From: an uncultured Candidatus Saccharibacteria bacterium
GTDB lineage: Bacteria; Patescibacteriota; Minisyncoccia; Phycocordibacterales; UBA2100
Length of the DNA: 36,751 bases
Assembly (NCBI GenBank): GCA_964399865.1
Contig: CAYNRJ010000002.1
Span: 227,108 to 263,858, forward strand
Direction: 5' to 3'
Part shown: piece after piece, positions 1-36,751 of the stretch
How positions within the stretch are numbered: position 1 is the stretch's first letter
Layout: every line of letters begins with the position of its first letter
Made by a program: the position numbers and the translations under genes
Notes under the pieces: generated by a model
Database searches by the model: none
The model's input: the letters and a program-made list of their open reading frames with translations, nothing else
What the model was told of the DNA's origin: nothing

Positions 1-801
1 CTCCTTCGCGAGCGCACGCCTGACGAAGCGGTGGTAGAAGAACCCAAAACCCCTATTCACGAAATGATCGGGACATCCGTAGAAGGCAGGGCTATAGACG
101 CGTACACATACGGGAATGGAGAAAAGCTTCTCGTATTCGTCGGCGGCATACATGGGGGATACGAATGGAATAGTGTTCTCCTTGCGTATAAATTTTTGGA
201 TTATCTAAACGAAAATCCAGAATTCGTCCCGCATGACTTTACGGTTACGGTAATTCCCGTGGCAAATCCCGATGGTCTTTATAAAGTGATTGGCAAAGAA
301 GGCCGATTTACGATGCAAGATGTGTCCTCGTCTCAAGAGGTGCAAATTGCCGGGCGATTTAATGCCAACGGCGTGGACCTTAATCGCAATTTTGATTGTA
401 AGTGGAAGCCGGAGAGTTCTTGGCGGGGGGATGTGGTCAGCGCGGGCACCTCGGCGTTCTCGGAGCCGGAGGCGCGTGCGCTGCGCGATTTCATTTTACG
501 GAAGGATCCGGACGCAGTTGTTTATTGGCATAGTCAGGCCAACGCAGTGTATGCCTCTGAATGTGAAGATGGCATTCTTCCCGAGACGCTCTCAATTATG
601 AACGCCTACGCAAACGCTGCGGGCTATTCAGCTGTAGAGTCTTTCGATGCGTATGAAGTCACAGGTGACACGGAAGGATGGCTTGCGTCTATCGGCATTC
701 CAGCGATTACTGTCGAGCTTTCGACTCACGAGTCGATCGAATGGGAGAAAAACCTCGCAGGTATCAAGGCACTCCTCCTGTTAAGAAATGACAATGAGTA
801 G
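1..801 (+). CDS. M14-family zinc carboxypeptidase (gamma-D-glutamyl-DAP peptidase-like), probably 5'-partial
   Basis: Track ORF 31..801. The same frame is open back to nt 1 (LLRERTPDEA...), so the true start may lie upstream. Motifs IHGGYEWNS (zinc-site-like) and NANGVDLNRNF are typical of M14 peptidases. Confidence 0.85.
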   Translation, partial: LLRERTPDEAVVEEPKTPIHEMIGTSVEGRAIDAYTYGNGEKLLVFVGGIHGGYEWNSVLLAYKFLDYLNENPEFVPHDFTVTVIPVANPDGLYKVIGKEGRFTMQDVSSSQEVQIAGRFNANGVDLNRNFDCKWKPESSWRGDVVSAGTSAFSEPEARALRDFILRKDPDAVVYWHSQANAVYASECEDGILPETLSIMNAYANAAGYSAVESFDAYEVTGDTEGWLASIGIPAITVELSTHESIEWEKNLAGIKALLLLRNDNE

Positions 802-821
802 CAAGACCGTGAATTTTCAGT

Positions 822-1058
822 ATGTATTTCGTATACATCCTACAGTGCGGTGATGGATCCTTGTACACTGGTATAACAACTGATGTTGAGCGGCGATTCA
901 ACGAGCATAAGAAAAAGAAAGGAGGTCATTATACGAGTGCAAAGGGAGCATTAAAGATCGTGTACACCGAGAAGCATCCTGACAGATCATCCGCTTCGAA
1001 AAGAGAGGCTCAAATAAAAAGAATGTCCAGGCGAGGTAAAAAACTCCTACTCCAATAA
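822..1058 (+). CDS. GIY-YIG nuclease family protein (UPF0213-like)
   Basis: 78 aa. YFVYILQC...GSLYTGITTDVERRFNEH...EAQIK matches the small stand-alone GIY-YIG domain pattern. Confidence 0.85.
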   Translation: MYFVYILQCGDGSLYTGITTDVERRFNEHKKKKGGHYTSAKGALKIVYTEKHPDRSSASKREAQIKRMSRRGKKLLLQ

Positions 1059-1336
1059 AGCGTGTCACAAGATTCCTTCTACTGCGTTCATGAAGAATTC
1101 AGTCGATAGTGATAAAAAAAGACTAGTCAGGTCGAGGTAGTTCTTGGTTGTCGTTTTATCGATCCAGTCTCCTACAAAAAGTAAGAGTGTAGCAGAGGGT
1201 ATTCATTTCTGTAGGTGAGCTGAAGATGCGACACATGCGCGGTAAGGGTAACGAATAGCTCATCGTCACCCTTACTACACCATTACAAACCCTCTAAGAG
1301 CTAGGCGCTCGAAGAGTTAACTAATTAAGTAATTAT

Positions 1337-2824
1337 ATGAGAAATCTATTACGAACAGGTCTTGCTCCGATCGTCGCAACCATTCTTGCGATAATTGCAA
1401 TGCTTTGGGTGGCGAGTACAGTTTCGGCGCAAACCGCAGGAGTTACATACACAGTAAACAGTGCTTCAGGTGTAATTACTCCTGGTGCAACCGCCCAGAC
1501 AGTAGCGAACATTACCCTCAATTACAATCAATCGGGTGGAATATATGTCTATGATATTCCTTTCAGTCTGACGGCTTCGGGCGGCGCGAACGTATCGAAT
1601 CTAAGCAATTGTCAGGCCTACAATGCATCAAACAGCGTACTTTTAGGAAGTGCAGTATTAGCTGCTGGGAACAATACGTTTCCAATTTCAAATGGAGTAC
1701 GTGTGCAGGGAGGAACTCCGACAACTGTCTCGATCCGATGTAATATCGCAACGGGGACTCCCTCCGGCGGATCGTTCCAATTCACGTCAACCGGAAGCAC
1801 CACAACTCCAACACCAGGTACTGCTGTCATAACTGCTGTTTCGCCATCGACTTCATTGACGGCGGGTGGCACAGGTCAGACAGTTGCAAACATTACACTC
1901 ACGAATAATCAGTCTGGAACAGTGGCATCTGTGACACAGATTCCGCTAAACGTCACAACCTCGGGTGGAGCATCGCTGGGTCAGCTTTCTTCCTGTCAGG
2001 TCTACAACCAGAGTGGAACAGCGATCTCAAGTGGTGCCAATGTGTTGAATTCCGTCCAGAACGCAAATACGGTAACTCTAAACAATGCCCTCCAGGTATC
2101 GGGTAACACCACTGAGAACCTCACGCTTCGCTGCAATGTTGCAAGCGGATTCCCATCTGGCGGTACGTACCAGTTCTCAAGCACTGGCAATCCGCCAACC
2201 ACAACGCCAGCAGCGTCCCTCTCCGTATCGACTCCTGGAACATCGATCTCTCCGATAATTCAACCAGGGGCACAGGATGCGCTCCTTGCGATCGTGTCGC
2301 TGAGCGCAGCAGGATCTGGGAATGACATCACGATCTCATCGCTTCCTCTTACTGTGACAACAGGCGCAGGGGTGTTCGCGAACGACCTTACAGATTGTCG
2401 TGTACGAAATCTGAGTGGAGGAAATGCGGTCCTTAACACAGGCGCAAACGTTCCGGGTGTTATTACAACTGGCTCAAATGCGTTTCGTCTTGACTCTGCT
2501 CTCACGATCGCGCGTGGATCAACCACAAACCTCGCCGTTACCTGTGATGTGAGCGCTACGGCTACGCGAAGTGGAACAATCCAACTCGGGATCGTTCCTT
2601 CCTCCCTCAGCGCAACCGCTGTAGGAACAGGAGCAGGTGTGGTGCCAACGGGAAGCGGTAATGGCAGCATGATCCTTATCGCACCGGCCACAACTCCGAC
2701 GACACCAGGTGTTCCTAACACCGGAGCAGGTGGTAGCGCAGGGAGAAATGTCCTTGCGCTCACTCTCTCGGGTTTAGTGACCTTGGCTGCAGGACTCTAT
2801 CTCCGCAGAAAGCTCGCCAACTAG
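1337..2824 (+). CDS. Sortase-anchored surface protein with three ~125-aa internal repeats
   Basis: N-terminal signal/TM segment. Three collinear repeats (approx nt 1433-1810, 1811-2197, 2198-2611) each carry TVANITL..NQSG, a Cys...Cys pair and a PSGG..QF.STG-like end. The C-terminus is VPNTG (2711-2725), then a hydrophobic stretch and an RRK tail, which is an LPXTG-type sorting signal. A sortase gene is immediately downstream. Confidence 0.8.
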   Translation: MRNLLRTGLAPIVATILAIIAMLWVASTVSAQTAGVTYTVNSASGVITPGATAQTVANITLNYNQSGGIYVYDIPFSLTASGGANVSNLSNCQAYNASNSVLLGSAVLAAGNNTFPISNGVRVQGGTPTTVSIRCNIATGTPSGGSFQFTSTGSTTTPTPGTAVITAVSPSTSLTAGGTGQTVANITLTNNQSGTVASVTQIPLNVTTSGGASLGQLSSCQVYNQSGTAISSGANVLNSVQNANTVTLNNALQVSGNTTENLTLRCNVASGFPSGGTYQFSSTGNPPTTTPAASLSVSTPGTSISPIIQPGAQDALLAIVSLSAAGSGNDITISSLPLTVTTGAGVFANDLTDCRVRNLSGGNAVLNTGANVPGVITTGSNAFRLDSALTIARGSTTNLAVTCDVSATATRSGTIQLGIVPSSLSATAVGTGAGVVPTGSGNGSMILIAPATTPTTPGVPNTGAGGSAGRNVLALTLSGLVTLAAGLYLRRKLAN

Positions 2825-2847
2825 ACGCTCACTAGTTGCGTGGAATC

Positions 2848-2883
2848 GGAGCAGCGGATGATATAACGATCATCCGCTGCTCC
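2848..2883 (+). terminator. 15-bp perfect hairpin between the surface-protein and sortase genes (no U-tract)
   Basis: ggagcagcggatgat / ataacg / atcatccgctgctcc. It is followed by cccacagg rather than a T-run, so it may be an attenuator or mRNA-stability element rather than a full terminator. Confidence 0.5.
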
Positions 2884-2911
2884 CCCACAGGAAGACTTCA
2901 AAGATCACTAT

Positions 2912-3538
2912 ATGAAAATAATTCCCATAATTCTCGCGGTCGCAACCCTTGTCATCGGAAGTGTCGTCTTTCTTTCGGTGGGAGGGAAGGCAATCGTCTA
3001 TGGATCTGACACTGAAGTACGCGAAGGCGCAGAGTCATCAGAAGAGCACAGTGAAGAAATAGTCGTTCCTGCCGCGATGACATTGCAGATTCCTGTTCTC
3101 AATATCGATGCTGACATTGAGTTCGTTGGAATAAACGAAAAGGGGAATATGGCAAGTCCGGCAAAATATGAGGATGTCGCGTGGTATAAGCACGGCCCTG
3201 TGCCTGGGGAGATCGGTAGTGCAGTGATAGCAGGGCACCTAGACAATGGACTTGGGCTTCGAGGTGTATTTGAAGATCTGTCTAATCTCAAAAAAGGGGA
3301 TGATGTGTACGTGAATAAAATAAATGGAGAGCGGCTCCATTTCGTTGTAGCTGAGATAGTCACGTATCCGTATAAAGAAGTTCCCACTGAGCTCCTATTC
3401 AATCAAGCAGATGATGAGCGACTAAACCTTGTCACCTGCGTTGGGAAGTGGCTCAGTAAGGAAAAGACATATAGTGAGCGGCTCATAGTGTACACAACAC
3501 TCGTGGGGAATAGTCTGTCATCAGATATCAGCTTATAA
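2912..3538 (+). CDS. Sortase family transpeptidase
   Basis: N-terminal TM anchor, active-site His context AVIAGHLD, catalytic Cys context LNLVTCVG (TLxTC-like) and a downstream Arg (SERLIVY). Confidence 0.85.
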   Translation: MKIIPIILAVATLVIGSVVFLSVGGKAIVYGSDTEVREGAESSEEHSEEIVVPAAMTLQIPVLNIDADIEFVGINEKGNMASPAKYEDVAWYKHGPVPGEIGSAVIAGHLDNGLGLRGVFEDLSNLKKGDDVYVNKINGERLHFVVAEIVTYPYKEVPTELLFNQADDERLNLVTCVGKWLSKEKTYSERLIVYTTLVGNSLSSDISL

Positions 3539-3553
3539 ATAATTTTCTAGGAT

Positions 3554-3853
3554 ATGAATTCAAAAAACGTAGTGATAGGGGTCTTGGTAATCGCTGTACT
3601 CATCCTCTGTTGGATGTGGCTTGATGCGCGAAATGACATGAAGAATGTTCTCGCAAATCTCGAATCTGAGACTCGCGATTACCAGGCAGAAATTAAAGAG
3701 AAGTGCGGCGAGAACGCAACACCTGCACAGATAGAAGCAAACGAAGAATGCCAGGAGGCACTCGAAGATCTTGCGGAGGCGCTTGAAGACTATCAGGTGA
3801 AGCTAGACGACGCTGAAGCGGAAGCAGAAACGGAAGCAAGTACTTCGAACTAA
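3554..3853 (+). CDS. Hypothetical membrane-anchored protein with an acidic coiled-coil tail
   Basis: 99 aa. N-terminal TM (VVIGVLVIAVLILCWMW), then an E/A/D-rich helix-like sequence. A terminator follows. Confidence 0.55.
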   Translation: MNSKNVVIGVLVIAVLILCWMWLDARNDMKNVLANLESETRDYQAEIKEKCGENATPAQIEANEECQEALEDLAEALEDYQVKLDDAEAEAETEASTSN

Positions 3854-3875
3854 TCTTTTATAGAAAAGATTTCAC

Positions 3876-3907
3876 AAAACCCTCGCACATGCGGGGGTTT
3901 TGTTTTT
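3876..3907 (+). terminator. Rho-independent terminator
   Basis: aaaaccctcgc / acat / gcgggggtttt followed by gttttt. The stem contains one G-U pair. Confidence 0.7.
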
Positions 3908-3925
3908 ATAACAAACGTAACGGTC

Positions 3926-3934
3926 TGCTATACT
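3926..3934 (+). promoter_or_regulatory. Extended -10 element TGCTATACT, 6 nt upstream of ATG 3941
   Basis: The block ctgctatactttctc(c/t)atgga recurs at 9282-9302. There is no Shine-Dalgarno site between the box and the ATG. Confidence 0.5.
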
Positions 3935-3940
3935 TTCTCC

Positions 3941-4192
3941 ATGGAAGGTTTCGATCCCAAATTGCAGGAAATGAATGCAAAAATAGATGCGATTTGGAAG
4001 TCTGTTGAAAAAACTCGCAAGTATCACCTGGTCACAATGTGGCTCACTATAGTATTCCTGGTAGTGCCTCTCGTCGCGGCAATGTTCGTACTTCCGATGT
4101 TTCTTACTTCCTACGTAGGCTCCTACGATACAGCGTCCCTTGATCCCGAAAGTAAAGGTCAAATAGAATTGCTGCAAAGTTTATTGGAGTAA
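3941..4192 (+). CDS. Hypothetical small membrane protein
   Basis: 83 aa with a central TM (LVTMWLTIVFLVVPLVAAMFVLPMFL). The -10 box is 6 nt upstream. Confidence 0.5.
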   Translation: MEGFDPKLQEMNAKIDAIWKSVEKTRKYHLVTMWLTIVFLVVPLVAAMFVLPMFLTSYVGSYDTASLDPESKGQIELLQSLLE

Positions 4193-4208
4193 TCTTACCG
4201 CTCAGAAT

Positions 4209-4682
4209 ATGAGATCGATTCTATTCATACTAGTAGGTGTTATTATTGGGCTCGGGGCTGGGCATGCACTATTCAATACGGAAAAATCGACGGAGCCTAG
4301 TACAGTAGATGCATCCTCGATGCAGGCTCACGGCGCAATGTCGCATGCTATGTTGGAGATCGATAAGACAAAACCAATACCGAACGTTTCCATCGATGTG
4401 ATGCCGGATTCCAAGGATGGGTACAACATACATGTTACGACTAGAAATTATTCCTTCACTCCTGAGAGTGCTGGAGATGCGCCAATCGCAAACACGGGGC
4501 ATGCGCACCTATTTGTAAACGGAACGAAAGTTGCCAGAGTGTACGGCGAGTGGATATACGTCGGTCCGGAATTATTTCGGGAGGGTACGAATGTAATCCA
4601 AGTGACCCTCAATGCAAACGATCATAGTGAGTGGGCGATCGATGGTATGCATATCGCTGCAGAAGCGAAGGTTGAACGATAA
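4209..4682 (+). CDS. Hypothetical membrane-anchored/secreted protein
   Basis: 157 aa. N-terminal TM, then a beta-rich-looking domain with GHAHLFVNG. I do not recognise a family with confidence. Confidence 0.6.
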   Translation: MRSILFILVGVIIGLGAGHALFNTEKSTEPSTVDASSMQAHGAMSHAMLEIDKTKPIPNVSIDVMPDSKDGYNIHVTTRNYSFTPESAGDAPIANTGHAHLFVNGTKVARVYGEWIYVGPELFREGTNVIQVTLNANDHSEWAIDGMHIAAEAKVER

Positions 4683-4688
4683 TCGATC

Positions 4689-4988
4689 GTGAAAAGGTAC
4701 AAGGTACAATCGAAAGTCGTATTGTGGCCGGGCGAACAGGGTGCATGGCATTTTGCGCACGTAGATAAGAAACAATCAGCAGAACTTAAGGAGAAATTTA
4801 CCGCACACAAAAGAGGGTTCGGCTCGATCCGCGTCGAAGTGACGTTAGGGAAAACGCAATGGGATACATCTATTTTCCCAGATAGTCGTTCGGGCACGTA
4901 TCTCTTGCCGCTCAAGGCAAAGATTCGTTCCGCAGAAGGAATCCAGGATGGGGATTCGATAGCTTTTGTACTAGTTCCTAGGACGTGA
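4689..4988 (+). CDS. DUF1905-like protein
   Basis: 99 aa with a GTG start. The pattern WHFAHVDKK...GFGSIRVEVTLGKTQWDTSIFPD..G.YLLPLKA resembles DUF1905/YdeI N-terminal domain proteins. Confidence 0.65.
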   Translation: MKRYKVQSKVVLWPGEQGAWHFAHVDKKQSAELKEKFTAHKRGFGSIRVEVTLGKTQWDTSIFPDSRSGTYLLPLKAKIRSAEGIQDGDSIAFVLVPRT

Positions 4989-5682
4989 ATCCAATTGATT
5001 TGAGGAATGTCGCAAGTTCTGGGCCTTCAATCTTCCGATATTCTCCAGTTTTCAAACCCTTAAGTCCGATGTTCATGATACGCGTTCGTTCGAGTTCGGC
5101 TGTGGTAAGTCCGAGCGCAGAACACATGCGACGAATCTGATGTTTCTTGCCCTCAGTAATAGTAATGAGGAATTTTTTCTTGCTGAGCACTTTCACTTTG
5201 CATGGCTTCGTCATGTAGCCTTCAATATCAACGCCTCGTTCCATGCGAAGTTTGAGATTATTTGGTAGCTCTTCATTTGTCGTCACCACGTACTCTTTTT
5301 CGTGCTCGTATTCAGGGTTAAGAAGTTTGTCAGTGATGCGGCCATCGTCGGTAAGAATGATAAGGCCATGGGAGTCTTTATCGAGTCTGCCGATAGGGAA
5401 AACACCTACCAAAGGGATGCTCTGGCGGATGTCACGCTCATCTTCTTCTGGGGAGTGTGTGATCACGCCCCGGGGCTTGTTGTATGCGAAATAGCGATGT
5501 TCTTTCGTGCGAAAGCGGACCTCCACGACGTCATTTTCGGACACTTTATCTCCCAAAACGGCCTTTCTTCCATTGATAAGCACTTTACCTTGCTCGATAT
5601 AGGTATCGGCCTCACGCCTTGTCGCGAAGTTCTTATGCGCAAGGTACTTATTGATGCGCATCGGGTATTCAGCATCTGTCAT
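4978..5682 (-). CDS. RsuA/RluB/RluF-family pseudouridine synthase with an S4 domain
   Basis: N-terminal S4-like MRINKYLAH...SRREADTYIEQGKVLINGR and catalytic-Asp context GRLDKDSHGLIILTDDG. Its 3' end overlaps the convergent DUF1905 gene by 11 nt. Confidence 0.9.
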   Translation of the reverse strand: MTDAEYPMRINKYLAHKNFATRREADTYIEQGKVLINGRKAVLGDKVSENDVVEVRFRTKEHRYFAYNKPRGVITHSPEEDERDIRQSIPLVGVFPIGRLDKDSHGLIILTDDGRITDKLLNPEYEHEKEYVVTTNEELPNNLKLRMERGVDIEGYMTKPCKVKVLSKKKFLITITEGKKHQIRRMCSALGLTTAELERTRIMNIGLKGLKTGEYRKIEGPELATFLKSIGFTS

Positions 5683-5720
5683 GCGAGGCAGTATACATTG
5701 TGCTGAGAATAAGGTAACTT

Positions 5721-7181
5721 GTGTCGATAATGGGGAGAGAAGAAGCGCTGATCCGATTCGAGAATGTCTCGTTCGTACATGGACACAACAAGCCGATCCT
5801 TGATGAGGTGAGTTTTTCCGTACGCCGTGGTTCTAAGATAACTCTCATGGGTCAGAATGGTGCGGGGAAAAGCACCATCTTTGGTCTCATTACTCGCGCC
5901 CTATCTCCCGAGGGTGGAGACATACATATCCCACACGGGCTCTCTATCGCGATCTCACGACAGGTAATTCCTCGTACGGAGCTCGACCTTACGGTGAAGG
6001 AATTCTTTGAGAAGGTGTTTCCGAAGAAAGTGTATGATATCGATCCGAAGATCGACAAGATCTTGGAAGTCGTTCACCTGCACGCTCCGCATGACCGCAT
6101 CGTGCGCTCATTTTCTGGGGGTCAGCAGGCTCGGCTCCTCCTTGCGTCAGCCCTTATTCAGGATCCGGACCTTCTTCTTCTCGACGAGCCGACGAACAAC
6201 TTGGACAAGGCAGGTATCGCGCACCTTACGCAATTTCTTATCGAATACAAAAAAACGTGTGTCGTCATCTCGCACGATGCAGACTTCTTGAATTCATTCA
6301 CTGAAGGTGTCTTGTACCTCGATGCGCATACACGAAAAGTAGAACAGTACGCTGGAAACTATTTTGATGTGGTCGAGCAGATCAAAGTACGCATCGAGAA
6401 AGAGAACATGAAGAACGCGCAGCTCGAGAAGACAATTATTGCGAATAAAGAAAAGGCGAACTACTTTGCCCACAAAGGAGGTCAATTGCGTCTTGTCGCA
6501 AAGCGCATGCGTGAGAAGGCGGAAGCTGCTGAAGAAGAAATAGTTGAAGTGCGCAAAGAAGATAAGACTATTAAATCATTCACGATCCCTTGTCAGAGAG
6601 ATCTTTCTGGCGATCTCCTCACTATAAAATCGTATAAGACAATTAAGAACCACAAATCGGTCACGCATAAGAAAGCACTCGCACTTCGCAAGAATCAACA
6701 CCTCCTTCTCAAAGGGCCGAACGGAATCGGGAAATCGACCCTCCTTGAGGCGCTCGCATCCGGCAAGGCAGAAGGTGCGACTATCGCGGATGGCGTAAAG
6801 ATTGGTTATTACCGACAGGATTTCTCAAACCTCGATTTTGACGCTACCGTTCGCGACGTACTGTTTTCTGTCATGGATCGTGCACTGGAAGAACCTATGC
6901 GCGTCGTTGCAGCAGGATTTCTTATCTCCGGCGATCTTATTCAATCGAAGATCGGACATTTGTCCGAAGGCCAGAAAGGATTGGTTGCATTTGCGCGTCT
7001 TGTACTCATGAAGCCGGGGCTACTCATTCTCGACGAGCCAACAAATCACATCAACTTCCGTCACCTTCCGGTGATCGCACAAGCGCTCGATGAGTACGAA
7101 GGCGCGATGATCCTTGTATCGCACGTGCCTGAGTTCGTCGCAAAGATCCGCATCGATGAGGTCCTCGACCTAGAAAAGTGA
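5721..7181 (+). CDS. ABC-F family ATPase (two ABC domains, no TM domain)
   Basis: Walker A GQNGAGKST and GPNGIGKST, signatures FSGGQQARL and LSEGQKGLV, Walker B LLLLDEPTNNLD and LLILDEPTNHIN, and a charged inter-domain linker. The start could be GTG 5721 or ATG 5730. Confidence 0.9.
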   Translation: MSIMGREEALIRFENVSFVHGHNKPILDEVSFSVRRGSKITLMGQNGAGKSTIFGLITRALSPEGGDIHIPHGLSIAISRQVIPRTELDLTVKEFFEKVFPKKVYDIDPKIDKILEVVHLHAPHDRIVRSFSGGQQARLLLASALIQDPDLLLLDEPTNNLDKAGIAHLTQFLIEYKKTCVVISHDADFLNSFTEGVLYLDAHTRKVEQYAGNYFDVVEQIKVRIEKENMKNAQLEKTIIANKEKANYFAHKGGQLRLVAKRMREKAEAAEEEIVEVRKEDKTIKSFTIPCQRDLSGDLLTIKSYKTIKNHKSVTHKKALALRKNQHLLLKGPNGIGKSTLLEALASGKAEGATIADGVKIGYYRQDFSNLDFDATVRDVLFSVMDRALEEPMRVVAAGFLISGDLIQSKIGHLSEGQKGLVAFARLVLMKPGLLILDEPTNHINFRHLPVIAQALDEYEGAMILVSHVPEFVAKIRIDEVLDLEK

Positions 7182-7193
7182 TATTGTGCTCCT

Positions 7194-8183
7194 ATGCTAG
7201 TCGATGAAGTAACAATTGAATTGGAGGCAGGGCACGGAGGACGTGGCGGTGTCTCATTCCATAAAGTGCCTCTCATGCGAGGTCCGAATGGCGGGGACGG
7301 AGCTCGCGGCGGCTCAATTTACTTTGAGGGAGTGCTCGACATCAATGCACTCGCGAACTATCAACGCGTGCGTGTCGTAAAAGCTCAGAATGGAAAAAAT
7401 GGACGCGGCTCATTCGTCGATGGAAAGCGTGGTGAGGACACCATCGTGAAGGTGCCGGTGGGGACGACGATCACGAGCCTCGATAGCGGTCACGCAAGGG
7501 AAATCACGTACGTTGGCGAGCGAATCCTCGGCGCGGGCGGCGGGAACGGCGGCCGCGGTAATTACAAATTCCGCTCGGCGACCAACACGACCCCGATGGA
7601 ATTTGAGGAGGGTGTCCCGGGCGATAAAACAAAATTTCGCCTCGAACTTCGCCTCATTGCCGATGTTGGTCTTATCGGATACCCAAACGCGGGAAAATCC
7701 ACTCTTTTGAATACAGTGACGAGTGCCAAGAGTAAGATCGGAAGCTATGCGTTCACGACACTTGAGCCGCATCTTGGTTCCTACTACGGACTCATTCTTG
7801 CGGATATTCCAGGCCTCATCGAAGGCGCATCCGAAGGAAAAGGTCTCGGAGTTAAGTTCTTAAAGCATGTTGAGCGAACGAAAGTGTTATTTCATCTCAT
7901 TTCCGCTGAATCAGAGGATCCAGTGAAGGACTATAAAGTGATACGAGCGGAATTGGAGAAATATAATCCAGCATTTAAAGACAAGCCTGAGTACGTACTT
8001 CTTACAAAGATAGATATGGTCACTCCGGAAGAAGTGGAGGCAAAAGTGAAGGCTCTGAAGAAGATCAAGCTAAAGCCGATCCCTGTGTCCGTCCTCGATG
8101 CGAAGGGTCTTGAAAGCATCAAGAAGATGCTCAATGAGCTTAAGGATGAGAAGTTGGGCGAGGGAAAAAGCGCGGCGAAATAA
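7194..8183 (+). CDS. obg: GTPase Obg/CgtA
   Basis: Glycine-rich Obg fold (AGHGGRGGVSFH, GGDGARGGSI, GGGNGGRGN), then G1 GYPNAGKST, G3 DIPG and a G4-like TKID. Confidence 0.95.
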   Translation: MLVDEVTIELEAGHGGRGGVSFHKVPLMRGPNGGDGARGGSIYFEGVLDINALANYQRVRVVKAQNGKNGRGSFVDGKRGEDTIVKVPVGTTITSLDSGHAREITYVGERILGAGGGNGGRGNYKFRSATNTTPMEFEEGVPGDKTKFRLELRLIADVGLIGYPNAGKSTLLNTVTSAKSKIGSYAFTTLEPHLGSYYGLILADIPGLIEGASEGKGLGVKFLKHVERTKVLFHLISAESEDPVKDYKVIRAELEKYNPAFKDKPEYVLLTKIDMVTPEEVEAKVKALKKIKLKPIPVSVLDAKGLESIKKMLNELKDEKLGEGKSAAK

Positions 8184-8197
8184 CTCTGCCTTTATCT

Positions 8198-9205
8198 TTA
8201 TGCGGAGGCTCTCTTTCTAGCAACTGCCGATGAGTAGTACGCGGCAACAACGAATGCGAGGCCAATTCCTCCAGTGATAACCTCCGGCACTTCGACGAGA
8301 AGCCCAGCGAGCATGGCAAGCGCAAGACCCATGACGGCCCAGTGTGCGCCGTGTTCGAGATAGGTGATCGTTTCGAGGGTACGCTTTCTCACAAGAAAGA
8401 CTGTAAGGGTACGTACGAATAAAGCGCCGATACCGAGACCTACCGCAATTATCGGGATCGAGCTCGAAAGTGCGAAAGCACCGACGACCGAGTCAAGCGA
8501 GAAGGCAGAATCAAGGATGTTGAGGTAGATAAAGAGTGAAAAACCACTTGCCGCAACCGCGGTCGCCTTAGTCTTTATTGAGAATGAGCTCATGACACCC
8601 TGCATCGCAAGGAAGAGAATAATACCAATGATTCCTGAGACGAGTACGGTTGCCCTCGCTTCGTCCGGCACCATAAACGAAAGACCCGCGAGGAAAGTGA
8701 GCGCGATACCGAGCTCGATGGATTCGATACGGCCCCAACTTGCGAGACGACGTTCAATTATTTTAAGCCAGTGCTTTTCCTTTGACTCGTCCATGAAATA
8801 TTTCAGAGACACCATGATGAGGAACGATGCGCCGAATGCGTTGATCGCATACTTTGCCTCCTCCAGCATGTGCCCGTACGTTGCGGCATCGAATAGCGCG
8901 AGTTTTGCAATAACGACAGGGGATGTGAGAAGAATGAGCGATACGATAAGAATAGGAAGTACCAAACGTGTACCGAAAACCGCAATAAGGATTCCCCATG
9001 TCAGAAAGCGTTTTTGCCACACGGGCGACATGCGATCGAGGACGCGGGCGTTCAGCACGGCGTTGTCGAATGAGAGGGTAACTTCGAGGACTGAAAGTAG
9101 AACGGCGATAAAGAACGCGGAAAATCCAAGGTAATAATAGAGCCCACCGAGCGCCGCCGCTGATACAAGGAGAGAAGGCAGAAAGAATCTGACTGTGCTG
9201 GACAT
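8198..9205 (-). CDS. DUF475 / TerC-like integral membrane protein
   Basis: Polytopic membrane protein with the LEVTLSFDNAV motif characteristic of DUF475/TerC-type proteins. Confidence 0.75.
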   Translation of the reverse strand: MSSTVRFFLPSLLVSAAALGGLYYYLGFSAFFIAVLLSVLEVTLSFDNAVLNARVLDRMSPVWQKRFLTWGILIAVFGTRLVLPILIVSLILLTSPVVIAKLALFDAATYGHMLEEAKYAINAFGASFLIMVSLKYFMDESKEKHWLKIIERRLASWGRIESIELGIALTFLAGLSFMVPDEARATVLVSGIIGIILFLAMQGVMSSFSIKTKATAVAASGFSLFIYLNILDSAFSLDSVVGAFALSSSIPIIAVGLGIGALFVRTLTVFLVRKRTLETITYLEHGAHWAVMGLALAMLAGLLVEVPEVITGGIGLAFVVAAYYSSAVARKRASA

Positions 9206-9282
9206 TGGGTCCTACTGTATCACAACGGCGCCTTCAGCCAACAGTCATTTTCCAAGAAGACTGCATTGACCGCGAGAAAGCC

Positions 9283-9291
9283 TGCTATACT
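9283..9291 (+). promoter_or_regulatory. Extended -10 element TGCTATACT, 6 nt upstream of ATG 9298
   Basis: Near-identical to the element at 3926-3934. It supports ATG 9298 rather than the track start at 9205. Confidence 0.5.
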
Positions 9292-9297
9292 TTCTCT

Positions 9298-10344
9298 ATG
9301 GATTTCTTCACAAATTTTAAATACACGCCTCTCAATATATTAAAAGTAGCAGTCGTCGGTGTCCTTGGTCTCATCGTTCTCGTTTTTGCGCTCAGTATTT
9401 TGAATTCTACTGTTAAACCACTCCTCCAGCAGGGAATTGCAGGAGTATCTTCGCCCTCTATGCCACCGTCCTACGGTATGGGGGGAGGGTATGCAGAAAG
9501 TGACGCCTCCTATAACTACTACAGTAAGGGCGAAGGGGTAAACCTCTCTGTCCGAAATATCATGCCGTACCCTCAGCCGATAGGCGGAACAGTGGGTAAT
9601 GACGCTGAAGAGTACGAAGTGACGGATTACAGCGCGTCAATTGAAACTCGTAATCGCGAGAAGACATGCCGAATGATTGCAGATCTCAAGGTGCGTTCGT
9701 ATGTCATCTTCGAGAGCGCGAATGAATCCGATACGACCTGTAGCTACTCATTCAAAGTTGAACACGAGCAAGTCGAAGAAATTTTAGCGTTCATTAAAGA
9801 GCTCAATCCGAAAGATCTTTCGGAAAGTACATACACGATTAAGCGCCAGATCGAAGATTACACAAGTGAAGAAGAGATCCTCACTAAGAAACTCGCTTCA
9901 ATTGATGAAACTCTCGCAAATTCAATACGCGCTTACAATGAGATAACTGCTCTCGCAACCGGCTCGCAGAATGTAGACACGCTCGCAAAGATAATTGATA
10001 GCCGGCTCCAGTTGCTCGAGCGGCTTACGCAGGAGCGCATCAATATCAACGCACAGCTCGAACGACTCGCACGCGCAAAAGAGGAGCAGCTCGATCGCTT
10101 GGAGTACACATACTTTAACGTGTATGTATACGAGAATAAATTTGTAGACTTCGAGAACATTCAAGATTCTTGGAAAGCGGCCATCCGAGATTTCTTCGCG
10201 ACCGTAAATAAGGCATTCCAGGATGCGACGATCAATCTCATCGCGCTCCTCATATCAACTATTCCATTCATCTTATATCTCATCATCCTGCTTGTAGCTG
10301 CAAAATATGGTTGGAAGTTTGTGAGACGTGTTTGGGAGAAGTAA
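9298..10344 (+). CDS. Membrane protein with a central coiled coil (DUF4349-like architecture)
   Basis: I prefer the internal ATG (MDFFTNFKY...) because of the upstream -10 box and because 9205 abuts the divergent gene start. It has an N-terminal TM, a coiled-coil middle and C-terminal TM helices. The DUF4349 assignment is tentative. Confidence 0.6.
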   Translation: MDFFTNFKYTPLNILKVAVVGVLGLIVLVFALSILNSTVKPLLQQGIAGVSSPSMPPSYGMGGGYAESDASYNYYSKGEGVNLSVRNIMPYPQPIGGTVGNDAEEYEVTDYSASIETRNREKTCRMIADLKVRSYVIFESANESDTTCSYSFKVEHEQVEEILAFIKELNPKDLSESTYTIKRQIEDYTSEEEILTKKLASIDETLANSIRAYNEITALATGSQNVDTLAKIIDSRLQLLERLTQERININAQLERLARAKEEQLDRLEYTYFNVYVYENKFVDFENIQDSWKAAIRDFFATVNKAFQDATINLIALLISTIPFILYLIILLVAAKYGWKFVRRVWEK

Positions 10345-10351
10345 TGCTACT

Positions 10352-11131
10352 ATGGTCCGCGTGAAGAAAGGACCACAAAAAACCTCCTGGGAGCCGGTAG
10401 CCTCGTGGTATGACGAGATGCTTTCCTCACAGGATACATTTCAGACTCAGGTCATCCTGCCGAATCTCCTCCGACTACTACCGCCAAAAGGGAAGCGCAT
10501 AATAGATATTGCGTGTGGCCAAGGGTTTTTCTCAAAGAATTTTGCAGACGCGGGCGGAGAGGTGCTAGGTATTGATATCGCCCCCTCTCTCATTGAGCGT
10601 GCAAGAGAAAATGCAGGAAAGAATTTGAAATTTGAAGTAGCGTCCGCGTCGAAGATGAGTATGGCAGAGAGCGGTTACTTTGACGGTGGAATGATCGTGC
10701 TCGCACTTCAAAATATTGAGGACATGCCAGAGTCGCTCGCGGAAGCAGCGCGTGTCTTAAAAAACAACGGCACCCTTGTCATCGTTCTAAATCATCCTTG
10801 CTTCCGCATTCCTAAAGCATCGTCGTGGGGGTTTGATGAGACGATGAATACCCAGTATCGACGCGTTGATCATTACGGTGTCCCGTTCTCGCAGAAAATC
10901 GACATGACGCCTGGCGCGAAGAATGAGGGCGAGAAAATTCACACTATGTCATTTCATCGCCCGCTTCAGGATTACGTGAAATTCCTCGTGAAAGCAGGAT
11001 TTGTCGTTGTGGGTCTCGAAGAGTGGATATCACACAGAAGAAGCGAAAAAGGCCCGCGCTCTGAAGCAGAAGATACGGCCCGAAAAGAATTTCCCATGTT
11101 TCTCACGATAGTCTCTCGAAAGAATTCATAA
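10352..11131 (+). CDS. Class I SAM-dependent methyltransferase
   Basis: Motif I IIDIACGQGFFS, followed by VLGIDI and GTLVIVLNHP. The start is ATG 10352 (track GTG 10328 overlaps the preceding gene). Confidence 0.8.
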   Translation: MVRVKKGPQKTSWEPVASWYDEMLSSQDTFQTQVILPNLLRLLPPKGKRIIDIACGQGFFSKNFADAGGEVLGIDIAPSLIERARENAGKNLKFEVASASKMSMAESGYFDGGMIVLALQNIEDMPESLAEAARVLKNNGTLVIVLNHPCFRIPKASSWGFDETMNTQYRRVDHYGVPFSQKIDMTPGAKNEGEKIHTMSFHRPLQDYVKFLVKAGFVVVGLEEWISHRRSEKGPRSEAEDTARKEFPMFLTIVSRKNS

Positions 11132-11210
11132 TTTTGCTGTACGTCTAAGAGTGTGGCATTGTGCTGTTGCTTCCCGGACTAGGGGGAAGAGTTCATGGAG
11201 AACAACGCGC

Positions 11211-11924
11211 ATGCAAGAAGTTGCGGATTGTTACACGCTCGCGGGGGCGATGGTACGGACCGGGATTCCAGGGGTGCATAACGAGCCGGGTCTCCGCGCT
11301 CTTCTTTTGGGGTCGCTGGTCATTCATTTCGGTGCGGGACCAACAGGGTTACTGCCGATATGCACACACAATACCCTATGGAGTGCTGCGCCGATCACGA
11401 CCAAGGGGAAGATCGTAAAGCTCGTCGGTGGACATCAGCGTGGCACGGCCTTGCTCTGCGTCGACGGAAGGAATCTTGCGTTCCCTGAGCCTCCGCCGGA
11501 GCTCGATTTCAGCGGCGATCCGCTGATGCCAAGACTGATGTGGCCCGGCGGCGAAGGGGTTGAAGTCCCCACGGCGCAATCTGGAATGCGATCAGATCCT
11601 GATCAGGTTCAGCTGTTCGCGTTGACGGAAGGGAAGTCCATCCTTGTCGTCGACAAGAACGTGCGGATCATGAACGTGACGATGCATCCGGACGGCATTC
11701 CGCACGCGGTGATGGCAACGGTCGAAGACGTGGTTCGCCACGTCATCGGGCGCTCGCTGTTCGCGCGCACTGGGCTCGAACTGTTGTGGTGCCTGCGAGT
11801 GCTCAATCGCATCGGTAAGCGTGATCTAGCAGAACCCGTCCTCACGAAGATGCAGCACAGGAATCCTCGATTTGTCCTCGACTGGGACAACCTGAGGCTG
11901 TATCCGGACTCGGTGAGACCGTAA
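11211..11924 (+). CDS. Hypothetical protein (GC-rich islet 1)
   Basis: 237 aa from ATG 11211. I recognise no family. The sequence is visibly GC-rich compared with the flanks, and a GC-rich hairpin follows. Confidence 0.5.
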   Translation: MQEVADCYTLAGAMVRTGIPGVHNEPGLRALLLGSLVIHFGAGPTGLLPICTHNTLWSAAPITTKGKIVKLVGGHQRGTALLCVDGRNLAFPEPPPELDFSGDPLMPRLMWPGGEGVEVPTAQSGMRSDPDQVQLFALTEGKSILVVDKNVRIMNVTMHPDGIPHAVMATVEDVVRHVIGRSLFARTGLELLWCLRVLNRIGKRDLAEPVLTKMQHRNPRFVLDWDNLRLYPDSVRP

Positions 11925-11930
11925 GGAACG

Positions 11931-11959
11931 GCGGGCGGCTTCTCCGCGAAGCCGCCCGC
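11931..11959 (+). terminator. GC-rich hairpin after islet-1 ORF
   Basis: gcgggcggcttc / tccgc / gaagccgcccgc is a perfect 12-bp stem. The downstream T-run is weak (gaaaatcttcatttt). Confidence 0.5.
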
Positions 11960-12004
11960 GAAAATCTTCATTTTAAAAACATGAGCGTGATATAGTTTTC
12001 TTAT

Positions 12005-12367
12005 ATGCTTAATCACATCGGACTACACGTGAAAGACGTTGAGAAAAGTAAGGCGTTTTATTCAGCAGCACTTGCGCCACTTGGATACAAAGTGTTAAAA
12101 GAATTTCCAGAATGGAATGTCGTGGGTTTAGGTGAAGAGAATCCTGATTTTTGGATATCAAAAGAAGAGAGCGCGGGAACAACGCACGTCGCATTCACTG
12201 CAGTAAATCATGCGGCGGTCGACGCATTCTACGAAGCAGCGATTGCAAACGGGGGAAAGGATAATGGAAAGCCAGGAATTCGCGAGATGTATAGTCCGAC
12301 GTATTACGCGGCGTTCGCGTACGATCCGGATGGAAATAACATAGAGGTCGTAAGTTTCACTCCATAA
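12005..12367 (+). CDS. VOC (glyoxalase/bleomycin-resistance) family protein
   Basis: MLNHIGLHVKDVEKSKAFY... and ...DPDGNNIEV are typical VOC fold motifs. TGATATAGT lies 8 nt upstream of the ATG. Confidence 0.85.
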   Translation: MLNHIGLHVKDVEKSKAFYSAALAPLGYKVLKEFPEWNVVGLGEENPDFWISKEESAGTTHVAFTAVNHAAVDAFYEAAIANGGKDNGKPGIREMYSPTYYAAFAYDPDGNNIEVVSFTP

Positions 12368-12428
12368 TTCCTTTAATTTCCTCGATAAAAAACACTGTTG
12401 CGCGATTTAAGATAGAGGTATACGGTTA

Positions 12429-13067
12429 ATGCATATGGCAAAGTACATCATCGGAGTCATCGTGCTGATCTTACTCGCAGCGGGAGGGTATTACATGCTC
12501 AATAACGACATCACTCCTCCGCAGGAAGAAACTCCACCTGTCATTGAACCAACAACTAGCACGTACGCGACTTCTACTTTCTCGGTCACGTATCCAAAGG
12601 AATACATGATTGATACAAAGTACCAGTACAAGGGAGTTCCAAATAAACCGATCGATGGCGTAAGTTTTACGATCCCGCTTTCGATGGCGACAGGTACGAA
12701 TCTCTCCGGCGATTCGCGTGTCTCGATCGAGTGGTTGCCACGAGCAAGAACATGCACAGCTGATATTTATTTCCTCGACAACGTGCGTGCGCGTGAAGTA
12801 ACAGAAGGAGGTATGAAATATTCCGTTGCGTCAACGAGCGACGCTGGGGCAGGGAATTTCTATGAGGAAATGGTATATGCACTTCCGGAGAGTTCTCCGT
12901 GCACAGCCGTACGATATTTCATTCATTCAACGAGTCTTGGTAACTATGCGACCGGAACAGTTCGCGCATATGATCGCGTAGGACTTATCCGCGCGTTCGA
13001 TAATCTCCGTACATCCATCAAGTGGGGAGGCGCATCAGTGTCCACAACGACCGTACAAGACTTTTGA
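12429..13067 (+). CDS. Hypothetical membrane-anchored secreted protein
   Basis: 212 aa with an N-terminal TM (IIGVIVLILLAAGGYYML) and a Pro/Thr linker. No family recognised. Confidence 0.6.
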   Translation: MHMAKYIIGVIVLILLAAGGYYMLNNDITPPQEETPPVIEPTTSTYATSTFSVTYPKEYMIDTKYQYKGVPNKPIDGVSFTIPLSMATGTNLSGDSRVSIEWLPRARTCTADIYFLDNVRAREVTEGGMKYSVASTSDAGAGNFYEEMVYALPESSPCTAVRYFIHSTSLGNYATGTVRAYDRVGLIRAFDNLRTSIKWGGASVSTTTVQDF

Positions 13068-13144
13068 CACGGGACTGAATTGGAGGCATAATGTAATAAG
13101 CACTGCGTTTGGGGTGCTTATGTGATGCGGCACAAGGGGGCCAC

Positions 13145-13339
13145 ATGATGCATGCACGCAATGTAGTTCCTGCTGTTCGTCAGCAGGTAACCGTCGTCGC
13201 TCTCCCGGGTATCGACCTGGAAGAGTTCCGTCGGAAGAACCAGAAGAAGGAGCGGCGCCTGAATCGTCTCATCGTAGGGACGCTGATTCTCGGCATCTTT
13301 CTGATCGCTGGTCTCAAGTGGTGGCTGCCGGATATGTAG
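13145..13339 (+). CDS. Hypothetical small C-terminally TM-anchored protein (GC-rich islet 2)
   Basis: 64 aa from ATG 13145, preceded by caagggggcc. It has a basic segment followed by a TM (LIVGTLILGIFLIAGL), and a strong terminator follows. Confidence 0.4.
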   Translation: MMHARNVVPAVRQQVTVVALPGIDLEEFRRKNQKKERRLNRLIVGTLILGIFLIAGLKWWLPDM

Positions 13340-13366
13340 CGGCAAGTCTCCACGTCTCAATCTCGC

Positions 13367-13399
13367 GCGGCGGACCTTCGGGTCCGCCGCTTTGCTTTT
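13367..13399 (+). terminator. Rho-independent terminator
   Basis: gcggcggacc / ttcg / ggtccgccgc followed by tttgctttt. Confidence 0.7.
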
Positions 13400-13466
13400 A
13401 TGTACAACATCATCCAAAGATGATTTAGTGCATACCGCTTTGCTCTAACCTCGAAAGGAGGGCTCG

Positions 13467-14111
13467 TTGAAGAGGGTGCGGAATCTCGCTATAGCTCTAG
13501 CCCTTCTTGGTGTGTCCGTGGTCTTTCTGCGGTACATCACGGGGGCGGATTCAATACAATCGCTGCTCATCGCCGTTGCCTTGTTTGTGGGAGAGGTCAC
13601 GTGGGGTTCGGCTATTAGCCGGGCAGTGTTCGTTATTGTCGCGGTCTTGATCGTCTTGTTCATTCCCGTTCTCTTGCGTCGACGCCTCAAAATACGATGG
13701 CGGTTCTGGCGGATGCGAATTCGCCACTCGCTGCTCTATGTCAGCGAGCGTGGGTGGCTCATGTGGAACAGCCTGCCCCTCTTTGTGCGCGCTGTTATCG
13801 TGATGGGTACGGCGATGCTTGCGGGTAGTACGCTGTGGCTCATCGCCTTCCTGCTCCCGTTCCTGGCGAAGACGGCGTTCGGCATCGTGGTGATCCGCTA
13901 TCTCGCGCAAACAGCTGCGGCCCGAAGCGTTCGCGGCCTGACACCGTATGCGTGGAGACTCCTGCCTCGCCCTTTGCGATCCGTTGCAGAAAGAGAGTAT
14001 CGCCGCCTGTGGTGGAGAACGACGCGGCGCGCTATCCGAGAGAGGAAGGCACGAGAGCTCTTGATCGCAAAACATCGTGAAGAGCGCAGACAGAAGAAGA
14101 TCGCTCCGTGA
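13467..14111 (+). CDS. Hypothetical polytopic membrane protein with an Arg-rich tail (GC-rich islet 2)
   Basis: TTG start 5 nt after AAAGGAGG. There are 4-5 hydrophobic helices and an R/K-rich C-terminus. A terminator follows directly. Confidence 0.55.
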   Translation: MKRVRNLAIALALLGVSVVFLRYITGADSIQSLLIAVALFVGEVTWGSAISRAVFVIVAVLIVLFIPVLLRRRLKIRWRFWRMRIRHSLLYVSERGWLMWNSLPLFVRAVIVMGTAMLAGSTLWLIAFLLPFLAKTAFGIVVIRYLAQTAAARSVRGLTPYAWRLLPRPLRSVAEREYRRLWWRTTRRAIRERKARELLIAKHREERRQKKIAP

Positions 14112-14146
14112 AGCCGCGACGCAAATGCCGCGGCTTCTTTCTTATT
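14110..14146 (+). terminator. Rho-independent terminator
   Basis: gaagccgcg / 10-nt loop / cgcggcttc followed by tttcttatt. Confidence 0.65.
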
Positions 14147-14207
14147 ACAGTACGTGATATGTTTTTCGCCGGCTTCACAACGGCTCTAACGAGCGAGGGA
14201 GGAAAGC

Positions 14208-14558
14208 ATGAAAGGCTTACTCGGTCAGTTTCTGCTCTGGGAATGGGAGGGCACTGCACGGTTTCGCAGGGCGTCGCTCATCTTCGTTGGGCAGACGACA
14301 CTCTTGCTCATTGCACTGATTCTCGCAGACAGCGTTCTAATGGCGCGCGAACCTTTGCGGGCGCCACCGTTCGTTGCTCTCGTGCCAAGGCCGCCTGCTC
14401 TGCCATGGGAAGAGGAGCGTCCCTCGCGCGGGGGTGACGGCAACACTCCCCGCGACAATGGTCACAGAATCCTTGTGGGCGCGCGTCCTTCCGCAGCCGG
14501 GCGGCGAGTACGGCGCGGCGGACACCGCAACAGGAATCGAGATCCTGTCGCCGAATAG
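14208..14558 (+). CDS. Hypothetical protein (GC-rich islet 2), weakly supported
   Basis: ATG preceded by gagggaggaaagc. It has an N-terminal TM-like segment, but the rest is low-complexity R/G/P-rich. A hairpin follows at 14574-14594. An antisense ORF (14337..14717) competes with it. Confidence 0.3.
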   Translation: MKGLLGQFLLWEWEGTARFRRASLIFVGQTTLLLIALILADSVLMAREPLRAPPFVALVPRPPALPWEEERPSRGGDGNTPRDNGHRILVGARPSAAGRRVRRGGHRNRNRDPVAE

Positions 14559-14573
14559 GCGGATATCATTACG

Positions 14574-14594
14574 GGCCGGCGCCATGCGCCGGCC
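14574..14594 (+). terminator. 9-bp GC hairpin at the right edge of islet 2
   Basis: ggccggcgc / cat / gcgccggcc. The T-run is weak (tgaagctttt). Confidence 0.4.
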
Positions 14595-14620
14595 TGAAGC
14601 TTTTACATATCCTCCAATTT

Positions 14621-14629
14621 TGATATATT
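14621..14629 (+). promoter_or_regulatory. Extended -10 element TGATATATT, 6 nt upstream of ATG 14636
   Basis: No Shine-Dalgarno site between the box and the ATG. Confidence 0.45.
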
Positions 14630-14635
14630 CACGCG

Positions 14636-14935
14636 ATGCAATTAAATTTTCCACACAAGTTTTCAAAATTTGAGGCGAAACAAAAGGTGAAGCAGATGCT
14701 TGAGGCTGCGCGTACACAGCCAGAATTTAAGGAGAAGGTGAACATTACAGAAGAGCGCTGGGAGAATGACGTATTTCATTTTGCTTTTACCGCCCAAGGT
14801 CAGCACATCAGCGGTACGCTCGAAGTCAAAGAAAAAGAATATGACATCAACGCAAAATTGCCGCTTATGATGCGCCTCTTTGAAGGGAAGATAAAGAAAG
14901 CTATTGAAGCGCAGACCAAAGAGCTCCTCGGCTAA
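14636..14935 (+). CDS. Small protein resembling the putative polyhydroxyalkanoate-system protein family (PHA_gran_rgn-like)
   Basis: 99 aa. The pattern (short beta start, helix, W.ND..F.F...G..ISG.L.V....Y.I...LP....LF..KI...I) resembles that family as I remember it. The assignment is tentative. Confidence 0.55.
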   Translation: MQLNFPHKFSKFEAKQKVKQMLEAARTQPEFKEKVNITEERWENDVFHFAFTAQGQHISGTLEVKEKEYDINAKLPLMMRLFEGKIKKAIEAQTKELLG

Positions 14936-15637
14936 ATGGAACCTCAAGTCATCGCGGATAAGGATTCGATTCTCGTGCTCGACAAGCCCGCAGGTCTAAT
15001 CGCGCATTCCGATGGCCGCACAAAAGAGCCGTCGGTTGCCGAGTGGCTTTTGAGACGGTATCCAGAATTGTCATCAGTTGGCGAACCGTGGGTGTCCCCT
15101 CAAGGAGAAACGATTCTTCGACCGGGTCTCGTGCACCGACTCGATCGGACAACTTCAGGCGTGATGATCGTTGCAAAAGCTCCTGAGAGTTACACGTATT
15201 TCAAAAAAGAATTTAATCAACGAAGGATCGAAAAAACATATCGTGCGTTCGTGTATGGTCACATTGCGGAGAAGGGAAGAGTTGTTGCTGAAATTGTTCG
15301 CAGTCCTAAGCCCCCGCGAAAGTGGTACGCGCGTCCTTGCGATGAAAGTGATAAACGCGCGGCTATTACGGAATGGACGCTGCTCGAACATCGAGAGAAA
15401 GATGGCATACCGTATTCATATATAGAAGTGCGACCGCTGACCGGCCGCACGCACCAGATACGCGTGCACCTTTCTTCGATCGGGCACGCGCTTGTTGCAG
15501 ATCATCAATACGCACCAGATCAGCCCACTCTCGGATTCACTCGCCCGATGCTTCACGCATACACAATTTCTCTGACCCTACCAAATGGGAATCCGGCGAC
15601 TTATACAGCCTCACTGCCAAACGATTTTATCGTGTAA
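14936..15637 (+). CDS. RluA-family pseudouridine synthase (no S4 domain)
   Basis: HRLDRTTSGVMIVAK (catalytic Asp) and GRTHQIRVHL motifs. The ATG directly abuts the previous stop. Confidence 0.9.
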   Translation: MEPQVIADKDSILVLDKPAGLIAHSDGRTKEPSVAEWLLRRYPELSSVGEPWVSPQGETILRPGLVHRLDRTTSGVMIVAKAPESYTYFKKEFNQRRIEKTYRAFVYGHIAEKGRVVAEIVRSPKPPRKWYARPCDESDKRAAITEWTLLEHREKDGIPYSYIEVRPLTGRTHQIRVHLSSIGHALVADHQYAPDQPTLGFTRPMLHAYTISLTLPNGNPATYTASLPNDFIV

Positions 15638-15710
15638 GTTGACTCAGTCTGAATTTTATTGCAGTATCCATTTAGCTCCGGAAGGAGAACCCTCATATCG
15701 GGAGACCGCA

Positions 15711-16130
15711 ATGACACGAGATGAAGAATTGCTCCTGAAGGCACGTGAACTGCAGGATGAGCTTCGGAGGAACGGGCAGATTAATACCGGCGAAATGATC
15801 GTGATCGAACTCTTCGCAGAGCGCGACCCGGTCGTGCGGATCGAGCCGATGAAGCGGGGTACCAAGGAAGTTCTGACCGACCACGACATCGGCGACGCGG
15901 ATTGGGATCTTGTCTTGTCCCAGCCCTGGACGTCTGCACAAGCCGACTTTCTGCAGCTGATCAGGGCAAACGGCAATCAGGCGACGGCCCTCTCAGGTGA
16001 GATTGGAGTTACTCGTGGCAGGATTAATCGGGAGTTCGCGCGATACCTGTTGCCGTATCAGCTTCGCCTCGAGGATGGCCGCGCAGGTCACCCGAGGCGG
16101 CCAGTGCGTCTCTTTCGGACGAGGAAATAG
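15711..16130 (+). CDS. GC-rich 139-aa ORFan, paralog A (islet 3)
   Basis: ATG 15711 downstream of ggaaggaga/gggaga. It aligns collinearly with the 139-aa product of 19971..20390 (AREL, PVV, DADW, FL..(I/L)R..GN, RG.IN, LPY.L, DG, RP..LF). Confidence 0.6.
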   Translation: MTRDEELLLKARELQDELRRNGQINTGEMIVIELFAERDPVVRIEPMKRGTKEVLTDHDIGDADWDLVLSQPWTSAQADFLQLIRANGNQATALSGEIGVTRGRINREFARYLLPYQLRLEDGRAGHPRRPVRLFRTRK

Positions 16131-16144
16131 ATTTCCTGTCATCT

Positions 16145-16198
16145 CGCCTCGCCACAGAGCCGTCACGTCGCGCTCATGGCGAGGCGGCTTCTGTTTTT
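16145..16198 (+). terminator. Hairpin plus T-run after paralog A
   Basis: cgcctcgcc / 24-nt loop / ggcgaggcg followed by gcttctgttttt. Confidence 0.55.
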
Positions 16199-16240
16199 AG
16201 ATAAAAGCTACTGTAAATTTGTGTCCGAAAGAAAAATACA

Positions 16241-16246
16241 TAGAAT
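16241..16246 (+). promoter_or_regulatory. -10 hexamer TAGAAT, 6 nt upstream of ATG 16253
   Basis: No Shine-Dalgarno site in the intervening gccgcc. Confidence 0.45.
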
Positions 16247-16252
16247 GCCGCC

Positions 16253-17113
16253 ATGCCTTCTATACTGAGAAATTTGAAGTCCTACTCCTTCTTTTTCGCG
16301 AGCGGGATCCTTTTCCTTTTGAGCTTTCTATTCTGGCTCGCTCCGACTACACGTCCGTCTGACATTGTGAATGCGGTACAAGAATCCATGGGAGCGGCAG
16401 TTGCAGCAGTGATGCCTCAAGAGCCTCTCTTTGAATACATTGAAGTAATTGGTGGGTGTGGACCGTATTACACAGGGGGAGACTGTGTTGAGCTGCGCGC
16501 GGGCCCAAGTCTTGAGTACAGAATCATTGAGCGCCTCCGCATAGGGGTCGTTTTGAAAGTCGAAAAGAAAGAAGTGGTTGACGGTCTCACGTGGTACAAG
16601 ATCGATCAGAACGATGAATGGCTCCGCTATCCTGAACGAGTGAAAGGCGAGTGGTATGTATTCGCGAGCCCTACTACTGTCCGCGAATTTCTCGATGTTG
16701 GCACTAAGGATCTCTCTTCCATCACGAATGCGACCAGTACGAAGAAGATTCTCGTGGATCGCTCCGAGCAAATGCTCTACGCGTACGACGGCGATACTCT
16801 ATTTACACAATTATCTATCTCAACTGGCATCCAGCTTACTCCGACACCTCGCGGCACGTTCACTGTCTATAGGAAGACTCCGAGTCGCTACATGCAAGGT
16901 CCGCTACCGGGCATCAGTGAGAAGTATTACGATCTTCCGGGCGTCCCGTGGAATCTTTATTTCTCGGAACAGGGAGCCGTCATTCATGGTGCGTATTGGC
17001 ATGATAAGTTTGGACAAAGGTGGTCTAGTGGTTGCGTAAATGTGCCGCTCTCGGGTGCGCGCGCAATATATGAGTGGGCTGATGTAGGCACAACGGTAGT
17101 CGTACGGGACTAA
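16253..17113 (+). CDS. L,D-transpeptidase (YkuD domain) with an N-terminal TM and an SH3-like domain
   Basis: The catalytic region IHGAYWHDKFGQRWSSGCVNV matches the H...S.GC signature of YkuD enzymes. Confidence 0.9.
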   Translation: MPSILRNLKSYSFFFASGILFLLSFLFWLAPTTRPSDIVNAVQESMGAAVAAVMPQEPLFEYIEVIGGCGPYYTGGDCVELRAGPSLEYRIIERLRIGVVLKVEKKEVVDGLTWYKIDQNDEWLRYPERVKGEWYVFASPTTVREFLDVGTKDLSSITNATSTKKILVDRSEQMLYAYDGDTLFTQLSISTGIQLTPTPRGTFTVYRKTPSRYMQGPLPGISEKYYDLPGVPWNLYFSEQGAVIHGAYWHDKFGQRWSSGCVNVPLSGARAIYEWADVGTTVVVRD

Positions 17114-17207
17114 GACTCGCGAGGGATCTTAATACACAGACCGGTCAAAATGCCGTCTGGCTCATTGCTATACTGAAATTTGAGAGCTTTATCATTATGT
17201 ATATTAT

Positions 17208-17591
17208 ATGGATATAACAGTGTTTCTTTCCCAAATTTGGGGACCAGTCCTACTTGCACTCGGTCTTGGTTTTTTTATGAGCCCGAAGTTTTACATCAAA
17301 CTCTATCGCGACATCGAAAGAGAGACGTTCGCCGTATTCTTTTTTGGCGCGGCAGGAATTGCAGCCGGAATTGTGCAAATTCAATTCCACAATGTGTGGG
17401 AGACTATTCCTCAGATCATCGTGAGTCTCCTTGGCTGGGGACTCGTCGTCAAAGCTGCCACGTTCACTATCTTTCCAAAGATTGCTGATCGCGGAGGTGA
17501 TTGGGCTGTCGGCTCAAAGCTTGTTCCGGGAGTCGGCGCTGTACTCGTGCTTCTCGGAGGATACCTTTCTTGGATCGGCTTCTTCGGATAA
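17208..17591 (+). CDS. Hypothetical 4-TM membrane protein
   Basis: 127 aa with four hydrophobic segments. TTGCTATACT lies at 17166-17175 upstream. Confidence 0.55.
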   Translation: MDITVFLSQIWGPVLLALGLGFFMSPKFYIKLYRDIERETFAVFFFGAAGIAAGIVQIQFHNVWETIPQIIVSLLGWGLVVKAATFTIFPKIADRGGDWAVGSKLVPGVGAVLVLLGGYLSWIGFFG

Positions 17592-17619
17592 GCGCTCGCT
17601 AAGTGCGTAGGGCTTCGCG

Positions 17620-17625
17620 TATACT
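17620..17625 (+). promoter_or_regulatory. -10 hexamer TATACT, 6 nt upstream of ATG 17632
   Basis: gcgTATACTtctcgcATG, with no Shine-Dalgarno site. Confidence 0.45.
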
Positions 17626-17631
17626 TCTCGC

Positions 17632-18276
17632 ATGATACGAGCAGTCATTTTCGACATGGACGGCACCATGTTCGACACGGAAATTCTCTGGAAGGATATT
17701 TCGAACAAAGTAGCGCAGAAATACGGCCATGAAGTGGACGACACGTTGCGTACGCAAATGATGGGGAAGAAAGACAAGGAATCGCTCGGCGCAATGAAAG
17801 AGTATTTCGGATTGTCCGACAGCATCGATGACCTCATTCATACGCGCAGAAAAATGATCTTGGATGACGTGCGGACGGCGGGGGTGAAAGAAGGTTTGTT
17901 TGAACTACTCAATCTCTTGGATAAGAAGGGAATCAAAAAGGCTGTCGCTACGTCGTCATTTCGCGAATTAACGCAGAAATTTCTAGCGCAAGCGGGGATA
18001 GAGGATAGATTTGATGCGATTGTGTGCGGTGATGATGTCACTATTGGGAAACCGGATCCGATGATATTTCTAGAAGCATCCCGCCGTATTGGCGTGCCGC
18101 CTGCCGAATGTCTCGTCCTTGAAGACTCGCAAAACGGAGTGGAAGCTGGCGCAGCGGCCGGAATGACGGTTTTTGCTATTCCGCATGACTCGTCTCGGTA
18201 TCAGAATTTCCGTGTCGCAACTCGTGTCTTAAAATCAATGAAAGAAGTAGATGAGAAGTGTTTGGAGTCTCTCTAA
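17632..18276 (+). CDS. HAD-superfamily hydrolase (beta-phosphoglucomutase-like subfamily)
   Basis: Motif I VIFDMDGTMFDTE, motif II ATSS, and motif III/IV K...EDSQNGVEAG. Confidence 0.9.
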   Translation: MIRAVIFDMDGTMFDTEILWKDISNKVAQKYGHEVDDTLRTQMMGKKDKESLGAMKEYFGLSDSIDDLIHTRRKMILDDVRTAGVKEGLFELLNLLDKKGIKKAVATSSFRELTQKFLAQAGIEDRFDAIVCGDDVTIGKPDPMIFLEASRRIGVPPAECLVLEDSQNGVEAGAAAGMTVFAIPHDSSRYQNFRVATRVLKSMKEVDEKCLESL

Positions 18277-18306
18277 AAAGCGCTGCGTAATATCAAAAAA
18301 TAGTGC

Positions 18307-18332
18307 GGGCCGGGAGCGATGGCTCCCGGCCC
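18307..18332. terminator. Bidirectional terminator between convergent genes
   Basis: gggccgggagc / gatg / gctcccggccc. The A-run upstream on the + strand is a T-run on the - strand. Confidence 0.7.
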
Positions 18333-18356
18333 CGTGTGCAAAGCCGACGTTGTTGG

Positions 18357-18746
18357 TCAGCCAGATGCAGGATCTGCTTCGGCAATGTCCCGCAGGCGGG
18401 TCGCGCCGGTGAGCGCCATCATGCGATGGCTCTCTTCGTGACACCAGCACGCGATCATATGCACGTCGTGCGCGTCGAGGTCGAGCACGCGCATCACGTC
18501 GCCGACGGTTTCCTCAGTCGGGACACCATGGGCGTTGAGGGCCGTCACGACCGGATCGAATATGGTCCCCGTGGTCGGCGTAGCGGCAAGAACAGACGGG
18601 GCCATGCTCTCGACCCGGAAGATCGTCTGATAGAGCGTCTGCTTCTTGGCGTCCAGAGCATTCGCCGCGATGGCGAGGAGCGCCTGCCGCGTAAGCGGAA
18701 CAGGGAGCGCCGTGGCAGTCACGGTATCCCGTACCAGCTGGTTCAT
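18357..18746 (-). CDS. Hypothetical protein (GC-rich islet 4)
   Basis: 129 aa from ATG 18746, with AAGGAA 8 nt upstream. Its composition looks more protein-like than the Arg-rich antisense ORF 18303..18869, and the terminator orientation fits. No family recognised. Confidence 0.45.
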   Translation of the reverse strand: MNQLVRDTVTATALPVPLTRQALLAIAANALDAKKQTLYQTIFRVESMAPSVLAATPTTGTIFDPVVTALNAHGVPTEETVGDVMRVLDLDAHDVHMIACWCHEESHRMMALTGATRLRDIAEADPASG

Positions 18747-18878
18747 CGTCGTGTTCCTTGTGGTTGGACAACGTTTTCGGAACATTACGCAAAACTCGAT
18801 ATGTTCCGCTCACGAGCCTACCACCATGGAGTAAATTTCCAAAAAGGTGTTTTGCACAAGAAATGTTAGCTGATGATG

Positions 18879-18887
18879 TGCGATAAT
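18879..18887 (+). promoter_or_regulatory. Extended -10 element TGCGATAAT, 6 nt upstream of ATG 18894
   Basis: No Shine-Dalgarno site between the box and the ATG. Confidence 0.45.
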
Positions 18888-18893
18888 TAACGG

Positions 18894-19289
18894 ATGGAAG
18901 CGTACTCTTGGTACTCGACTCTGATTAAGCCAGACTGGGCGCCGCCCGCGTGGCTTTTCTCGCCTGTGTGGACCATCCTCTACACAATCATCGCGGTTTC
19001 GTTTGGCTATGTGTTTTATCTGGTGTTCAAGAAACGACTGCCTCCAATGGTTGCGCTCCCGTTTGCGCTCAACCTCATTTTCAACGCAGCGTTCACGCCG
19101 CTGCAGTTTGGTTTGCAAAATAATCTTCTCGCTGCCGCGGACATACTGCTCGTCCTCGCTACGCTCATATGGGCGATGGTCGCTATCTATCAACATCACA
19201 AATGGGTCGCGTTCGCGAATATCCCGTACCTCCTTTGGGTTTCGTTTGCGACGGTCCTTCAGCTGACGGTCACGTATTTGAATTTTTAG
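18894..19289 (+). CDS. tspO: TspO/MBR (tryptophan-rich sensory protein) family membrane protein
   Basis: WYSTLIKPDWAPPAWLFSPVWTILY is the hallmark N-terminal TspO motif. At 131 aa it is slightly short for the family. Confidence 0.8.
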   Translation: MEAYSWYSTLIKPDWAPPAWLFSPVWTILYTIIAVSFGYVFYLVFKKRLPPMVALPFALNLIFNAAFTPLQFGLQNNLLAAADILLVLATLIWAMVAIYQHHKWVAFANIPYLLWVSFATVLQLTVTYLNF

Positions 19290-19389
19290 TTCCAGTTTTT
19301 GCAGCCCGTGGCTTCTCTGGAATCAAGACAAAAAGAGAGTACTATCGCGGTCGGACTGCACGTTCACAAGACAACGAAGAGAGTGGCGC

Positions 19390-19947
19390 ATGCCCACGAA
19401 GCCCGTACTTTTGGGGTGGGTGGGCCTGGGGCTCACCTTCCTCAAACCGCTTGAAGCGATCCTCATCATCGCGCTGATTGTTTTCGAATCCAATTTCTCA
19501 GCCAGCATTCTCATCCTCCTCCTGATGATCATCGATCTCTTCGATGGGATGATCTTCGAGCGATCGACACCACAGATGGTGGAGAAATACGGTTGGCTTC
19601 GCCGGAAAGCGGATGCTATCGGCGACAGGCTCAGCATATGGAGTGTATTCCTCACACTGATCTTTCTCGCGAGCATGCCGTTCTTTGTCTACGGCCTGGT
19701 GCTGGTGAGGGAAGTCATCCTTATGGGCGTCACGTATTACGGCTACAAAAAAACAGGCCGTTGGCTTCCTAAGGTTAACGATTGGTCTCGGGCGACATCC
19801 TTTCTTGTCGGCCTTTTGGCAATCGCCTGGCTGAGCGCGTGGATCGGGGCCGTCGGTTTTCTATGGACCCTCGTTTTCTTCGTAGGAATCGTAAGTCTCG
19901 TGGTGCACTATCGGCAAGTAATGGGGCTCGGGCCGATAATGGCCTGA
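19390..19947 (+). CDS. Polytopic membrane protein with a CDP-alcohol phosphatidyltransferase-like signature (GC-rich islet 5)
   Basis: DLFDGMIFER...G...DAIGD approximates D..DG..AR..G...D...D. The match is imperfect, so the call is tentative. Confidence 0.45.
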   Translation: MPTKPVLLGWVGLGLTFLKPLEAILIIALIVFESNFSASILILLLMIIDLFDGMIFERSTPQMVEKYGWLRRKADAIGDRLSIWSVFLTLIFLASMPFFVYGLVLVREVILMGVTYYGYKKTGRWLPKVNDWSRATSFLVGLLAIAWLSAWIGAVGFLWTLVFFVGIVSLVVHYRQVMGLGPIMA

Positions 19948-19970
19948 CAAGCTACTCAGGAAGGACGGAG

Positions 19971-20390
19971 ATGAATTCAAGGAGAGACCTTCAGTTGACC
20001 GCATGGGCGAGGGAATTGGAGCGCCGGGCCCGGGACAACGATACTCTCGGTCCAGGCGAGACGATTTACGTCCAGATCACCATTGTTAAGGCTCCCGTTG
20101 TCGACGTCGCCATCACCGAAGGGACTCTCCCCGCTGGGATGAGTGCGGCGATAACGGACGCTGATTGGGGCGCGGTGCTCGCGGTTTCCGATCTGCCGCC
20201 CTACGGCAAGCGATTTCTCGAGGAGCTGCGTAAGTCTGGCAACAGGCCTACTGTGGCAGTCGAGGGATGGCGTGGAACCATCAACCTCAGGCTGACGGAC
20301 GCCAAGCTGCCGTATCGGCTGAAATTTGCCGACGGTACATCCCGAGGGTCGCCTTCGAGACCTATCCAGCTGTTCAAGCTGACTGGGTAG
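19971..20390 (+). CDS. GC-rich 139-aa ORFan, paralog B (islet 5)
   Basis: ATG 19971 preceded by aggaaggacggag. It has the same length as the product of 15711..16130 and is collinear with it. Confidence 0.6.
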   Translation: MNSRRDLQLTAWARELERRARDNDTLGPGETIYVQITIVKAPVVDVAITEGTLPAGMSAAITDADWGAVLAVSDLPPYGKRFLEELRKSGNRPTVAVEGWRGTINLRLTDAKLPYRLKFADGTSRGSPSRPIQLFKLTG

Positions 20391-20412
20391 TTGCGATGGC
20401 AGGATTTCGAAC

Positions 20413-20447
20413 CGCCGCCGGTCCACACGGGCCGGCGGCTCTTCTTT
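20413..20447 (+). terminator. Rho-independent terminator (27-nt hairpin, copy 1, plus T-run)
   Basis: cgccgccggtcc / acac / gggccggcggc followed by tcttcttttt. The 27-nt hairpin sequence is identical at 21739-21765. Confidence 0.7.
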
Positions 20448-20487
20448 TTGACTGGGCAAGAAGTGGGATTTGTGGGAAGATTTTTGC
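20442..20487 (+). promoter_or_regulatory. Reused upstream module, copy 1 (TTGACTGGGCAAG...GGGATTTGTGGGAAGATTTTTGC)
   Basis: 38/43 identical to 23557-23599. It contains TTGACT (20448-20453) and TGG+GAAGAT (20473-20481), the latter 6 nt before ATG 20488. Confidence 0.45.
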
Positions 20488-20862
20488 ATGACGCTTGTGC
20501 ATCATCATTTCATCTATCAAGCACGGGTTGGGCGAATCGATCTCGGCGCAGAAGCGGCGGATACATTGAAGCAATTTTTACTCGACCTCGTAAAGGAGAT
20601 CGACATGAAAATTCTCATTGAGCCGCAAGTAAAATTTTCAGAGCACAATGCGTGGACGGGGCTTATCGGCATTGTCACTTCACACATCGCCTTCCATTAT
20701 TGGACGAAGGAGCAGTTGCTTCAGTTGGATATTTACAGTTGCAAAGCGTTTGATGTGGACAGGGCGCGGGCATTCCTCGATGCTTTTTGGCGGACATCAG
20801 ACACTTGGGGGTTGTTTATAGACAGGGCGGAAGGGAATGATTTTCAAATTAAAAAAATATGA
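20488..20862 (+). CDS. S-adenosylmethionine decarboxylase-like (SpeH/AdoMetDC fold) protein
   Basis: GLIGIVTSHIAFHYWTKEQLLQLDIYSCKAFD parallels the GVVVISESHLTIHTWPE...DLFTCG core of class-1 AdoMetDC as I recall it. Thr-Ser sits where Glu-Ser normally is. The start is taken as ATG 20488. Confidence 0.6.
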   Translation: MTLVHHHFIYQARVGRIDLGAEAADTLKQFLLDLVKEIDMKILIEPQVKFSEHNAWTGLIGIVTSHIAFHYWTKEQLLQLDIYSCKAFDVDRARAFLDAFWRTSDTWGLFIDRAEGNDFQIKKI

Positions 20863-20957
20863 CCATGATTCTCATAATTATTGGGGCAATAGTGCTACTC
20901 GCTCTCGCAATTGGTGGGGCGATAGTCGCCATGCGAGAGCATAAGGACGACAAATAA
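20859..20957 (+). CDS. 32-aa single-TM micro-ORF overlapping the upstream stop (ATGA)
   Basis: MTMILIIIGAIVLLALAIGGAIVAMREHKDDK. It is not in the ORF track (below the size cut-off). Its ATG at 20859 overlaps the TGA at 20860-20862. Confidence 0.35.
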   Translation: MTMILIIIGAIVLLALAIGGAIVAMREHKDDK

Positions 20958-21070
20958 AGAGGTTTCTTTTTCGATTTCGAGGAGACATTGACGACTTAGT
21001 TTTTTAGTGGTATTTCTTTTCGAGAGATTTCTTGTACCACATCGGTGGTACACACAGGGAGTAATAGCGA

Positions 21071-21727
21071 ATGGGCAAACAGAGTCTCTCAGACGCCGAC
21101 ATGGAAGCGGCGACGATTCGCCATTACAGCGAGAGTCCGCTTTCCTTCATCTTTATGCTGGATGGCGCGCCGTTCCCAGAGATTTTCGCGGAATTGATCC
21201 AGAAGCATCGGAAAGCGATCGGGGATAACCCGCTGATGCTCGATATTGGCTGCGGTTTCGGCCGCGGCATCGACCTTCTGTCCTCCATTGGGATCAAGCG
21301 CTACATCGGCGTTGATCCAGCGGAGGGATTGCTGAAGATTGCTCGCGAACGCTATCCCGAATACGATTTTCGAGTCGGGATCGCCCACAAGCTCGCGGAC
21401 GTGATCAGCGAGAAGTGCGACGTGTTCATCGCGAACGGATCGCTCGATCACATTCCGCCGAGACGCCTGAAGAGGGCGATGAGAAGCATCCGCTCGGTGC
21501 TCCGCCCGGGAGCGTACGGCTTCATTTCCTGGGTGCTCGGTGAAGGGCAGGTGGTTCTCACGCACGAGGACGTCCCCGCGATCCCTGAAGGGTCCCAAAT
21601 CTATGTGACGAAGTGGGATGAGGCATCGCTCGCCCCGATCCTCAAGCAGTCGGGGTTCGAGATCGTGCGGCCTTCCGCTGTCTTCTCGTCGGAGAGCGTG
21701 TTCTTCACCACGGTGCGCGCAATATAG
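21071..21727 (+). CDS. Class I SAM-dependent methyltransferase (GC-rich islet 6)
   Basis: Motif I MLDIGCGFGRG, then YIGVDP and a post-I acidic residue. agggag lies upstream of the ATG. Confidence 0.8.
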   Translation: MGKQSLSDADMEAATIRHYSESPLSFIFMLDGAPFPEIFAELIQKHRKAIGDNPLMLDIGCGFGRGIDLLSSIGIKRYIGVDPAEGLLKIARERYPEYDFRVGIAHKLADVISEKCDVFIANGSLDHIPPRRLKRAMRSIRSVLRPGAYGFISWVLGEGQVVLTHEDVPAIPEGSQIYVTKWDEASLAPILKQSGFEIVRPSAVFSSESVFFTTVRAI

Positions 21728-21738
21728 TCGCCTATGAT

Positions 21739-21765
21739 CGCCGCCGGTCCACACGGGCCGGCGGC
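21739..21765. terminator. 27-nt hairpin, copy 2, between convergent genes
   Basis: Identical to 20413-20439: cgccgccggtccacacgggccggcggc. Confidence 0.65.
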
Positions 21766-21786
21766 GTCACTATATTTTTACATCTG

Positions 21787-22101
21787 TCAGTGAAGCGTGG
21801 GGCCTGTCGGTTTACCCGGACCTTGCTTAGTTTTATCCCGCTTCTTCTTGCCCTTCTCTTTTTCAATATCCTTCTCTATATCTTTTCTGCTTTTATCACC
21901 AATGTCCGGAACGTAGATGCCTTGCTCTGGAGTAGGGACGTGCGGGCCCTTTCTTGTTGTTGGGTCGCCCTCCTCGTCAATCTCAGGTTCATAGTTGTTT
22001 GGAAGCTTATCCGGCATTGGAGGGAGTTTGCCCGGAGTTTCTGGTCGCGGAGGTATTTTTCGGATCTCAGGAGTTTGAGGGGTTGGTTGGAATTTTTCCA
22101 T
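21787..22101 (-). CDS. Hypothetical Pro/Lys/Glu-rich, probably disordered protein
   Basis: 104 aa of low-complexity sequence (PTPQTPEIRKIPPRPETPGKLPPMPDKLP...KDIEKDIEKEKGKKKRDK). It is the only sizeable ORF in this gap. Confidence 0.45.
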   Translation of the reverse strand: MEKFQPTPQTPEIRKIPPRPETPGKLPPMPDKLPNNYEPEIDEEGDPTTRKGPHVPTPEQGIYVPDIGDKSRKDIEKDIEKEKGKKKRDKTKQGPGKPTGPTLH

Positions 22102-22178
22102 GTCGCCATTATATCAATGAGATACGTTTGGAAGAATGCGCATATCCACTGAGGTGAGAGCTATGATATTCTTATAGT

Positions 22179-22922
22179 ATGAATACCAAGGGACTCTATG
22201 ATTACACACAGCCGATGGTGGCGGGGGCGACGCTCCTTGCGATCGGACTTATCCTTTCAGTTATTATCGCTTCTCTCACTGCGTACAACGTAAAGACGGC
22301 GGGGGATGTGATTGAAGTTACAGGCTCTGCAAAAGAAGCTGTTGTTGCGGATTTTGCTCGATGGACGATAAGCCTTGAAACGAAAACTCAGATTTCAAAT
22401 CAGCAGGCGGGACTCAATCGTCTTGAGGCAGCAACTGATAAAATCCGAGCGTATCTTCAAAAGCAAGGATTTACTGATATCGAGACACCAGTCGCGTCGG
22501 TGAATGCGGAGTACTCATATCCGCAATATTCTGCCCCCATCCAAACAGGATTTAACGTGTCGCGTCAGATCGTCGTGCGCAGTGCAGACATCGCAAAGAT
22601 CTCCGATCTCGCGGGGAATCTCGCACCACTTAGCGGGGCGTCATACAACGTCACGACATATGGTCTTGAACTCACCTATCAAAAATTGCCAGAGATGCGC
22701 GTGAAGCTTCTCGCGGATGCTATCAAGGATGCCAAGGCTCGCGCCGAGGCAATCGCAAAAGAGACAGGCCGTTCGGTGGGCTCACTTCGTTCCGCAACAG
22801 GGGGAGTTGTGCAGGTGCTTTCAGAAGGTGCGGTTGATATCAGTGATTATGGCTCCTACGACACGCAGAGTATGAATAAGGATGTGATGGTCACAGTCCG
22901 CGCCTCCTTCACGCTTCGATAA
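22179..22922 (+). CDS. SIMPL (DUF541) domain protein
   Basis: N-terminal TM, then VTGSAKE.V.AD.A...ISLET and a C-terminal ...VMVTVRASF, as in SIMPL/26-kDa periplasmic immunogenic proteins. Confidence 0.8.
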   Translation: MNTKGLYDYTQPMVAGATLLAIGLILSVIIASLTAYNVKTAGDVIEVTGSAKEAVVADFARWTISLETKTQISNQQAGLNRLEAATDKIRAYLQKQGFTDIETPVASVNAEYSYPQYSAPIQTGFNVSRQIVVRSADIAKISDLAGNLAPLSGASYNVTTYGLELTYQKLPEMRVKLLADAIKDAKARAEAIAKETGRSVGSLRSATGGVVQVLSEGAVDISDYGSYDTQSMNKDVMVTVRASFTLR

Positions 22923-22948
22923 GGCTCAACATACGGGCGCTCCGCGCT

Positions 22949-22964
22949 GATTCCCAATCATGAA
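22949..22964 (+). repeat. 16-nt direct repeat A, copy 1 (GATTCCCAATCATGAA)
   Basis: Identical to 23525-23540, which is the last 16 nt of the DUF2726 CDS including its stop codon. Confidence 0.8.
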
Positions 22965-22985
22965 GATTTGTGGGATGATTTTGGG
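22965..22985 (+). promoter_or_regulatory. Partial copy of the reused upstream module (GATTTGTGGGATGATTTTGGG)
   Basis: 18/19 identical to 23582-23600. TGG+GATGAT (22971-22979) lies 6 nt before ATG 22986. Confidence 0.45.
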
Positions 22986-23540
22986 ATGTTTCCAGCCGCC
23001 GAACTTTTTCAGGTTCTCTTTTGGCCATTTATTTTTCTCGCGGTAGCAATTGTCGGAATAACTGCGATCATCGGACTTTATAGTATCTTTTTTGCGAAAG
23101 AGAGAGGAGTCGAAAAGTCAGCGACACTGTATCAGTACGGAGCTAAAAAGTTTTTCATGACTTGCGCCGAGCACGAGTGCTACGACGCACTTGTAGCGGC
23201 GGTGGGGAGCGAATATTACGTATTCCCCCAAGTGCATCTTCCGGCAATCGTAGACAATAAAGTAGCGGGGCAGAACTGGGCGGCAGCATTCCGTCATATC
23301 AACGGGAAATCAATAGACTTTGTACTCTGCGACAAGGCGTACATTTCCACTAAGCTGGCCATTGAGCTCGACGACAAGACACATGAGCGTTCGGACAGGG
23401 TGGGGCGGGACGCGGAGGTGGAGCGAATACTCAAGCAGGCAGGCGTACCGCTTCTGCGCCTTAGGAACAACGGGGGATTTAGTGCAGACTCGTTAAGGGT
23501 AGAGATCAAGACGAGTGTAATCTCAGATTCCCAATCATGA
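22986..23540 (+). CDS. DUF2726 domain protein (PD-(D/E)xK-like fold) with an N-terminal TM
   Basis: The TM is LFQVLFWPFIFLAVAIVGITAIIGLYSIFF. The core is FMTCAEHECYDAL...YVFPQVHL...SIDFVLCDK...LAIELDDKTHE...RDAEVERILKQAGVPLLR, as in DUF2726 proteins. The start is taken as ATG 22986. Confidence 0.75.
   Translation: MFPAAELFQVLFWPFIFLAVAIVGITAIIGLYSIFFAKERGVEKSATLYQYGAKKFFMTCAEHECYDALVAAVGSEYYVFPQVHLPAIVDNKVAGQNWAAAFRHINGKSIDFVLCDKAYISTKLAIELDDKTHERSDRVGRDAEVERILKQAGVPLLRLRNNGGFSADSLRVEIKTSVISDSQS
23525..23540 (+). repeat. 16-nt direct repeat A, copy 2
   Basis: GATTCCCAATCATGAA, identical to 22949-22964. Confidence 0.8.
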
Positions 23541-23556
23541 AATGGGTTCGGGCGGT

Positions 23557-23603
23557 TTCTTTTTGACTGGGCAAGGGGCGGGATTTGTGGGATTATTTTG
23601 ATG
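23557..23603 (+). promoter_or_regulatory. Reused upstream module, copy 2
   Basis: ttctttttgactgggcaaggggcgggatttgtgggattattttg. It is preceded by only a GC-rich half-site (gggttcgggcgg) with no complementary arm, unlike copy 1. Confidence 0.45.
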
Positions 23604-23611
23604 ACCGGCAC

Positions 23612-26287
23612 ATGAATATTGATATATCAAATCTTGAAAAAAATATCCAAGCTCTAGTAACTGCGGAAGATAAAGAAGGGTTCATATACGAGCTATTAAA
23701 GATCTACGGTTTCCCCAAGGCAACCATCACACTCCTGAGAAAGGATCCGTCAAAGATTTCTAAGAATGCAAACGAGATAATTCTCAGAAATAAACTCGTC
23801 TTTCACGCTTTAACTGAGAACGAAGACGAGCACCTAGTGATTGACGCTCTTCTCCATGATAAGGCAGTCTCTGCCAATAAACCACGATTCATCATCGTGA
23901 CGGACTTTGATGTGCTTTTGGCTATTGATACCAACACTAGAGAAACTCTGGATATTCCTTTTTCCAAATTCCCGAAGCACTACACCTTCTTCCTTCCTTG
24001 GACTGGCCGCGAAAAGTATCGAGGAGAAAATGAGAGTCCTGCAGATATAAAGGCGGCAGCAAAAATGGCTGCACTATACGACCAGCTCATTGCAGAAAAC
24101 CCATATTATGCGAAAGATCATGCCCACGATCTGAACCTATTCCTAACTCGTCTGCTGTTTTGCTTTTTCGCAGAAGACTCTGGGATATTCCCGGCAAATT
24201 TATTTTCAGGGTCAATCATATCTCATACATCTGAGGATGGAGTTGATTTTAGAAAATATTTGGAGGAGCTATTCGGAGTCTTAAACGTCGAGGGTTCAAA
24301 GAGGCTCGGGATAGCGGAGCATTTGAAGCCGTTTCCGTATGTGAACGGAGGTTTATTTGAGGAAGCAATTCAGCTACCGGATTTCTCGAGAAGATCTCGG
24401 GGTTTAGTTGTTGAGACTAGCAAACTAAATTGGTCTGAAATAAATCCGGACATCTTCGGCTCGATGATCCAAGCAGTTACGCATGCCAGTATGCGTGCTG
24501 ATCTTGGAATGCACTACACCTCCGTATCAAACATTCTCAAAGTAATAAATCCGCTCTTTCTTGAATCTTTGAAGAGTGAATTGGATAAGGCAGGAGAAAA
24601 CGTGAAGCGTTTGGAGGGATTGCGTGATCGCATCACAAAGATACGCGTATTCGACCCTGCGTGTGGCTCAGGAAATTTTCTGATCGTATCGTTTAAAAAG
24701 CTATGCGAGCTCGAGATCGAGATCATAGATCGTATACAGGCTCTTGGTCAAAATACAATGCCCCTGTCCGGCATTTCTCTAAATAACTTTTTTGGCATCG
24801 AGATTGATGACTTTGCACACGAGATTGCAAGGCTCTCGCTATGGCTCGCGCAACACCAGATGAATCTTCAATTCAACGACGCTTTCGGGTTTTCAAAGCC
24901 GGCTCTGCCTTTAAAAGAGGCCGGGAAAATCGTATGCGGGAACGCTACCCGACTGGATTGGACCGAAGTATGTCCTGTCGTTGGTCGAGACAATGAGGAA
25001 TACGAAATATATGTCATTGGAAACCCTCCATACGAAGGGTCAAGAAAGCAAAAAGGATCACAAAAGGAGGACTTAAAAGATTTATTTGAGAAAGACTATA
25101 AAAGCCTGGATTATATTTCGGCTTGGTTTTATAGAGGAGCGTCTTATATTTCAACTCATCAAAAGATTGAACTTGCCTTCGTATCGACTAACTCAATCAC
25201 TCAAGGCGAACAGGTCGCTCTGCTTTGGCCTCGCGTTTTGGGAAATGGTGTAGAAATAAGCTTCGCACACAGATCGTTTAAATGGAAAAATCTAGCAAAA
25301 TACAATGCCGGAGTTGTATGTGTAATCATTGGGCTAGCTCATCCCTCAGAAAGGCAAAAGTATATATACACTGAGGATGAACAAATTTTGAAAGTTGCGA
25401 GAATCAACCCCTACTTAACAGAGGCCGACGTGGTTTATATTACGCGCAAAGCGAATCCAATTTCGCAATTCCCGACGTTGACCTTCGGTAATATGCCGAA
25501 CGATGGAGGACATCTTATTTTGTCCAATGAAGAACGGAAAGAGCTCATATCATCACATCCTGACGCTGAAAGATACATCAAGAAATACGTTGGCGGCGAT
25601 GATTTCTTGAATGGGCGTATCAGATATTGTCTTGTGATTCCAGATAGAGAAGTCGAAACCGCGATACAAATTCCGGAAATAAAGACTAGGCTGGAAATGG
25701 TTTCAAAAGTTAGAAGTGAGAGTTCAGAAAAAAGCACGAGGGAGAAATCAAAATTCCCACACAAATTTTACTTTTGGGTGCATCAGGACACCACATCAAT
25801 AATTGTGCCTTCAACAACCTCAGAAAGAAGGGTTTATATCCCCATTGGTTTCTTGAACGGTGACACTGTTGTATCTAATTCTGCTCAAGTAATATACAAC
25901 CCGCCTATCTATATTTTTGGTGTACTTACATCCAAGATGCACATGGTCTGGGTGCGCGCTGTCGGTGGAAAAATGAAGACGGACATACGTTACTCGTCGA
26001 CAATCTGTTACAACACATTTCCTTTCCCAAATATTACTGATGCACAGAAGCGTCAGATCGAGGAGCATGTTGGGAATATTCTGGATGAGCGAGAAAAGTA
26101 TCCGGAAAAGACGATGGCAAGCCTCTACGATCCTGAATTGATGCCCCTGGGCTTGAGGCAAGCGCACTCATTTCTCGACGAAGTAGTTGATCAGATATAT
26201 CAAAAGAAGCCATTCAGAAGTGACGAAGAGCGTCTCGCTTGCCTCTTTAAACTCTATGAAGGTATGTTAGTTAACGAAAAGAATTAA
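23612..26287 (+). CDS. MmeI/PglX-like gamma-class N6-adenine DNA methyltransferase with TRD; N-terminal domain lacks an obvious nuclease triad
   Basis: Motif I FDPACGSGNF (24650-24679) and motif IV NPPY (25022-25033). There is long collinear similarity to MmeI as I recall it (LTRLLFCFFAED, FPYVNGGLFEE, HYTS.SNILK, FFGIEIDDFA.EIA.LSLWL, FVSTNSITQGEQVALLWP, FAHRSFKW, INPYL, GNMPNDGG, YIPIGF, YNTFPFP, LYDP..MP..L..AH). The start could be ATG 23612 or TTG 23585. Confidence 0.9.
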   Translation: MNIDISNLEKNIQALVTAEDKEGFIYELLKIYGFPKATITLLRKDPSKISKNANEIILRNKLVFHALTENEDEHLVIDALLHDKAVSANKPRFIIVTDFDVLLAIDTNTRETLDIPFSKFPKHYTFFLPWTGREKYRGENESPADIKAAAKMAALYDQLIAENPYYAKDHAHDLNLFLTRLLFCFFAEDSGIFPANLFSGSIISHTSEDGVDFRKYLEELFGVLNVEGSKRLGIAEHLKPFPYVNGGLFEEAIQLPDFSRRSRGLVVETSKLNWSEINPDIFGSMIQAVTHASMRADLGMHYTSVSNILKVINPLFLESLKSELDKAGENVKRLEGLRDRITKIRVFDPACGSGNFLIVSFKKLCELEIEIIDRIQALGQNTMPLSGISLNNFFGIEIDDFAHEIARLSLWLAQHQMNLQFNDAFGFSKPALPLKEAGKIVCGNATRLDWTEVCPVVGRDNEEYEIYVIGNPPYEGSRKQKGSQKEDLKDLFEKDYKSLDYISAWFYRGASYISTHQKIELAFVSTNSITQGEQVALLWPRVLGNGVEISFAHRSFKWKNLAKYNAGVVCVIIGLAHPSERQKYIYTEDEQILKVARINPYLTEADVVYITRKANPISQFPTLTFGNMPNDGGHLILSNEERKELISSHPDAERYIKKYVGGDDFLNGRIRYCLVIPDREVETAIQIPEIKTRLEMVSKVRSESSEKSTREKSKFPHKFYFWVHQDTTSIIVPSTTSERRVYIPIGFLNGDTVVSNSAQVIYNPPIYIFGVLTSKMHMVWVRAVGGKMKTDIRYSSTICYNTFPFPNITDAQKRQIEEHVGNILDEREKYPEKTMASLYDPELMPLGLRQAHSFLDEVVDQIYQKKPFRSDEERLACLFKLYEGMLVNEKN

Positions 26288-26288
26288 T

Positions 26289-28235
26289 ATGAAAACGATC
26301 CAAGTAGCAGAGGCGTTTTACGCTCAAAATGGGAATAGCACGAAGATTAATGATCTTGGCATGCGCGAGATGCAGGCCAAGGCGTTTGAAATGAGAGACG
26401 CACAATACCTCCTGCTCAAAGCACCCCCGGCATCAGGCAAATCTCGAGCATTGATGTTCTTGGCCCTCGATAAGCTCCAGAACCAAGGGATCAAGAAAGT
26501 TATTGTTGCGGTCCCAGAGAAGACAATTGGCGGTTCTTTCGCAGCAACCGATCTCAAATCGCACGGTTTCTTTGCTAACTGGGAACTAAACGATGCATAT
26601 AACCTCTGCACTCCAGGGCTTGATGACAGCAAGACCAAAGTTGAGGCGTTCCTGAAATTCATGGATAACAGTGAGAAAATACTGATCTGTACGCACGCTA
26701 CCCTCCGTTTTGCCTGCGAAAAGATTGCGCCCGAGAAATTCAACGACACGCTCGTCGCTATTGATGAGTTCCATCATGTATCGGCAGACAAGGAGAGCAG
26801 CCGATTAGGCACTGTACTTCACACGATAATGACGAAGTCGAGTGCTCATGTGATTGCCATGACCGGCTCATACTTCCGCGGTGATGGAGTAGCAGTGCTC
26901 ATGCCCGAAGACGAGGCGAATTTTACCAAGGTTACGTACACCTACTACCAGCAGCTGAACGGCTATACATATCTAAAATCCCTCGGCATCGGGTACCATT
27001 TTTATCAAGGCCGATATACGTCTGCGATCGCTGAGGTTCTAGATACAGATAAAAAAACGATTCTACACATCCCGAATGTAAATTCAGGTGAATCAACGAA
27101 GGACAAACTGAACGAAGTCGACACGATCCTAGACATAATAGGTGAGGTTATAAAGCAAGATCCAGAAACGGGCGTCATTTACGTCAAAAGGGATGGTGAT
27201 GGAAAGGTAATAAAGGTTGCTAATCTTGTTGATGATTCAAGCGAGCGCGAAAAAATCGTCAGCTATCTGAGGTCTATGAAAGACCTTGATGACATGGACC
27301 TGATTATCGCATTAGGTATGGCTAAAGAGGGTTTTGATTGGCCATACTGCGAGCATGCCCTTACGGTCGGCTATCGAAGTTCACTAACAGAGATAATTCA
27401 GATAATTGGAAGGTGTACACGAGACAGTAAGAACAAGACCCACGCACAGTTTACAAATTTGATCGCGCAGCCTGACGCTAAAGACGCCGAGGTTAAGGTG
27501 GCAGTAAACAACATGCTGAAAGCGATTACTTGTTCACTCCTCATGGAGCAAGTAATGGCCCCGCACTTCAACTTCAGAGCAAGAAGATCTCCAGACGATA
27601 AAAGTACAAATCCAGGCGAAATTAAGATTACTGGTTTTAAAGAACCGAGTTCATCTCGCGTAAAGGATATTATTGAAACCGACATAAACGACCTCAAAGC
27701 CGCAATACTACAGGATGATCAGTTGGTACGCGCTCTCCCTGGGAACCTAGATGCTGAGGTAATAAATAAGGTAATGATTCCTAAAATTATCCAGACACGA
27801 TATCCAGATCTGACCGATGAAGAGATAGAGGAGGTACGTCAACATATTATCGTCGACTCTGTCATTAAAAATGGAGAGATCAAAGAAGTTGGAGACAAAA
27901 AATTCGTCAGGATGGCGGGCCAATTCGTAAATATCGACGATCTGCACATTGATCTAATTGATAAGGTGAATCCATTTCAAGAAGCTTTCGAGATACTTTC
28001 GAAATCAGTAACAAGCACCGTATTGAAAGCGATCCAAGACACCATCGAATCAACTCGCATTGAAATCACCCCCGAAGAGGTCCGTATTCTCTGGCCAAAG
28101 ATTAAAGAATTTAAAGTCAGGACTGGGAAAGCACCTGAATTATCTTCACGAGACCCGCTCGAACGCAGGATGGCAGAAGCAGTAGTCTACTTAAAGCGCG
28201 TCAAATCCGAGCAAAATCAAAATGAACAAGGATAA
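26289..28235 (+). CDS. SF2 helicase/translocase (DEAD/DEAH-box, type III Res-like)
   Basis: Motif I PPASGKSRA (26421-26447), motif II DEFH (26763-26774), motif III MTGSYFRGD and motif VI QIIGRCTRD. About 200 aa at the C-terminus are unassigned. There is a 1-nt gap to the upstream gene. Confidence 0.9.
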   Translation: MKTIQVAEAFYAQNGNSTKINDLGMREMQAKAFEMRDAQYLLLKAPPASGKSRALMFLALDKLQNQGIKKVIVAVPEKTIGGSFAATDLKSHGFFANWELNDAYNLCTPGLDDSKTKVEAFLKFMDNSEKILICTHATLRFACEKIAPEKFNDTLVAIDEFHHVSADKESSRLGTVLHTIMTKSSAHVIAMTGSYFRGDGVAVLMPEDEANFTKVTYTYYQQLNGYTYLKSLGIGYHFYQGRYTSAIAEVLDTDKKTILHIPNVNSGESTKDKLNEVDTILDIIGEVIKQDPETGVIYVKRDGDGKVIKVANLVDDSSEREKIVSYLRSMKDLDDMDLIIALGMAKEGFDWPYCEHALTVGYRSSLTEIIQIIGRCTRDSKNKTHAQFTNLIAQPDAKDAEVKVAVNNMLKAITCSLLMEQVMAPHFNFRARRSPDDKSTNPGEIKITGFKEPSSSRVKDIIETDINDLKAAILQDDQLVRALPGNLDAEVINKVMIPKIIQTRYPDLTDEEIEEVRQHIIVDSVIKNGEIKEVGDKKFVRMAGQFVNIDDLHIDLIDKVNPFQEAFEILSKSVTSTVLKAIQDTIESTRIEITPEEVRILWPKIKEFKVRTGKAPELSSRDPLERRMAEAVVYLKRVKSEQNQNEQG

Positions 28236-29373
28236 CCTAATAGACATAATCAGCGATGACGACCTCGGACTTCTTGACGATACCAAGAAGGTCGTGAGCA
28301 GTACGCCTGAAGACCGACTGATCCAAGCATTTAAGGAGATCAACGATTTCTTTGACCTCCATGGTAAAGAGCCACAGAAAAGTAATGATGTTCACGAACG
28401 AAAGCTTGCTGCAAGACTTGAATCTATTCGCGCCAATCAAAATTATAAAGATTCACTGAAGAGTCATGATAAATACAACCTATTAGATCAGGTTGAGGTA
28501 AAGACTTTCAAGAACATAGACGAGATTCTGGAAGACGATGATCTGGACCTTCTTGGTGTGGAAGAAGGTTCAATATTTACCCTTGCGAATGTTCCCAAAG
28601 AATCAAAGAAGCTTGATGAAGTGGCAAGGAGACGCCCATGCAAAGACTTTGAGAGATATGAACCTTTGTTCGTTCAGGTCCAAGAAGACCTGAGGACTGG
28701 GAAGAGAATACTCGATAAGTTTGTAGAAAACCAACAACTCAATAAAGGTACTTTTTTTGTTGCGGGTGGAGTATTGGGTGTGATTATTTCGGCTGACCTA
28801 ACGAAAGATGATCAGGGCCGAAGAAATGGCAGGCTTTACTGTGTATTTGAAAACGGTACCGAATCTAACCTTCTTCTCCAATCTTTGGTGCGTTATTTGA
28901 CGGTAGATTATCCGGGGAAAATCGTTGTCGAAAACAATCCTGCCGACCGTCTTTTTAATCCTGAAGACACTAAGTCCGGATACATCTACATACTGCGTTC
29001 ATTGAGTGCAAATCCAGAGATTGCAGGCATGAAGAACCTCTATAAAATTGGCTTTTCCGAAATAACGGTCGAGGAGAGAATCAAAAATGCTGAGGTTGAC
29101 CCAACCTTCCTGATGGCTCCGGTAAAAATTGTGAGCGTATTTGATTGCTATAACATGAGCACCCATAGGCTTGAACGGCTGCTGCACCGTTTCTTTGGAG
29201 AAGTGAAGCTGAACATTGATATAACGGACAAGAATGGAGACAGATACACACCAAAGGAGTGGTTCGTTGCACCCATTGCCGTAATAACTGAAACAATAAA
29301 CAGAATCGTTGATGGCACAATTGTTGAATATAAGTACGATCCTGAGGCTCAACGCATGGTAAAAAGGATATGA
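28222..29373 (+). CDS. T5orf172/MUG113 (GIY-YIG superfamily) domain protein with an acidic N-terminal region
   Basis: The C-terminal region is SGYIYILRS...NLYKIGFSEITVEERI...HRLERLLHRFF...PKEWF (approx 28975-29330). It overlaps the helicase gene by 14 nt. Confidence 0.8.
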   Translation: MNKDNLIDIISDDDLGLLDDTKKVVSSTPEDRLIQAFKEINDFFDLHGKEPQKSNDVHERKLAARLESIRANQNYKDSLKSHDKYNLLDQVEVKTFKNIDEILEDDDLDLLGVEEGSIFTLANVPKESKKLDEVARRRPCKDFERYEPLFVQVQEDLRTGKRILDKFVENQQLNKGTFFVAGGVLGVIISADLTKDDQGRRNGRLYCVFENGTESNLLLQSLVRYLTVDYPGKIVVENNPADRLFNPEDTKSGYIYILRSLSANPEIAGMKNLYKIGFSEITVEERIKNAEVDPTFLMAPVKIVSVFDCYNMSTHRLERLLHRFFGEVKLNIDITDKNGDRYTPKEWFVAPIAVITETINRIVDGTIVEYKYDPEAQRMVKRI

Positions 29374-29534
29374 ATAATAGGTAGATTGACATTGGAACGA
29401 ACGCTCTACACATCCATGGGGATGGCCGCAAAGCATTAAAAGTAATCTCCTATAAAACGAATCGGCGTCGTTGAGGCGGGATTTCTTTTGCATAATTCTA
29501 TAATTATCATCATCGGCCGGGTTTTACGGGGACC

Positions 29535-29584
29535 AAATAGGCGGTAGACTAGCGTAATTCAAATTATCTTTTTCGATACTGAAA
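29535..29584 (+). repeat. 50-nt direct repeat, copy 1: a decayed duplicate of the exonuclease promoter and 5' end
   Basis: aaataggcggtagactagcgtaattcaaattatctttttcgatactgaaa is 46/50 identical to 30409-30458. ATG is ATT in this copy. Confidence 0.8.
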
Positions 29585-29745
29585 TAGAGCCTATGTCGCA
29601 GAGCCGCTGGCGGCCGCGGCATTCATTTCTTGCAGCTTGAGGGAGTAGAAGAGAATGAAGGCGAGAAGTAGGACATTCTCGTTATCTGTCTCGCGAGTCG
29701 AGATCCATCTGCTAGCCTTGGTCACAAGGTGGTAAACTACATGAA

Positions 29746-30369
29746 ATGAAGATCCTTCTTGTCGTTATTCTATTCATAGTTATTCTCTGGACTATTTGGG
29801 GGTATTTCTCGTCCAACGTAGAACAAGCTCAGTACTCGGTCGTTAAGATAGCTGATGGATACGAACTGCGCGAATATGCCGCACACATAGAAGCTCAAGT
29901 CACTGTAGAGGGCTCATATGACGAAGCACTAAACAAAGGATTTAGGATAATTGCCGGATACATTTTTGGCGGCAATACTAAAAAAGAAAGCATTGCCATG
30001 ACTGCGCCGGTACGAGAGCAAAAACAATCATCGGAAAAGATAGCGATGACCGCACCGGTCGTTGCCCGTACGGAGGGAGACTCGCGAGTAATTGCGTTCG
30101 TCATGCCCAAAAGCTACTCGCTTGCGACGCTCCCAACCCCGACGGACTCCCGAGTAAAACTTGTCGAGGTGCCACCAAAAAAGATGGCAGTACTTCAGTT
30201 CTCGTGGTTTAGGAATAGTAGTCGCGTACAGAGAATGGAAGCTCAGCTGCTCTCAATGCTTTCTCGCGACAAATTGGAGGTAGTCGGCAGCCCATCGTAT
30301 GCCGGGTACAACGCTCCATGGACTCCGCCGTGGATGACGCGCAATGAAGTGATGGTAGAAGTCCGCTAG
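29746..30369 (+). CDS. SOUL heme-binding family protein
   Basis: N-terminal TM, then Y.VV....YELREY, GF..IAGYIFGGN and a duplicated IAMTAPV, as in SOUL/HEBP proteins. TGGTAAACT lies 7 nt upstream of the ATG. Confidence 0.85.
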   Translation: MKILLVVILFIVILWTIWGYFSSNVEQAQYSVVKIADGYELREYAAHIEAQVTVEGSYDEALNKGFRIIAGYIFGGNTKKESIAMTAPVREQKQSSEKIAMTAPVVARTEGDSRVIAFVMPKSYSLATLPTPTDSRVKLVEVPPKKMAVLQFSWFRNSSRVQRMEAQLLSMLSRDKLEVVGSPSYAGYNAPWTPPWMTRNEVMVEVR

Positions 30370-30408
30370 TCTTACCAAAGTAGGGATGAGCGCCGTTTTG
30401 TTATAGCG

Positions 30409-30458
30409 AAATAGGCGCTAGACTAGCGTAATGCAAATTATCTTTTTTGATACAGAAA
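30409..30458 (+). repeat. 50-nt direct repeat, copy 2 (functional promoter and first 28 nt of the exonuclease CDS)
   Basis: It contains TAGACT (30419-30424) 6 nt before ATG 30431. Confidence 0.8.
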
Positions 30459-31150
30459 CTACGGGAGCGGGAGAAGCCGACCGGCTCTGTCAGCTCGCAA
30501 TAAAAGAGCGCGGTATCCCTGACCCACTGGTAAATACGATCTACAAGCCGCCGATTCCGATTTCATACGGAGCAATGGCGATTCACCACATCACGGAGAA
30601 AATGACGGAAGGGAAGCCGCAGTTTTTGGAGGCGCCGGAATATCAGGACGTGAAGAATCTTTTTGAGCATGAGAACACCATCGCTGTCGCGCACAACGCG
30701 GCATTCGACATCGGCATGCTGGCGCGAGAGGGCATCGCCCCGCGGCGCACCATCTGCACCTACAAGGTCGCGTATGCGATAGATACAGAAGGGCAGATGG
30801 AACAGCACAAACTGCAATACCTACGCTACATGTACGGCATTGAGATCGAAGCGTCGGCACATGACGCGCTCGGCGATGTGTTGATATTGGAAGCGGTGTT
30901 CGAGAAATTGCTTGAGCAAATAGCGAAACAGCGTGGGAGCGAAGAAGCCGCGCTCCAAGAGATGCTCGCGATATCAGCGCGGCCGATGCTCTACAGCACG
31001 TTCCGATTCGGCAAATACAAAGGCAAGCGCATTGAAGAGGTCGCGCGAAATGATTCGAGCTATCTGCAATGGCTGCTCGGACAAAAGAAGCAAGAACCAG
31101 TCGCTGAGGCGGATTGGATATATACGCTCGAGCATTATCTGAGAGCCTAA
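30431..31150 (+). CDS. DnaQ-like DEDDh 3'-5' exonuclease with a C-terminal DUF3820-like domain
   Basis: Exo I FFDTETTG, Exo II AHNAAFD, Exo III HDALGDV. The C-terminal region has FRFGKYKGKRIEEV...YLQWLL. Confidence 0.9.
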   Translation: MQIIFFDTETTGAGEADRLCQLAIKERGIPDPLVNTIYKPPIPISYGAMAIHHITEKMTEGKPQFLEAPEYQDVKNLFEHENTIAVAHNAAFDIGMLAREGIAPRRTICTYKVAYAIDTEGQMEQHKLQYLRYMYGIEIEASAHDALGDVLILEAVFEKLLEQIAKQRGSEEAALQEMLAISARPMLYSTFRFGKYKGKRIEEVARNDSSYLQWLLGQKKQEPVAEADWIYTLEHYLRA

Positions 31151-31167
31151 GAAATTATTCCAAATGA

Positions 31168-31200
31168 AAGAGCGGTCGTCCGATTGGGGCGATCGCTCTT
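31168..31200. terminator. Hairpin between convergent genes
   Basis: aagagcggtcg / 11-nt loop / cgatcgctctt (one G-U pair). There is no clear T-run on either side. Confidence 0.4.
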
Positions 31201-31226
31201 CCACCATTCTTGAGAGTCACAGCTAC

Positions 31227-31934
31227 TCACGCCTCAACGTCGACCGTCAGTCCCTTGACTTCTTCGCGCAGGCGGACGAGCGCGTCTGCGAGTCGCATGT
31301 GCGCGTTCGGATCGCTGTTCTTGAGCGTCACGCGGACGATCGATAAGTCGTGCTTGCTCGAATCTCGAGCGTGCGCCTCATGACGATGAGCACCGGTCTT
31401 CGTCTCGATTTGCCCGGCGTATCGGGCGAGATCGATGAACGAGAATACTCCGCCGCGGAACAACTCGACGACGTTGGGAGAAATGTTCGGCTTTCCTTTC
31501 GTCGGATCCCGATTCATCGTGGCTACCCAGATAACGTCGATCCCCTCCGTCACCTTGCGACGCAGAACGGGAACGAAATCCTGGTCGCTCGTCACGATGA
31601 CGATCTCGCCGACGCGCTCGGGATCCAGTGCCGCGATACGTTCCTTGAGCGCATCGTCGTCGGCGCCGTCATGATTGTCGACGGGTAATATCTCGAAGCC
31701 GGCTCCTGCGATTGCCTTTGCCAAGCCCTCGTGATGGATCACCCGATCGGGGTGCATGGTCACGATAGGCGTGGTCGCAAGGCAACGGCACGAGCCGAGC
31801 GAGCACAGCACTGGATAGAGAGACCGATAATTGATCTTCTCTATGTGAAGCGGTCCTGCCATCCGATGTGCCGATGGGCCGTCGATGAGAATAGACTTCC
31901 CTCTAGGCCCGGTATGTTGTACGTGGGCTTCCAC
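31227..31934 (-). CDS. NYN/LabA-like (DUF88) domain protein with a C-terminal extension (GC-rich islet 7)
   Basis: SILIDGPS..., DDDALKERI and IVIVTSDQDFVPVLRRKVTEGIDVIWV fit the NYN/LabA pattern. The GTG start lies 6 nt after GAGGGAGG. Confidence 0.7.
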   Translation of the reverse strand: MEAHVQHTGPRGKSILIDGPSAHRMAGPLHIEKINYRSLYPVLCSLGSCRCLATTPIVTMHPDRVIHHEGLAKAIAGAGFEILPVDNHDGADDDALKERIAALDPERVGEIVIVTSDQDFVPVLRRKVTEGIDVIWVATMNRDPTKGKPNISPNVVELFRGGVFSFIDLARYAGQIETKTGAHRHEAHARDSSKHDLSIVRVTLKNSDPNAHMRLADALVRLREEVKGLTVDVEA

Positions 31935-32089
31935 GATTAGCCTCCCTCAAAAAATGATGGTGTTAAGGAACGCACTCAAATACACACTCAGTACCTACGA
32001 GGAACTATATACACAAAGTTTGAGGAGCAGAAGGTGTTGAAGTGCAGATGTACTTGCGTATTTTCTATTCTGGTATACTGCCGATACTT

Positions 32090-32821
32090 ATGAAAAATGT
32101 GATCGGGGCTTTGGTAGCGATCGGATTGATCGGAGGAGGAGTATGGTACTTTATGGCAGGGACAGATACTGCAAAGGCGAAAAAGACAAATGATCTTTAT
32201 TCGTACTATGCTGATATAAAGATCCCCCAGCCGTCGCCTGAGGCTATGGCGGGCACAGCCGGACAAACCGATCCTACTCAACCGGCGTCTGCCGCTTCAA
32301 CACAATTACCAACTATTAATCACCCTAATATCCCTCAGAAAATTATGAACGCAACACTTAAGACAAATATGGGCGACATCACGATCCAATTCATGGAGAG
32401 TGACGCGCCGAACACGGTAGCGAATTTCATAAAGCTCGCAAAGGCAGGATTTTATGACGGTACCAAATTCCACCGTGTCATTGCAGGATTTATGATCCAA
32501 GGTGGCGACCCTCTTACCAAAGACGATTCAATGATGGATCGTTGGGGCACGGGGGATCCGGGCTATAAGTTTAACGACGAGATTCACGCAAATAATCAAA
32601 ACAATATCGGCACGATATCGATGGCAAATTCCGGCCCGAACACGAACGGCAGTCAGTTCTTCATCAATACTGCTAACAACAACTTTCTCGACACGAAGCA
32701 CACGGTCTTTGGCACGGTGACTGCAGGAGCTGATACGGTGAAAAAGATCGAATCAGTCGAAACAAACGGAAACGACAGACCGCTCGAAGCCGTAGTTATT
32801 CAGAGCGTCGTACTAAACTAA
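32090..32821 (+). CDS. Cyclophilin-type peptidyl-prolyl cis-trans isomerase, membrane-anchored
   Basis: FHRVIAGFMIQGGDP, MANSGPNTNGSQFFI and HTVFG. The start is taken as ATG 32090 (MKNVIGALV...), 10 nt after TGGTATACT. Confidence 0.9.
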   Translation: MKNVIGALVAIGLIGGGVWYFMAGTDTAKAKKTNDLYSYYADIKIPQPSPEAMAGTAGQTDPTQPASAASTQLPTINHPNIPQKIMNATLKTNMGDITIQFMESDAPNTVANFIKLAKAGFYDGTKFHRVIAGFMIQGGDPLTKDDSMMDRWGTGDPGYKFNDEIHANNQNNIGTISMANSGPNTNGSQFFINTANNNFLDTKHTVFGTVTAGADTVKKIESVETNGNDRPLEAVVIQSVVLN

Positions 32822-32826
32822 CGACT

Positions 32827-33264
32827 ATGGCGCGCGTAAGTACGTACCTCAATTTCGAGCGTCAGACAGAGGAGGCGTTCAACTTCTACAAAACCGTATT
32901 CGGCGGCGATTTCACTGACACAATTCATCGCATGGGCGAGGTTCCGCCTCAGCCGGGTCAGCCAGCTCTTTCGGAAGAGGATAAAAAGCTCGTAATGCAC
33001 GTCGAGCTGAAAATTCTGGGAGGGCACTCTCTTATGGGAACAGACGCGCCGGAATCTATGGGATTCAAGGTGAATTTTGGTAACAACATATACATCAACC
33101 TAGAGCCAGACAATCGCGCAGAGACAGAAAAGCTTTTTAACGCGCTCTCTGCGGGAGGCAAAGTAGAAATGCCACTTCAAGAGATGTTTTGGGGCGACTA
33201 TTTCGGCTCATGCAAAGATAAATACGGCGTGCAGTGGATGTTTAACTGCTCAAACAAGGATTAA
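32827..33264 (+). CDS. VOC-superfamily protein (PhnB/YjdN-like)
   Basis: YLNF..Q.EEAFNFYK.VFGG...H.EL.I.G..LMG.D...FWGDYFG...DKYGVQWMF is the typical PhnB-like pattern. Confidence 0.8.
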   Translation: MARVSTYLNFERQTEEAFNFYKTVFGGDFTDTIHRMGEVPPQPGQPALSEEDKKLVMHVELKILGGHSLMGTDAPESMGFKVNFGNNIYINLEPDNRAETEKLFNALSAGGKVEMPLQEMFWGDYFGSCKDKYGVQWMFNCSNKD

Positions 33265-33266
33265 GG

Positions 33267-33272
33267 TAGAAT
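33267..33272 (+). promoter_or_regulatory. -10 hexamer TAGAAT, 6 nt upstream of GTG 33279
   Basis: ggTAGAATtacgagGTG, with no Shine-Dalgarno site. Confidence 0.4.
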
Positions 33273-33278
33273 TACGAG

Positions 33279-33806
33279 GTGAAATATACGCTGAAGCGAA
33301 GTAACCGAGCGAGGTACATGAGACTTTCTGTGCAGGCGGGCGGCACGGTGGTCCTCACCGTGCCGCATTTTATCGGTGTGCGCGTGATAGAGCGATTCCT
33401 CGCAAAACACACCGAGTGGATCGAACGCGCGACGAAGCGCATGTCGAATTTCAAAACACTTCCAGTATCCGGCCGTCGCGCATATCTCGAACACAAAGAA
33501 GCTGCGCGCGCGTTCGTCCACGAGCGCGTCGCGTACTGGAATCAATTCTATTCGCATCCTTTCGGTCGCATCGCTATCAAGAACTCAAAGCGAGTGTGGG
33601 GGAGTTGCTCTCACAAAGGAAATTTAAATTTCTCATACGGACTGCTATTTCTTCCGCGAGAGCTAGCGGACTACGTCGTTGTGCACGAACTCTGTCATCT
33701 GAAAGAACACAATCACTCGAAGGCGTTCTGGGCACTCGTTGCTAAGCAGCAGCCGAATTATGCGAGTCTGCGTAGGGAATTGCGGAGGTACGTTCCTCTT
33801 CATTAA
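33279..33806 (+). CDS. YgjP-like (DUF45, M48-related) zinc metallopeptidase
   Basis: WGSC....L.F...L...P....DYVVVHELCHL.E.NHS..FW is the hallmark of this family. Confidence 0.85.
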   Translation: MKYTLKRSNRARYMRLSVQAGGTVVLTVPHFIGVRVIERFLAKHTEWIERATKRMSNFKTLPVSGRRAYLEHKEAARAFVHERVAYWNQFYSHPFGRIAIKNSKRVWGSCSHKGNLNFSYGLLFLPRELADYVVVHELCHLKEHNHSKAFWALVAKQQPNYASLRRELRRYVPLH

Positions 33807-33889
33807 GACTTCAGCCCCTTCAGGTACGCTTGTGCAGTTCCCCGCGGGATTTCTATGCGCGGGCATTACCAGTAATAAATAACGGACTT

Positions 33890-34150
33890 ATGGAAATACT
33901 CGCATTTATAGTTCTCGGCGGTATCGCTGGTTGGCTCGGCTCTCTCATTATGGGTACTGATGCTTCTCAGGGCATCTTCTTAAACATTGTCGTCGGTGTT
34001 ATCGGCGCATTCGTTGGCGGCATGCTCTTCAATGCGTTCGGCACATCGGGCGTGTCCGGCTTTAACATCTACAGCCTGGTCGTCGCTACGATCGGTGCGG
34101 TGATATTCCTCGGCATCGTGCGCCTCTTCCGCGGAGCCGTCTCAAGATAA
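33890..34150 (+). CDS. GlsB/YeaQ/YmgE (transglycosylase-associated) family membrane protein
   Basis: MEILAFIVLGGIAGWLGSLIMG...GIFLNIVVGVIGAFVGG. The start is taken as ATG 33890. Confidence 0.85.
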   Translation: MEILAFIVLGGIAGWLGSLIMGTDASQGIFLNIVVGVIGAFVGGMLFNAFGTSGVSGFNIYSLVVATIGAVIFLGIVRLFRGAVSR

Positions 34151-34172
34151 TAAAATTTCAGTGCGCATGACC

Positions 34173-34200
34173 AAAACACCGGCCATCGGGCCGGTGTTTT
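34173..34200 (+). terminator. Rho-independent terminator
   Basis: aaaacaccggcc / atcg / ggccggtgtttt. Confidence 0.8.
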
Positions 34201-34908
34201 CAATTGAATACGTTTAGGAATTTATGATTGCGCAGCAATGTGTTGTCATTGCGATGCCTGAACTGAGTAATTATTTGCGGAAGGGGAATCTCAATCCAGT
34301 ATGCGTATTTTTATTTCAAATTCAGAAATAATCCGGTTACACCATAGTTCCTGGCCCATGTCATCTTATGCGACACAGACACTAAAAAAATCTCTGGCTG
34401 TCGACATATGTGTAGTATCTCTGATTGTCAGGAGCACTGTCTGAGCGTAACGTTTGCATAATCAGGATCAGGTATGATTAAAGGGGTTACATCGAACTCC
34501 ATTCTATTCAAAATCGTGCCGAGATTACCCGATAGGCCGAGAAATATCGGAAATATTGGCTATCTCGGCAATCCGATATACATAGTTTCAAGGCGCGAAG
34601 AATGGATATCTCGGCTGCGCATTCCATAAATATCTGAAACAAGACTCGATATTTCGCGAACCTTGTGTGCGTTCTTACAAACACCTGCTTGAACATTTTC
34701 GGAGCTCAAGCATTCAGTTTGGTTTCATTTTTTACAATTATTTTTTTCTCAAAATTTTTTCGGAGGGAATTTGTATTAAAAGTGAGGTTTTCAACACCTT
34801 TTTTGAACTTCATGAAGATCTGCAAAGTATAATTATTAAGCCTGAAACTAAATGAATCAGTAGTCTGTATCGAGCTTTGCACCCGATAAGCAGGCATTGG
34901 GTTATCTG

Positions 34909-36751
34909 ATGAAATTTTTTCAAAAAAATTGGCTTGGATTTTCTATCCACGCCATGCTCCTTGTGAGCATGGTTCTTTCTCCGACCCTCCCTTATATCGT
35001 CGAAGCAGCTGGAGTGCCTTCGATTCTCAGCTACCAGGGCCGGCTTGCCGATGCGGACGGGGATCTTCTTGGAGGCGCATCTGGAACGACCTACTACTTC
35101 AAGTTCTCAATATGGGATGTCGCGACAGGGGGTACTCAGGGTGCCAATCAGCTTTGGCCAGCATCCGCCCCCTCATCAGTTTCGAGCACGGTTCGACAAG
35201 GAGTTTTCACCGTAAATATCGGCGACACAGCTTCGGGTTATCCGCATGTTCTTGATTACGACTTTGCCACCGACAGCGATATTTATTTGCAGGTTGAGGT
35301 CTCTTCCGATAACTCGACATTCCAAACTCTATCTCCAAGGCAGAGGATCGCCTCCACTGCGTTCGCGAGGTTGAGCAGTGCTGTCAGTGGTTCGAGCACA
35401 CCATCTTCTTTTGGAACAACAACACCGTTTGGTACTTCCGTCATTTCAGTCGAAGCAACCTCTACCGCATCAGTAGCAGTTACTTTGCGCGCGATACTCG
35501 GTCAGATCGCAAATCTCTTTCAAATACAAAATTCAAGCGGCGTAAATCTTTTCTTCGTTGATTCTACCGGAGGATTATTTTCTTCCTCGACACTGCAGGT
35601 TGCGGGTGCATCGCGTATTTACGGATCTCTCGCTGTCGAGGGACAAACAACATTAGCTACTGCATCTTCGACAGCGATATCTGCACTCCGATACATTGCG
35701 GTTGGTACGACTGCCACAACAACAATTCGAGGAGATGGAATGGCGTCGACAATTCCATACGCAAGCACGACAGCTATTACAGTTTCTGGATCTGCATCTA
35801 CTACAGACTTAATCATTTCAAGTGCGGGAGGTTCTGGTACGAGATGTTTGCAGGTCTCGAGTACAGGTGTTGTATCTGCGAACGCCTCAGGATGTGGCGG
35901 AGTCGGCGGCTCCCCGGGCGGTGACAATACTGAAATTCAATTCAATAGCACGGGTGCCTTTGAAGGAGATCCCGCGTTTACATTCACAAGTTCCCAAGCT
36001 CGTCTTACGGTCACGAACGCAAGTACCACCAACCTGACCATTGGCTCATTGTCTGGTCTTTTGAAGCAGAGTGGCGGCGTTGTTGTAGAGGCCGTCGCGG
36101 GCACCGACTACGCAACTCCGGGACAAGCCTCATTCCCATTCAGTCCGTCTGCAAACTGGAACGCAACATCGACACTCGTTCTTTTTGAAAACGGCATTAT
36201 TGCTAACGCATCTTCCACAATCTCCGGTGGTCTCACCGTTGTTGGCTCTGCAACTTCGACGAATTTCGCTATTACCGGCGTCACAGCAACGCTTCTAAAG
36301 ACAAACTCTCTTGGTCAGGTGACTGCGGCTATTGCCGGCACTGATTACGTAAACTTCCAATTCCCTTGGACTGCCGCAACGTTTGGTTCCACAAACGCAA
36401 ATGCAACGTCTACCCTCATTGGTTTTAATGCGGGGCTCTATGCGCTTGCGTCATCAACGATTGGCGCAGGAGGGCAGGCGACAGGGCTCACTATTTCCGG
36501 TGGTGCAACAACGACCGGCAATCTTGTGGTGCAGGGAAGCGCAACCACAACAAATCTATACATCAGCGGTTCTCTCGCAGCCTCAGGCGCACTTCTCACG
36601 TCACTTGATGGTGAAAATATCCAGGACGACACCATCGACGATGATTCCATCGACTTCTCTGATGTCACACTCAATGACTTCACAAACGACGCAGGGTACC
36701 TGACGTCGACGTTTGCATTCCCATTCACTCCAACTGCATACGGCAACGCCA
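34909..36751 (+). CDS. Large secreted repeat-rich surface protein, 3'-partial (runs off the window)
   Basis: Not in the ORF track because it has no stop. I read frame 1 codon by codon from the TAG at 34861 to nt 36751 and found no stop after ATG 34909 (614 codons). It has a signal-peptide-like N-terminus (MKFFQKNWLGFSIHAMLLVSMVLSPTLPYIVEAAG) and Ser/Thr/Gly/Ala-rich repeats (...AGTDYATPGQ..FPF...WNATSTL / ...AGTDYVNFQFPW...ANATSTL..., G.ATSTN/G.ATTTN). Confidence 0.8.
   Translation, partial: MKFFQKNWLGFSIHAMLLVSMVLSPTLPYIVEAAGVPSILSYQGRLADADGDLLGGASGTTYYFKFSIWDVATGGTQGANQLWPASAPSSVSSTVRQGVFTVNIGDTASGYPHVLDYDFATDSDIYLQVEVSSDNSTFQTLSPRQRIASTAFARLSSAVSGSSTPSSFGTTTPFGTSVISVEATSTASVAVTLRAILGQIANLFQIQNSSGVNLFFVDSTGGLFSSSTLQVAGASRIYGSLAVEGQTTLATASSTAISALRYIAVGTTATTTIRGDGMASTIPYASTTAITVSGSASTTDLIISSAGGSGTRCLQVSSTGVVSANASGCGGVGGSPGGDNTEIQFNSTGAFEGDPAFTFTSSQARLTVTNASTTNLTIGSLSGLLKQSGGVVVEAVAGTDYATPGQASFPFSPSANWNATSTLVLFENGIIANASSTISGGLTVVGSATSTNFAITGVTATLLKTNSLGQVTAAIAGTDYVNFQFPWTAATFGSTNANATSTLIGFNAGLYALASSTIGAGGQATGLTISGGATTTGNLVVQGSATTTNLYISGSLAASGALLTSLDGENIQDDTIDDDSIDFSDVTLNDFTNDAGYLTSTFAFPFTPTAYGNA

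Follow-up and report, generated by a model that had tools for sequence, protein, structure and literature searches.

Gene layout at the locus

The window, by which we mean the whole stretch of 36,751 nucleotides that was analysed, carries four co-directional open reading frames which had been picked out earlier from the letters alone (the sequence-only reading). Their coordinates were confirmed, and separate gene calling on the contig arrived at identical genes. The last three genes will be called the trio. The features used below are the following:

22986..23540, + strand: DUF2726 gene, 184 aa; neighbour of the trio, not a conserved component
23612..26287, + strand: yeeA/dnmA-like gene, 891 aa; MmeI-family gamma-class N6-adenine methyltransferase plus TRD
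23633-24094, + strand: MmeI_N of YeeA, aa 8-161 (Pfam, 4e-25)
24581-25369, + strand: MTase domain of YeeA, aa 324-586 (Pfam MmeI_Mtase, 3e-105)
25427-26035, + strand: TRD of YeeA, aa 606-808 (Pfam MmeI_TRD, 3e-78)
26289..28235, + strand: yeeB-like gene, 648 aa; SF2 helicase/translocase
26367-26867, + strand: RecA1 of YeeB, aa 27-193
27237-27422, + strand: Helicase_C of YeeB, aa 317-378
28101-28232, + strand: conserved C-terminal tail module of YeeB, aa ~605-648
28222..29373, + strand: yeeC-like gene, 383 aa; T5orf172/MUG113 (GIY-YIG superfamily) C-terminus
28978-29307, + strand: T5orf172/MUG113 domain of YeeC, aa 253-362 (Pfam T5orf172 4e-11, MUG113 1e-13)
23582..23599, + strand: leader motif GATTTGTGGGATTATTTT, 13 nt 5' of the yeeA ATG
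22949..22964, no strand assigned: exact 16-nt direct repeat GATTCCCAATCATGAA; the second copy (23526-23541) includes the DUF2726 stop codon

The coordinates give a gap of 1 nt between genes 2 and 3 and an overlap of 14 nt between genes 3 and 4, as had been noted; the trio is translationally coupled, and all three reading frames are intact. The motifs quoted in the sequence-only reading (FDPACGSGNF, NPPY, PPASGKSRA, DEFH, MTGSYFRGD and QIIGRCTRD) were all found in the translations, and its domain calls hold in a Pfam search of the four proteins. It had also described the cluster as low in GC. This is true of the trio (0.42-0.45 versus 0.505 in the rest of the window), but the DUF2726 gene is host-like with a GC of 0.50 and a GC3 of 0.55. 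The low GC of the trio suggests acquisition from outside.

The proposal that the cluster is bracketed by junction repeats had to be given up, since no repeat pair flanks it. The 16-nt repeat GATTCCCAATCATGAA (2 matches versus 0.03 expected by chance) brackets DUF2726 only, and a 50-nt duplication (29535 and 30409) brackets a SOUL gene downstream. Copies of the leader motif GATTTGTGGGATTATTTT (3 matches versus 0.13 expected by chance) precede three genes, an unrelated gene (copy at 20467), DUF2726 (22965) and yeeA (23582), and a 43-nt repeat occurs both at 20442 and at 23557.

The three proteins of the trio

The gene 2 product contains five MmeI domains in Pfam (MmeI_N, MmeI_hel, MmeI_Mtase, MmeI_TRD and MmeI_C), its translation has methyltransferase motifs I and IV, and the PADLOC REase_MTase_IIG model PDLC03598 matches it over the full length with 1011 bits. 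The enzyme is therefore not "split" in the sense first suggested: all five MmeI domains are kept and the missing part is the catalytic motif only. The alignment to MmeI (5hr4; phmmer, E 2e-188) is confined to aa 88-885, and aa 1-90 hold no D, E or K that is invariant among the 62 homologues compared; YeeA homologues are only 35-57% identical. The first ~87 aa is the sole stretch differing from MmeI, and it is here that D70/E80/K82 of MmeI lie; the N-terminal domain, of MmeI_N type, is nuclease-dead. A group of MmeI homologues which lack PD-ExK and have a different first ~100 aa was described by Morgan et al. 2009 (PMC2731913), who found that they "invariably" adjoin YeeB, a DEAD helicase, and YeeC, a protein of GIY-YIG type. 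Judged by its sequence, gene 2 belongs to this "second group of MmeI homologues".

The helicase has Pfam matches to DEAD, ResIII and Helicase_C, and its motifs I, II, III and VI do not vary among 22 diverse homologues. Over 600 aa it shares 63% identity with the YeeB of B. subtilis; with that of V. crassostreae the identity is 53%, the reference YeeB and YeeC sequences having been machine-read from Fig S5 of PMC9973331. Helicases from different phyla are 59-85% identical, a sign of strong purifying selection combined with horizontal spread. The C-terminal tail is present in the window and Vibrio copies and is missing from the inactive B. subtilis copy. A tail motif is common to YeeB and YeeC. 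In the AF2 model of YeeB (pTM 0.70) the top structural match is the motor of the Type ISP enzyme LlaBIII, with EcoR124I HsdR also high, but these are generic SF2 matches with nearly equal E-values.

YeeC, which is 38% identical to the V. crassostreae protein and 37% to that of B. subtilis, begins with a helical module in which the acidic motif DDDLxLL occurs twice, followed by a beta-rich middle domain with an invariant NGTES motif and by the T5orf172/MUG113 domain. In the last of these G253, Y256, K275, G277, R286 and E346 are invariant among 52 homologues, and the motifs G253-x-I-Y256 and Y274-K-I-G277 as a whole vary little or not at all. At the sequence level this agrees with the GIY and YIG motifs, the conserved Arg and the metal-binding Glu of GIY-YIG nucleases. 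A Foldseek search with the whole three-domain AF2 model (mean pLDDT 79.7) gave no significant PDB match, so the GIY-YIG assignment rests on the Pfam T5orf172 and MUG113 matches and the conserved residues.

A conserved three-gene unit

The pairing of helicase and T5orf172 protein with an MmeI-like methyltransferase was found to be a conserved neighbourhood across genomes, in a sample of 87 other loci, taken from plasmids and from over 12 phyla. YeeC lies directly 3' of the helicase at each of the 83 loci with room for it, and an MmeI-like methyltransferase lies upstream at 78 of the 87, the remaining nine having less than 2.4 kb on that side. Plasmids of Bacillus, Vibrio, Moraxella and Synechococcus also have genes annotated in this order. 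In a scan of 185,579 species genomes a relative is encoded in at least 598 stretches (598 of the 600 matches listed), and 265 PLSDB plasmids carry one; the helicase family falls into over 8000 clusters at 90% identity and 2296 at 50% identity. In 29 of 76 loci there is cargo between yeeA and yeeB (RhuM, Schlafen/AlbA_2, Fic, DarTG, HamA, Abi_C). It is of the kind typical of RM-embedded defence cargo, which speaks for a defence role, and the junction of yeeA and yeeB is a hotspot for such insertions. The trio of the window has no inserted cargo and no adjacent recombinase.

From the homology of the proteins, the intact catalytic motifs, the translational coupling and the near-universal synteny we consider it very likely that the genes at 23612-29373 belong, as an intact set, to the YeeA(DnmA)-YeeB-YeeC family of RM-like defence systems with three subunits. 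The literature on this cluster also includes Nye 2020 and Piel 2021/2022. The synteny bears out the earlier idea that methyltransferase-TRD, SF2 motor and T5orf172/GIY-YIG protein form one conserved restriction-like unit. The system had, in addition, been thought uncatalogued; the arrangement has been in the literature since Morgan et al. 2009 (PMC2731913), and its conserved synteny was reported by Fernandez et al. 2023 (PMC9973331). In PADLOC 2.0, on the other hand, the trio is not catalogued: the models match the methyltransferase only and report "Type IIG", an annotation gap in which the helicase and nuclease partners are missed. The window adds one more member to a system type that is known, under-studied and widespread.

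The mechanism we envisage is the one Morgan et al. 2009 proposed for YeeA/YeeB/YeeC (PMC2731913). YeeA would read a short asymmetric site and methylate one adenine on one strand as the self mark, a step modelled on MmeI and on the B. subtilis DnmA. We infer that its dead MmeI_N domain docks YeeB and YeeC instead of cutting. At an unmodified site YeeA would engage YeeB, an ATP-driven SF2 dsDNA translocase, which in turn would recruit YeeC, and the T5orf172/GIY-YIG-type domain of the latter would cut the DNA. Because a single strand carries the mark, cutting probably requires two communicating unmodified sites, as for MmeI, Type III, Type ISP and MANTIS.

Experimental data on relatives point in two directions. 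Phage resistance of Vibrio crassostreae depends on yeeAB (Piel et al. 2021). The B. subtilis locus protected against none of three phages and did not restrict transformation, and its DnmA makes m6A at GACGAG, a modification which regulates genes and whose motif is not depleted in phage genomes (PMC9973331). The trio could accordingly be a relic, with YeeA an orphan gene-regulating methyltransferase and YeeB and YeeC no longer restricting, as has been proposed for DnmA. We regard this as unlikely in the window, where three intact, coupled reading frames retain the invariant catalytic residues and YeeB keeps the full C-terminal tail that B. subtilis has lost; the purifying selection and horizontal spread indicated by the helicase, and the outside acquisition suggested by the low GC, also speak against a relic. 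The reading an HMM-based defence annotator would return, a single-chain Type IIL/IIG (MmeI-like) RM enzyme with two unrelated neighbours, agrees with the full-length PDLC03598 match and the five Pfam domains. It is hardly credible given that the alignment to MmeI leaves out the first ~87 aa, which hold no conserved catalytic residues, that endonuclease activity was found neither for YeeA alone nor for a Moraxella homologue (PMC2731913), and that both neighbours are conserved at essentially every locus.

It should also be considered whether the upstream gene belongs to the system, as the sequence-only reading had it. Its product matches Pfam DUF2726 (1.7e-28) and is a Vsr/DUF559-like PD-(D/E)xK-type protein with a hydrophobic N-terminus. 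In a four-gene system of unknown kind, this membrane-anchored nuclease would act with the methyltransferase, the helicase and the T5orf172 protein. The gene is co-directional, lies 71 nt 5' of yeeA and shares the leader motif with it, and in other Patescibacteria DUF2726 homologues tightly adjoin defence-like modules. These modules are, however, six unrelated ones, hence there is no specific link to YeeABC; by tblastn DUF2726 is found in 0 of the 87 other YeeABC loci, its GC is unlike that of the trio, it has its own 16-nt flanking repeat, and the conserved unit of the literature is the trio alone (PMC9973331, PMC2731913). We therefore regard such a four-gene system as very improbable and the DUF2726 gene as an independent neighbour of the trio. 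All seven contexts, the window included, show DUF2726 beside a different defence-like module, in the same orientation and 4-71 nt from the neighbouring gene on that side. There is a slim chance that it serves Patescibacteria as a portable nuclease or sensor, an accessory that plugs into many different helicase, ATPase or methyltransferase defence modules, here YeeABC, in which case the window would hold a lineage-specific four-part variant. Just as likely, the gene is resident and marks an integration hotspot for defence genes.

Comparison with known systems

Feature tests on each system agree with the sequence-only reading that the YeeABC unit is distinct from MmeI, Type ISP, BREX and Hma. 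For BREX, no PglZ, BrxC or BrxL family was found in the called genes of the ~20-kb locus (10 kb upstream and 8.5 kb downstream), and the PglX matches (NCBIfam, PADLOC) span just ~80 aa of the SAM-binding motif in YeeA. Among the PADLOC matches of the four proteins (for the methyltransferase the best 25 of 45) there is no Hma or Gao_RL model, and the cluster holds no ATPase gene (HmaC; MtsA/MtsB). MANTIS (Gao_RL; bioRxiv 2026) combines hemimethylation of asymmetric 6-bp sites by a BREX/PglX-related methyltransferase with a helicase-nuclease effector, and its restriction favours inverted site pairs; the trio is predicted to resemble it in these respects. It differs in its need for MtsA, an AAA+ ATPase, and MtsB, a co-regulator, and in the fusion of helicase and nuclease in its effector, and the window trio is accompanied by none of these genes.

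Type I RM systems also keep methyltransferase/specificity and motor in separate subunits and carry defence cargo embedded in the operon (RhuM, Fic, Schlafen, Abi and others). YeeABC, in contrast, has no separate HsdS, its nuclease is not fused to the motor, and its target is probably contiguous, asymmetric and methylated on one strand.

With MmeI and the Type IIL enzymes YeeA is collinear over aa 88-885 and shares the MTase, TRD and C-terminal domains, which makes single-strand m6A at an asymmetric site probable. A single-chain enzyme of this type was rejected as the N-terminal PD-ExK motif is not found in YeeA; in the window the putative nuclease and the ATP-dependent motor are each encoded as a chain of their own. 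Type ISP enzymes (LlaGI, LlaBIII) combine the same activities, i.e. nuclease, SF2 translocase, gamma-class methyltransferase and TRD, and YeeB finds its best structural match in LlaBIII, but the resemblance is limited to the motor fold. They are single chains with an Mrr-type nuclease, whereas the window has three chains from separate reading frames and a putative GIY-YIG/T5orf172-type nuclease. The trio would be a naturally split counterpart of Type ISP/MmeI with a GIY-YIG-type nuclease, which gives it mechanistic interest.

Closest are the YeeABC systems of B. subtilis and V. crassostreae, which have the same trio, ordered and oriented as here, and whose methyltransferase lacks PD-ExK. The window differs from both in its TRD, and presumably therefore in its target site, in the absence of inserted cargo and of an adjacent recombinase, and in the DUF2726 gene upstream. 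Its host also differs and, from the names of the best matches, is probably a Patescibacteria (CPR) bacterium. With V. crassostreae it shares a full-length YeeB, as in that defending copy. Being intact, cargo-free and full-length, with a YeeB tail like that of the active Vibrio system, the window copy is a reasonable candidate for reconstitution.

The YeeABC trio and its catalogue status

Four co-directional open reading frames were found where the sequence-only reading had placed them, and separate gene prediction on the source contig agreed on all four. The Pfam domains on which it had based the functions were also recovered:

22986-23540, gene 1, DUF2726 protein (DUF2726, 1.7e-28)
23612-26287, gene 2, yeeA-like methyltransferase (MmeI_Mtase, 3e-105; MmeI_TRD, 3e-78)
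26289-28235, gene 3, yeeB-like helicase (DEAD, ResIII and Helicase_C, over threshold though weak)
28222-29373, gene 4, yeeC-like gene (T5orf172/MUG113 at the C-terminus)

The tight packing (a gap of 1 nt between genes 2 and 3, an overlap of 14 nt between genes 3 and 4) and every motif quoted in that reading are present in the sequence and its translations. Gene 2 had been described as a split enzyme; it has lost no domain, and MmeI_N (aa 8-161, 4e-25), MmeI_hel and MmeI_C were also matched by Pfam. A low GC content was found for the trio of genes 2 to 4 (0.42-0.45 versus 0.505 in the rest of the window) but not for the DUF2726 gene, which is host-like (0.50).

A trio of this kind has been described before. 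According to Morgan et al. 2009 (PMC2731913) the MmeI homologues fall into two sets, the second of which has no PD-ExK and diverges from MmeI over the first 100 aa, the rest being highly similar; members of this set are said to be "invariably" accompanied by a DEAD helicase (YeeB) and a GIY-YIG protein (YeeC). No endonuclease activity was obtained from YeeA or a Moraxella homologue, and it was proposed that the MmeI-like subunit provides specificity and a protective single-strand modification and that the altered N-terminal domain recruits a helicase and a nuclease. Fernandez et al. 2023 (PMC9973331) renamed YeeA DnmA, assigned it m6A at GACGAG, and reported that across bacteria the next two genes downstream (+1 and +2) are of the helicase and T5orf172/GIY-YIG families. 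In the same study B. subtilis was not protected against three phages, and it was noted that C-terminal stretches of the Vibrio YeeB and YeeC are absent from the B. subtilis counterparts. In V. crassostreae 7F1_18 resistance to one phage group is mediated by yeeAB alone (Piel et al. 2021). A preprint on an S. mutans "DnmA" is silent on helicase partners. No newer name for the trio than YeeABC/DnmA was found in the literature searched, and MANTIS/Gao_RL was ruled out as its identity because the components differ.

In PADLOC-DB 2.0 the methyltransferase alone has a proper model (Type IIG, PDLC03598), which the gene 2 protein covers end to end with 1011 bits. For the helicase only fragments of the PbeA and Cas3 models were matched, for YeeC there was a weak match to PDC-S57, and for the DUF2726 protein there was no match in this database, and none of the partners has an NCBIfam model. 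The trio is therefore known in the literature but absent as a multi-gene system from PADLOC-DB 2.0. The claim of an uncatalogued system was thus overtaken by the published YeeABC and holds for PADLOC-DB 2.0, which has no multi-gene entry. The trio is a real, intact and already described kind of system, and the copy in the window is a new member of an under-characterised family, probably hosted by a CPR bacterium.

Distribution and gene order of the family

At 90% identity the YeeB-type helicases fall into more than 8000 clusters and at 50% into 2296, and the best matches (78-85% identical) are named mostly from Patescibacteria. A scan of one genome per species gave at least 598 stretches encoding a relative (598 of 600 among the matches listed). 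The helicase is found on 265 PLSDB plasmid records, 120 of them conjugative; on Acinetobacter plasmids it is often fragmented, with matches covering only aa 1-160 or 150-636. In a phage collection there were just three partial matches, so the helicase is not a typical phage gene.

Gene order was analyzed with tblastn in 87 other loci, 80 from genomes of more than 12 phyla and 7 from plasmids or metagenomes. The association of helicase and T5orf172 gene with an MmeI-like methyltransferase, taken as a unit in the sequence-only reading, is kept across this set. A YeeC homologue follows the helicase in all 83 loci which extend far enough, starting from a few to about 400 nt away and mostly less than 100 nt. 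A same-strand MmeI-like methyltransferase lies upstream in 78 of the 87, and the remaining 9 have less than 2.4 kb of upstream sequence. On plasmids of Bacillus, Vibrio, Moraxella and Synechococcus the RefSeq annotation likewise runs [quoted passage not shown]. Across the related loci conservation is far higher in the helicase (59-85% identity) than in YeeA (35-57%) or YeeC (29-67%).

In 29 of 76 YeeABC loci (among the related loci L005, L006 and L011-L088) the yeeA-yeeB junction holds 0.6-6 kb of co-directional genes: RhuM (eight times), Schlafen AlbA_2+HATPase_c_4 (six), Fic (three), PIN (two) and PDDEXK_3 (two), and further DarT+Macro, HamA, Abi_C, YhcG and HigB. These are classic RM-embedded defence genes, so that the junction acts as the cargo hotspot does in Type I RM operons. 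In the window it is free of cargo, the gap being the single nucleotide at 26288. On the Vibrio parahaemolyticus plasmid pHLE-202006 (locus L004) an extra "restriction endonuclease" gene lies directly 3' of yeeC (9375-10538); it may be a lineage-specific fourth component, distinct from DUF2726.

The DUF2726 neighbour and the repeats

The DUF2726 gene had been counted as part of the system, but a homologue was found by tblastn in none of the 87 other YeeABC loci. Close relatives of the trio have an HTH gene or a large serine recombinase in its place. The recombinase (Resolvase+Recombinase+Zn_ribbon_recom) adjoins the closest relatives, loci L007, L008 and L009; no recombinase family was found among the called genes of the ~20-kb locus around the window trio. 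The DUF2726 protein has more than 1400 homologues; the best of them have 56-76% identity and a length of about 165-175 aa, and carry Patescibacteria names. In six contexts (loci L091, L093, L095, L097 and L098 and a JGI contig) a homologue with 56-70% identity is co-directional with a defence-like module, 4-60 nt from the adjacent module-side gene, and the module is a different one each time:

SNF2/PLD helicase and Eco57I-type methyltransferase
SF1 helicase
PHP-AAA_21 ATPase
caspase-DEAD helicase
Type III-like Mod+Res pair
Mrr and KAP NTPase

The JGI contig and the window also have downstream Glyoxalase/3-dmu-9_3-mt genes in common. A literature search on DUF2726 gave nothing relevant to defence. 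Six different partner modules together with absence from all 87 YeeABC loci make DUF2726 a defence-island gene or hotspot marker and not a YeeABC component; it either serves as a promiscuous accessory or marks a hotspot where defence genes integrate, and in the window it is a bystander to the trio.

The cluster had further been thought to be bracketed by junction repeats. No repeat pair flanks the trio, and the repeats which do occur have other neighbours:

22949-22964 and 23526-23541, exact 16-nt direct repeat GATTCCCAATCATGAA, flanking the DUF2726 gene and its leader
20467-20484, 22965-22982 and 23582-23599, leader motif GATTTGTGGGA(A/T)NATTTT, three copies
20413-20439 and 21739-21765, 27-nt GC-rich hairpin CGCCGCCGGTCCACACGGGCCGGCGGC, 100% identical, each copy at the 3' end of a different gene
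29535-29584 and 30409-30458, 50-nt duplication, 92% identical, upstream region and first 28 nt of an RNase_T/ExoX-like gene

Two copies of GATTCCCAATCATGAA were found against 0.03 expected, and the second encodes the last DUF2726 codons and the stop; the pair may mark an insertion or recombination event which brought DUF2726 there. Each copy of the leader motif has its own gene (AdoMet_dc-like, DUF2726 or yeeA), whose ATG follows 3-12 nt later, and in two of the three the motif is preceded by TTCTTTTTGACTGGGCAAG, within a wider 43-nt pair at 20442-20484 and 23557-23599. The motif resembles a promoter or leader cassette common to these genes. A sigma-70 scan did not call the motif and gave fewer promoter-like sites than shuffled sequences, and the gaps between the four genes hold no terminator-like site; these scans neither support nor exclude co-transcription of DUF2726 and yeeA. 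The hairpin copy at 20413 is followed by a T-run and is terminator-like. The 50-nt duplication, in the first copy of which the ATG is changed to ATT, brackets a SOUL-family gene (29746-30369) and not the defence cluster. There is no tRNA in the window. An 18-nt likeness between the yeeA leader and the region 3' of yeeC was too weak to be taken as a boundary of the trio.

The three proteins and a model for their action

Residues 88-885 of YeeA are collinear with MmeI (sequence of the crystal structure 5hr4, E 2e-188). The first ~87 residues gave no alignment to MmeI, even in a search of their own at E ≤ 10. Motif I (FDPACGSGNF) and motif IV (NPPY) of the methyltransferase are both intact. An alignment of 62 homologues from related loci shows no conserved D, E or K in aa 1-90, and only F24, L29 and R91 reach at least 95% conservation in the N-terminal stretch. 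The catalytic residues of MmeI, which we take to be D70...E80-x-K82, fall in exactly the stretch where the window protein fails to align.

YeeB and YeeC were compared by BLASTP with reference sequences machine-read from Fig S5 of PMC9973331. Identity of the window helicase is 63% with B. subtilis YeeB, over the whole of that protein, and 53% with full-length V. crassostreae YeeB; the window helicase runs ~43 aa past the end of the B. subtilis protein in an extension which matches the Vibrio tail. The helicase motifs G50-K51-S52, D159-E160-x-H162, T192-G193 and Q371...G374-R375...R378 are invariant in 22 diverse homologues. In the PDB the best match of the AF2 model (pTM 0.70) is LlaBIII, a Type ISP enzyme; EcoR124I HsdR ranks high too, and generic SF2 helicases score almost equal to LlaBIII.

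The window YeeC is 38% identical to that of V. crassostreae (E 1e-83) and 37% to that of B. subtilis (E 7e-64). Across 52 homologues G253, Y256, K275, G277, R286 and E346-W-F do not vary. The AF2 model of YeeC has three domains (mean pLDDT 79.7); a Foldseek search of the PDB with the full model returned no significant match (at best EF-P/eIF5A-like barrels, E ~7e-3), and neither confirmed the GIY-YIG fold nor identified the N-terminal and middle domains. An acidic motif, DDDLxLL, occurs twice in YeeC:

28255-28278, aa 12-19
28531-28554, aa 104-111

D13, L17, L18 and D106 are invariant across the 52 homologues. As both copies lie in low-confidence linkers of the AF2 model, they may be short linear interaction motifs.

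A ~35-aa motif, I.dF...nGreP...d..Er.La..L..lR, is common to the YeeB tail (aa ~605-648, 28101-28232) and the N-terminal module of YeeC (aa 26-84, 28297-28473). Used as an HMM, the YeeC module finds the very end of the C-terminus in most YeeB homologues (~18 of 22 with E < 0.01); no score exceeded 18.6 bits, and the tiny database flatters the E-values. The window's own YeeB gave a nominal match only (E 0.16, 2.7 bits), so that here the likeness comes chiefly from comparing the two segments by eye. A Pfam scan of the isolated YeeB tail, the YeeC module and the N-terminal half of YeeC gave no family. The motif may be a docking element. The YeeB tail is also the part absent from the non-defending B. 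subtilis YeeB.

The best-supported model, based on homology, intact motifs and synteny, has four steps, in which we infer complex formation and cleavage. YeeA would read an asymmetric site and methylate one strand, and its dead MmeI_N domain would dock YeeB and YeeC. Unmodified sites would then start YeeB on ATP-dependent translocation, and YeeC would cut the DNA. With marking of one strand, two sites would have to communicate before cleavage, as they do in MmeI, in Type III and Type ISP systems and in the recently described MANTIS/Gao_RL.
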